A stretch of DNA of 64,000 bases from Flaccisagitta enflata (taxonomy: Eukaryota): contig OZ231126.1 in the NCBI GenBank assembly GCA_965153355.1, positions 11,470,001-11,534,000 on the forward strand. The letters are read 5' to 3'. This document shows positions 1 to 64,000 of this stretch, one piece after another; position 1 is the first letter of the stretch; each line of letters begins with the position of its first letter. The notes below the pieces were generated by a model. That model was not told the origin of the DNA, made no database searches, and was given only the letters and a program-made list of their open reading frames with translations. Position numbers and translations under genes: made by a program.

Positions 1-200
1 AGAGGCCTGATAGAGTTCGGGAGAGGCCTGATAGAGCTCGGAATGGTCTGATAGAGCTAGGGATAGGTCTGATGGAGCTAGGGATAGCTATGGATTAATA
101 ACGCCCGGCGGGATAGGTCTGATAGAGCTAGGAATGGTCTGATAGAGCTAAGGATAGGTCTGATGGAGCTAGGGATAGTTCTGATGGAGCTAGGGATAGC
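1..200. repeat. ~20-21-bp minisatellite (ggtctgatagagctagggata), probably the core of a HINE-like element ending near 252
   Basis: Tandem units followed by the cgtgtatccggccttgtt end motif shared with the other HINE copies. Confidence 0.7.
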
Positions 201-453
201 TATGAATAAATAACGCTCGGCGCACCGTCTTGGCCCGTGTATCCGGCCTTGTTGTATCACGGAAGATTGGCTGAATTAGTGATTCTTTTTAGCGTTACTA
301 CCCCCGCCCACCCTCAAACTACCCCTGCCCATCCACATTACTGCCCCTGCTCACCCGCAAGCGGCTCCCCATCAGTCGTTCATTTGGCCTTGTTTTTCTT
401 TCTTTCGCTGTTTCTTGGCACATTCCCATAAATTCTAACTCAGGGGCAAAAAA

Positions 454-528
<75 letters not shown>

Positions 529-606
529 AGGCAGAAGCAGAGAGAGACAGAAAGAGGCAGGCAGGCAGAGAGACAGACAGACAGAGGGACTGTCAGACAG
601 ACAGAC

Positions 607-649
<43 letters not shown>

Positions 650-934
650 TAGACATAAAGAGAGGCAGAGATGCTGAGAGAGATAGAGAGAGGCAGGCAG
701 ACAGACAGAAACTCAGGCTGGAAAAATGTTCGCGTGGGGGTGGTTTTTCTTACCCTCGATTAAGTCAATATTCAAAAGGATAACGAAATGATAAAATTGA
801 ACTGAAGATCACAATTAAGGACATGAATAATACAGTAACAAGTAACCCCGTCTAGTGGGACAGTATCATTTTGAACAGGGATGGCAGGAGCGCAAATGCG
901 GGTTTTCACCATGTTGGAAAGTTACTAACGGACG

Positions 935-1405
935 CAGTCTATGGACAAAACGAGGAGAGTAGATGTTGCTGATCATGCTTAGGCGTAGTTTTTTTAAAGT
1001 GTAGGCTTGTAATTACCTCATAGAAAATTACTGAGGACTGAAAGAAACTAACGCAAGAACGATTACTACAGGGAGGCCATGTAAAATCATGAAAGAAGTT
1101 TCTTCATGATTGAAAGCAAATATTGCCATCATGTCGCAGGGTCAGCCAGAGGGGGTCAATCTTAGTCCAGATGGAGGTCTCAAGTCCCAGGGGTGACTGC
1201 ATGCCAACTTTTGCTTTCAATTAAAAAGAAGTTCTTTTTATGATTTTACATAACCTCCCTGTTGTAATCGTTCTTCCATTAGTTTCTTTCAGTCCTCAGT
1301 AATTTTCTACAAGGTAATTACAAGCCTACATTTCGAAATAAACTACACATAAGCATCATACCGGTGATCAGCAAAATCTACTCTCCTCGTTTTGTCCATA
1401 GACTG
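935..1405. mobile_element. Tc1/mariner-like palindromic MITE
   Basis: CAGTCTATGGACAAAACGAGGAGAGTAGA / TCTACTCTCCTCGTTTTGTCCATAGACTG, ~190-bp arms, TA on the right flank. Confidence 0.8.
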
Positions 1406-2191
1406 TATAGGTGGGTTGAGTGGGATAAAGTGACGTCAGGTGTTTTTCCCCATCAGGATGGGATTTGATGGACTGTGTGTACCAAGGGACCGACAAAGCC
1501 TCTTTTGTTTAGCTAACTTTTTGTCTTTTTCTTTAGAGATACATCATAACATTTTTTAGGTAAGTTTTCCTCATTATTTTTTCGAAATGGTGGTTTTCAC
1601 AATGGTAAGTCTTTGGTCCTTGATGCGCTTTCTAAATCCAAAACATTTTTGAAATCGTCATAAATTTATGAAGAGATGTTTGAAACCATCGTTCTTTGAG
1701 CAAAGCGACCGATGTTCATTTTTCAACTGCCTGCTCCTCTTCCTCTTCTTCCTCCTCCTCATCCTCTTCCTCTTCTTGCTTCTAAACTACACCGCGATGC
1801 AGTCATCATAGTTTGAAATGCTTCATTTTAGCTTCAGACACAGAAAGCGACGTCTTACAACAATCACATTCATTGACTTAAGCATGAACTGTTGCTTGTG
1901 TATTTAATTTCACCCAGCAAAACGAAGCGAAGGTTTTCGTACACATTGGCTTGTCAGTCTGATTGACAGTTTGTCCGACCGAGAGATGGCTTATCCGTCC
2001 GATGGTCAGCTTATCCGTCCATTATTAGTTCTCTTAATCACCCAATGGCTAGCTTGTTCTACCGATGTCCTGCTCGTCCGTCTTTGATCCGTTTGTCTGC
2101 CCTCTGTGGCTGATTCGTCATAAAATGATAATTCAAGTTCATAACATTCATCCATCTACTAGTCCATGAATTGAGCCATCATCATCATTAC

Positions 2192-2256
<65 letters not shown>

Positions 2257-2334
2257 ACATCATAATCTTCATCATCATCATCATCAACGTCATCGTCGTC
2301 ATCATCGTCATCATCATCATCGTCATCGTCATCG

Positions 2335-2396
<62 letters not shown>

Positions 2397-3396
2397 TTAC
2401 TCATTCATACTTCCAGTCATTCATACATTCTTTCGTCCGCCAAGTTAACTCCGGGTTACTTGACCCATATCGTATTGTTTCTTCTCTATCTGTTACTTAA
2501 ATCAAGTGTACTTTTTCTATCTGTGAATTGTTAATCGGAAGAAGAAAAAAAAGAACAAGGATATCCGTAGCATTTCTGACTTCATATTAGTAAAAATGGC
2601 GATGGAAGCAACAATCTTGATGGTGGTACTTGGAAAAAAAACATACGAGGAAAGCCAATGAACCATCCAAACTAATGGGAACCCACCAGATTGTAAGGGA
2701 AAGAATTTAAGACCAGCGGGTGATGTGGGGGGGGGGGCGGGGGGAAGAAGTAGTACAAAGTTTGGGCCTGTCAAGCTGACAAAAAAAAAGACGTTGCTTC
2801 ACGACAGTTTAAGTTATAAGAAATAACTTTCATATATTTACAATAAAACAAAAAAAGGGGATGACGCGGGAATTTTGTGTAAAAAATGTTTTTGAATTGA
2901 TTGCGAGTTTTTTTGTTTAATGAAAACCCCTTTTTTCTCGCGGAGTCAAGCCCGCTTGTTCAGGGGATGGGAATTGGACAAAACAGTATCTTATAAATGG
3001 AGCAGCCAAAATAGGGTGAAAGAGGCAGGTGGGGGGGGGGGAGGGGAGTGACAACAACTTGTCATGAGATGATTGTTTTGGAGTGAGGGAGAGGACAAAA
3101 GAATAAGGACAAACCACATGAATGTCATTCTAAAGATGTCCAAATGGAACAGTGACAGCTGTGAAATCTGATGAAACTGCCATCGAGAAAGAGATTGGTG
3201 TAAATATGTTAGTGAAGAGATCTCTATAACATTAGCAGATGTATACCAATCAATCTTTTCGTGATCATGATGGAGGCGGTTTCATTACAGGCAAAATCCA
3301 CTGTTGGTCGATTAGCACCTTTTTTTTTAAATGAAATTTGTGTTACAATCATTCTTCATACATTTGAGTTTGAATGGCCGCCAGAGAAATGATCGG

Positions 3397-3452
<56 letters not shown>

Positions 3453-4483
3453 TTAAAAAGTCTAATATATTGAATCAATGCCAAGGTTGCAAATGGTAGT
3501 ATGGATATCAGAAGCAGAACTTTTGAAAAACCAACTGAAATTTCTGAATAAAAAAGAAAAAAAAAGACAAACAATCGTAACGATCTTTGAAAATTAACGA
3601 GGAAAGAGTGAGAGAATATTACCATATAATTTGAACTATATGTGAGTGATACAAGTGTATTTCATCACAACATATTACCTCAAGGCATCATTAATAATCA
3701 TTATCCTATTTAGTTCAATTTCGCAGCAAGTGAACTAATGTGAGACATACTTAGAATGTGTAAAAACCCATTCTCAAACTGAAAATATTCATTTTTGCAT
3801 CAGGTTTGCTTTGTAAAAATTGTTCAAAACAAAAATCACAATGATTTCACACGGCATTCCTGCTTTAAAAAAATTACTATCATGGGTGTAAAAAGGGTGT
3901 CTACACATATTAAGACACTCCATCATGTGTTTAAAAACAGGCACAAATACCCTTTCAGATGAGTTCACATTTTGCAAAATACTGATTTATCATCTGACCG
4001 ATTCTAATACCGAGTATATGATGTAACGAGGCGAAACACTCGTTTTGGGCACATTAACACTTCATCTTCTGACAAGGGCACAATGAAATGATTGACTAGG
4101 CGTTATGTGGAAGGGAATTTTCGTAATATCCAATCGAACAGATTTTGTTTTTAATTCCATCGTCCAGATTTTTTGATGTATATTTTTTCAGACGTTTCCA
4201 GTGTGTGAGAAAGACGAAGATGAAGAGGTAGAATTTCGATTAGAAATGACGAATTGTTCATCTTCGTTCACGCTTAGTCGATCATAAGAAGCAGAGAGAG
4301 AGAGAGAGAGACAGATTCTCGAGGGGCTCCGTGGCGGCTATACTGGGGCTTGGACTGGGGCAGGGGCTGGGGCTGAGGTTGGGGCTTGGGGAGGGGCACA
4401 TTGTTTTGAGTGGAAAAGAGAACCTTTTTTGGAAAGAAAAAAAGGTCGAACCTTTAGATGAGTTGTTGTTGTTTTTTATGCTT

Positions 4484-4607
<124 letters not shown>

Positions 4608-4924
4608 CGTTGTTGTTGTTGCAAAAGAGATAAGATGGATGGCGCGTCACGTTTTTTTTCTCGCGAATTACGGCACACAGAGGTCATCTTTTTCGTTTTG
4701 TGGTCGATTCCAAAAATAGTTGGCGATGGTCACTGAATAAGAATGACCCTCTGACTCCTCCTCCTCCTCTCCATCCTCGTCCCACTGACACCTCCACATC
4801 CTCCTCATTCTCCTCCTTCTCCTTCTTCTCCAACTCAATTTAACCGCAATTTCATTTCTCTTCCTTGTTATTTTTTCATCAGCAAAAATAGACAACAACA
4901 ACAACAACAACAACAACACAGGCA

Positions 4925-5420
4925 TAACCCGTGCGCGTGCGTGAGAGCGTCGCGTCGGGTGAAATGTCTCGTAGAAGGTAGACGCATGAGGGCAACTTCA
5001 AAGTGCACATGCGCCCAATTTTCAAATAATCCTTTTTTTTTTTAAATGTGTTTTTCTTTTTAATAAATGTAGACTATTTCTGAGTGTAAGTGCACCCTTG
5101 TGCGCACGGGTCTCACGCAGATACATGCGCATTGCTTGTCTAACTCAGATTTGAACTTAAACTGAGATGCTTTGGTGTCTTGTTTATTTTGATTGTGTGA
5201 GATTGCGACACCGCGTGTTTGCGTTCCGTTTACGTTTACGAAGCGTTATGTTGCGTTGCATTGCGTTGCATTGCGACGCCACATCTTTATCCAAGTCCTG
5301 ATGTCAGAAACTGACCCTCTCCTTGTGTGTACCAACTTGGAGCGCAGGCGCGAACCGAAGACAAAAATGAAGAACTGGGTACTTCCGATTCGCGCGCAAT
5401 TGACGAACGAACAAACGAAC
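4925..5420. promoter_or_regulatory. CpG-rich, promoter-like region with NRF1-like GCGC motifs
   Basis: Cluster of gcgcgtgcg, gcacatgcgc, catgcgcat and gcgcaggcgc in non-repetitive CpG-rich sequence; no associated CDS identified. Confidence 0.3.
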
Positions 5421-5615
5421 GAGTAGAATGAATTTTCAATGAACGTTTGATCGAGGGAAGGAATTCATTTCCAACGAATGAACGAAGTCGAAGGAGTGAA
5501 AAAAAAATTGAGAGAGATCTTGGTTTTTTTTTTTACCGGCGTCAACATGTAAGAACGCCGAATCTTCCATAGAAAATGGTGCCAGGTGGGACGCCTTTTA
5601 ATTTCTCATTATTGT

Positions 5616-5675
<60 letters not shown>

Positions 5676-6718
5676 AATGACACGATGACTTTCCTTTTTT
5701 CCATGATCGGAACAAAAAAATGTTGAAAGGAAAATTTTCTCTTTAACTTTTTCGTGGAGACAAAGAGAAGGAGAAAATCATTGAAACGGTTTGTTTGTTT
5801 GTTTGTTTTTTTTCCTGTACGTTGTTCTATTTTGATTAGTGAGATTTTTCCTCAAAGGGGGGCGAAAGAAGTACGATTGTGAGATTTGACTTATGTTCTC
5901 GCTTATTCAGCGTTAACACTGTTTCCCGTTAACAGCGTTTTTCGCTAAAAACGTTTTCCGTTAACAGCGTTTTTCATAAACAGCGTTTCTCGTTGACAGC
6001 GTCTTTTTTTTCTCATGACAGCGCCAAGAAGACAAAACTCCGCTTCCACGATTTTGACGAGGAACAAAAAATCAACTGGAGATTCTTATTTCATCTTCAG
6101 GGGTCAACAGAAACTAACTTTTTCTTCCAAAATTTGAAATTAGCTTTAAAGACAAAGGAGAATGAGCGAGACGCGCAAAAAGAGAGATGTAAAAGTAGAC
6201 TTTTGGAAAGTCTTTTCCGATTGTTTGTTTTTTTACTTTGTCTCAGCTCAATTTTGTCTTTTGTTTTCGTTTTTTGTTTTAGTCTTTTGTTTTCGTCACG
6301 TTCTTTTGTTGGAGCCGTTTGAGACAGTTCCTTTCTCACCGCCACTTATTTCCTCTCCTCCTCCTCCTCCTCCTCCTCCTCCTCCTCCTCCTCCTCCTCC
6401 TCCTCCTCCTCCTCCTCCTCCACCACCACCACCTTCGCCCCCTCCTTCCGGCACCACGTCCGCGCTTCCTTCTTTACTGCTTCCGTTTCCGCTCAGCACT
6501 TTCCTGTAAGCGGAGATATCGGCCAAAACTTCAAACACTTCATTTTCCTCTTCTTCCTCGTCTCCTTCTTCTTCGGTCGAGTTGGCGGCTATGACTGAGC
6601 CCGCGATGGCCCCAACAGCCACGATAGCCTCGTCCAACGAAGACTGTTTGGCTTTGACGAGCAATTTGTGAGCGCCGGATATTGACGGGATATCCACGGA
6701 TTTTTGGGGTCCATATAG

Positions 6719-6795
6719 TCAGATGGACCCTGGCTTGGTTTCTTGCCTCTCGAGCTTGTGGGTGGAGTGGTGGTTTCTGCCGTTGTGGGCGCCGC
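6719..6795 (-). CDS. NHL-repeat protein putative last coding exon (GGAHNGRNHHSTHKLERQETKPGSI*), with a possible readthrough extension to 6296
   Basis: ttttctcaacag acceptor; the phase-1 junction G|GC fits the upstream donor; TGA at 6721-6719; the same frame stays open to the TGA at 6298-6296. Confidence 0.6.
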
Positions 6796-7393
6796 CTGTT
6801 GAGAAAACTTGGGTGTGTCAATAGGATGTGATTATGTAATTTGCCATTTTTTAAGTGCGTCCTCGCACTTCTATAAGAGGTCATGTCCGTCTGTTGGTTG
6901 GTCTGTCTGTAACGCAAACGGAATCAAACGGAATCAAACGTAACCAAACGGAATCAAACGCTTAAAACGGTCAATTCTGTCGTCATTCTTCATTTCTATC
7001 ACCTCTCATGCCTTACCACACTAATTTTCATTCTGTTTTTCATTCATTCGTTCATTCATTCATTCATTCATTCATTCATTCATTCATTCATTCATTCATT
7101 CATTCATTCATTCATTCATTCATTCAAAACGTTCATTTACAAATTCTTAATCAAGCGAGGTGCACTTATTGGCCATAACTAGGCCTTGTTTTTGTCTAAG
7201 AATTAACATTATTATCGAAATCCTTCAGCATCAGTTTTTTTTTAAATTGCATTTGTCTCCCTTTGTTTCACAACATTAACATTTGGTCCCTCATTTGTGT
7301 GTATTGTTGTGTTCTGGGTTTTGGGATACAATCATCAATCAAAAAAATAAAGACTTTTAACAAAATTGGGCACAGTCCTTTAAAGTACACATA

Positions 7394-7570
7394 CAGTTGA
7401 ACCCCGCTCTAATGGACCCGCCACCAACGGAATTCCGCCTATAACAGATGTAAATCTATGGTTCTTTCAAATTAATTCCTTTTATTTCCTTTGTTGAAAA
7501 TATTAGAAGATCGCCTATAACAGAAAAAAATTGTTAGTCCCCTGAATACGATTAGAGCAGGGTTCAACTG
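7394..7570. mobile_element. pogo/Tigger-like MITE (second, more decayed copy at 8610-8785)
   Basis: TA|CAGTTGAACCCCGCTCTAAT...ATTAGAGCAGGGTTCAACTG|TA. Confidence 0.85.
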
Positions 7571-7854
7571 TACTTAAAAGACAATATTAATTCAAAGAAA
7601 AACCAAAAGATAAGCAAATTTTTAAAAGACAAAGATGCAAAAAGTCTTGTTCACTATCAACTAAAAAAAAACTTGTGCAGATTGACACACATACACAGGC
7701 GCTCTTGCCATGGCTGCCTCCCCGTGGCTGATCATGGTCATGCTCAACTGGAGATGCTCAACATGCTCAATGCTCATTTGCACATTGAAACACACACACA
7801 TGTACATCCAAACCTGTCATAGCTGATTTGCCGCAGCTGATCATGGTCATGCCC

Positions 7855-8059
<205 letters not shown>

Positions 8060-8149
8060 CACACACATCCAAACTTGACATGGCAGCCTCTCCATTGCTG
8101 ATCATGGTCATGCTCATTTGCATACTGATACACACACACACAATTGTAC

Positions 8150-8375
8150 CTGCCATGGCTGCTTCTCCATTGCTGATCATGGTCATGCTCATTTGCGTGA
8201 CCATCTTGGGGGTTTCCGGGGGAGCTGCGTTGGTGTAGAGGTATTTCTTGATGCATTGTTGTTGAGGGTAGCAAATGTAGCAATGGCCTTGGTCGTCGGT
8301 CACGATGCCCGTGGGCTCGGTCAACCCGGCCTCGCCTTTAATCGTTGAGATCAGGGGACCTTCGTAATTGTAAAC
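8150..8375 (-). CDS. NHL-repeat protein exon: VYNYEGPLISTIKGEAGLTEPTGIVTDDQGHCYICYPQQQCIKKYLY...AAMA
   Basis: cag acceptor at 8378-8376, 226 nt (phase 0 to phase 1), G|gtacaa donor. LTEPTGIVTDDQGHCYI resembles a final NHL blade. Confidence 0.85.
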
Positions 8376-9093
8376 CTGCGCAGCGTCAACGAGAAAATAC
8401 AAGGGGATAAATGATCATTTCACATAAAGCATTTGTTATAGGAAAGATTCATTATTAATCGCACAGCTACAGTAAGTAGGGGTTCACTAGACACCATAGA
8501 TAACTGTGATGGACTGATGGTTCCAGATTAACCACTATTGCCAGCGCCAGAGGATTTCAATCTTGAAATAGATGGGGTTGAGAAGTACCATTTTCCAACT
8601 TTCCACATGCAGTTGAATCCCGCAATAACGGATGCTAAGAGACTTACAAATATTTTTCATGTGAATTTACTAGGTTGCCAATTTAGGAGATAAAAGGAAA
8701 TAACATAAAAGGACCAAACTTTGATATCCATTTGTCATAAGCAGATTTCCGTTACTGTCAGATCTGTTATAACGGGGTGTAACTGTGTGTCAGTTTTGAA
8801 TGTAGCAAAGAATATGGATTCACTTGCCATAGACATATGTATGCGAATTTTGCGAGAGAAAAAAAAAAAGAGTGAAAGAAGGTTCAAAGACCTCCTTCCG
8901 GATGCTGTCCAAACGGGCAATGTTGTTGTTTTCTCTGCTCCTCTCCCCTCTTATGAAATTTCAGTGCGAAATATGATCGGTTCTTGGCAATCTCAGGGAA
9001 AATACAAAGAAATGGACTAAGAAAAAAAAATAGTTATTTCTCCCCTGGAGCTCATGGATGGAATTTTCCTCCCATTTCATGTTTTCTGAACTT

Positions 9094-9363
9094 GGGGCGT
9101 GTTTCTAGTGAGCGCCAAAAACGCGTTTGTTCCCATGAAACGCGATAACAGCGTGAACACATATCAAAAAATTTCAACTGTCCCACGATGGAGTGAGCGA
9201 AGTGAGTGAGCGAGCCCGTGAATGGAGTGAGCGAGCGAAGCCTGCGTAGCAAAGCGGAGCGCTGCGGAGCGAGTGAGCGGAGTGAGCGGTGCGAGCGAAC
9301 GAACGTAGCGAGCGACCGAGTGGCCCGTTCAAAACGCGATTGTCTATGACTAGAAACGTCCCC
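9094..9363. mobile_element. PIF/Harbinger-like MITE with internal (GAGT/GAGC)n
   Basis: GGGGCGTGTTTCTAGT / ACTAGAAACGTCCCC ends; a related internal sequence recurs near 28850-28900. Confidence 0.6.
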
Positions 9364-9969
9364 TTAATCGTTGGTGGTCTGAGCCGAGGTCGAGGGTGCA
9401 CCCGAGAAATGCTTTCCTAATGGCCGAGGTCAGATATTGATTTTTCGCAGGTCAAAAACGGTTTCAATATGATTATGAAGAAAATCTGTGGTCGTATCCA
9501 CGCAACTCCATCCGTCCGTCCGTCCGTTCGTCCGTCCGTCCGTCCGTCCGTCCGTCCGTCCGTCCGTCCGTCCGTCCGTCAGTCCGTCCGTCCATCCGTC
9601 CGTAATACAAAATACAAAATACAAAAAAAAAAAAGATACAAAATAGGGCCAATAAGTGCGCCTCGCTTGATTAAAGATTTGTGAATGAACGTTTTTGATG
9701 AGTGAATGAATGAATGAATGAATGAATGAATGAATGAATGAATGAATGAATGAATGAATGAATGAATGAATGAATGAATGAAAATGAATGAGGTAAGGCA
9801 TGAAAAATGATAGGAATGAAGAAATACGACATAATCAGCCGTTTTGCACATTTCAAACGTTTGCTCGACCGACCAACCAACCAACCGACTAACCAACCGA
9901 CCGACGGACACGACCTCTTATAGAAGTGCGAGGACGCACTTAAAAAGAAAATTGGAAACGGTGAAGTAC

Positions 9970-10064
9970 CTGAATTTGGTTTTTGTCGTTATCGCTGACG
10001 AGAATGTGGAGTTGATGATCCACGAAAACTCCATCCGGACGACCGAACAGACCGGCAGCCTGAC
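9970..10064 (-). CDS. NHL-repeat protein (TRIM-NHL-like), internal exon: GQAAGLFGRPDGVFVDHQLHILVSDNDKNQIQ
   Basis: ttcag acceptor, phase-1 start, CAG|gtac donor at phase 0. The peptide matches the NHL blade pattern F-x-x-P-x-G-V-x-V-D...I-L-V-S-D-x-x-x-x-x-I-Q and joins in frame to VYNYEG of the next exon. Not in the ORF track. Confidence 0.85.
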
Positions 10065-11203
10065 CTGAACATGAAGAAGGGCAAAGAGAGGGAGGAGGGA
10101 AAATGAAAATATGAGGGAAACGTCATCCGTTCGGCTGAACAGACCGGCAGCCTGAGCTGAAGATGGAGAAGGGATGACAGAATGGTGAAAATATGAGGGA
10201 ACAAGGCACGGATACACGGCCATCAGTCGCGGACGGGTGGGCAGGGGCGGAAATGCGCGTTTTACCGATTTTCGACTCAATGGTTACGGACGGACGGACG
10301 GACGGACGGACGTACCGACGGACGGACGGACGGGCGGACGGACAAAGCCTCTTATAGAGTTGCGTGTCCGCAACTAAAAAGAGAGGGAGGAGGGAAAATG
10401 AAAATATGAAGGTCCATCAGTCTGGCTAAACAGACCGGCAGCCTGACCTGAAGATGGAAAAGGGATGACAGAATGGTGAAAATATGAGCTAGACAAACTA
10501 CACCAGTAAGACCAAACAGACCGGCAGCCTGACCTAAAGAGGGAGCAAAGGAGTGGGAAGGGGAGGAGGAAGGAGGGAAATATGAAAATATGAGTGAGAG
10601 AAACTTCTTCAGTATCACCAAACAGCCTAATCTGAGGATGCGGAAAGGGAGTGGAAAGAGTAGGAAGGAGAAAGGAGAGATGAATAAATGGATTAGAGAA
10701 ACTTGATAAGGGCGGCCGAACAGACCGACATCTTGACAAACTGACAGCAGTGTGGTTAGGGTGTGGAGAGGGTGTGGGTATGGCGTAAGTGTAAGGAGCA
10801 AGTGGATGGTGATAATAGAGAGAGAGAATCGGTGAATAGGGACTTGATTTTATTGACAGACAAACAAATGAAGGAGAAAATAGTTAAACAGATACTTTAA
10901 CCAATCACAAGATACATATAGGCAGGAGTACAAACAGAGGAAATGTGCCAGGATAACTTTTCTTGCGGGGGGGGGGGGCAAAATGGAGAAGAAAAGAAGC
11001 CCTCCTTTAACTTTAACCTCTACTTCAATTTCTTGTCTCTCTCCTAGCTCTTTATTTTCTTTTTCTGGCTTTTACTGTTGCGCTTGTCTTCCCTCTCTTA
11101 AGCTTCTCTTTCGCTTCTCCCGCCGTCGCTCTCAGACATTGCTTTTAGCTTCTACTCTCTTAAACTTTCAAAGAAAACATAAACTTAGTTGTGTCTCGAC
11201 GGG

Positions 11204-12640
11204 GAAAGATGATGACAGTAACAGCACATGAAAGTTGCGGCATGGGAGATGAAAGATGATGACAGTTACAGCACATGAAAGTTGTGGCATGGGAGGTGAA
11301 AGATGATGACAGTAACAACAGAAAAAAGTTGCTGCATGGGAGATGAAAGATGACGACAGTAACAGCACATGAAAGTTGTGGCATGGGAGGTGAAAGATGA
11401 TGACAGTAACAACAGAAAAAAGTTGCTGCATTGGAGGTGAAAGATGACGACAGTAACAGCACATAAAAGTTGTGGCATGGGAGATGAAAGATGATGATAG
11501 TTACAGCACATGAAAGTTGCGGCATGGGAGATGAAAGATGACTACAGTAACAGCACATGAAAGTTGTGGCATGGGAGGTGAAAGATGATGACAGTAACAA
11601 CAGAAAAAAGTTGCTGCATTGGAGGTGAAAGATGATGACAGTAACAGCACATGAAAGTTGTGGCATGGGAGGCGAAAGATGATGACAGTTACAGCACATG
11701 AAAGTTGTGGCATGGGAGGTGAAAGATGATGACAGTAACAGCACATGAAAGTTGCGGCATGGGAGATGAAAGATGGTGACAGTTACAGCACATGGAAGTT
11801 GCGGCATGGGAGGTAAAAGATTATGACAGTAACCGCACATGAAAGTTGCGGCGTGGGAGGTGAAAGCTGATGACAGTAACAACAGAAAAAAGTTGCTGCA
11901 TTGGAGGTGAAAGATGATGACAGTAACAGCACATGAAAGTTGTGGCATGGGAGATGAAAGATGATGATAGTTACAGCACATGAAAGTTGCGGCATGGGAG
12001 ATGAAAGATGACTACAGTAACAGCACATGAAAGTTGTGGCATGGGAGGTGAAAGATGATGACAGTAACAACAGAAAAAAGTTGCTGCATTGGAGGTGAAA
12101 GATGATGACAGTAACAGCACATGAAAGTTGTGGCATGGGAGGCGAAAGATGATGACAGTTACAGCACATGAAAGTTGTGGCATGGGAGGTGAAAGATGAT
12201 GACAGTAACAGCACATGAAAGTTGCGGCATGGGAGATGAAAGATGGTGACAGTTACAGCACATGGAAGTTGCGGCATGGGAGGTAAAAGATTATGACAGT
12301 AACCGCACATGAAAGTTGCGGCGTGGGAGGTGAAAGCTGATGACAGTAACAACCGAAGAAAGATGCAGCAATGGCGGTGAAACATGATGACAGTCACAGC
12401 AGAGGAAAGTTGCAGCAATGGCGGTGAAAGATGATGACAGTAAGAGCACATAAAAGTTGCGGCAATGGCGGTAAAGATGATGACAGTAACAGTTGCAGCA
12501 ATAGCAATGGATGACAGTTCCAGCACAAAAAAGAAGCGACATTGGCAGTGAAAAATGATGGCAGTTACAGCACAAGAAAGTCACGGCAACGGCGGTGAAG
12601 GATGATGACAGCAACAGCAGAAGAAAGTTGCGGTGAAAGA
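11204..12640. repeat. 47-bp minisatellite (~30 units) with a 470-bp higher-order repeat
   Basis: Unit gaaagatgatgacagtaacagcacatgaaagttgtggcatgggaggt; variant units recur at an exact 470-bp offset (identical ORFs at 11501 and 11971). Confidence 0.9.
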
Positions 12641-12719
12641 TGAACCTTCTCTTGATTCTTAAACCCTAAAATCATCGCTTGTCCGAGGGAACACAAAGTC
12701 AGAACGCTCACATTTCTTC

Positions 12720-13347
<628 letters not shown>

Positions 13348-13602
13348 AGAAATACCCAAATTCAACCAACCACGACGTAAACGACACTCTGTCTGTAATT
13401 TATGTGTAAATGTCTCACGTAAATTCGAACTCGGGTTCATTTGGTCTAGTCGTCTCTCGCCCGGCGACCTCGCATGGATGTGCACAATTGTGTAATTGTT
13501 GTTTTCTCTTTCCCAGCGACCTTGCATGGTCGTGCACGATCGACCACCCGTTTGGCTTAGGTATTTCGACCCCGTGATTCTGACACACTGCATTAGTCTT
13601 TT

Positions 13603-16224
13603 TAGTCGCGTGCACGCAACTCTACAACCCGCTCTGTCGGTCGGTCGGTTGGTCGGTCGGTCCGTCGGTCCGTCGGTCCGTCGGTAACACTTTGCTTTTT
13701 TGCGTCTTTTTGGGTCGTCTGGAGTTATTTTGAGTCATTTTTTTGTTGTTTTTGGGAATTATTAGTTGCTTTTAGTCATTTTTGGTCATTTTTGATCATT
13801 TTTGGTCATTTTGGTCATTTTGGTCATTTTGGTCATTTTTGGTCAATTTTGGTCATTTTTGATCAATTTTGATCATTTTTGATCATTTTTGGTCATTTTT
13901 GGTCATTTTTGGTCATTTTTGGTCATTTTTGGTCATTTTTGGTCATTTCGGTCATTTCGGTCATTTCTGTCATTTTGGTCATGTTGGTCACTATGGTCAT
14001 TTTTGGTCATTTTTGGCCATTTTTGATCATTTTTGATCATTTTTAATCATTTTTGATCATTTTTGATCGTTTTTGATCATTTTTTGTCACTTTTGGTCAT
14101 TTTGGTCATTGGGCAGCGGCCCCGAAGGGGCCGATGACCTATGCTTTCACACAGGAGAAATTTCTCCTTCTCCTTCTTCTCCTTCTTCTTCGTACCCCCC
14201 CCAGACTCCAGGCCCATATCTCAGCCTCAAGACCCAAATCCTAGCCGCGAGGCTCAAATCCCAGCCTGGAGGCTCAAATCCCAGCCTGTAGGCTCAAATC
14301 CCAGCCTGGAGGCTCAAATTCCAGCCTCGAGGCTCAAATCCCAGCCTTGAGGCTCAAATCCCAGCCTCGAGGCTCAAATCCCAGCCTCGAGCCTCGAATC
14401 CCAGTCTCAAGGATCAAATCCCAGCCTCGAGGATCAAATCCCAGCCTCGAGGATCAAATCCCAGCCTCGAGGATCAAATCCCAGCCTCGAGGATCAAATC
14501 CCAGCCTCAAGGCTCAAATCCCAGCCTCGAAGCTCAAATCCTAGCCTCGAGACCCTAATTCCAGCCTTGAGGCTCAAATAAAAACAGCATAGGTCATCGG
14601 CCCCTTCGGGGCCGCTGCCCCTCTAACCACCTCACACCCACATAAACTCACATAGGGGCAACGGGTACCGCTGACCATCTAACGCTTTTGCGACTATTTT
14701 TGGTCTTTTTTGATCATTTTGATCATTTTGGTCATTTTGATCATTTTGGTCATTTTTGGTCATTTTTGGTCATTTTTGATCATTTTTAATCATTTTTGAT
14801 CATTTTTAATCATTTTTTGTCACTTTTGGCCATTTTGGTCATTTTTGGTCATTTTGGTCACTTTTGGTCATTTTTTGGTCATTTTGGTCATTTTGGTCAT
14901 TTTTGGTCATTTTTGGTCGTTTTTGGTCATTTGGTCATTTGGTCATTTTGGTCATTTGGTCATTTTGGTCATTTTGGTCATTTTGGTCATTTGGTCATTT
15001 TGGTCATTTTGGTCATTTTTGGTTTAAGTCTGCTGGTTAAAGTCTGCTGGTTAAATTCTGCTGGTTGAAGTCTGCTGGTTAAAGTCTGCTGGTTAAATTC
15101 TGCTGGTTGAAGTCTGCTGGGTAAAGTGTGATGGTTAAAGTCTCATGGTTTAAATCTGCTGGTTTAAATCTGCTGGTTTAAGTTTGCTGGTTTAAATCTA
15201 ATGGGTTAAGTCTGCTAGTTAAAGTCTGCTGGTTTGAATCTGCTGGTTTAAGTCTGCTGGTTTAAGTCTGCTGGTTTAAATCTAATGGTTTAAGTCTGCT
15301 GGTCTAATGGTTTAAGTCTGCTGGTTAAAATGATATTAAAGATAAGTATGGTTTAAGTCTGGTTTAAGTCTGGTTTAAGTCTGGTTTAAGTCTGGTTTAA
15401 GTATGGTTTAAGTCTGGTTAAAGTCTGGTTTAAGTCTGGTTTACGTCTGGTTTAAGTCTGGTTTAAGTCTGGTTTAAGACTGGTTCATGTCTGAATTATG
15501 TCTGGATTAGGTCTGGGTTAGGTCTGGTTTAGGTCTGGTCTATGTCTGGTTTTTGTCTGGTTTATGTTTGATTTAGGTCTGATTTTGGTCTGGTTTTGGT
15601 CTGGTTTTGGTCTGGTTTGAGTCTGGTTTGAGTCTGGTTTGAGTCTGGTTTGAGCCTGGTTTGAGCCTGGTTTGAGCCTCGTTTCAGTCTGGTTTAAGTC
15701 TGGTTTGAGTCTGGTTTGAGTCTGGTTTGAGTCTGGCTTAAATCTGGTTTATGTCTGGTTTATGTCTGGTATATGTCTGATTTATGTCTGATTTAGGTCT
15801 GGTTTCGGTCTGGTTTAATTCTGGTTTGAGTCTGGTTTGAGTCTAATTTGATTCTGGTTTGAGCCTGGTTTGAGCCTAGTTTGAGCCTGGTTTTGGTCTA
15901 ATTTAAGTCTGGTTTTAGTCTGGTTTGAGTCTGGTTTGAGTCTGGTTTGAGTCTGGTTTGAGTCTGGTTTGAGTCTGGTTTGAGTCTGGCTTAAATCTGG
16001 TTTATGTCTGGTTTATGTCTGGTTTATGTCTGATTTAGGTCTGGTTTAGGTCTGGTTTAATTCTGGTTTGAGTCTGTATTGAGTCTGGTTTGAGTCTGGT
16101 TTGAGTCTGGTTTGGGTCTTTTTGGGTTGCGTTTAAGTCTGATTTTCAATAAAAAGATACAATAAGGAGTCAGGTCAGTTCAGTTATTTTTGTCCTGCAC
16201 GCGACTTATAGGTGTTGGCCTTGT
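13603..16224 (+). mobile_element. Helentron-associated (DINE-1/HINE-like) element with expanded internal tandem arrays
   Basis: 5' AGTCGCGTGC sub-TIR plus (GGTC)n, 3' GCACGCGACT plus ggccttgttt end, in T-rich flanks. Internal (GGTCATTTTT)n, 14-bp and 11-bp arrays. Short relatives at 6852-7190, 9493-9945, 10201-10375, 30717-31116, 39838-40220 and 60004-60100. Confidence 0.75.
14111..14697 (+). mobile_element. Second HINE-like family (GGGCAGCGGCCCC sub-TIRs, 20-21-bp minisatellite core), nested in the previous element
   Basis: GGGCAGCGGCCCCGAAGGGGCCGATGACCTATGC is inverted at 14586-14620; (GGCTCAAATCCCAGCCTCGA)n core. Other copies at 21800-22317, 22480-22990, 33060-33586 and 60990-61610. Confidence 0.75.
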
Positions 16225-16559
16225 TTAAACGCGAGCTCGTTGTTTTGTCGTTCTGTCGGTTGACTGATTCGGCCACTCACAAGCATTCACTTTGTTTTGA
16301 GTTTTTAAAGTCGCGGACTAGCGAATGCGACTTTGTACGAGGCTTTATCCGCCGGCATCTCCGACATCACTGCCCCTGCCCACCCGCACGCTACTTACGT
16401 AGCCATCTATCAGGCCATGTTATCATTTTCGACTGTTGACCTTTTTTGGTTGCGCGTCATTTGAATGATATTTAGTTGATCTCACTCTCAGTCGCAACTC
16501 AAAATCGGACAAATGCAAATGGTCCGACTCGCCGCGCGAAGTTCCCACCTCTTTCATTT

Positions 16560-16664
<105 letters not shown>

Positions 16665-16701
16665 CTCTCTGTATTTCTCTGTCTCTCTGTCACTCTGTCA
16701 C

Positions 16702-16800
<99 letters not shown>

Positions 16801-18089
16801 CTTGTTTTGTTGCACTCGTCCGTGATTTGAGTTTACCTTTCGTTTTTTCCTCTCTAATTGCTTTTTTTCCCGCGGCATGTTGGTCCGTCAATTCTTTTTT
16901 TGGTATGTTTTTATTTCTTCTCCTCTTCTCTATTTTTCTTTTGATATTTCTTTCTTTTTCTTTTTCCTCTCTCTCGATAGAGAGCGAGAGTGGCCTTGAT
17001 TCTGTTCAGTCGATTTCAATCAACGATGGCCCGTGTGTGAGGGTTTTTTTCTCATATTTTCCCCCCTTCTCGTCCGAGTCCACGGTGGAATTGGACAAGT
17101 TTATAATGAGACATGTCTAGATATTCTATTGTTCAAATTTTGGACATCTTTGCAATGCATGGGATTGATCGCTGGTTGAATGGAGGGTTCGATGTATGGA
17201 TAAATGGATGGATGGATGGATGGATGGATGGATGGATGGATGGATGGATGGATGGATGGATGGATGGATGGATGGATGGATGGATGGATGGATGGATGGA
17301 TGGATGGATGGATGGATGGATGGATGGTTGGATGGATGGATGGACGGATGGATGGATGGATGAATGGTCGGAAGGATGGATGGTTGGATGGAGGGAAAGT
17401 CGGCTGTTTGGATGGATTAAGCGAGAGGTGTTAATGTCGTTTAGCATTATTACTAGTTTAAAGTTTAAGTAAGATGCATAAAAGGGGATCCTCAATTATA
17501 TCACTAATATCGCTACAGAGCAGTCCCCTCCCAGTCATTGAACACAGCCCCTTCTGTTCCTCAACTTGATCCCGCTCATTCAGGGTTATCTGCTACCTAA
17601 CTACTATTAAGGCCACAATGCAGCACTCTCTTAGTCATTGCTATCGTTACCATGTTTTAATGAACTCAGTCCACAATGCAGTCCTGCTTCAGTCATTGTA
17701 GTCAATACCATGTTTTAATGAACTCAGTCCACAGTGCAGCACTCTCGCTTCGCTTAATGAAAGCAGAACCCTCCGTTCCTCGTTTATTAACCACCCCCCC
17801 CCCTCGTCCCCCCCTTCCCGCTTCTTCGTTAGAGTCGGCCAGACAGGTGGTTAAGTGGATAGACAATGGAAAACAAATAAAACCCACCCCACCGAGGGAA
17901 TCTTTTTTGCATTTCTTGTTTCTTTTTTTTCGTAAGTACTATGAAATTCAACTCTGACGGCTCCGATTGTAACAGCTATAATAATAACATTCCATACTAA
18001 AAAGCAGCTTTGCCACGCTTTGAGTTTGATTCAAGTTCTCCGTCGCATTTATGAATTTTCAGTCCGTTGATCTGTGGGTCCATCAGTGT

Positions 18090-18136
<47 letters not shown>

Positions 18137-18453
18137 ATGTACGTGATGTCATATTTTGATGCCATTTGCATATCGTCATAAAAGTTCACGACAGTTGTTA
18201 GAGCCATAACGATTCTCAAATACTCCATTATTTTGTGCTCGCATTAGTATTACAACAAGTTAAAAAAACACTAGAAGATACAATGATTGAAATAAGCAAA
18301 ATAAATCGCTTCAATGATGTGTAGCTGAGTATAGCTTAGCTCCAGTCATGCGATTTATACAGTTGTATAATAATTTCGAGAAAACTTCCTCTTTCAACCT
18401 CACGCTGCGGTTTCCTTCAACATTATCATAGTACTTAATAGTCTAGGATTTAA

Positions 18454-19933
18454 GGAAAAGGACTCGGCATTTTTGAGGCAAGGTGTGAAAATTTGCATAT
18501 GGGGTCAGTTTTTTGTGCCGAACAAGACTAGAATTGGTACACGTCTGATTTTTTAGTGTACCCATTTCAAAAACACGTTTTTTTGCCCAAAAAACACTTT
18601 GAAATGGTGCTGACGCCAAACCAATTGACAGATGACTATAAAATTTTAGGTGAAGAAAAATATGCCTTTTTCCTACTTGCATGCAAAATTTCAGCAAAAT
18701 CGGTTCAGTAGAAGCGAAGATATTGCCGTTTAAAGTCTAGGCCTATTTTCAAAAAAAGGGCTATGTTTCAATTTTGGGGTAAAATTGTGTTTTTTTGAGC
18801 TGGAAGTCTGAAATTGGTTTCATTTGCATATATTACCCTAATTTACTAAAAACAAAAAAAATTGAAAAAATCCCATGTTTTTTCCATTTTATGGCCAAAA
18901 AAACACAAAATTGGGTCTCAAAATTTTGGCCTGATTTTAAAAAAAGGCTAGTGCAAGGAAAGTATGAAAATCATTGACGCCCACTCAGGGAATCTATTGT
19001 CATAAAGTGTACCAACTTATTCCCAAACTTTCAGAGGGGTACATTAACCCAAAAAGACAAAATTTAAATTCAAAGTCTAAAGCAAAAATATGAAAATTTA
19101 GCATTTTTTTACCCTCTTTGATATATGAAAAAATTCAATGTCTGATTAAGAAGCTGAAATTTGGCTCAGATATGCCCCTTACATATAGGGACTTGCATAC
19201 AAAATTTTAGGCAAATTGGTTGAAGCGTTTGGCTGTAGCGTTACCAAATGTCCCTAGGGGTCCAAAAATGCGAAATTTTGAGTCGTTTTTTTAAATTTTT
19301 TTTAAATTGAATTTTGTCTTTTTGGGTTAATGTACCCCTCTGAAAGTTTGGGAATAAGTTGGTACACTTTATGACAATAGATTCCCTGAGTGGGCGTCAA
19401 TGATTTTCATATTTTCCTTGCAATAGCCCTTTCTGAAAATCAGGCCTAAATTTTGAAGGTTGATTTTTTGTTTTTTTGGCCAAAAAATGAAAAAAAAACA
19501 TGGATTTTTTCAATTTTTTTTGTTACTAGGGTAAATTAAGGTAAAATAAATGAGTGAAACCAATTTCAGACTTCTAGCTCAAAAAAAACACAATTTTACC
19601 CCAAAATTGAAACATAGCCCTTTTTTTGAAAATAGGCCTAGACTTTAAACGGCAATATCTTCGCTTCTACAGAACCGATTTTGCTGAAATTTTGCATGCA
19701 AGTAGAAAAAAGGCATATTTTTCTTCACGTAAAATTTTACAGTCATCCATCAATTGGTTTGGCGTCAGCGCCTCTTCAAAGTGTTTTTTTGAAGAAAAAA
19801 CGCGTTTTTAAATGGGTTACACTAAAAAATCAGACGTGTACCCCGTCTTATCTTGTTCAGCACAAAAAACTGACCCTGTATGCAAATTTTCACACTTTGC
19901 CCCAAAAACGCCGAGTTCCTTGTTTTTATTCCT
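18454..19933. mobile_element. Long-TIR palindromic element, Kolobok-like by its termini
   Basis: ~620-bp inverted arms (about 18454-19070 vs 19305-19933); TTAA on both flanks, purine-purine (GG/AGG) termini. Confidence 0.8.
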
Positions 19934-20353
19934 TTAAGAGACGGGACTATAATTTGAGGGGCGATCCCGGCCATCTAGACGCCGCTGTGGGATTGCCCTT
20001 TCTTGAGCGTGTGGGGCTCTCGGTGGGGAACCTCAGATGAACTAAAGTACGCCAGCATTAGTGAGTCAGGTCAACACTCATGGACCCGCAACGCTTGAAA
20101 TGTGAAGATTCATAATTCTGTTGCATCATGTTGGTCCGTTCCTCCGCATTTTTGTCTGCGCCCTTCTTCCCTTTTCCGATCATCAAAAAATCAGGCGGGG
20201 ATACTCAGCTTTTAGCGGTTATTTTTTTTCACATCAATTGATGCAACATTTTGTCCTCATTTTTGCTGTCTTTTCATCTGTTTTAAACTAATATGATAGA
20301 CATGAAAGAAGGCTTTATGTGACCACGGTCTCTAACGTGACCTTACTTTATTT

Positions 20354-20649
20354 CAGGGGTGTATATTCTTGAGTGGCTTTTGATTTTTTTCCCCCCCTGC
20401 CTTTGATTTTCTTCCCCGCGTCGAGTCGCGTTTTTATATCCATGATTTTCTTCCCCATATAGCAATAAAACTATGTAGTTAAGGTTTGAATAGTGTTAAA
20501 TTGTGTTTTACTAATTGAGTTTCATGATTTGGTACTGTAAAAAGTTATATTTTCCCCAAATTTCCTTTTTTTCTCTTTTTTCCCCCTTAGATTTCCTTCC
20601 CCATCTCCAGACCCGGGGGGGGGGGAAAACTCAAGAATATACAGGCCTG
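20354..20649. mobile_element. hAT MITE, 296 bp
   Basis: CAGGGGTGTATATTCTTGAG / CTCAAGAATATACAGGCCTG TIRs; 8-bp TSD ctttattt on both sides. Confidence 0.85.
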
Positions 20650-20721
20650 CTTTATTTTGAAGTCTAACTCACCATTTGACCTTGACTGAACTTCGGATCA
20701 AAGGCAACAGAGAGAAATCAA

Positions 20722-21795
20722 GACAAGTGGGTAAGGAAGGAAAGAGGGGAGGTAGGGAAAGAGGAAGAAATAAAGGGCAAGTGGGTAAGGAAGGAAAGAG
20801 CGGAGGTAGGGAAAGAGGAAGGAATGAAGGGCAAGTGGGTAAGGAAGGAAAGAGCGGAGGTAGGGAAAGAGGTAGGAAGGAAGGGCAGGTGGGTAAGGAA
20901 GGAAAGAGCGGAGATAGGAAAAGGGGAAGGAAGGGCAAGTGGGTAAGGAAGGAAAGAGGGGAGGTAGGGAAAGAGGAAAAAATGAAGGGCAAGTGGGTAG
21001 AGAAGGAAAGAGCGGAGGTAAGGAAAGAGGAAGGAAGGAAGGGCATGTGGGTAAGGAAGGAAAGAGCGGAGATAGGGAAAGGGGAAGGAAGGGCAAATGG
21101 GTAAGGAAGGAAAGAGGGGAGGTAGGGAAAGAGGAAGGAATGAAGGGCAAGTGGGTAAGGGAGGAAAGAGCGGAAAGAGCGGAGGTAGGGAAAGAGGAAG
21201 GAAGGAAGGGCAAGTGGGTAAGGAAGGTAAGAGCGGAGATAGGGAAAGTGGCAGGAAGTAAGGGCAAGGGGAAGGAAAGAGCGGGGGTAAGAAAAGAGGA
21301 ATCAATGAAGGGCAAGTGGGTAAGGAAGAAAAGAGCGGAGGTAAGAAAAAGGAAGGAAGGAAGGGAAAGTGGATAAAGAAGGAAAAAATGGAAGGTAGAT
21401 AGACAAGGAGGAAGGAAGGAATGAAACAGGGAGGTGGGAAGAAATAAAATGAAAGAGGGGATGTTTGACGTAGATGGAAAGGAAGGAATGAGGGAAGGAA
21501 GGAAGGAAGAATAGAAAGTCGAGAGGAAGGAATGAAAGAAGGAAGGAAGGAAGGAAGGAAGGAAGGAAGAAGGAAAGGAGGAAACGATGGAATGAGGCCA
21601 TGAGGCAATAATGAAAGGAGGGAAGAAAGGAAAGAGGAAGGAAGGAAGAATGGAAGGCAGGAATGAGGAGAGGAAGAGAGGAAGGAAAGAAGGTAGGAAA
21701 GAAGGAAGGTAGGTAGGAAAAACGTTGGAAGGAAGGAAGAAAAGAAGGAAGAAAGGAAAAGAAGAAAGGAAGGATTGTGGGAAGCAAGGTAGGAA
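20722..21795. repeat. Purine-rich ~53-bp minisatellite grading into (GGAA)n
   Basis: Repeated gggcaagtgggtaaggaaggaaagagcggaggtagggaaagaggaa. Confidence 0.85.
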
Positions 21796-23072
21796 AGAAA
21801 CAAGTCATCCAAGGATTGCACATGGTCAGCGGTACCCGATGCCCTGCTTGGAGTGATCAGCTGAAGTTGAGTGAGAGCAGGGCAGCGGCCCCAAAGGACC
21901 GATGTCCTGTAGGACACAGGGGTAAATTTCATTATGTCCTGAGAAGGCAAATTTCAGGCCTTTTGGACAATTTTTCCATGATATTCAATGGGAGTTTTCA
22001 TTTTTTTTACAATTTTTTATCTATAATCCATGTTATTCAATGAGAATTTCTTTTTTTTTTTTTTTTTTTTATCAATCTTCGATGTTATTCAATAGGAATT
22101 TTGCATTTCTTGAATTTTTTATCAATTTTCCATGTTATTCGATAGGAAATTTATATTTTTCTATTTTTTGGTAAATTTTCCATATTATTCAATGGGAATT
22201 TGAGAATTGAGAAACTTGGGGGGACGTACGGATGGACAGACGGACGTACGTACGGACGGACGTAAGGAAATTCACCCCTGTGTCCTACAGGACATCGGCC
22301 CTTTGGGGCCGCTGCCCAAAAAGGAAGAGAGGAAGGCAGGAAGGATGGAGAGACGGAAGTGAGGAAATGAGAAAAAATGAATAGGGAAGAAATTGGGTAT
22401 GATAGGGACAGAGTGTTTAAGATAGATTAACTGAGAAACGACAGATAGCAATGGAGAGTCGTTATGATTAAGAAAGGAAACAAGTCATCCAAGGATCGCA
22501 TATGGCCAGTGGTACCCGATACCCTGCCTGGAGTGATTGGCTGAAGAAGTAGAGTGAGAGCAGGGCAGCGGCCCCAAAGGGCCGATGTCCTTAAGGACAC
22601 AGGGGTGAATTTCCATATGTCCTGAGAGGGCATATTTGAGGCCTTAGTAGCAATTTTCCATGATATTCAATGGGAATTTTGCATTTTTTTCAATTTTTTG
22701 TCAATTTGCCATGTTATTCAATGGGAATTTTACATTTTTCTTAGTTTTCATCAATTTTCCATGCTATTCAATGGGATACATGCATTTTTGGGCAGCGGCC
22801 CCGAAGGGGACGAAGTCCTGTAGAACACAGGGGGACTTTTGTTCCTGTCCTCCGTCCTTCCATGCGTTCGTCCCTCCCAGTACCTCTTTGGTGGCCCAAA
22901 TTCACCCTCTCAGGCCTGAAATCTGCCCTCTCAGGCCTTGAATCTGCCCTCTTCAACCTCCTTAATCTGCCCCCAGGCTCTGAAATCTGCCCTCTGTACT
23001 AACCCAGTATGAGTAATATCAGTCTTTGAATAAAGAGTACCTATGTGAAATTCTTTCTAAAAAATTACTCAC

Positions 23073-24698
23073 CGAAATTTTCTGTGGGCTCGCTGTCTTG
23101 GTCGTGGTAGTTGGTGAAAATAGTTTGAACAAATGCAATGAGATCCTTGACCGCTGCGTCCTCCAGCGCTTGAGAAGAAATTTTGTAAGGCTTCAGCTTG
23201 ATTTCAAGTTGATACCCGCTGCCGTGTGTGTCCTTGATATGTTGCGATGACCCAATGCATCTCATCGATCCTTGTATCATGATGGCTATTCTAGAACATA
23301 ACGCGTCAGCTTCTTCCATGGAATGGGTCGTCAATATGGCACCTCGTGACGAGCCTTTGAACATGGAAATGATCGTATCCCAAAGAAACCGTTTTGACCC
23401 TGGATCCATGCCTGTACTGGGCTCATCCATCAGCACAACCTCGGGCAGTCCCAGAAGTGAAATGGCAAAGCAAAGCTTTCTTTTGGTGCCACCTGAGATG
23501 TTTTTGCAGGGTTTGTCAGCGTGTTCCTTGATCTTCAGACTTGTCATCAGGTAATCGATGATGGCGTCCATGTTTTGCTTCCCTTCTATTCCTCTCACAG
23601 AGGCGTAAAGAATCAGATGCGTCCTTAAGGTCAGGTCATCGTACAACGGATTATGTTGAGGACAATAGCCTGTGAGCTGAAAAGCTCTAGACTGGGCGGA
23701 AACTATGTCATTCCCACCCACGAAGATTTCTCCACTGTCCAAGGAGCAATCTGCCGTGATGATGTTCATTGTCGTGCTCTTGCCAGCGCCATTCGGTCCA
23801 AGCAGACCGAGAATCTCACCCTTGTTCACCATGAAATTCAATTTCTTCACTGCGCATTTCGGTTTTGCTGACTTTTTGAAGCAGCTTGTCTGGTAGAATG
23901 TTTTGTGGAGGTCTTTGACCAAAACAGTCGCTTCGGAAATTTTCGTCTTGTCATCGTAGACATCTGCGACCAAGTCTTCTTCCGACTGAACATCATCATC
24001 GACAGGTGATGCTGTCATTTTATCGGGAGATTGAAATCCAACATTCAAGGCGCCATTTTTGCCTGTGGCTTTCTTCGGTTTCCTGCATGGAATGTATCCA
24101 TTGGATTTCCAACTATCCAAAAATGGCAAAAGGAGGATCATGACGATAATCCAGACTATCATCATGGTGAATGAAATCGCGATGCTGTTATCATTCAATA
24201 GATCAGACATTGTTACTTGCACTTCTTCACTTTCCACAATATCAGTGCTACTACTGAATTGTATCAGAAAGTACATCAGCCCGAACATGTTGTATGTTGG
24301 GAATATGATGGAAAATACATTGTGCAACGTTTTTGCTAAATCCGGCTGGCTGGCATTCAAACTTTGAATGACTTGAAATGGAATGAAGGATGCCACAATC
24401 AGGATACCCGGCATCTGTGTTTGGCACTTCTCAACGTTGTCGAACACAAAAGAAGTTACGTATCCCAATAGTATCAGGAGTGGGAGGTACAATATGTAAG
24501 ACAGAACAAAAAGGTTATAATAGCTTCCATCTCCCATAATTGGAACATCAAACGCTTTGACAACAATGAAGGCAACAATCATGATGACACTAGCACATAG
24601 AAAATCCCATGTAAATACAGCTGACCAATACGTTTTGACTCCGACGCCCATAATTCTCAGTTGATTTCGCGTTTTAAAGAATCTATCCTTGACCATGT
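23073..24698 (-). CDS. ABCA5: ABCA-subfamily lipid transporter (ABCA5-like), one large internal exon encoding most of TMD2, NBD2 and the start of the regulatory domain
   Basis: 542 uninterrupted codons: hydrophobic helices, Walker A GPNGAGKST, Q-loop GYCPQ, signature ISGGTKRKL, Walker B VVLMDEPSTGMDP, H-loop TTHSMEEADALC. Acceptor tttcctgctacag, donor G|gtgagt (phase 1-1). Subfamily is clear; exact orthology is inferred. Confidence 0.9.
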
Positions 24699-24986
24699 CT
24701 GTAGCAGGAAAACCATGTGTGTACACAAGAAAAAAACAGGAAATTAGTTTTTGACATGATTTTATTTTTGAATTTCTACTTACATCCCTGTTGGTCTAAA
24801 AATGTGTTCTGCTGTCTACCATTTATCATTTTTCCTTATCTAAAGTATGAAAAATAATTCTTTTGTTGTGTTTCTCAATGCCCTCCACTAAATAGCTTAT
24901 AGATTCCCGCTGTTTTGTTAATTGTCTTCTTCTTTTCTCATTTGCACTTTGTGCTACATGTTACACATGTGAATAAACTGGATATA

Positions 24987-25395
24987 CTATACGAATTTAA
25001 AAAAAAGACGCACCTTTGTATTTGGTGATAAAACTGACTTAAAAAGTACTAAAAAAATTTTACAGCAAAAGTGATTTTGAAGATTTTCGAATTCTTTCAT
25101 TCTAGACCAATCCCAGATCTGTATCTTTAACGGTTTAGGAGCTAGAGCTCTTTAAAGTGAGACACCATTTTTCTGAATTGCATCTTTTTCAAAGGGACTG
25201 CAAAAACAAATTTGGTAACATTTTTACTCAAACTAATGCCATTTCCAAACGAAAAAAGATAGAGATACCAGATTGGCGCCAAATGAAAGAGTTTTTCAAG
25301 GGCTTCAAAATCGTCTAAGATTTTAGTTAGTTTTTTTGATTTTCAATGGTGCAATCAATCATTCAAAAGTGCGTCTTTTTTTTTAATCTATATAG
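24987..25395. mobile_element. Tc1/mariner-like MITE
   Basis: TA|CTATACGAATTTAAAAAAAAGACGCAC...GTGCGTCTTTTTTTTTAATCTATATAG|TA. Confidence 0.75.
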
Positions 25396-25534
25396 TAACA
25401 ACTTATCATTTCCATAGATGAGATGGCTAGTACAAGATCTTTTTGGCACCCTGTTATTTCTGAATGATTAACCATTTCTGTGTGTGTGTGTTTGTGTTGT
25501 TTTTTTTTCGGTATTTTCCAATTTAAAGTGTTGA

Positions 25535-25848
25535 TAGGTCGCTTGGTGGTATCATAGTAATGCCAAATTGAACTTGCAGTAGAGTCGCTTTCCTTATATC
25601 TGTTATAAATTTGGAGAAATCTATTTCTGAGATCGTTTTTATTCCAATGGAAAACAATGTTAGATGAAAACTGGAAAATTGAAAAAAATTCAAATTTGTG
25701 AAATGAGACTTGACATTTGTAAGTGATTAAAAGGAAACCAGTCGGTGGTTGTTTTACTCAGACTGAATTTGTCCATGGTATGAGCATGTGCTAGTTATTC
25801 AACCTCCTTTGTCTAATTTTCTACTGTTATCTGACTGAAAAAAATTGA

Positions 25849-25905
<57 letters not shown>

Positions 25906-26315
25906 ACTTTCTACCCTCTTTCTCCATTCACGTTTTTTTTTTCATAGCCTCTCCTCGACCTCTCCCTTTCTTATCCTTCTTCCTAATCCCATTCTGTATA
26001 GGCAGTCGCTTTGTGGTATCATAGTAATGCCATATTGAACTTGCAGTAGAGTCGCTTTCCTTATATCTGTTATCAATTTGGAGAAATCTATTTCTGAGAT
26101 CGTTTTTATTCCAATGGAAAACAATATTAGATGAAAACTGGAAAATTGAAAAAATTTCAAATTTGAGAAATGAGACTTGACATTTGTAAGTGATTAAAAG
26201 GAAACCAGTCGGTGGTTGTTTTACTCAGACTGAATTCGTCCATGAAATGAGCATGTGCTAGTCATTCAACCTCCTTTGTCTAATCTTCTACTGTTATCTG
26301 ACTGAAAAAAATTGA

Positions 26316-26350
<35 letters not shown>

Positions 26351-26428
26351 ACTTTCTACCCTCTTTCTCCATTCACGTTTTTCTTTTCATTGCCTCTCCT
26401 CGACCTCTCCCTTTCTTATCCTTCTTCC
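25535..26428. repeat. ~465-bp direct tandem duplication
   Basis: 25535-26007 repeats at 26000-26428; the tail of copy 2 resumes at 35126-35149, beyond the MULE-like insertion. Confidence 0.85.
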
Positions 26429-35116
<8,688 letters not shown>

Positions 35117-35336
35117 CCTTCTTCCTAATCCCATTCTGTATAGGCAGTCTGTCTCGGTGATCTGTCTGTCTGTCTGTCTGTCTGTCTCGGCAGTCTGTCT
35201 TGGTGTTGCACACTGGATATCGGATAGCGATACAGGAAGGAGTCTCGGTCAGTCTGTCCGGTACAGATCGATTTTTGCGGTGGTTACTAGAGAGAGAGAG
35301 AAAAAGAGAGAGAAATAGAAAGAAGAAGAGAAAGAC

Positions 35337-35415
<79 letters not shown>

Positions 35416-35591
35416 GAGACAGAGATAGAGACAGAGATAGAGAGAGAGAGAATGAGACAGAGAGAGAGAGAATGAGACAGAGAGAATGAGACAGAGAGAA
35501 TGAAACAGAGAGAATGAGACAGAGAGAATGAGACAGAGCGAATGAGACAGAGAGAATGAGACAGAGAGAAAGAGACAGAGAGAGAGAGACA

Positions 35592-35705
<114 letters not shown>

Positions 35706-36406
35706 CAGAGAGAGAGAGAAAGAGAGAGAGAGAGACAGACAGACAGACACACACACACCAAGAGGAAAAACAGACACAGAGAGACAGAGATTGAATAACA
35801 AAAACTTGACAAGCAGTCAACCAGATGTCATAAGATGCAAACACAGAAAAACATGCACAGAAAAAAAAAGACTCCCATTTACGACTTTTTTCCAGTCGGC
35901 GAGAGCCGCCTTTATTGGTATACACCCCTGCATAATATAGTTGCGCACGGATGGACAGGGGCATACAACCCCATCCATACCTGATGATACCCCCCCCCCC
36001 CATGCTCACGCACACGCAGACATCCACAACCGCTGCATCATAAATGAGCGTTTCACACTATCAACTTGATCATAACGGTCGGACGGACGGAGCAACGGAT
36101 TTGCGGTTGTACGGACGGACGGACAAAACCTCTGATAGAGTTGCGTGTCCGCAACTAAAAGACACAATCGGAAGGTTATCTTCAATTTATGCTTATCTTA
36201 TCATCTTCCCAATGCTCAGATGCAATCTTTGTAAAAGGGTCTGTCTGTCGGACCATTGGTCGGTTGATCTATCCGTATGTCTGTTACGCCTGAGCAAAGA
36301 CGCATTTTTCGGCCCTTTTCGGCCATGGTCAGATCCGACAGCAAATCAACTGATGGATACACGTGTTTAGAGAATCTCCTTCGACTGAAACTGTTTGCCA
36401 CATATT

Positions 36407-39400
36407 CAGGGGTGTATAGATTTGAGCGGTCTTTGATTTCTCCCCCCCCCCCCTGGTCTTTGATTTCCTTTCCCGCCAGGGTTCGATTTTCTACCCCATA
36501 GAGTATAAATATAGTATAAATACAGTCAGAATGATGTAAAATAGTGTTGTTGTAATCACTAGATGGGGGTGAAAATTTTTTTTTTGGTCATAGAAAGATT
36601 TGCATCGGTGAAAAGTTTACTTTTTATGTCTACTTTGAGATAAAAAAAAGTTTGGGCCATATTTCTCATTTCCCTCTGGCGAGAGCACTTTTAGTTCCCC
36701 CCCTTTTTGGGGGTGCAAAGCACTTCCAAAAACAATGCAAAATTTGAGATTGTTCATTTTGTTTTCTTTGCTATTCTTTGACAAATTGGTAAAAATCCTT
36801 GGGGCTGGTCTTGTTTGAAAGATATTAAGTAGTAGAACATAAAATAAGGAGAAGTAGCTGATAGGGGTCCCTGTGGGGCCCTCCAGGGGTTCTCAAAGGG
36901 CCCCCAAATGACCAAAATAGCTGAAAATGGCTAAAAAATGAGAAGTTTTGGAGTTGTTTCTTCTCAAATGTTATTGGAGAGGACAATTTTATGTTAAGAT
37001 ACTGTCACCTGGTTTGGAGCAACAAAAAAAAAGGTCAGGGGCCCCTCAGCGATCCATACAAGGGGCCCCTAGATGCTCCAAAAGGCTTAAAACGGGCAAA
37101 AATAACCAAAATTTAAGCATTTTTATCAATTTTTTGCCATCTTTGACAATGAAGGGCCTAGTTATGTGTTTAGCTTCCCTCATCAGTGCAGTAGATTTAG
37201 ATAAGAAGGCTGAAGACCCCTGATGGGCCCATCCAGAGGACCTAAAGGACCCATAATAACCAAAAATGACCAAATCTTGACATTTTTACACTATTCTTCT
37301 TTGATACATCGTTGGACTGCACATGTTTACTGTTTATTGGATGGATGATTGATTGATTGATTGATTGTTAGATTGATTCATATGTCATATATCATACCTC
37401 AATTATCATACATCATGCAGAATATTATACTTACTAAATGGATAGGTTTTTAAGCTGCCGCTGGTCATGCTTTAATGATCAAATCTTGCAACATTATATC
37501 TTGCAATATAATGTACATTCTATAATCGTGGTTTAAAAGCTTTTGTTTTTGGTTCTGTTTTTGGCTTTGTTTCTTGTTTTTGTTTATATTTTTTGGTTTT
37601 TTTTTTCTTTTTCTTTTCTTTTCTCTAATGAACCAAGAGAGGGGGAATGATATTAAAGGTTTTGGAGTAATTTCAATACTCTCAAACTGACTCAATGTCT
37701 AGTCCTCAGGGATTTTCCCATCCCAGCCATCATTGCTCCATATTCCAGCCAAAAACAAGGCCCATGAACTTTTTTTTTAGAAATAAAGCCTGACTCTTTG
37801 ATCTCTTCCCAGGATGCAGTCTCATGAACAACATCAGTGTATGATGAGACTTGATTTTTTTAAAATCTACCAGTTCCCCATGGCAGAAAAGACGGGGTAT
37901 CCATGCCTCCAAAGAGCAAAGATATTCTTCATTCATTGCCAAGCTGGAAGAGAAATAACTTTGGATTGTCATTTCCATCTGAAATGGTGATCTCAATGTA
38001 AGACTCTTTCTGTCAAAGATATGTTGCCAGATCAGATACTGAGACAATGCCATCATATGGGGGCGTATAGGATGCCTGAAGCGGTAAAGCTTTACCAAGC
38101 TCTGACTCAGCATAATCAGATTATCTATCAGCTCTTGGCCTGGTACTTATGCAGATGCAACACTAAATTTAGATTCAGTTTATTATAAGATATAGAAGAT
38201 AATCAATCAATTATCCAACAAACAGTAAGCAAACAATCTATGAAAGATGAATAACATTAACAATGTCAAGATTTGGTCACTTTTGGCTATCACGGGTCCC
38301 ACAAGGCGTTTGTATGGGTTCAACAGGGGTCTTCAGCTTTCATTTTTATTCTTATCTAGTTCTTCTGTTTTGATGAGGGAAGCTAAACAGATAACTAGGT
38401 CCTTCATCCTCAGAACTACTTAAATTTTGGTCATTTTTTCCCGTTTTAAGCCCTTTGGAGCATCTAGGGGCCCCATGAATGGGTCCCTGAGGGGCCCCTG
38501 ACCTTTTCTTTTGATGTTCCACACCAGATGACAGTATCTTTACATGGAATTTCCCTCCCAACAACATTTGAGAAGAAACAACTCCAAAACCCTCATTTTT
38601 TGGGCTATTTTCAGCTTTTTAGGTTATTTGGGGGCCCTTTGAGGAACCCAGGAGGGCCCCACAGACATTTGAATCAATCTAACAATCAATCATTTAATCA
38701 ATCAATCAATCATCCATCCAATAAACAGTAAATAGGTGCAGTCCAACAATGTATCAAAGAAGAATAGTGTAAAAATGTCAAGATTTGGTCATTTTTAGCT
38801 ATTTTGAGTCCTTTAGGTCCTCTGGATGGGCTCATCAGGGGTCTTCAGCCTTCTTATCTAGTTCTGCTGCACTGATGAGGGAAGCTAAACAGATAACTAG
38901 GCCCTGCATTGTCAAAGAGAGCAAAAAATTGATAAAAATGCTTAAATTTTGGTCATTTTTGCCCATTTTAAGCCTTTTGGATCATCTAGGGGCCCCTTGA
39001 ATGGGTCCCTGAGGGGCCCCTGACCTTTTCTTTTGTTGCTCCAAACCAGGTGACAACATCTTAACATAAAATTGTCCTACCCAATATCGTTTGAGAAGAA
39101 ATAACTCCAAAACTTCTCATTTTTTAGCCATTTTCAGCTATTTTGGTCATTTGGGGGCCCTCTGAGGACCCCCGAAGGGCCCAACAGGGATCCCTATTAG
39201 CTACTTCTCCTTATTCTATGTTCTACTACTTAATATCTTTCAAACAAGACCAGCCCCAAGGATTTTTACCAATTTGTCAAGGAATAGCAAAGAAAACAAG
39301 ATGAACAATCTCAAATTTTGCATTGTTTTTGGTAGTGCTTTGCACCCCCAAAAAGGGGGGGAACTAAAAGTGCTCCTCGCCAGAGGGAAATGGGAAATAT

Positions 39401-39630
39401 GGCCCAAACTTTTTTTTATCTCAAAGTAGACATAAAAAGTAAACTTTTCACCGATGCAAATCTTTCTGTGACCAAAAAAAATATTTTCACCCCCATCTAG
39501 TAATCACATACTATCTTTTGGAACTGTCAAAAGAGTTTTTTATCCTTTTCCACCCTTTGATTTTCTTCCCCATCTCCAAACCCTTTTATTTTATTCCCCC
39601 CACCCAATTACTCAACTTTATACACCCCTG
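36407..39630. mobile_element. Older hAT MITE (CAGGGGTGTATA family) split by the 36560-39499 insertion
   Basis: CAGGGGTGTATA...TATACACCCCTG ends; both halves resemble the intact copy at 20354-20649; TSD not preserved. Confidence 0.7.
36560..39499. mobile_element. hAT-like non-autonomous element with ~0.8-kb TIRs
   Basis: TAGATGGGGGTGAAAAT...ATTTTCACCCCCATCTA; perfect 8-bp TSD gtaatcac at 36552-36559 and 39500-39507. Confidence 0.9.
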
Positions 39631-41347
39631 CTAGAATTATTAGAAGTTGGTCTGTCTATCAAAATATCTGTCCCTCATCTATCACACACATTCAGCGCAA
39701 CCATCACACAGTGTCTCAGTCTGGACCCATTGTTGCCCGATCGGGCGTATCATCTTTTACAATCGATCTGAAAAAAAAGCCAATTCTTTAGTCTTCATAA
39801 GGATTAGTGAGAGAAGCAACGTGCCAAGGCTCTTTTTTAGTCGCGTGCTACGCGACTCTACACCCTGCTTTGTCGGTCGGTGCGTCCGTTGGTCCGTCCG
39901 TCGGTCCGTCCTTCGGTCCGTCCATCACACTTTGACTTTTTCGGCGTTTGTGGGTTTTTTGGTCATGCTGCTCCTGCCCAAATGCTCCACTGACCCCAAA
40001 TATGGTCTCTGCCCACCCACACGCAACTGCGGCAGCCGTTTATCCGGCCTTTTTAGTCGCGGACTAGCTACTCTATAAGAGGCTTTGTCCGTCCGTCCGT
40101 CCGTTGGTCGGTCGGTCGGTCGGTCGGTCCGTGGTGATCGAGTTGGAAAGTTTGAAAACACGCATTTCCGCCCCTGCCCACCCGTCTGCGACTGGTATTG
40201 GCCGTGTATCCGGCCTTGTTTATGTCAGAGCCCAGAGGCCGACATTTGTTACGAGCGTGAGGCCCTCAACCCAAATAAAAAGAACCATTTTTCATTCAAT
40301 ACTTTTATTTTTCAAGAAACAGAAACAAACATGGTTTTGCATGTAGCAATGCATAATTGCAACGTGAGTATTGTTCTTCATAAATCACATTTCAAACCAA
40401 GATATAGCATCTTGATGAACTATTTAAATTACTTTTTTGATATTATCAAATAAAAGGTAAGTCCAGTTATTAAATAAGCAAAAATTCTTTTGGACTGACC
40501 ATCAGCATTGGGAAATTCAAAATGGAAAACTTAAATCATCACAAAAAAAACGGCCTTATTAGAGGATGCGCTTAAGCGAGATTCGACTGTATTTTCAAAT
40601 GATGACATAAGTTTGAAGATATTCTGCAATAAGCAATTGTCGTCCGTAATAAAGCAATTTCATGGTAAGTGACAAAGATGATTTAAGTTAAGAAAACACA
40701 AGCGGGAGACGATAATGACAACAGCAAAAGAAAAAGAATTATAATATCCGCCCAATCAAATTCTCAGTAGATCCTGATGCACAATTTATTTAATGGCCAA
40801 ACGATTAATTCGCTAAATTTGCTGAATCTAATCAAATTTCGATGATATCGTACCATTTTTTGCACCACCTCCTTTGTCTCTCCATTCCGTCTACTGCCCA
40901 CCAATTTTAGCCTTGATAAAAATTAACTGTTTTATGTTGCTCAAAAATTAACTGTTTTATGTTGCTGTTTTATGCAGCTCTATAAGAAGCTTTGTCCGTC
41001 CGTAGGTCAGTTATTCCGTCCATTGGTCCGTCTGTCGAAAATACAAAAAAAGGCGCATCTATGATGCGCAGTTGGTATTGTGTATGTGTGAGGATGAATG
41101 TGTTGTAGGGGGTTGGGATGGAGTTGGGGTGAGGCTGTGTCCCCTGCCCACCCGTCCGTAACGATAGTGTGACCCCGCGTCAATCAAATCAGTCCGCTAT
41201 ATTCCCAGAGAAATTACAAACGTCGAAAGTAGCGAGTCATAGACAAAGAAGAGAGCCGAAAGAGCGGAGATTACATCAACGACAAAAAATCACGACTTAA
41301 AACAACAACAAAACAAAACAAGTTTAAATTAGTTAAGAACATAAAAA

Positions 41348-41993
<646 letters not shown>

Positions 41994-42523
41994 CTGAACA
42001 GAGGTATCAATGAACAAACAAATGAATGAATGAATGAATGAATGAATGAATGAATGAATGAATGAATGAATGAATGAATGAATGAATGAATGAATGATAA
42101 GATGAAGCACTTTCATCCAATCTTGACGCTCTTCCCATGATGTGGCCGACAACCAGAACAACGAAATGAATGAATGAATGAATGAAGAAAAGAGTAGTTG
42201 AATGAATGAATGAATGAATGAATGAATGAATGAATGAATGAATGAATGAATGAATGAATGAATGACTGAATTAAATCATTACACTCTTCGCATGAAGTGG
42301 CCGACAACCTGAACATAGGAATCAATGAACAAATGAATGAATAATTGAATAACTGAAAAAAATGAATGAATGAATAGATAAATGAATGATTGAAGAAATG
42401 AATGAATGGATGGATGGATGAATGATTGTTTGAACGAAAAAATGACTGAAAGGATGCCGACACACTTCCCATGAAGTAGCTGAACTGCTTCGGAATGAAA
42501 CGAAGTTCTTGTATTAAGGCTGA

Positions 42524-43155
42524 TTTGCATAATGCAGTTCAATCAATGTCATTGAATTGACAGACAGAATATTTAGAAAAGAACTTTTTCAATCGGAGCT
42601 TAAAGACTAAAGAGTGATTCCTTAAGCCTGAGCGAAGAAAGGAGCTAAGAATTCAAAAGAAAACACATAATCATAACTTTCAATGGCTAAAAAGTCAAAA
42701 AATCATCGGCTCGATCCCTATCAAACATTACAGAGCAAATTTCCGATTTGTAAGTGAAATGTGAAAAAAAAAAAAATGAAATGTGAATATTCTATACCCA
42801 CACATGCCGCACTGATCCGTCGATGGTCACGAGGAGTGGGCCCTTGCCTTGCGCCCCCATCGATTTTACCTCATAGCACTGTCGTTCACCTACTCGGCAA
42901 CTCCACCGGCCTTGGATGCAGAGCAAGACCTACTACCCCCAACCCTCCTCCCTATTTATCTTTATTCTGCTCGGAAGATTGGATAAACCAGGCTCTAAAG
43001 GGGAAGGGAATGGGCTGAACGGATGAATGACCTTAGAAATTAAATTTTTCTACGATGAAGAAATGCAAATCATGTTAATCGTGCACGTGTGTATTATTGA
43101 AATAATGAATTATGTTCTCGGGAAACTTTGGGACTGACTCCGAAACTCTGATAGT
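42524..43155. repeat. 632-bp sequence, copy 1 (inverted copy at 45061-45692)
   Basis: Same length; no mismatch seen in the segments compared; identical 85-aa spurious ORFs on opposite strands in the ORF track. Confidence 0.9.
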
Positions 43156-43231
43156 CCAATTCATTGCATGTTTTTACAACCTTAGGATAAAGATTAAGAT
43201 CAGATTGCAATCTCGATTATTTCCTGCTCAT

Positions 43232-43291
<60 letters not shown>

Positions 43292-43729
43292 ATGTTCTCC
43301 TTGTTTATTCTGTTGCTTAGCAACCGCTACTCGAGAAAAGGAATCAGAAACGCTGCGGCTTCAAATAGATAATTTCAATGCCAATGGAGGAAGAGCTCTA
43401 CTTGGGGTTCTAGAAGATGATTACCTTACTTAGATGATACTAACACAGAAAAACTAACTCATTTGCTAGCTACCTGATATATGATACTATTTTCGAGTTA
43501 CCCAATAACTGCTTTCTGAGCACCTTCTTATTAAAAAAAGATCAACGGTTTCTCCGCATCGCAGAGACCACAAATAAAAAACATAACTTCAAATGTAAAA
43601 AAGAAAACAACAAAAAGCAAACACCCTACCAAAAAAATGCAAAATGATGATTATGTAGCTGTCAAACTGTGATCTAGAGAAAAAAGGAAATTCTTGAGAA
43701 AAAAACGACGTTCAGAAATTAAGAAAAAA

Positions 43730-44236
43730 ATGCCGGATAAACCGGAAGACGGCAAAAACGGCGAAGACGCTGAAAACGCCGGAAATGATGGAAAAGGCGG
43801 AAGTGCCGGAAATGAAGGCGATGACGACGGAAGAACGGAAGTGGATTCCGCCGTCGGCACTCTCATCTCGGTGTTGACGGAAAGTGCCGTCAGAGGAGGA
43901 AGAGCGGGAGAAGGAGGAGAAGAAGGAGGAGGGGATGGAGAAAGAGAAGAAGCAGGTGAGGAAGTGTCTGAAGCTGATCAGTCGAAACCAGATGCAACAG
44001 CGGAAACGGATGACGATAAAAATGCGGATGAGGTTCCAAAAAATGACATTGATACAACGGCAAAGAACGTTGCTGTTGCTTCGCCAGCTGCAGCAACAGC
44101 GAAAACAACGGCGGCAGCAACCGCGGCTGCGGAATCTACAGTGATTTCCACATTAACAACAACAACGATGACATCTTCAACGACAACAACAAACGCAGGC
44201 GAAGCGACTTTTTCGACGCACGCATCTATAGAACAG
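43730..44236 (+). CDS. FHAD1: FHAD1-like coiled-coil protein exon 1 (acidic, Gly/Ala/Thr-rich N-terminus)
   Basis: ATG at 43730 (MPDKPEDG), 169 codons, CAG|gtacat donor, in phase with exon 2. Confidence 0.7.
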
Positions 44237-44525
44237 GTACATAAACGTGAGCGTGTGTAGTTATTTGGCGGACGAATTTAGAATTATGACCCAAATATAC
44301 CCTTCAAGTAACCAGCCGAAGTATGCATCAGACAGTGTGTCTGTCTGTTTTTCTCTCTGTCCGTCTGATTGTTTCCTTGTCTGTCTGTCTGTCTGTCTAT
44401 CTGTCTAAGACTAAGTGCTTGTCTGTACGTTTGTGTTTGTGTGTTTCTGGGCATATGTCACGATACGTACCTGTCTTAATTTTTCTATCAACAATTTGCA
44501 AAATCGCCCCCTTTTCCCCTACAAG

Positions 44526-44833
44526 GTGATGATAAAATCGTTGATGGAGCGGAATTCCGAATTGGAACAGGAATTGGCGGAAGCTCAGCGGAAAGCGGAA
44601 GAAATGAGTCGCAAAGCGGAAGATTTCCGACGGACGAAAGATTCGGAAATTATTTTGGCGAAACGACTGAAGGAATTGGAAGCGGAAGCGGAAGAGTTGG
44701 CAGCGGAAAAAGACAGAGCCATCGCTGCCGCGGAAGAATGTCATAGAGAAGAATTAATCGGTTACAAAGAACAAATACGACAACACTCTTTGACTATTGT
44801 GGCTATGGAAGATAGAGTATCAAGGGCTAACAG
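44526..44833 (+). CDS. FHAD1: FHAD1-like exon 2 (VMIKSLMERNSELEQEL...EQIRQHSLTIVAMEDRV)
   Basis: cctacaag acceptor, AG|gtaaat donor (phase 2); coiled coil with a QHS.TIV.MEDR motif recalled from FHAD1. Confidence 0.85.
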
Positions 44834-44848
44834 GTAAATGAGAACAGA

Positions 44849-44887
<39 letters not shown>

Positions 44888-44922
44888 CGACAACGACAAC
44901 AACGACAACGACAACGACTATC

Positions 44923-44956
<34 letters not shown>

Positions 44957-44958
44957 TG

Positions 44959-45042
<84 letters not shown>

Positions 45043-45060
45043 GCAACAAAAACAACAACA

Positions 45061-45689
45061 ACTATCAGAGTTTCGGAGTCAGTCCCAAAGTTTCCCGAGA
45101 ACATAATTCATTATTTCAATAATACACACGTGCACGATTAACATGATTTGCATTTCTTCATCGTAGAAAAATTTAATTTCTAAGGTCATTCATCCGTTCA
45201 GCCCATTCCCTTCCCCTTTAGAGCCTGGTTTATCCAATCTTCCGAGCAGAATAAAGATAAATAGGGAGGAGGGTTGGGGGTAGTAGGTCTTGCTCTGCAT
45301 CCAAGGCCGGTGGAGTTGCCGAGTAGGTGAACGACAGTGCTATGAGGTAAAATCGATGGGGGCGCAAGGCAAGGGCCCACTCCTCGTGACCATCGACGGA
45401 TCAGTGCGGCATGTGTGGGTATAGAATATTCACATTTCATTTTTTTTTTTTTCACATTTCACTTACAAATCGGAAATTTGCTCTGTAATGTTTGATAGGG
45501 ATCGAGCCGATGATTTTTTGACTTTTTAGCCATTGAAAGTTATGATTATGTGTTTTCTTTTGAATTCTTAGCTCCTTTCTTCGCTCAGGCTTAAGGAATC
45601 ACTCTTTAGTCTTTAAGCTCCGATTGAAAAAGTTCTTTTCTAAATATTCTGTCTGTCAATTCAATGACATTGATTGAACTGCATTATGC

Positions 45690-45692
<3 letters not shown>
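45061..45692. repeat. 632-bp sequence, copy 2 (inverted), splitting a (CAA)n array in FHAD1-like intron 2
   Basis: Reverse complement of 42524-43155; (CAA)n on both sides. Confidence 0.9.
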
Positions 45693-45740
<48 letters not shown>

Positions 45741-45781
45741 CGACGACGACGACAACGTTAACAACAACAACAACCACAACA

Positions 45782-45910
<129 letters not shown>

Positions 45911-46061
45911 TCACCAAAAATGACAAGAATTACAAGAATAACAACGAAAGCAAAAAAAGAACTTCTTATGCTGCTTTAGCTCTTTCCATGCCCCTCAAGC
46001 CAATTTCATGTATATCTTTCCCACAGCATCTCAAGTTTCCAAGGAAGATCAAAGAGACCAT

Positions 46062-46119
<58 letters not shown>

Positions 46120-47168
46120 TTTTCAGTTATCACCGACCATCTCTCCTTTTCCCTTCCCCTTTTTTTCTGACCAAAGAAAACAACAACACGCAATCTACAA
46201 CAAAGATAATGTACAGGAAATGCTGCAGCCGTTTTCATTTAAGGCTGATTGCAATCCCATTTCTTCCTCTTTACTCTCACTGGAGGCCCTTTCTTTATGT
46301 TTGTTTGACCCGAGGGCAAAGTCAAGGAGAATCTATTTCCACGATCCGTTTCATCCTTCCCTTCTCTGTTTCCGCTTCTTGCCTCCAAGCCCCTCCCCCC
46401 TATCCTGGATGCAGAAATTTAACATTTATGGAGCAACAAGCTTTTTTGTATTTTTCACCTGTCTCGCGATTTTCCGTGCCGATTAAGTAACTTTCAGAAG
46501 AGCGCGTAAAGGTGCCATGCCGCATGGAAGGGAATGGGATATGATAAGACGGTGAAAACAGAAAGGAAAGCCAAAGAAATGAATTAAACTAAACGAAACT
46601 TTGAGAAATTTACGAGAAGAAATTAAGTCTGTATCCAAGACCTAATTTGCATATTGCAGTATAAATGATCGTACTATCTTGATGGATGAAGATGTACTTT
46701 CAATATTAATGAGGCAAAACTCATCATCAATTTAGTTTAGACGCATGAGAAAAGTATTCAAGGTGGTTCTATTTCGTCATTAACCGGGGGTATCATCACG
46801 GATCTAGTTGTTATGATCTTTGACATGGATAATGTCTTTCCGTAAATTCATTAACTTTAGAATCCCTCCCACATGCGAAGTTTTCAGTAGTGATACTCCT
46901 CAGGTTTGTGAAATGACACAGTGAGGTTGGGCAGATAACTTGGGCGCTACCCGTATCAAGAGTCTCTCTTGAGAGCTGCCGCGACTTTGTCCTCCGACCT
47001 TTTAGGAATCGAGAACGGGCACTAAATAAATGCTGCCATCAAGACCGCTGGATACGCTAATCAGTTCATCAGTATTCACCCTGATTATCTTCCCTTTTCC
47101 CTCACACACCCCTTCCACAAACATTTCCATCCGCCCCTTCCACCCTCCCCCCCTACTCCCCCTCTCAG

Positions 47169-47514
47169 ACAAAGTCAAGAGCAAGCAGCCGAGATGGAAG
47201 AACGATTCAACGAAATTTCGGCGCTCGAGGCCAAAATCCGTCAACTGGAAGAGGAAAAGGAAAATCATGCGCTGGAGGCGTCCGCAGACTCGGAAGCCAT
47301 GAAGAGACTCTCGGGCAGAGGAGGAGGAGGAGGAGGAGGAGGAGGAGGAGGAGGAGGAGGAGTTGATGGAAGCATCGATTACACGGCCAAAGACATTTAT
47401 GCCATGGAACAACTCATTCTGTTGTTGAGGAGAGAAACGGCGGATTTCAAAGTGGCTTTGAAGGAGAGAGACGAGACGATTGTGGGCATGAGGAAGGATC
47501 TACAAGGGGCCCAG
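47169..47514 (+). CDS. FHAD1: FHAD1-like exon 3
   Basis: cctctcag acceptor (phase 2), CAG|gtgagg donor; coiled coil ending MRKDLQGAQ. Confidence 0.85.
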
Positions 47515-47566
47515 GTGAGGATGATGGTGATGATGATGATGGTGATGGTGATGGTGATGGTGATGG

Positions 47567-47679
<113 letters not shown>

Positions 47680-47704
47680 GTGGTGATGAAGATAATGGTA
47701 ATAG

Positions 47705-47776
<72 letters not shown>

Positions 47777-48109
47777 CGATGATGATGATGATGGTAATGG
47801 TAATGGACCATTACTAATAATGATGGTGATGGCGATGATGGTGATTATGATGATGAGTTGATATCGATGATGATGATAAAAACGTTGATGATAATGATGA
47901 CAATGGTGGTGGTGATGATAATGCCATCATTTTGCTAGATTGATATTTATGATGGCTGAAATTATGGATTTCATGAAAGTGATGAATCGATGATGATGAG
48001 CGTGATGTAGACAATTTTACAATGATGGTGAGGTAAATGATCAAAAAAGAAGCAACAACGAAGACAACGTTATCCCGCACATTTTCTTCTCCCTCCCCTC
48101 CTTCCAAAG

Positions 48110-48592
48110 GCCAAACTATCGGACATGACGGGCGAATTATCGGAAGAACAAAAACTCTTCATAGAAGACTTACAATCATTGGCTGAAACACAAAGAGCCG
48201 ACTTGGTATCAGCCAATCAGAAACTTAGTTCTCTCTCGACGGCAGTGGAAACGCAAACCAAAGAAATTTCCAGTTTAAATTCGGAATTAACACAAAAATC
48301 GAATCACATCTCGAAACTCGAAAACCGCCTTCAAGAATCAGAAGCGAAAAACGAATCCTTGAAGGCGGAAGTCGAAACGCTTCGTCAAGCGAAAGCCGCC
48401 CTCGAGGCCGCGGCGGAGGAGAATCAGACGCTGACGAAAGAGTTGGCGAATCTCGGGGCGCAGTGTCGAGGAGAACGTCATAGCCACGTGATACAGAGGC
48501 AAAGAGAAGCGTTGAGTGAGATGAGGAACAAGATAAGGACGTTGGAGTCAACGAGGCCGCCAACGCTGGACAGGGAAGAAGCGCTACAGCAG
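48110..48592 (+). CDS. FHAD1: FHAD1-like exon 4 (AKLSDMTGELSEEQK...LGAQCRGERHSHVIQRQREALSEMRNKIRTLE)
   Basis: ccaaag acceptor, CAG|gtgatt donor; the LSDM.GELSE.QK and G..C.G.RH..VIQRQ..ALSE.R..I..LE motifs are characteristic of the FHAD1 C-terminal half. Confidence 0.9.
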
Positions 48593-48644
48593 GTGATTAA
48601 GGAAGGACTGATTCGGAAGGCGTTGTTGTTGTTTTTGTTTTCGA

Positions 48645-48724
<80 letters not shown>

Positions 48725-49362
48725 CTGTTGTTGTTTTGGTTGTTGTTGAGTATCTTGTTGATTTTAGGCAGCAGCCCCTTTCGGAATTTGACTACCAAAA
48801 TTACCTTTTAAAAAGGTTTTAGTATCCACTGTTTGAATTTTGAAAACCTTATTTACATATGGCAGTTACAATGATGGCTCTATGTAACTGATGAAGCCTG
48901 TTGAATGAAGTAAGCGCTGATTCATCGATACAGTAAATTGATATCTATCATAGCGGGCAGGAAGCTATAAAGTTGATAATCGTTGAAAGAGAAACCTCGG
49001 CGCTAGATGTTGTTGACGGTAAAGTGACATTCACTAATACTGCTCCATTAATACTTTATTGTGATTTATACAAAGAAGATTACTTAGATTTCCAAGATTT
49101 TCAATAACCCTTCTGGATTACCTTCTGGGGGGCATTTTTAAAAGGCAGGGGAGCTGCTCCGCCTGGCAATGACAGGTCCCACAAAAGACTGTTACGTTAA
49201 ACAGCTTTCTTGGCTTACTTCTCAAAGTTGCGATTCTTAAGCGCGGATTATCGGAACTTCGCGCTCAACAAGCAGTCGCAGACAACAAGAGTTTGGAGAG
49301 AGTCATTTCATAGAATGAGATTTTTAACAATGTCAATGAGCTCCTTTGTCTCACTTTCTCAG

Positions 49363-49510
49363 GTTGCGATTTTGAAACGTGAATTATCGGAGCTTCGCGC
49401 TCAACAAGCAGTCGCAGACAACAAGAGTTTGGAAAGAGTCATTGCCAACGAGATTTTTAACAAGAAACTCATCAACGAAGATGATAAGAAGAAAACCAAG
49501 AATGGAAACG
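49363..49510 (+). CDS. FHAD1: FHAD1-like exon 5 (VAILKRELSELRAQQAVADNKSLERV...)
   Basis: ctttctcag acceptor, G|gtgagg donor (phase 1). Confidence 0.8.
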
Positions 49511-49986
49511 GTGAGGTTTTTTTTTTTTCAAGAAAAGCGTCACTTCGCTTTTATTGCTTTGACAATAACGAAATCTAAGCAATTTCTTCTCTTACTTCTT
49601 AACCTCCTCACTTTCTTCATCCTCCTTCTACTCCTCTTTCCCCTCCCTCCCCTCTACCTTCTTTTTCTTTTTCTTCTTCTTCTTCTTCTTCTTCTTCTTC
49701 TTCTTCTTCTTCTTCTTCTTCTTCTTCTTCTTCTTCTTCTTCTTCTTCTTCTTCTTCTTCTTTTTCTTCCTCTTCTTTTTCTTCTTCCACTACAACTACT
49801 ACCACTTTATCTTCCTCTTTTCCCTCCCTCCCCTCTTCCTTCCTTTCTTCTTCTTCTTTTTCTTTTTCTTTTTCTTTTTCTTTTTCTTTTTCTTTTTCTT
49901 TTTCTTTTTCTTTTTCTTCTTCTTCTTCTTCTTCTTCTTTTTCTTCTTCCACTACAACTACTACCACTGTTTCTTCCCTTCTTCAG

Positions 49987-50245
49987 ATTCCCCCTCCTCC
50001 ATAGACGCCGCTTTAGTGACTGATCGCGCCGAGATGCTCACGTCCGTCGCTTCGGCCACTCGCGCCGATCTGGAGATGGAAAAGGCGGCGCATCGGGAAA
50101 CGATTCACGCTTTGGAAACCAGCGAAAGAACTTATTTCAACATCGTCAGAGGAACGACTTCTATACTCGATTTAGACGCGGCCACGGCGCTCAAATCGAT
50201 GGGCTACGTCGCCAGAGAAGAGAGGGAGAAGTTGTTTAAAGATAG
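49987..50245 (+). CDS. FHAD1: FHAD1-like exon 6 (...ATRADLEMEKAAHRETIHALETSERTYFNIVRG...)
   Basis: cttcttcag acceptor (phase 1), AG|gtgag donor (phase 2). Confidence 0.85.
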
Positions 50246-50663
50246 GTGAGTAGGAAGAGTGATTGAAAAAAGGGAGAAGTTGTTTAAAGATAGGTGAGTA
50301 ACAAGATTGATTGAAAAGAGGGAGAAGTTGTTTAAAGATAGGTGAGGTAGAAGAGGGATAGAAGAGAGGGAGAAGTTATTTTAAGATAGGTGAGTAAGAA
50401 GAGTGATTGAAAAGAGGGAGCAGTTGTTTAAAGATAGGTGAGTAAGAAGAGGGATAGAAGAGAGGGAGAAGTTATTTAAAGATAGGTGAGTAAGAAGAGG
50501 GATTGAAGAAAGGGAGAAGTTGTGTAAAGATAGGTAAAAAGAGGGATGGGAGAGAGAGAAGTTATTTAAAGATTGGTGAGTGAGACGAGGGAGAAGTTGT
50601 TTAAAGATAGGTAAGAAAAGGGATAGAAGAGAGGGTGAAGTCATTTAAGGACAGGGGTCATTT

Positions 50664-51580
50664 CAGCACAAATCACACAAACTATAAAACCCAAAAAAAT
50701 AGATTTGGCTCATTTTTGGTGTACAGATAGCCCAGGTGGAGATATGCATAAATCCCGAATTTTTTTGCTCTACGACGCATATTTTGGATTTTACAGGGGT
50801 TTGAAATTTGGCCCCCCCGGGGTACCCCCAAATCTTTAAAGGGCCATAACTTGGCCTGTAGTTGAGCTAGAGAGACAATCTTGGTGTCAATCATCTAGTT
50901 TTGGACCAAAGAATCTGATACAACAAAAAAACTGGTCAAAATAATTTTTTTGGGGGGTGATTACCCCTAGGGGTGGTTATTTGGGGTACCCCGGGGTACC
51001 TAGTACGGTGAAATTTGGAAAAATTCAAATTGAAAAAGAAACTTCATGGTTTTTTGTATCATATTCAAAAATAAAAAACATGTGTATAGACCTCCTAGAC
51101 GCTGAAAAAAAAATAATAAAATGGCTTGTTGGGCCATTTTTCTCATTTTCACCCAAAAATGGCCCGAGAAGGGTAAAAATGTAACAAATAGCCCGACAAG
51201 CCATTTTTTATTTTTTTCAGTATTAAGGATGTCTATACATGTTTTTTATTTTGAATAATTCAAAACCATGAAGTTTCTTTCAATTTAATTTTCCAAATTT
51301 CATCATTGCAAGGTAGCCACTGAATCACCCAGAAAGTCCATTGTTGTATCAGATTTGGTCCCAAAGATGTCTTTCCAGCTCAACTACAGGCCAAGTTATG
51401 GCTCTTTAAAGATTTGGGGGTACCCTGGGGGGGCCAAATTTCAAACCCCCGTAAAATCCAAAATATGCGTCGTAGAGCAAAAAAATTCGGGATTTATGCA
51501 TATCTCCACTTGGGCTATCTGTACACCAAAAATGAGCCAAATCTATTTTTTTGGGTTTTATAGTTTGTGTGATTTGTGCT
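50664..51580. mobile_element. Foldback/palindromic element in FHAD1-like intron 6
   Basis: AGCACAAATCACACAAACTATAAAACCC... is inverted at 51580; a second inner arm pair lies near 51010-51140 / 51195-51300. Confidence 0.8.
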
Positions 51581-51817
51581 TACAAGATGCTCACAAGATG
51601 GCTTTTATCGTTTTTTAAAAGTTTATTTCGTTCATTTCATTTGATCTCATCCGTTCATTTCATTTTCTTCATTTCATTCACTTCATTGATTTCGTTCCTC
51701 CAGTCATTGATTTATTGATCGATTCACTCATTGACTTGACTTGATTCATTTCTAGGCTCATCTATTGAATCGTTTCTAGATTCATTCATTCAATTCCTCC
51801 ATCCAATCCTTGAACAG

Positions 51818-52475
51818 ACAACGCGTGGCTGACACGATCTTCGAGTGCGTCAAAGCGTTGGGCGACAACCTGCGCAAAAGCGAAGGCGTTGTTCAAACTT
51901 ACGCCGCGGAATTCCAAAGACTCAAAGACTTGGAGGAAGTCTCAAATCGCCTCAAAGCCGAATTGGATTCTATGGCCAAAAATCTGCAAAGAGAATTCGA
52001 GGAAAATAAAATGTTGAAAGAAGCCTTAAGAAGAGCCAAAGAAAGCCTCAATTTTGAGAAAAGACTCAACGCGAGTATTAAAGAGAAGAAACAATTCTAC
52101 GTGGAAAATCCGCATCCTCAACAACATTTGCAGCATCAGCAACAGCATCATTTGCCGCATCGGAAAGGTGCTACGGGAGGAGGCAGCGGTAAGTCGACCA
52201 CGCTGCCGGCTGCGCTGCCGCTGACGTCGTCCGGTTCTGTTGCTGCAGCTGCTGCTGCCGCCGCTGCTGCTGCAGGGACATCGTCATCGTCGACGGCGTT
52301 GGCCAAGGAGTTGGAGAGAGAAGTCGGTAAACGGAAATCGCTTCAAGAAACGACGAAGAAAAAAGACGAAGAAATTCGGACGTTGAAAATGGAAATGAAC
52401 AAAATGAGAGCTGCTAGGATGGAAGGCATTAAGAGGACTGGAAGAAGTGGAGGAGGAGGAACTGAAAAGTATTAA
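51818..52475 (+). CDS. FHAD1: FHAD1-like terminal exon 7
   Basis: tgaacag acceptor (phase 2); coiled coil to TAA at 52473-52475. The seven exons sum to 2709 nt = 902 aa plus stop. Confidence 0.85.
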
Positions 52476-53901
52476 ATCGCATTGATTTCATTTTTGTAAA
52501 TGATGGGACTGGGAGATGTGATATTTAATCTTCCTAACATTCTATCTATGTTTATTTTAGTCAAATTTCTTCCAAATTGCTTCCAAATAAGCAGTCCCAT
52601 CTTAAGAATTACATGAAGTTTAGTCGGCGGCCTCTGATCTAATTGAAATTAACGTCTCATAGTGATATCCCCATTTGATCTTCTTCTTTTTGACTAGCAT
52701 TGATCATCCTCTCATGGACCCTTTTGATCTCTCACGAGAAAGATATTCAAATTGCAAAAAAAAATGTCTAACTAATTTTATTTCTTTGATAATCGATAAA
52801 GAATTCTTTCATCACCGCCACCCGATCATTTGTGCAGATTTCATCCTTCAGATTAATCAAATACCTTTGTGCATAATTCTCGAGTATTCTGTTTTCTCTT
52901 TATTCTCTCGGAAATTTGATTGAAGATATATTCAGTAGCTTGCAATGAATTACGGAACCGAAACTCTCTATGAATCCGCGATTATAAGGCAGAAAAAGAC
53001 ACGGGGGAATAGTCAATAGTCAATAGTCAATAGTCAGTAGGAGTAAATATCTCGTTCACAACCTAATTTGCATAATGCGGTTTGGCACAAGATCATCGTT
53101 TTGGTGACTTAAGATTAGGAAAACCGCAAATTGCTATTGAAGAGGTAGTTGAGAGGTAGTATCTAGCCTTAGAAAGACACAGGAAAGCAGCTAATCTTTG
53201 CGATTGGAAATAATGGACGCATTTCCAAACTCTTAAAAGTAATCAACCCATTGAATCGATGTGAACGAATCATAAAACAAATCAATTCACAAATTGCGGA
53301 AATGATTCTCTTCCGTACGATAAAAGATCACACTCCGGCGACTTGTGAAGTAAGAACCGGAGTCACTTTCAGAGTTAGTCAGTCAGCTAAGACGCAGCGC
53401 CGACATTTCGGGTCATCTGTGCCATTCAAAATGATGCTAAGGAGATGCAAGATGGAGTAAAACCGGTTTTTACTCTGGTTTACTGTCCTTCGAACGGGAA
53501 AAAATGATTGATTGAATGAATAATGGACAATCGTAATGACCAAATTCATGTGAGAATAAACAACTGAATGAAATCTGGATAGCAAATGTCGATAACCTTC
53601 GTGCAGCGTCCTTTAAGCTTTTACTATGTCAATGAATGAATCAAGTAACGAATGAATGAATGAAGTGTAGAATGAATAATTGAATGAAAAAAGGTAAAGA
53701 ATGAATAAATGAATGAATAAATGAATGAATGAATGAATGAATGAATGAATGAATGAATGAATGAATGAATGAATTAAAGAATGAATGAATGAATGAATGA
53801 ATGAATGAATGAATGAATGAATGAATGAATGAATGAATGAATGAATGAATGAATGAATGAATGAATGAATGAATGAATGAATATTCAATGTATTTCCAAA
53901 C

Positions 53902-54035
53902 CTGTAGACTTTGTGTCGACCTTCAACGAGTTTTCCATCTGGTTTTGTCTTGCAAGCTTTGATTTTGTCGATGTCCGAATTTGCATGGAAAAGCTCGAAA
54001 CAAAACTTTTTGCTTTTGTCCGAAACCTCGCGCAC
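53902..54035 (-). CDS. CYTH1: Cytohesin PH-domain exon: VREVSDKSKKFCFELFHANSDIDKIKACKTKPDGKLVEGRHKVYR
   Basis: ttttag acceptor, AG|gtttgg donor (phase 2); IKACKT..DG..VEG.H.VYR motif. Confidence 0.95.
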
Positions 54036-54081
54036 CTAAAAACAGAAAGAAACAAATGTGGTTTATGATGATGATGATGAT

Positions 54082-54115
<34 letters not shown>

Positions 54116-54174
54116 TGATGGATGATGGGTGATGGGTGATGGATGATGGATGATGGATGATGGATGATGATGAT

Positions 54175-54271
<97 letters not shown>

Positions 54272-54326
54272 TTTGATGATGTATGATGATGGATGATGAT
54301 GGCGATGATGATGATGATGATGATGA

Positions 54327-54360
<34 letters not shown>

Positions 54361-54453
54361 TGATGATGATGATGATTGATGATATGAAAGAAGAAAGAAA
54401 GAAAGAAAGAAAGAAAGAAGAAAGAAAGAAAGAAAGAAGAAGAAAGAAAGAAA

Positions 54454-54494
<41 letters not shown>

Positions 54495-54502
54495 AAAAAG
54501 GA

Positions 54503-54542
<40 letters not shown>

Positions 54543-54548
54543 AAAAAA

Positions 54549-54579
<31 letters not shown>

Positions 54580-55711
54580 GGAAAGATAGAAAGAAAAAGA
54601 GAACGTGATTAACAGAAAGGCAATGTAAAGAATTTAAGAAATATAGATTTTTAGTTAAATCGATGCATGACGAATGCTATTTGAAAGAGCAAAAACGTGA
54701 CTCAAGTGTTAACAAAAACGAGAATATGACTCAAATTTGTGTAAACATTGGATAACTTTAGACGGTTTATCGCTTTTTCGGCTGAGATGCATCGTCAACC
54801 TTAACTCAAGCATTGCTCAGAGCCTCAGCCTACCACGTTTCAATACCAACCCAGGTTTCCCCACACACCCTGTTTTTATTATCATTGATTTATTTTTGTT
54901 ACTGTATTCTTTACCCGGACCATAATTTTCATTCTTTAAGTCGCGGACACGCAACTCTGCACCTCGCTATGTCCGTCTTCCCGTCCTTCCCTCCGTTATT
55001 TTTGAAAATATGTTTTTTTGTCTTTTTTGTAGTGTTTTAGGTCATTGTTAAGTATGTAGGTGTGAAACACTGCTGTATTGTAGTTCTGTTGTACTGTATT
55101 ACTGCCGGTGCCAGACTGTGCGCGACTTTTGCTCACGAGCTTGTTTTACATAATTTCTCCAAAAGTGAATCTTTTCTACTGAATTTGTATTGTTCATTGG
55201 ACAGACGAAATGTGACGTTATTTCGTGGTTTTCAAAACAATTTCCCACAGAACAAAGTTTTCGGTCCACCGCCGCCCAAGCTTAAATTCTGCCTAAATCA
55301 TTATCTCCATCGTCACAATATGTAATCTACTTTGAGACATTTCCCAGTTGAAACTTGTGGCGTCCTGCCCTTCTTTAAAAAGTTTTACCGCCCTTCTTTT
55401 CATTGTCCTCCTTAGTGAATAAAGATTTGTCCCAACTTGCCCCTTCCCTTAAAACTGTCCTGTTCTTCCGTCGATTGTCCTTTTCTTCCTTGTTAACATT
55501 GCAATGGGAAGATGTCATGTCCTTTCTTTCTTTCTTTCTTTCCATCTTTCTTTCATTATTTCTTTCTCTCTTTCTTTCTTTTTTTTTCTTTTTTTTTCTT
55601 TTCTTTTTTTTTCTTTTTTTTACTTTTTTTCTTTTTTTTACTTTTTTTCTTTTTTTCTTTTTTTCTTTTTTTCTTTTTTTCTTTTTTTCTTTTTTTCTTT
55701 TTTTCTTTTTT

Positions 55712-55752
<41 letters not shown>

Positions 55753-55959
55753 TTTATTTCTTTCGTTCTTTCTTTGTTTCTTTGTTTCTTTCATTCTTTC
55801 ATTCTTTCTGTCTGTATTTTTTTTTCTGTCTTTTATTTTCTTTTTTTCTTTCTTTCTTTCTTTCTTTCTTTTTTTTTTTCTTTCTTTCTTTCTTTCTTTC
55901 TTTTTTTCTTTCTTTTTTTTTTTTTTTTCTTTTTCTCTTTCTTTCTTTCTTTCTTTCCT

Positions 55960-56035
<76 letters not shown>

Positions 56036-56055
56036 TTTTTCTCTCTTTCTTTCTC

Positions 56056-56095
<40 letters not shown>

Positions 56096-56659
56096 TGTTT
56101 CTCTCTTTGTTCCATTCATTCATTCATTCATTCATTCATTCATTCATTCATTCATTCATTCATTCATTCATTCATTCCTTCTGTTTTGACAATCCCCCTT
56201 GGAATTTTCAAATCTCGACTCGATCTTGACTGGAATAAACTGGACTGGAATGAAAGAGGGTGAGTCATTTAATTGACTCCCACGTCCCCAAACAAAGACG
56301 AGGTTCGACCCTACCTTACCTTACCTTACCTTACCTTACCTTACCTGACCTCAACTGACTTAACCTGCTCAAATCTCGTTATTCGCTAATGTACACACCG
56401 AAAGATAATGCCTCAAGAATGAGTCAGACTCAGAAAAGAGTTGATCTGGGATCATGAGCAGAAGAAAAGTCCTTTGTTTGACATTTCTGTGGCATAAGCC
56501 GTATGGCATATGGCAAAAGCCGTATGGCCTAAGCCGTATGGCATGACACATTTATCCATAAAAGGCCATGTTCGTCTGTCTGTCTTATACCTCCGCGCGT
56601 TTGCTTGTCCAATTGTCTGTTTGTCCACGTTCATGTATCATTGTATCTTTTATGTTTAA

Positions 56660-57242
56660 CACCTGTCCGGATATTATTGTCCCACTAGTGTCACAACTTT
56701 AGATGCCTCACTATTGCTGGTGGGGAACAATATAAATCTCTGTTATTGGATGTCAGATGAGTATTTCCTAGTATGTTTCACATTGTTTTCTGTATTCAAT
56801 CCCATTTTGGTTGCTTTATATCAACTTAATCATCCCTTGACCACTAGCCAGCAACGCCCTGGTATAAATTTTTCTATAGCTTTGGTTTGAATTTTTAAAG
56901 GGTTCACCTCTAGGAAATCCATCAAAATCCATGGGCAAATTGAAGAACTTTTCAAAAGCTTTTTAGCTGTGACATCCGCATCTGAGTATCTATCTTTATA
57001 AAGATTTGGTAGGTATCTGAAGTTGATTAGATTTTTCTGGTAATTTTGCAACGATTTGCATGGGCAATGTTTTTACTCTTTTTTATCTTATTCGATTTTG
57101 TATGAAGCAATCCAGGCAAAATTCATGAGCAAAATGAAGATTTTTTCAAGCTCTAACTGGTGGAAAAATCTGCATGTTGCTAAATATCCCCGTTCTGATT
57201 TGTCAGTTGTTTGATTTTGGGACAATAATATCCGGACAGGTG
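56660..57242. mobile_element. piggyBac-like MITE, 583 bp
   Basis: Perfect 25-bp TIR CACCTGTCCGGATATTATTGTCCCA; flanked by TTAA (left) and TTAG (right). Confidence 0.8.
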
Positions 57243-57618
57243 TTAGTATGTCTTTAGGCCCTTGCGTCTGTTGGTCATTGGATTTGTTTGTCCGTTTATT
57301 TGTTTGTCCGTGCGTCTTTTTGTCGTCACAGGTCAGTTGTTTGCCCAATTGGCCTTGATAACATGTTATCATGAGAGAATTAATATTGGATTCTCAAGAG
57401 GGATAATGCCTCTGGGCTCTTTGTCCCTGTCCTTGTCCCTGTTTTTGTCCTCGCTCTTGTCTTTCTGTGTTTTTTTTCTTTTTCTGTTACCTGCAGATTC
57501 TCAAGAGGGATGAGGCCTTTGAGCTCTTTATCCCTGTCGCTATCCCCGTCCTTGTCGCTACTTTTGTCCCTGTCTCCTGTCTTTTCTGCATTTTTTTTTT
57601 TTTTTTTTTTTTTGTTAC

Positions 57619-57738
57619 CTGCAGATTTTCGAGAGGAATGATGCCTCTGGGTTCTTTGTCTGTCGTGTACTCGAAATAATAGAGGCAATTGTCGTTGAGA
57701 ATGAACCATCTTCGCTTCCAATTCTTCACTCGTCCTCC
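57619..57738 (-). CDS. CYTH1: Cytohesin PH-domain exon: [40 protein letters not shown]
   Basis: tttgcctcag acceptor, CAG|gtaac donor, 120 nt; close match to the cytohesin PH sequence. Confidence 0.97.
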
Positions 57739-57944
57739 CTGAGGCAAAAAAAGGAAAGGAGACATGGTAGAATCTTGCTCTTACGAATTCGTTTCAAGCG
57801 GAAACCCATCTGTAATGGAAAGAAGCAAAAGATTAGTCTATTTTGTTTCCACTTTTGCATTTGTCCTCCCCGAGGAAACAGAACAAGATGCTTTAGAATC
57901 CAATGATTTCAAAAGGTGTTATCTGTACCTTTTTTAGTGACAGG

Positions 57945-58686
57945 CAGAGGTGCCGATTTTGCTATGCTGCCGCGTAGCATGAAAAATCCAGCACAAGCTG
58001 CCGCATTTTTCACACTTACACGACTACGTAAATTCTTTCCTGATCCCGCCCCTGTCTATCTGAAGTGCTCATTACAATTATTTCGCTGCTTGGAGTCAAG
58101 TACGCCTGTGCCAACGTACTTCTCACTTTTGCACTAGCGCAGATGCATGCGTACTGACCCTTATCAAAACAATCGGTCACCATCCATCACGTCATTCTCC
58201 TGAGATTTTTTCTTTAAGTAATATTCTTTCGAACAAAACGCGATCGTGTTTGGCAGAAATGCTTCTGAAGAAGAATTGCTGTTTTGCATTGTTATAACGA
58301 AGTCAATTCGAGCACATATCCGATCATAGAAATGATGACATATTTAACACTCAGAATCATTTTGTTGTCGTTTTAAGAACGTTTATCAGCGTGCATAAAT
58401 GTTTTGACTGCAATATGCAAATGAGGTTTTCATCCACTAGGAATAACAGGACGGCAGACGGTTTTGAGGTAGGTGAAAACACCAGCGCTGGTGTTGTCGG
58501 CCTGTCGCGTATTTCGTCAATTTTGAGAATGGCGTAAAGCTCATGAAGCTCACGAAGGAGAAATTGAAAATCTGGCATTAAGCGTTTCACGTTTGCCCCT
58601 TCACTCCGCCCCCCTCCTCCTGCCGCACTTTGGCGCTTGCCTGCCGCGTAGCATTGCTACCATGCTACGCAAAATCGGCTCCTCTG
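57945..58686. mobile_element. hAT-like non-autonomous element, 742 bp, in a cytohesin intron
   Basis: CAGAGGTGCCGATTTTGC / GCAAAATCGGCTCCTCTG TIRs; 8-bp TSD gtgacagg at 57937-57944 and 58687-58694. Confidence 0.9.
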
Positions 58687-59717
58687 GTGACAGGCAAATC
58701 ACAGTCACTTCTCATTTCTTCATTCATCCTCATTAACCAAAGCGATAGGATACGGTTAAGTCCCACTCTAGTAAGTCCGTTACGACTCACGAGTGGAAAA
58801 AGAAGTATGTCACACATTCAGCTCTTAAAATTCTCCACCTTAAAGGAAACTCCTAAAAAGGTATCAAAGATCTGCCCATTCTGTTTAGTCATGCACAACT
58901 TGTTAATGATAGCTGTTGTCTCTGAGTTGAGAGGAATTTGGGATATTCCAGAAAGATATCTCAGAGAAAATGAATGTCTTTTCAAAAATGGGTTAAGCGT
59001 ATTTATCATTAACAACATAATTCTTTGGTTTGCAAACTTTTTGCAACAAAACATTTTATTGTCGGATGATGATTGAGTAGACATTTGAAGGTGTTTGCTA
59101 AAAAAGTTTTTTTACAACTTTCCCGAATCCCGATGATACACAACTTAACTTAAAGAACTTTTCCACTCAGCAATAGTGCCTTTTTGCCTACGTGTACCTG
59201 ACCTTATCTTTTTATTTTTCTGACCTTGAACTATCATTTTCTCCCCAAAAAGAATGTCAAATATCGTTGTTACGAAATAAGTTCGTGGGAAGAAGAGTTC
59301 AATCAATAAATCTTAATTGCCCGAGAGTTCATTTTTTTCCCTTTTGACTATTTCGTTCGTTACACATGACATTTCCTGTTTAGCAGTATCTTTGAGTTTG
59401 ATTATTTTACTCATGAATGCATCAGTTCACACATTATTTTCCAAAATGTCTGACAAATTACAACGTTGAATGATGAAAAAAAAAGAAGAAAAACAACCAA
59501 AACAATATCAACAGTCTTGAACTAAAATAACCCCTTTAAGCCCACCCAACCCAGTTTCACCGTTTAAATTCTTTCACTCTTGAAAATAAAAACGTGTTTT
59601 CCTAATTTGTGGTTTGATTTTGATTTGATTATGCAAATTGATTCAAAGAGATTTAATCTCCGATTTCCTTGATTGTAAAAAGGCGCCTCCCATTTTCAAA
59701 AAGCGCCGCCCCGAACG

Positions 59718-59831
<114 letters not shown>

Positions 59832-61715
59832 CACACAAGCATTCACTTCCATACGGTATTTTTCAAAAGCAATGTTGAAAAAGAATTGAGAGTTCAGTTG
59901 TTGATTTATAGGTTTGTAAATAATAATTCCGCCCCCCCCCCTCCGATCTAATTGCAAACAAAGGAAGGATTTTACTTTCTTGAGCCCCTTAAAGCCCCTT
60001 TTTAGTCGCGCACACGCGACTCTACACATTGCCGTATCGGTCGGTCCGTCCGTCGGTCCGTCGGTCACATTTCTGAATTCTGAGCGGTTTTTGCAGTACT
60101 GCTCCTACTTTTCATACGTATCACTATCACTCGGCACGATGATTAGCATGCCCGACGGTCAATGAAAGCATGACCTTGATTCTTAAGAAACGATTAATTT
60201 TTTATTGTGGGGGGAGGGGCTTTGTTCCATCAACTTCCATAATTTCGTCTCTCACCTTTCCTTCCAATCTACCCAAGTTTAAGGATTATCTTTTTCTTAA
60301 ACCTCAAGAAAAACAAATTAATCGCCCCTCAACGCCCCCCCCCCCCCCCGCCCCCTCCGGCCCTCCATCGATCAAAGTTCAAGATTTTTTTGGGCCATGG
60401 GAATCTTTCAAGAACCAATCATAAAGAGAAGAGCACTTGACATTTCCTTGACCACTTAAAAGATCGAGACCTGTTTTGAGGGTAACCAGCGAGAATAGGG
60501 GTGGGGTGGGGGGTAGGGTGGGGTATTGTCCCTCGGATGTGATTTATCCACTAAGAGAGAACGGTGATGGGGATTAGAGGGAGGAATGGGGTAGTGTAAG
60601 AGTCTGAGCTGAGTTGGGGCGCAAGTAGAGGCCGATCTGGTTAGGAAGCGAGGGTGAGCTTGTGATGATAAGTTACTGGGCGCTTACAGTCATCAAGTGC
60701 AGAAATAAAGACGGAAACGGAAACATCATTTGAATAAAGAGATTTAGGTTTTCTGGACAGTGAAAAGTCTTTCACATCCACCACTGATGGAAAAAACACT
60801 TAACGTCTTCTCATCCCTCTCAAGCCACCTGCTGTGTGGTACAACGAAAAAACGATGAGCACTGTTGGAGATGCGGTCAATCAGAGGTTAAGCCCCCCCC
60901 CCCCCTCGTGGGAAAAGGGGTTTTATTGGCAGACGGGATATTGTGATCTCTTTCATGGATTCATGGTCTTTTATTGAAATACCCTTTTTGGGCAGCGGCC
61001 CCAAAGGGGACGAAGTCCTGTAGAACACAGGGGGACTTTTGTTCGTCCATTCGTTCGTTCATTTGTCCGTGCGCCCCCCCAGGCCCTCTCAGGCCTGAAA
61101 TCTGCCTTCTCAGACCTAAAATCCGCCCTCTCAGGCCTGAAATCTGCCCTGTCAGGCCTTGAATCTGCCCTCTCAGTCCTGAAATTTGCCCTTTCAGACC
61201 TGTTACCTGTCCTCTTAGGCCTAAAATCCGCCTTCTCAGGCCTAAAATCTGCCCTGTCAGGCCTTGAATCTGCCCTCTCAGGCCTGAAATTTGCCCTTTC
61301 AGACCAGTTACCTGTCCTCAAAGGCCTAAAATCTACCCTCCCCGGCCTGAAATCTGCCCTCTCAGATTCAAGGCCTGAGAGGGCAGATTTCAGGCCTGAG
61401 AGGGCAGATTTTAGGCCTGAGAGGGCAGATTTCAGGCCTGAGAGGGCCTGGGGGGGGGCGGATGGACGAACGGACGAACGAAAGTCTCCCTGTGTTCTAC
61501 AGGACTTTGTCCTCTTTGGGGTCGCTGCCCTGCCTCTCATTCCAATTTACAACCATGCAAAGCAGGGCAACGGGTATCGCTGACCACGTACTGCCCTTGA
61601 GCGACCTGTTATTATCTCTACGAGCACTATCCCCATAGCCGAACCAAGACCCCCTCATAATGCTCCCAAATCAAGACTCCCTCCCCCTCAAATTCAATAA
61701 GGGGCCTTCATATAC

Positions 61716-61829
61716 CTGTTTTAAGAGCCAGCCTTCTTTATCCGGATTGAAGAAGGTGAAAACGAGATCATCACTGTCATCCAAGGGAATCTTAAAGGGC
61801 TCCTTCTTGATACTTTCGTACAAATCCAC
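61716..61829 (-). CDS. CYTH1: Cytohesin (ARF-GEF) exon, Sec7 C-terminus/linker/PH start: [38 protein letters not shown]
   Basis: catctcag acceptor, CAG|gtatat donor, 114 nt; hallmark EPFKIP..D..TFFNPD.EGWLLK motif. Confidence 0.95.
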
Positions 61830-62496
61830 CTGAGATGTGGGAGGGGGAAAGAAATATAAAAGAGATAAGAATATTACTGTCATTCAAGGGAATCTTAAAG
61901 GGCTCCTTCTTGATACTTTTGTACCAATCCACCCGGCAAAGAAACAAGGGCAAGCGGTTGGTGGGGGGGGGCGGAAAATAAAATTGAAACTGCCTCAAAT
62001 TCACCTTAATGCCGGTCGTTCATTATACGAATTTTGTATACTTCTCTCAATTTATATGTTCTTTTGTCAATCGGTTTGTTGGTCGGTACTTTGATTACCT
62101 TTAAGCAAAATAATCGCTATGGATACGGTGAAGCTAACGCAGGGTTCTGAAGCAGGGTTCTGCAGTATGATTAGTGAGGTATGAATATAGTCCAAATCTC
62201 AAAGATAGTCTGATGTTGTGGGGAAACCGATTGCTAAAGAATGACAAAGAATGAATTTGTTGGTCGATTTCTTGCTTTGATATTCTCTGTTGTTAGCCGT
62301 TAAATGCAGATAAAAAGAAAACGACTTTTTTGTTTTGGTTTGAAGAGGAATTTGTTTGATGATTTCATCATTCGCGCATCAATAAAAAAATTACTAGTTT
62401 CCCATCGTCAGGTCTTCTTGGGTGGCTGATTTTGCTTACACACGCTCTACCTAATCTCATTTTATCACTGTTTTTCCTTTTCTTCTTCTTCCTCTC

Positions 62497-62528
<32 letters not shown>

Positions 62529-62562
62529 TTTCTTTTTCTTTTTCTTTTTCTTTTTCTTTTTC

Positions 62563-62593
<31 letters not shown>

Positions 62594-63088
62594 TTTCTTC
62601 CTCATATTCTTTCTTCTTCTTCTTCTTCTTCATCTTCTTCTTCTTCTTCTTCTTCTTCTTCTTCTTCTCCTTCTTCTTCTTCTTCTTCTTCTTCTTCTTC
62701 TTCTTCTTCTTCTTCTTCTTCTTCTTCTTCTTCTTCTTCTTCTTCTTCTTCTTCTTCTTCTTCTTTTTCTTCTTCTTTTGGCTTTCTTTCCAAGAAGAAC
62801 TGAAACCAAAAATCGTAAAATGCAAGCAGAAGAACCTCGAAAAAGTTTATCAACAAACTCTCCAAAATCCAGGGTCTTAAAAAGGTCTCTTTTAGGGGTT
62901 GAAGGACCTGTCCCTCTCTGAGTGGTGGAGGGTCACAAGGGGGTGTCTGTCTTAAGTAGGGGTGGCCCTCTTGAGTGCGGCAGCAGCGGCACTGGTAATA
63001 GTAAGAGGGGCTCTTAGAATTAGGTTATCGCGCAATCAGAAATAGAAAATCAACAAAAAATGAGCCAGATTGTTAGAGCTTTTGGTTG

Positions 63089-63127
<39 letters not shown>

Positions 63128-63905
63128 CCGGCGGACAATGAAGCAAACAAGCGAGATACAGAAACAGAGGCGGCTTTTTGGGCGCCCAAAGGGTTTCACC
63201 TTTCCCAGAAATTGAGGGCTTGAAAGCTTTAAAAAAAGAAAGAAAAAGAAAGAAAGAAATAAAAAGGTAGGAAAGGAAGAGAAAAAGAAAAAGAAATAAA
63301 TTTAAAAAGAAAAAAAAGAGAAAGTGAAAATTGAAAAGAAAGAAAGAAAGAAAGAAAAAAAGAAAGAAAGAAAAGAGACAACTTTCTTCGCTTCTAGAGT
63401 TAACAGAATTTCGTCCCGTTTCCGCATTGAGGCTTGGATATCTCATAAATTTTACACGATAGCAATTGTGGGCCGTTCCAGATAAAGCGTAACCACAGGT
63501 AATGGTGATTAGTATCAATCCCCTGCGACAAGTGGGTCTAAAGAGATCACGAAAATATCTCGATTTTTTCCAAAAATGTAACCAAAGACAGAAATAGAGA
63601 CCAAATTTGCAAACCACTTTAAAAGATTCCCTGGTTGCATTTTGGAAAAGGATAAAGATATTTTGGGTGATGGTCATAAATAGTCACGAGGTTCTCATTA
63701 CAAAAAGTCGCGTATGATTCAAAATAGCTTCTCAAAATGCGTGACTAGTTTTTTACAGATTGTAAACTGTAATATACAAATCAGATTTTTGAAAGACAAT
63801 TCTCGTAGGTGTTGATGAGGGTGTCGAGGCCGAACGATGTATAGACTGCCATAATGAAAAGAAAACAGAAAGAAACAAAAATAGTAACAAGTAAAAGAGG
63901 AGGAA

Positions 63906-63965
<60 letters not shown>

Positions 63966-64000
63966 AATAAGCACATCTACAAATCAACAAACCAAGAGAG

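What the first reader, a model, noticed from the sequence alone, without database searches (positions are those of the whole stretch)
6296..6795. Candidate programmed stop-codon readthrough (UGA-CUA) adding a 140-aa tail to an NHL-repeat protein
Seen: splicing 8150 to 6795 (phase 1) gives ...KPGSI-TGA(6721-6719)-CTA-TAT, and the same frame stays open for 140 codons to 6296. The extension reads like protein (LLVKAKQSSLDEAIVAVGAIAG, an acidic EEEGDEEEEENEVFEV patch, poly-Gly). Small hairpins are possible just 3' of the stop (ATGGA/TCCGT; GGATAT/ATATCC). Known: UGA-C, especially UGA-CUA, is the leakiest metazoan/viral stop context and is often aided by 3' structure. Inference: two C-terminal isoforms. 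The ORF track starts the extension at an internal GTG and hides this link.
Basis: partly seen in the sequence, partly recalled or inferred. Interest (0 to 1): 0.8.

Follow-up and report, generated by a model that had tools for sequence, protein, structure and literature searches.

The report
Conserved coding tail beyond UGA stop
An animal gene for a small NHL-propeller protein ends at a UGA stop that relatives keep in the same place, yet a conserved 140-codon reading frame follows it, which is the usual mark of ribosomes sometimes reading through a stop (a known phenomenon, not shown directly here).

Summary
On the minus strand the exon ending at 8150 is spliced to 6795. Spliced contigs in 2 marine metatranscriptome runs carry this joint. 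The frame then runs 24 codons to TGA 6721-6719, followed by CTA, and stays open for 140 codons to TGA 6298-6296. Three RNA-library contigs keep TGA-CTA.

New evidence:
- Four of 4 full-length relatives of the NHL protein (337-356 aa) end at the same ...ERQETKPG-x-x motif, although the linker before it varies.
- The extension has 2 true homologues (45-58% identity). They share two conserved blocks held in frame across indels, and both begin 8-10 codons after the stop position.
- No AG lies between the stop and the first conserved block, so splicing cannot bypass the stop.
- No SECIS was found, and the extension has no Met.

Best reading (0.58): functional UGA readthrough adds a disordered acidic/Gly-rich tail with two linear motifs. 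Translation past the stop is not shown. The relatives' DNA, and so their stop context, could not be seen. A polyA RNA run gave no cover. This is a new member of a known kind; interest is modest.

The parts
9967..10065 (-). Exon encoding one NHL repeat (residues 216-248 of relative P0041)
   Evidence: tblastn 100% identity. Pfam NHL E 0.0014 on the ORF piece and 2.4e-9 on P0041. Splice sites read.
8150..8375 (-). Exon with the last propeller blade and the start of the variable linker; 226 nt, ends in phase 1
   Evidence: tblastn 97% identity to P0041 residues 247-317. AG 8377-8376 and GT 8149-8148 read. P0036 is the unspliced genomic reading of this exon.
6796..8149 (-). Intron (GT..AG) holding (TG)n and three decayed copies of the exon's 3' end
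   Evidence: Removed in spliced contigs of runs X2 and X3. Repeats.
6722..6795 (-). Last coding stretch of the standard protein, ending in the conserved ...ERQETKPGSI
   Evidence: The motif is conserved at the C-terminus of 4 of 4 full-length relatives.
6719..6721 (-). First stop, TGA, followed by CTA (6718-6716) and T (6715)
   Evidence: Unchanged in 3 RNA-library contigs. A stop is at the homologous place in 4 of 4 relatives.
6707..6730 (-). Perfect 8-bp hairpin GGGUCCAU/AUGGACCC with the UGA inside its 8-nt loop
   Evidence: Part of both the MFE and centroid fold; arms checked. Loops of such hairpins cover 314 of 64000 window positions. Function unknown; noticed post hoc.
6299..6718 (-). 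140-codon in-frame extension without Met, predicted mostly disordered
   Evidence: Homologues P0001 and P0002. AlphaFold mean pLDDT 49.
6665..6694 (-). Conserved block 1 of the extension: D-IPSISG-x-H-K/R
   Evidence: Invariant columns P11 S12 I13 S14 G15 H17 in alignment A1.
6464..6559 (-). Conserved block 2: acidic run, then NEVF-x-VLADI-x-AYRK ... SSKEGS; predicted helix at residues 59-75
   Evidence: Invariant columns E54-K73 and G77-S85 in A1. Helix with pLDDT about 60-66.
6351..6446 (-). (GGA)n microsatellite read as poly-Gly inside the extension
   Evidence: TRF, 32 copies. Relatives have Gly/Ala/Val-rich sequence here.
6296..6298 (-). Second in-frame stop (TGA) ending the extension
6652..6653 (-). 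First AG after the stop. It is an in-phase candidate acceptor, but it was not seen used and would delete conserved block 1.
   Evidence: AG list: none between 6731 and 6653. Contigs run unbroken across it.

Best explanation
The gene encodes a stand-alone six-bladed NHL beta-propeller of about 340 aa, related to the NHL domains of TRIM2, TRIM3, TRIM71 and Brat. Most ribosomes stop at UGA 6721-6719. A fraction decode this UGA (context UGA-CUA-U) with a near-cognate tRNA and continue for 140 codons. This yields a second isoform with a mostly disordered acidic/Gly-rich tail that carries two conserved short motifs: IPSISG-x-H-K/R, and an acidic run followed by a short helix, NEVFEVLADISAYRK.

Shown: the splice joint, the stop in RNA, a stop at the same place in relatives, and protein-level conservation of the downstream frame.

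Inferred: that ribosomes pass the stop, how often, which residue is inserted, and what the tail does. A docking motif is the likeliest role. The F-x-V-L core after acidic residues resembles an LC3-interaction motif, but that is recalled from memory and untested.
For: 1. The mRNA is real and in this frame. Spliced contigs in 2 of 3 metatranscriptome runs laid carry the 8150|6795 joint, and 3 contigs keep TGA-CTA.
2. The stop is conserved. In P0037's 5-member cluster, the 4 members that reach the C-terminus (P0037, P0038, P0040, P0041; 87-91% identical) all end at ...H-K/R-L/M-ERQETKPG-S/P-I/T, the window's stop position. The linker just before it differs by several indels.
3. The downstream frame is conserved as protein. 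Two homologues with E<=0.01 were found among 49 candidates (P0001 58% and P0002 45% identity). They share two invariant blocks, 41 invariant columns in all. The spacer between the blocks differs in length in all three sequences, yet both blocks stay in one open frame of 109-140 codons.
4. Both homologues begin 8 and 10 codons after the window's stop position, as expected if a stop also lies just upstream in their contigs. No fused NHL+tail protein exists among longer proteins (0 of 648 candidates) or among 1.84 billion representatives (2 true hits of 35, both short).
5. The three variants seen in the contigs (6731, 6665, 6536) are all third-position synonymous changes in this frame, two of them downstream of the stop (codons read).
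6. A splicing bypass is excluded in this sequence. There is no AG between 6731 and 6653, and block 1 starts at 6694. The two GT..AG introns possible inside the exon would shift the frame.
7. There is no Met in the extension and no SECIS (0 of 5 weak Rfam matches in 4500-7000).
8. UGA followed by CUA is the published high-readthrough context (PMC12233894, passages; PMC4359377, listing only).
9. Only 89 of 20000 shuffles of the non-repeat part stayed open.
Against: - There is no direct evidence of translation beyond the stop.
- The DNA behind P0001, P0002 and P0037-P0041 could not be fetched. Their stop codon identity, the CUA context and codon-level selection are therefore unknown, and the linkage of P0001 and P0002 to an NHL gene is inferred only from the window.
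- There are only 2 homologues of the tail.
- P0041's contig (2378 nt) has room for the tail, yet no called ORF from it appeared. This could be a gene-caller miss or a closed frame.
- The polyA RNA run X5 (about 6% read) gave only 9 reads, all on the acidic-repeat segment with loose ends on both sides, so there is no real cover.
- The +7 base is U, not G.
- The region 3' of the stop has no significant fold (z -1.69; 14 of 200 shuffles fold as well).
- The exon is stop-poor: its other frames are open for about 68 and 84 codons. In addition, 32 codons of the extension are a microsatellite.
- RNA contigs cover the extension only to 6447. The last 50 codons were not seen in RNA.
Confidence: 0.58

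Rival explanations
1. Ordinary termination. The protein always ends at ...KPGSI and the 140 codons are 3' UTR. Their openness and similarity to P0001 and P0002 would come from stop-poor GA/GC-rich low-complexity sequence and nucleotide-level UTR conservation.
For: The exon is stop-poor, with other frames open for about 68 and 84 codons and GC 0.56. A microsatellite supplies 32 codons. There is no Pfam family, the fold is low-confidence, and no translation data exist. Of the 35 representative hits, 33 were Gly-rich chance matches.
Against: Two blocks of 6 and about 30 residues are invariant at the protein level. The spacers around them change length only by whole codons, and open frames of 109-140 codons persist in three lineages at 45-58% identity. 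The variants are synonymous. Only 89 of 20000 shuffles stayed open.
Confidence: 0.17
2. The tail is translated, but not by readthrough. It would come from a separate transcript or a near-cognate start (for example GTG 6697-6695, where P0002's call begins), or from a splice form not present in the contigs.
For: Gene callers start P0002 at the position of that GTG and P0001 two codons later. An in-phase AG exists at 6653-6652.
Against: There is no ATG in the frame. The only transcripts seen are spliced from the NHL exon and run unbroken through the stop. No AG lies between the stop and block 1, and the 6651 acceptor would delete block 1. Initiation about 1 kb into an mRNA, after a long ORF, is inefficient in animals (general knowledge).
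Confidence: 0.1
3. The stop is recoded at the RNA level: A-to-I editing turns UGA into UGG (Trp) in a share of transcripts.
For: It gives the same two isoforms. An 8-bp perfect stem flanks the stop. Contigs drop rare variants, so they cannot exclude it.
Against: The A lies in the hairpin loop, not in a duplex, and the stem is far shorter than typical ADAR substrates (general knowledge). No G was read at 6719 in 3 contigs.
Confidence: 0.07
4. UGA encodes selenocysteine.
For: An in-frame conserved UGA followed by a conserved downstream frame.
Against: No SECIS match at E<=10 in 4500-7000, which covers the exon and 1.8 kb downstream including the poly(A)-like signals at 5602, 5188 and 5064. There were 0 Rfam gathering matches in the whole window. 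No Cys or redox motif lies nearby, and there is no Cys-bearing fused relative.
Confidence: 0.02

Closest known systems
Conserved stop-codon readthrough genes of Drosophila and Anopheles (PhyloCSF-type candidates; PMC5100048 passages read; PMC3840789 and PMC13278127 seen as listing and abstract start only)
   Same: A conserved stop is followed by an in-frame, protein-like conserved extension of tens to hundreds of codons. The extension is disordered, and splicing and SECIS alternatives are excluded.
   Different: The evidence here is at the protein level from 2 plus 4 relatives, not a codon-aware multi-genome alignment. The host is an unnamed marine animal of unknown phylum. PMC5100048 finds abundant readthrough only in Pancrustacea.
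Mammalian UGA-CUA-G readthrough genes (LDHB, MDH1, OPRL1 and others; PMC12233894 passages read; PMC4359377, PMC5133446 and PMC4207609 as listing only)
   Same: UGA followed directly by CUA.
   Different: The +7 base is U, not G. The extension is 140 codons rather than a few, and it ends in no peroxisomal tripeptide. The C-terminal ends differ among the three tails.
Selenoprotein UGA recoding
   Same: An in-frame UGA with conserved coding sequence on both sides.
   Different: No SECIS, and no Cys homologues.
NHL domains of TRIM2, TRIM3, TRIM71 and Brat
   Same: The body of the protein matches these propellers (PDB 7qrw E 4e-28, 7b96 3.7e-27, 8j72 2.4e-25, 1q7f 1.6e-22) and Pfam NHL/DUF5128/SGL.
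   Different: The relatives' ORFs start with M-YTSIVQVP and are only 337-356 aa, so there is no RING, B-box or coiled-coil part. The tail after the propeller has no counterpart in the matched chains.

Membership tests
Functional (programmed) stop-codon readthrough | The stop lies in frame in a real, correctly spliced mRNA | tested here: met
   The joint 8150|6795 is in contigs of 2 runs, and TGA is kept in 3 contigs. The frame is fixed by the NHL homology.
Functional (programmed) stop-codon readthrough | The stop is conserved at the homologous position in relatives | tested here: met
   Four of 4 full-length relatives end at the same motif. This is shown at the protein level only; which stop codon they use is unknown.
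Functional (programmed) stop-codon readthrough | The downstream in-frame region is open and evolves like protein | tested here: met
   Two homologues have invariant blocks kept in frame across indels. Three of 3 variants are synonymous. Shuffles: 89 of 20000 stayed open. No codon-level test was possible.
Functional (programmed) stop-codon readthrough | Leaky stop context (UGA-C, best UGA CUA G) | tested here: inconclusive
   The window has UGA CUA U, which matches 6 of the 7 motif letters. The context in relatives could not be tested.
Functional (programmed) stop-codon readthrough | Alternatives excluded (splice bypass, SECIS, separate start, editing) | tested here: inconclusive
   Splice bypass is excluded. 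SECIS is absent. There is no ATG. Editing and near-cognate initiation were not testable.
Functional (programmed) stop-codon readthrough | Ribosomes or peptides beyond the stop | not testable with these tools
   No ribosome profiling or proteomics was available. The polyA run X5 gave no cover.
Functional (programmed) stop-codon readthrough | Stimulatory RNA structure shortly 3' of the stop (present in some members, not required) | tested here: inconclusive
   Region z-score is -1.69, and 14 of 200 shuffles fold as well. The one strong stem encloses the stop rather than following it.
Selenoprotein | SECIS element in the 3' UTR | tested here: not met
   No SECIS family among the 5 matches at E<=10 in 4500-7000.
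NHL-repeat six-bladed beta-propeller | Match to NHL and propeller profiles and to solved NHL domains | tested here: met
   Pfam DUF5128 3e-11, NHL 2.4e-9, SGL 1.2e-6 on P0041. PDB TRIM3 NHL 4e-28. Only the last two repeats are encoded in the window.

The most novel reading that the evidence does not exclude
A stand-alone TRIM-NHL-like propeller of a marine animal, possibly outside Pancrustacea where conserved readthrough is rare, uses a conserved UGA as a switch that adds a docking tail. The control element would be unusual: a perfect 8-bp hairpin holding the stop in its loop, next to a conserved pre-stop peptide (ERQETKPGSI). The conserved pre-stop sequence, hairpin and CUA would together set the readthrough rate, rather than a downstream structure.
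Probability: 0.1. Interest if true: 0.55.

Novelty: new member of a known kind. Interest (0 to 1): 0.36.

Why it matters
If true, the gene makes two proteins from one mRNA: a bare RNA- or protein-binding propeller, and a version with a conserved docking tail. Standard annotation would miss the second, because it ends the gene at the first stop.

It would add a comparatively supported readthrough case in an uncultured or non-model marine animal. It would also give a compact test case (UGA-CUA-U, stop inside a hairpin loop, conserved pre-stop peptide) for what sets readthrough levels. In itself it is one more instance of a phenomenon already catalogued in hundreds of insect genes (PMC5100048, passages).

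Tried and rejected
As the tool advised, I laid the part beside it, 6100-7850.
- Run X5 (polyA RNA, raw reads, about 6% read) gave 9 reads, all partial matches to the acidic segment 6549-6568. This gives no information on expression, editing or read ends.
- The small word shares (0.09-0.16) of runs X1-X4 say nothing about habitat beyond what the lay showed.
- The own genome is not held.
- 'Longer' proteins with the tail: 0 of 648 candidates.
- Representatives search with the stop read as W: 35 hits. Motif regexes matched 2 of them. I read 7 of the other 33, and all were Gly-rich low-complexity proteins.
- Pfam on the tail, on the read-through product, and on P0001 and P0002: no family.
- ESM Atlas on P0041: only NHL clusters, with no useful taxa.
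- Rfam at gathering threshold on the whole window: 0 matches.
- Earlier findings of this scan: nothing by place, sequence or words.
- Rejected: an internal intron from GT 6728 to AG 6653 or 6645. It would remove 77 or 85 nt, shift the frame and delete block 1, and no contig shows it.
- Rejected: a variant nuclear code with UGA as sense. Long conserved exons in the window contain no TGA, and the neighbouring gene is a typical animal cytohesin.
- No complex-prediction job was sent, because no binding claim is made.

Full report
**What is in the sequence.**
The window is animal-like nuclear DNA. It is rich in microsatellites and has GT-AG introns. A neighbouring minus-strand exon is almost identical to the cytohesin-3/GRP1 PH domain (E 1.5e-23).

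On the minus strand, an exon at 8375-8150 encodes the last blade of an NHL propeller and ends in phase 1, followed by GT at 8149-8148. AG sits at 6797-6796 and the next exon starts at 6795. After the split codon, 24 codons ending ...KPGSI run to TGA 6721-6719. The next codons are CTA TAT, and the frame stays open for 140 codons to TGA 6298-6296. The extension has no Met.

**Is the junction real?**

Contigs of two marine metatranscriptome runs (X2 record 9, 567 nt; X3 record 16, 243 nt) run from inside the last exon up to 6796/6795. They then jump to 7706-7746 with 4 mismatches in 41 letters. That target is one of three decayed intronic copies of the exon's own 3' end. The true exon end, 8191-8151, differs from the copy by exactly 4 letters. 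The 30 letters that run on in X2 match the true upstream sequence at 28 of 30 and do not resemble the copy's flank.

So spliced RNA carries the 8150|6795 joint. Because the intron is removed, these contigs come from RNA, not contaminating DNA. A third contig (X1, 338 nt) runs unbroken over 6447-6765. All three contigs keep TGA-CTA.

Their only listed differences from the window are at 6731, 6665 and 6536 (plus-strand T>C, T>C, C>T). With n=2 downstream this is suggestive only.

The polyA run X5 gave no real cover: 9 partial reads on the acidic segment, from about 6% of the run.

**Chance.**
The extension minus its (GGA)n microsatellite (108 codons) stayed open in 89 of 20000 shuffles. Two facts temper this. 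The exon is stop-poor (GC 0.56), with its other two frames open for about 68 and 84 codons. And 32 codons of the extension are a microsatellite.

**Relatives of the NHL protein.**
The NHL exon finds P0036, a 152-aa unspliced genomic reading that is 100% identical, and P0037, a 351-aa spliced ORF. P0037's cluster has 5 members. Four are full-length ORFs of 337-356 aa that start M-YTSIVQVP and are 87-91% identical. One is a 62-aa exon fragment.

All 4 full-length members end at ...H-K/R-L/M-ERQETKPG-S/P-I/T, exactly where the window has its TGA. The linker between the propeller and this motif differs by several indels and many substitutions. So the stop position and the ten residues before it are conserved while the neighbouring sequence drifts.

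P0041 matches Pfam DUF5128/NHL/SGL and the solved NHL domains of TRIM3, TRIM2, TRIM71, Thin and Brat (E 4e-28 to 1.6e-22). It is a stand-alone TRIM-NHL-like propeller.

**Relatives of the extension.**
A word-indexed search of proteins of similar length found 2 hits among 49 candidates: P0001 (109 aa, 58% identity) and P0002 (139 aa, 45% identity). Their alignment with the window (A1) shows two invariant blocks:
- IPSISG-x-H;
- an acidic run followed by NEVF-x-VLADI-x-AYRK ... GN-x-SSKEGS.

The spacers and the Gly-rich rest differ in length and sequence, yet both blocks stay in one open frame in all three sequences. That is how protein-coding sequence behaves, not UTR.

Both relatives begin, with the gene caller's M, 8 and 10 codons after the window's stop. 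This is what one expects if a stop lies just upstream in their contigs too.

No fused NHL-plus-tail protein turned up. Among longer proteins, 0 of 648 candidates scored. An exhaustive HMMER search of 1.84 billion representatives, using the read-through translation with the stop read as W, gave 35 hits, and only P0001 and P0002 carry the motifs. The other 33 lack them by regex, and I read 7 of those.

**Alternatives tested.**
- Splicing. On the minus strand there is no AG between 6731 and 6653, while conserved block 1 starts at 6694. No canonical acceptor can therefore skip the TGA and still encode block 1. The in-phase AG at 6653-6652 would delete block 1. The two possible internal GT..AG introns (from 6728) shift the frame, and no contig shows any of these forms.
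- Selenocysteine. No SECIS family appeared among the 5 weak Rfam matches (E 0.48 or worse) in 4500-7000.
- Separate initiation. There is no ATG in the frame, but a near-cognate start or a separate transcript cannot be excluded.
- A-to-I editing of UGA to UGG cannot be tested with contigs.
- Variant code. This is unlikely for an animal, and long conserved exons of the window hold no TGA.

**Signals.**
The published high-readthrough context is UGA CUA G (PMC12233894, passages read). Here it is UGA CUA U.

The 131 nt around and after the stop fold no better than 14 of 200 shuffles (z -1.69). The fold does contain a perfect 8-bp stem, GGGUCCAU/AUGGACCC (6730-6707), whose 8-nt loop holds the UGA. 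Loops of such non-simple hairpins cover 314 of 64000 window positions, or 0.49% (42 hairpins).

This was noticed after the fact, and the stem must melt before the ribosome reaches the stop. I leave it unexplained.

**The tail.**
AlphaFold on A1 gives mean pLDDT 49, which fits disorder. It predicts a modest helix over residues 59-75, which is block 2, and a low-confidence helix over residues 13-39.

The hydrophobic AIVAVGAIAGSVIAA stretch is not conserved; the relatives have Gly/Ser there. It is therefore not a conserved membrane anchor. The three C-terminal ends differ, so there is no conserved terminal targeting signal.

**Verdict.**
A confirmed mRNA, a conserved stop, a conserved in-frame protein-like extension and a leaky context, with the splice and SECIS alternatives excluded, form the standard comparative signature of functional readthrough. 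This is the signature used for Drosophila and Anopheles (PMC5100048, passages read). I put readthrough at 0.58.

What is missing:
- any evidence of translation past the stop;
- RNA cover of the last 50 codons.

One ambiguous point runs against the reading. P0041's 2378-nt contig has room for the tail, yet no ORF from it appeared.

The phylum of the host is unknown. PMC5100048 reports abundant readthrough only in Pancrustacea, so the case would be more notable outside that clade. It is a new member of a known kind.

Noticed in passing
window 7676-8195 and 10010-10736: Both exon boundaries of the NHL gene are tandemly copied into the adjacent introns. There are four 75-nt copies of the donor end of exon 8375-8150, the true one included (60-80% alike). 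There are four to five copies of the acceptor end of exon 10065-9967. One intronic copy captured the spliced contigs' alignment. Some copies keep AG|GT-like boundaries and could act as decoy splice sites.
   Followed up: partly
window 10066-64000: Residues 1-215 of the relatives' NHL protein have no tblastn match (E<=1) anywhere in the window, although residues 216 to the end map at 97-100%. The upstream exons must lie more than 54 kb away, beyond a same-strand cytohesin-like gene, or the locus or assembly is incomplete here.
   Followed up: partly
window 42524-43155 and 45061-45692: A 632-nt inverted repeat, 100% complementary, with 1905 nt between the arms. It encloses plus-strand coiled-coil ORFs at 43673-44834. 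It could be a recent inverted duplication, an invertible segment or an assembly fold-back.
   Followed up: partly
window 11204-12492: A 47-nt minisatellite of 27 copies, 86% matches. It gives long open frames on the minus strand inside the presumed NHL-gene intron.
   Followed up: no
window 6848-6902, 7135-7193, 7391-7455: Short intronic segments reach high depth (up to about 190) in the metatranscriptome contigs, with loose ends on both sides. They look like pieces of dispersed, transcribed repeats rather than part of this transcript.
   Followed up: no
window 57490-57780 (-), 41351-42112 (-): A cytohesin/GRP1-type PH-domain exon nearly identical to mammalian cytohesin-3 (E 1.5e-23). There is also a likely terminal exon with a long poly-Gln run.
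   Followed up: partly
window 6549-6568: All 9 reads of the polyA run X5 matched only the GAA/GAG-rich acidic segment, with a 'goes back 20' joint and unrelated flanks. Another transcript of organism A carries a similar acidic repeat.
   Followed up: no
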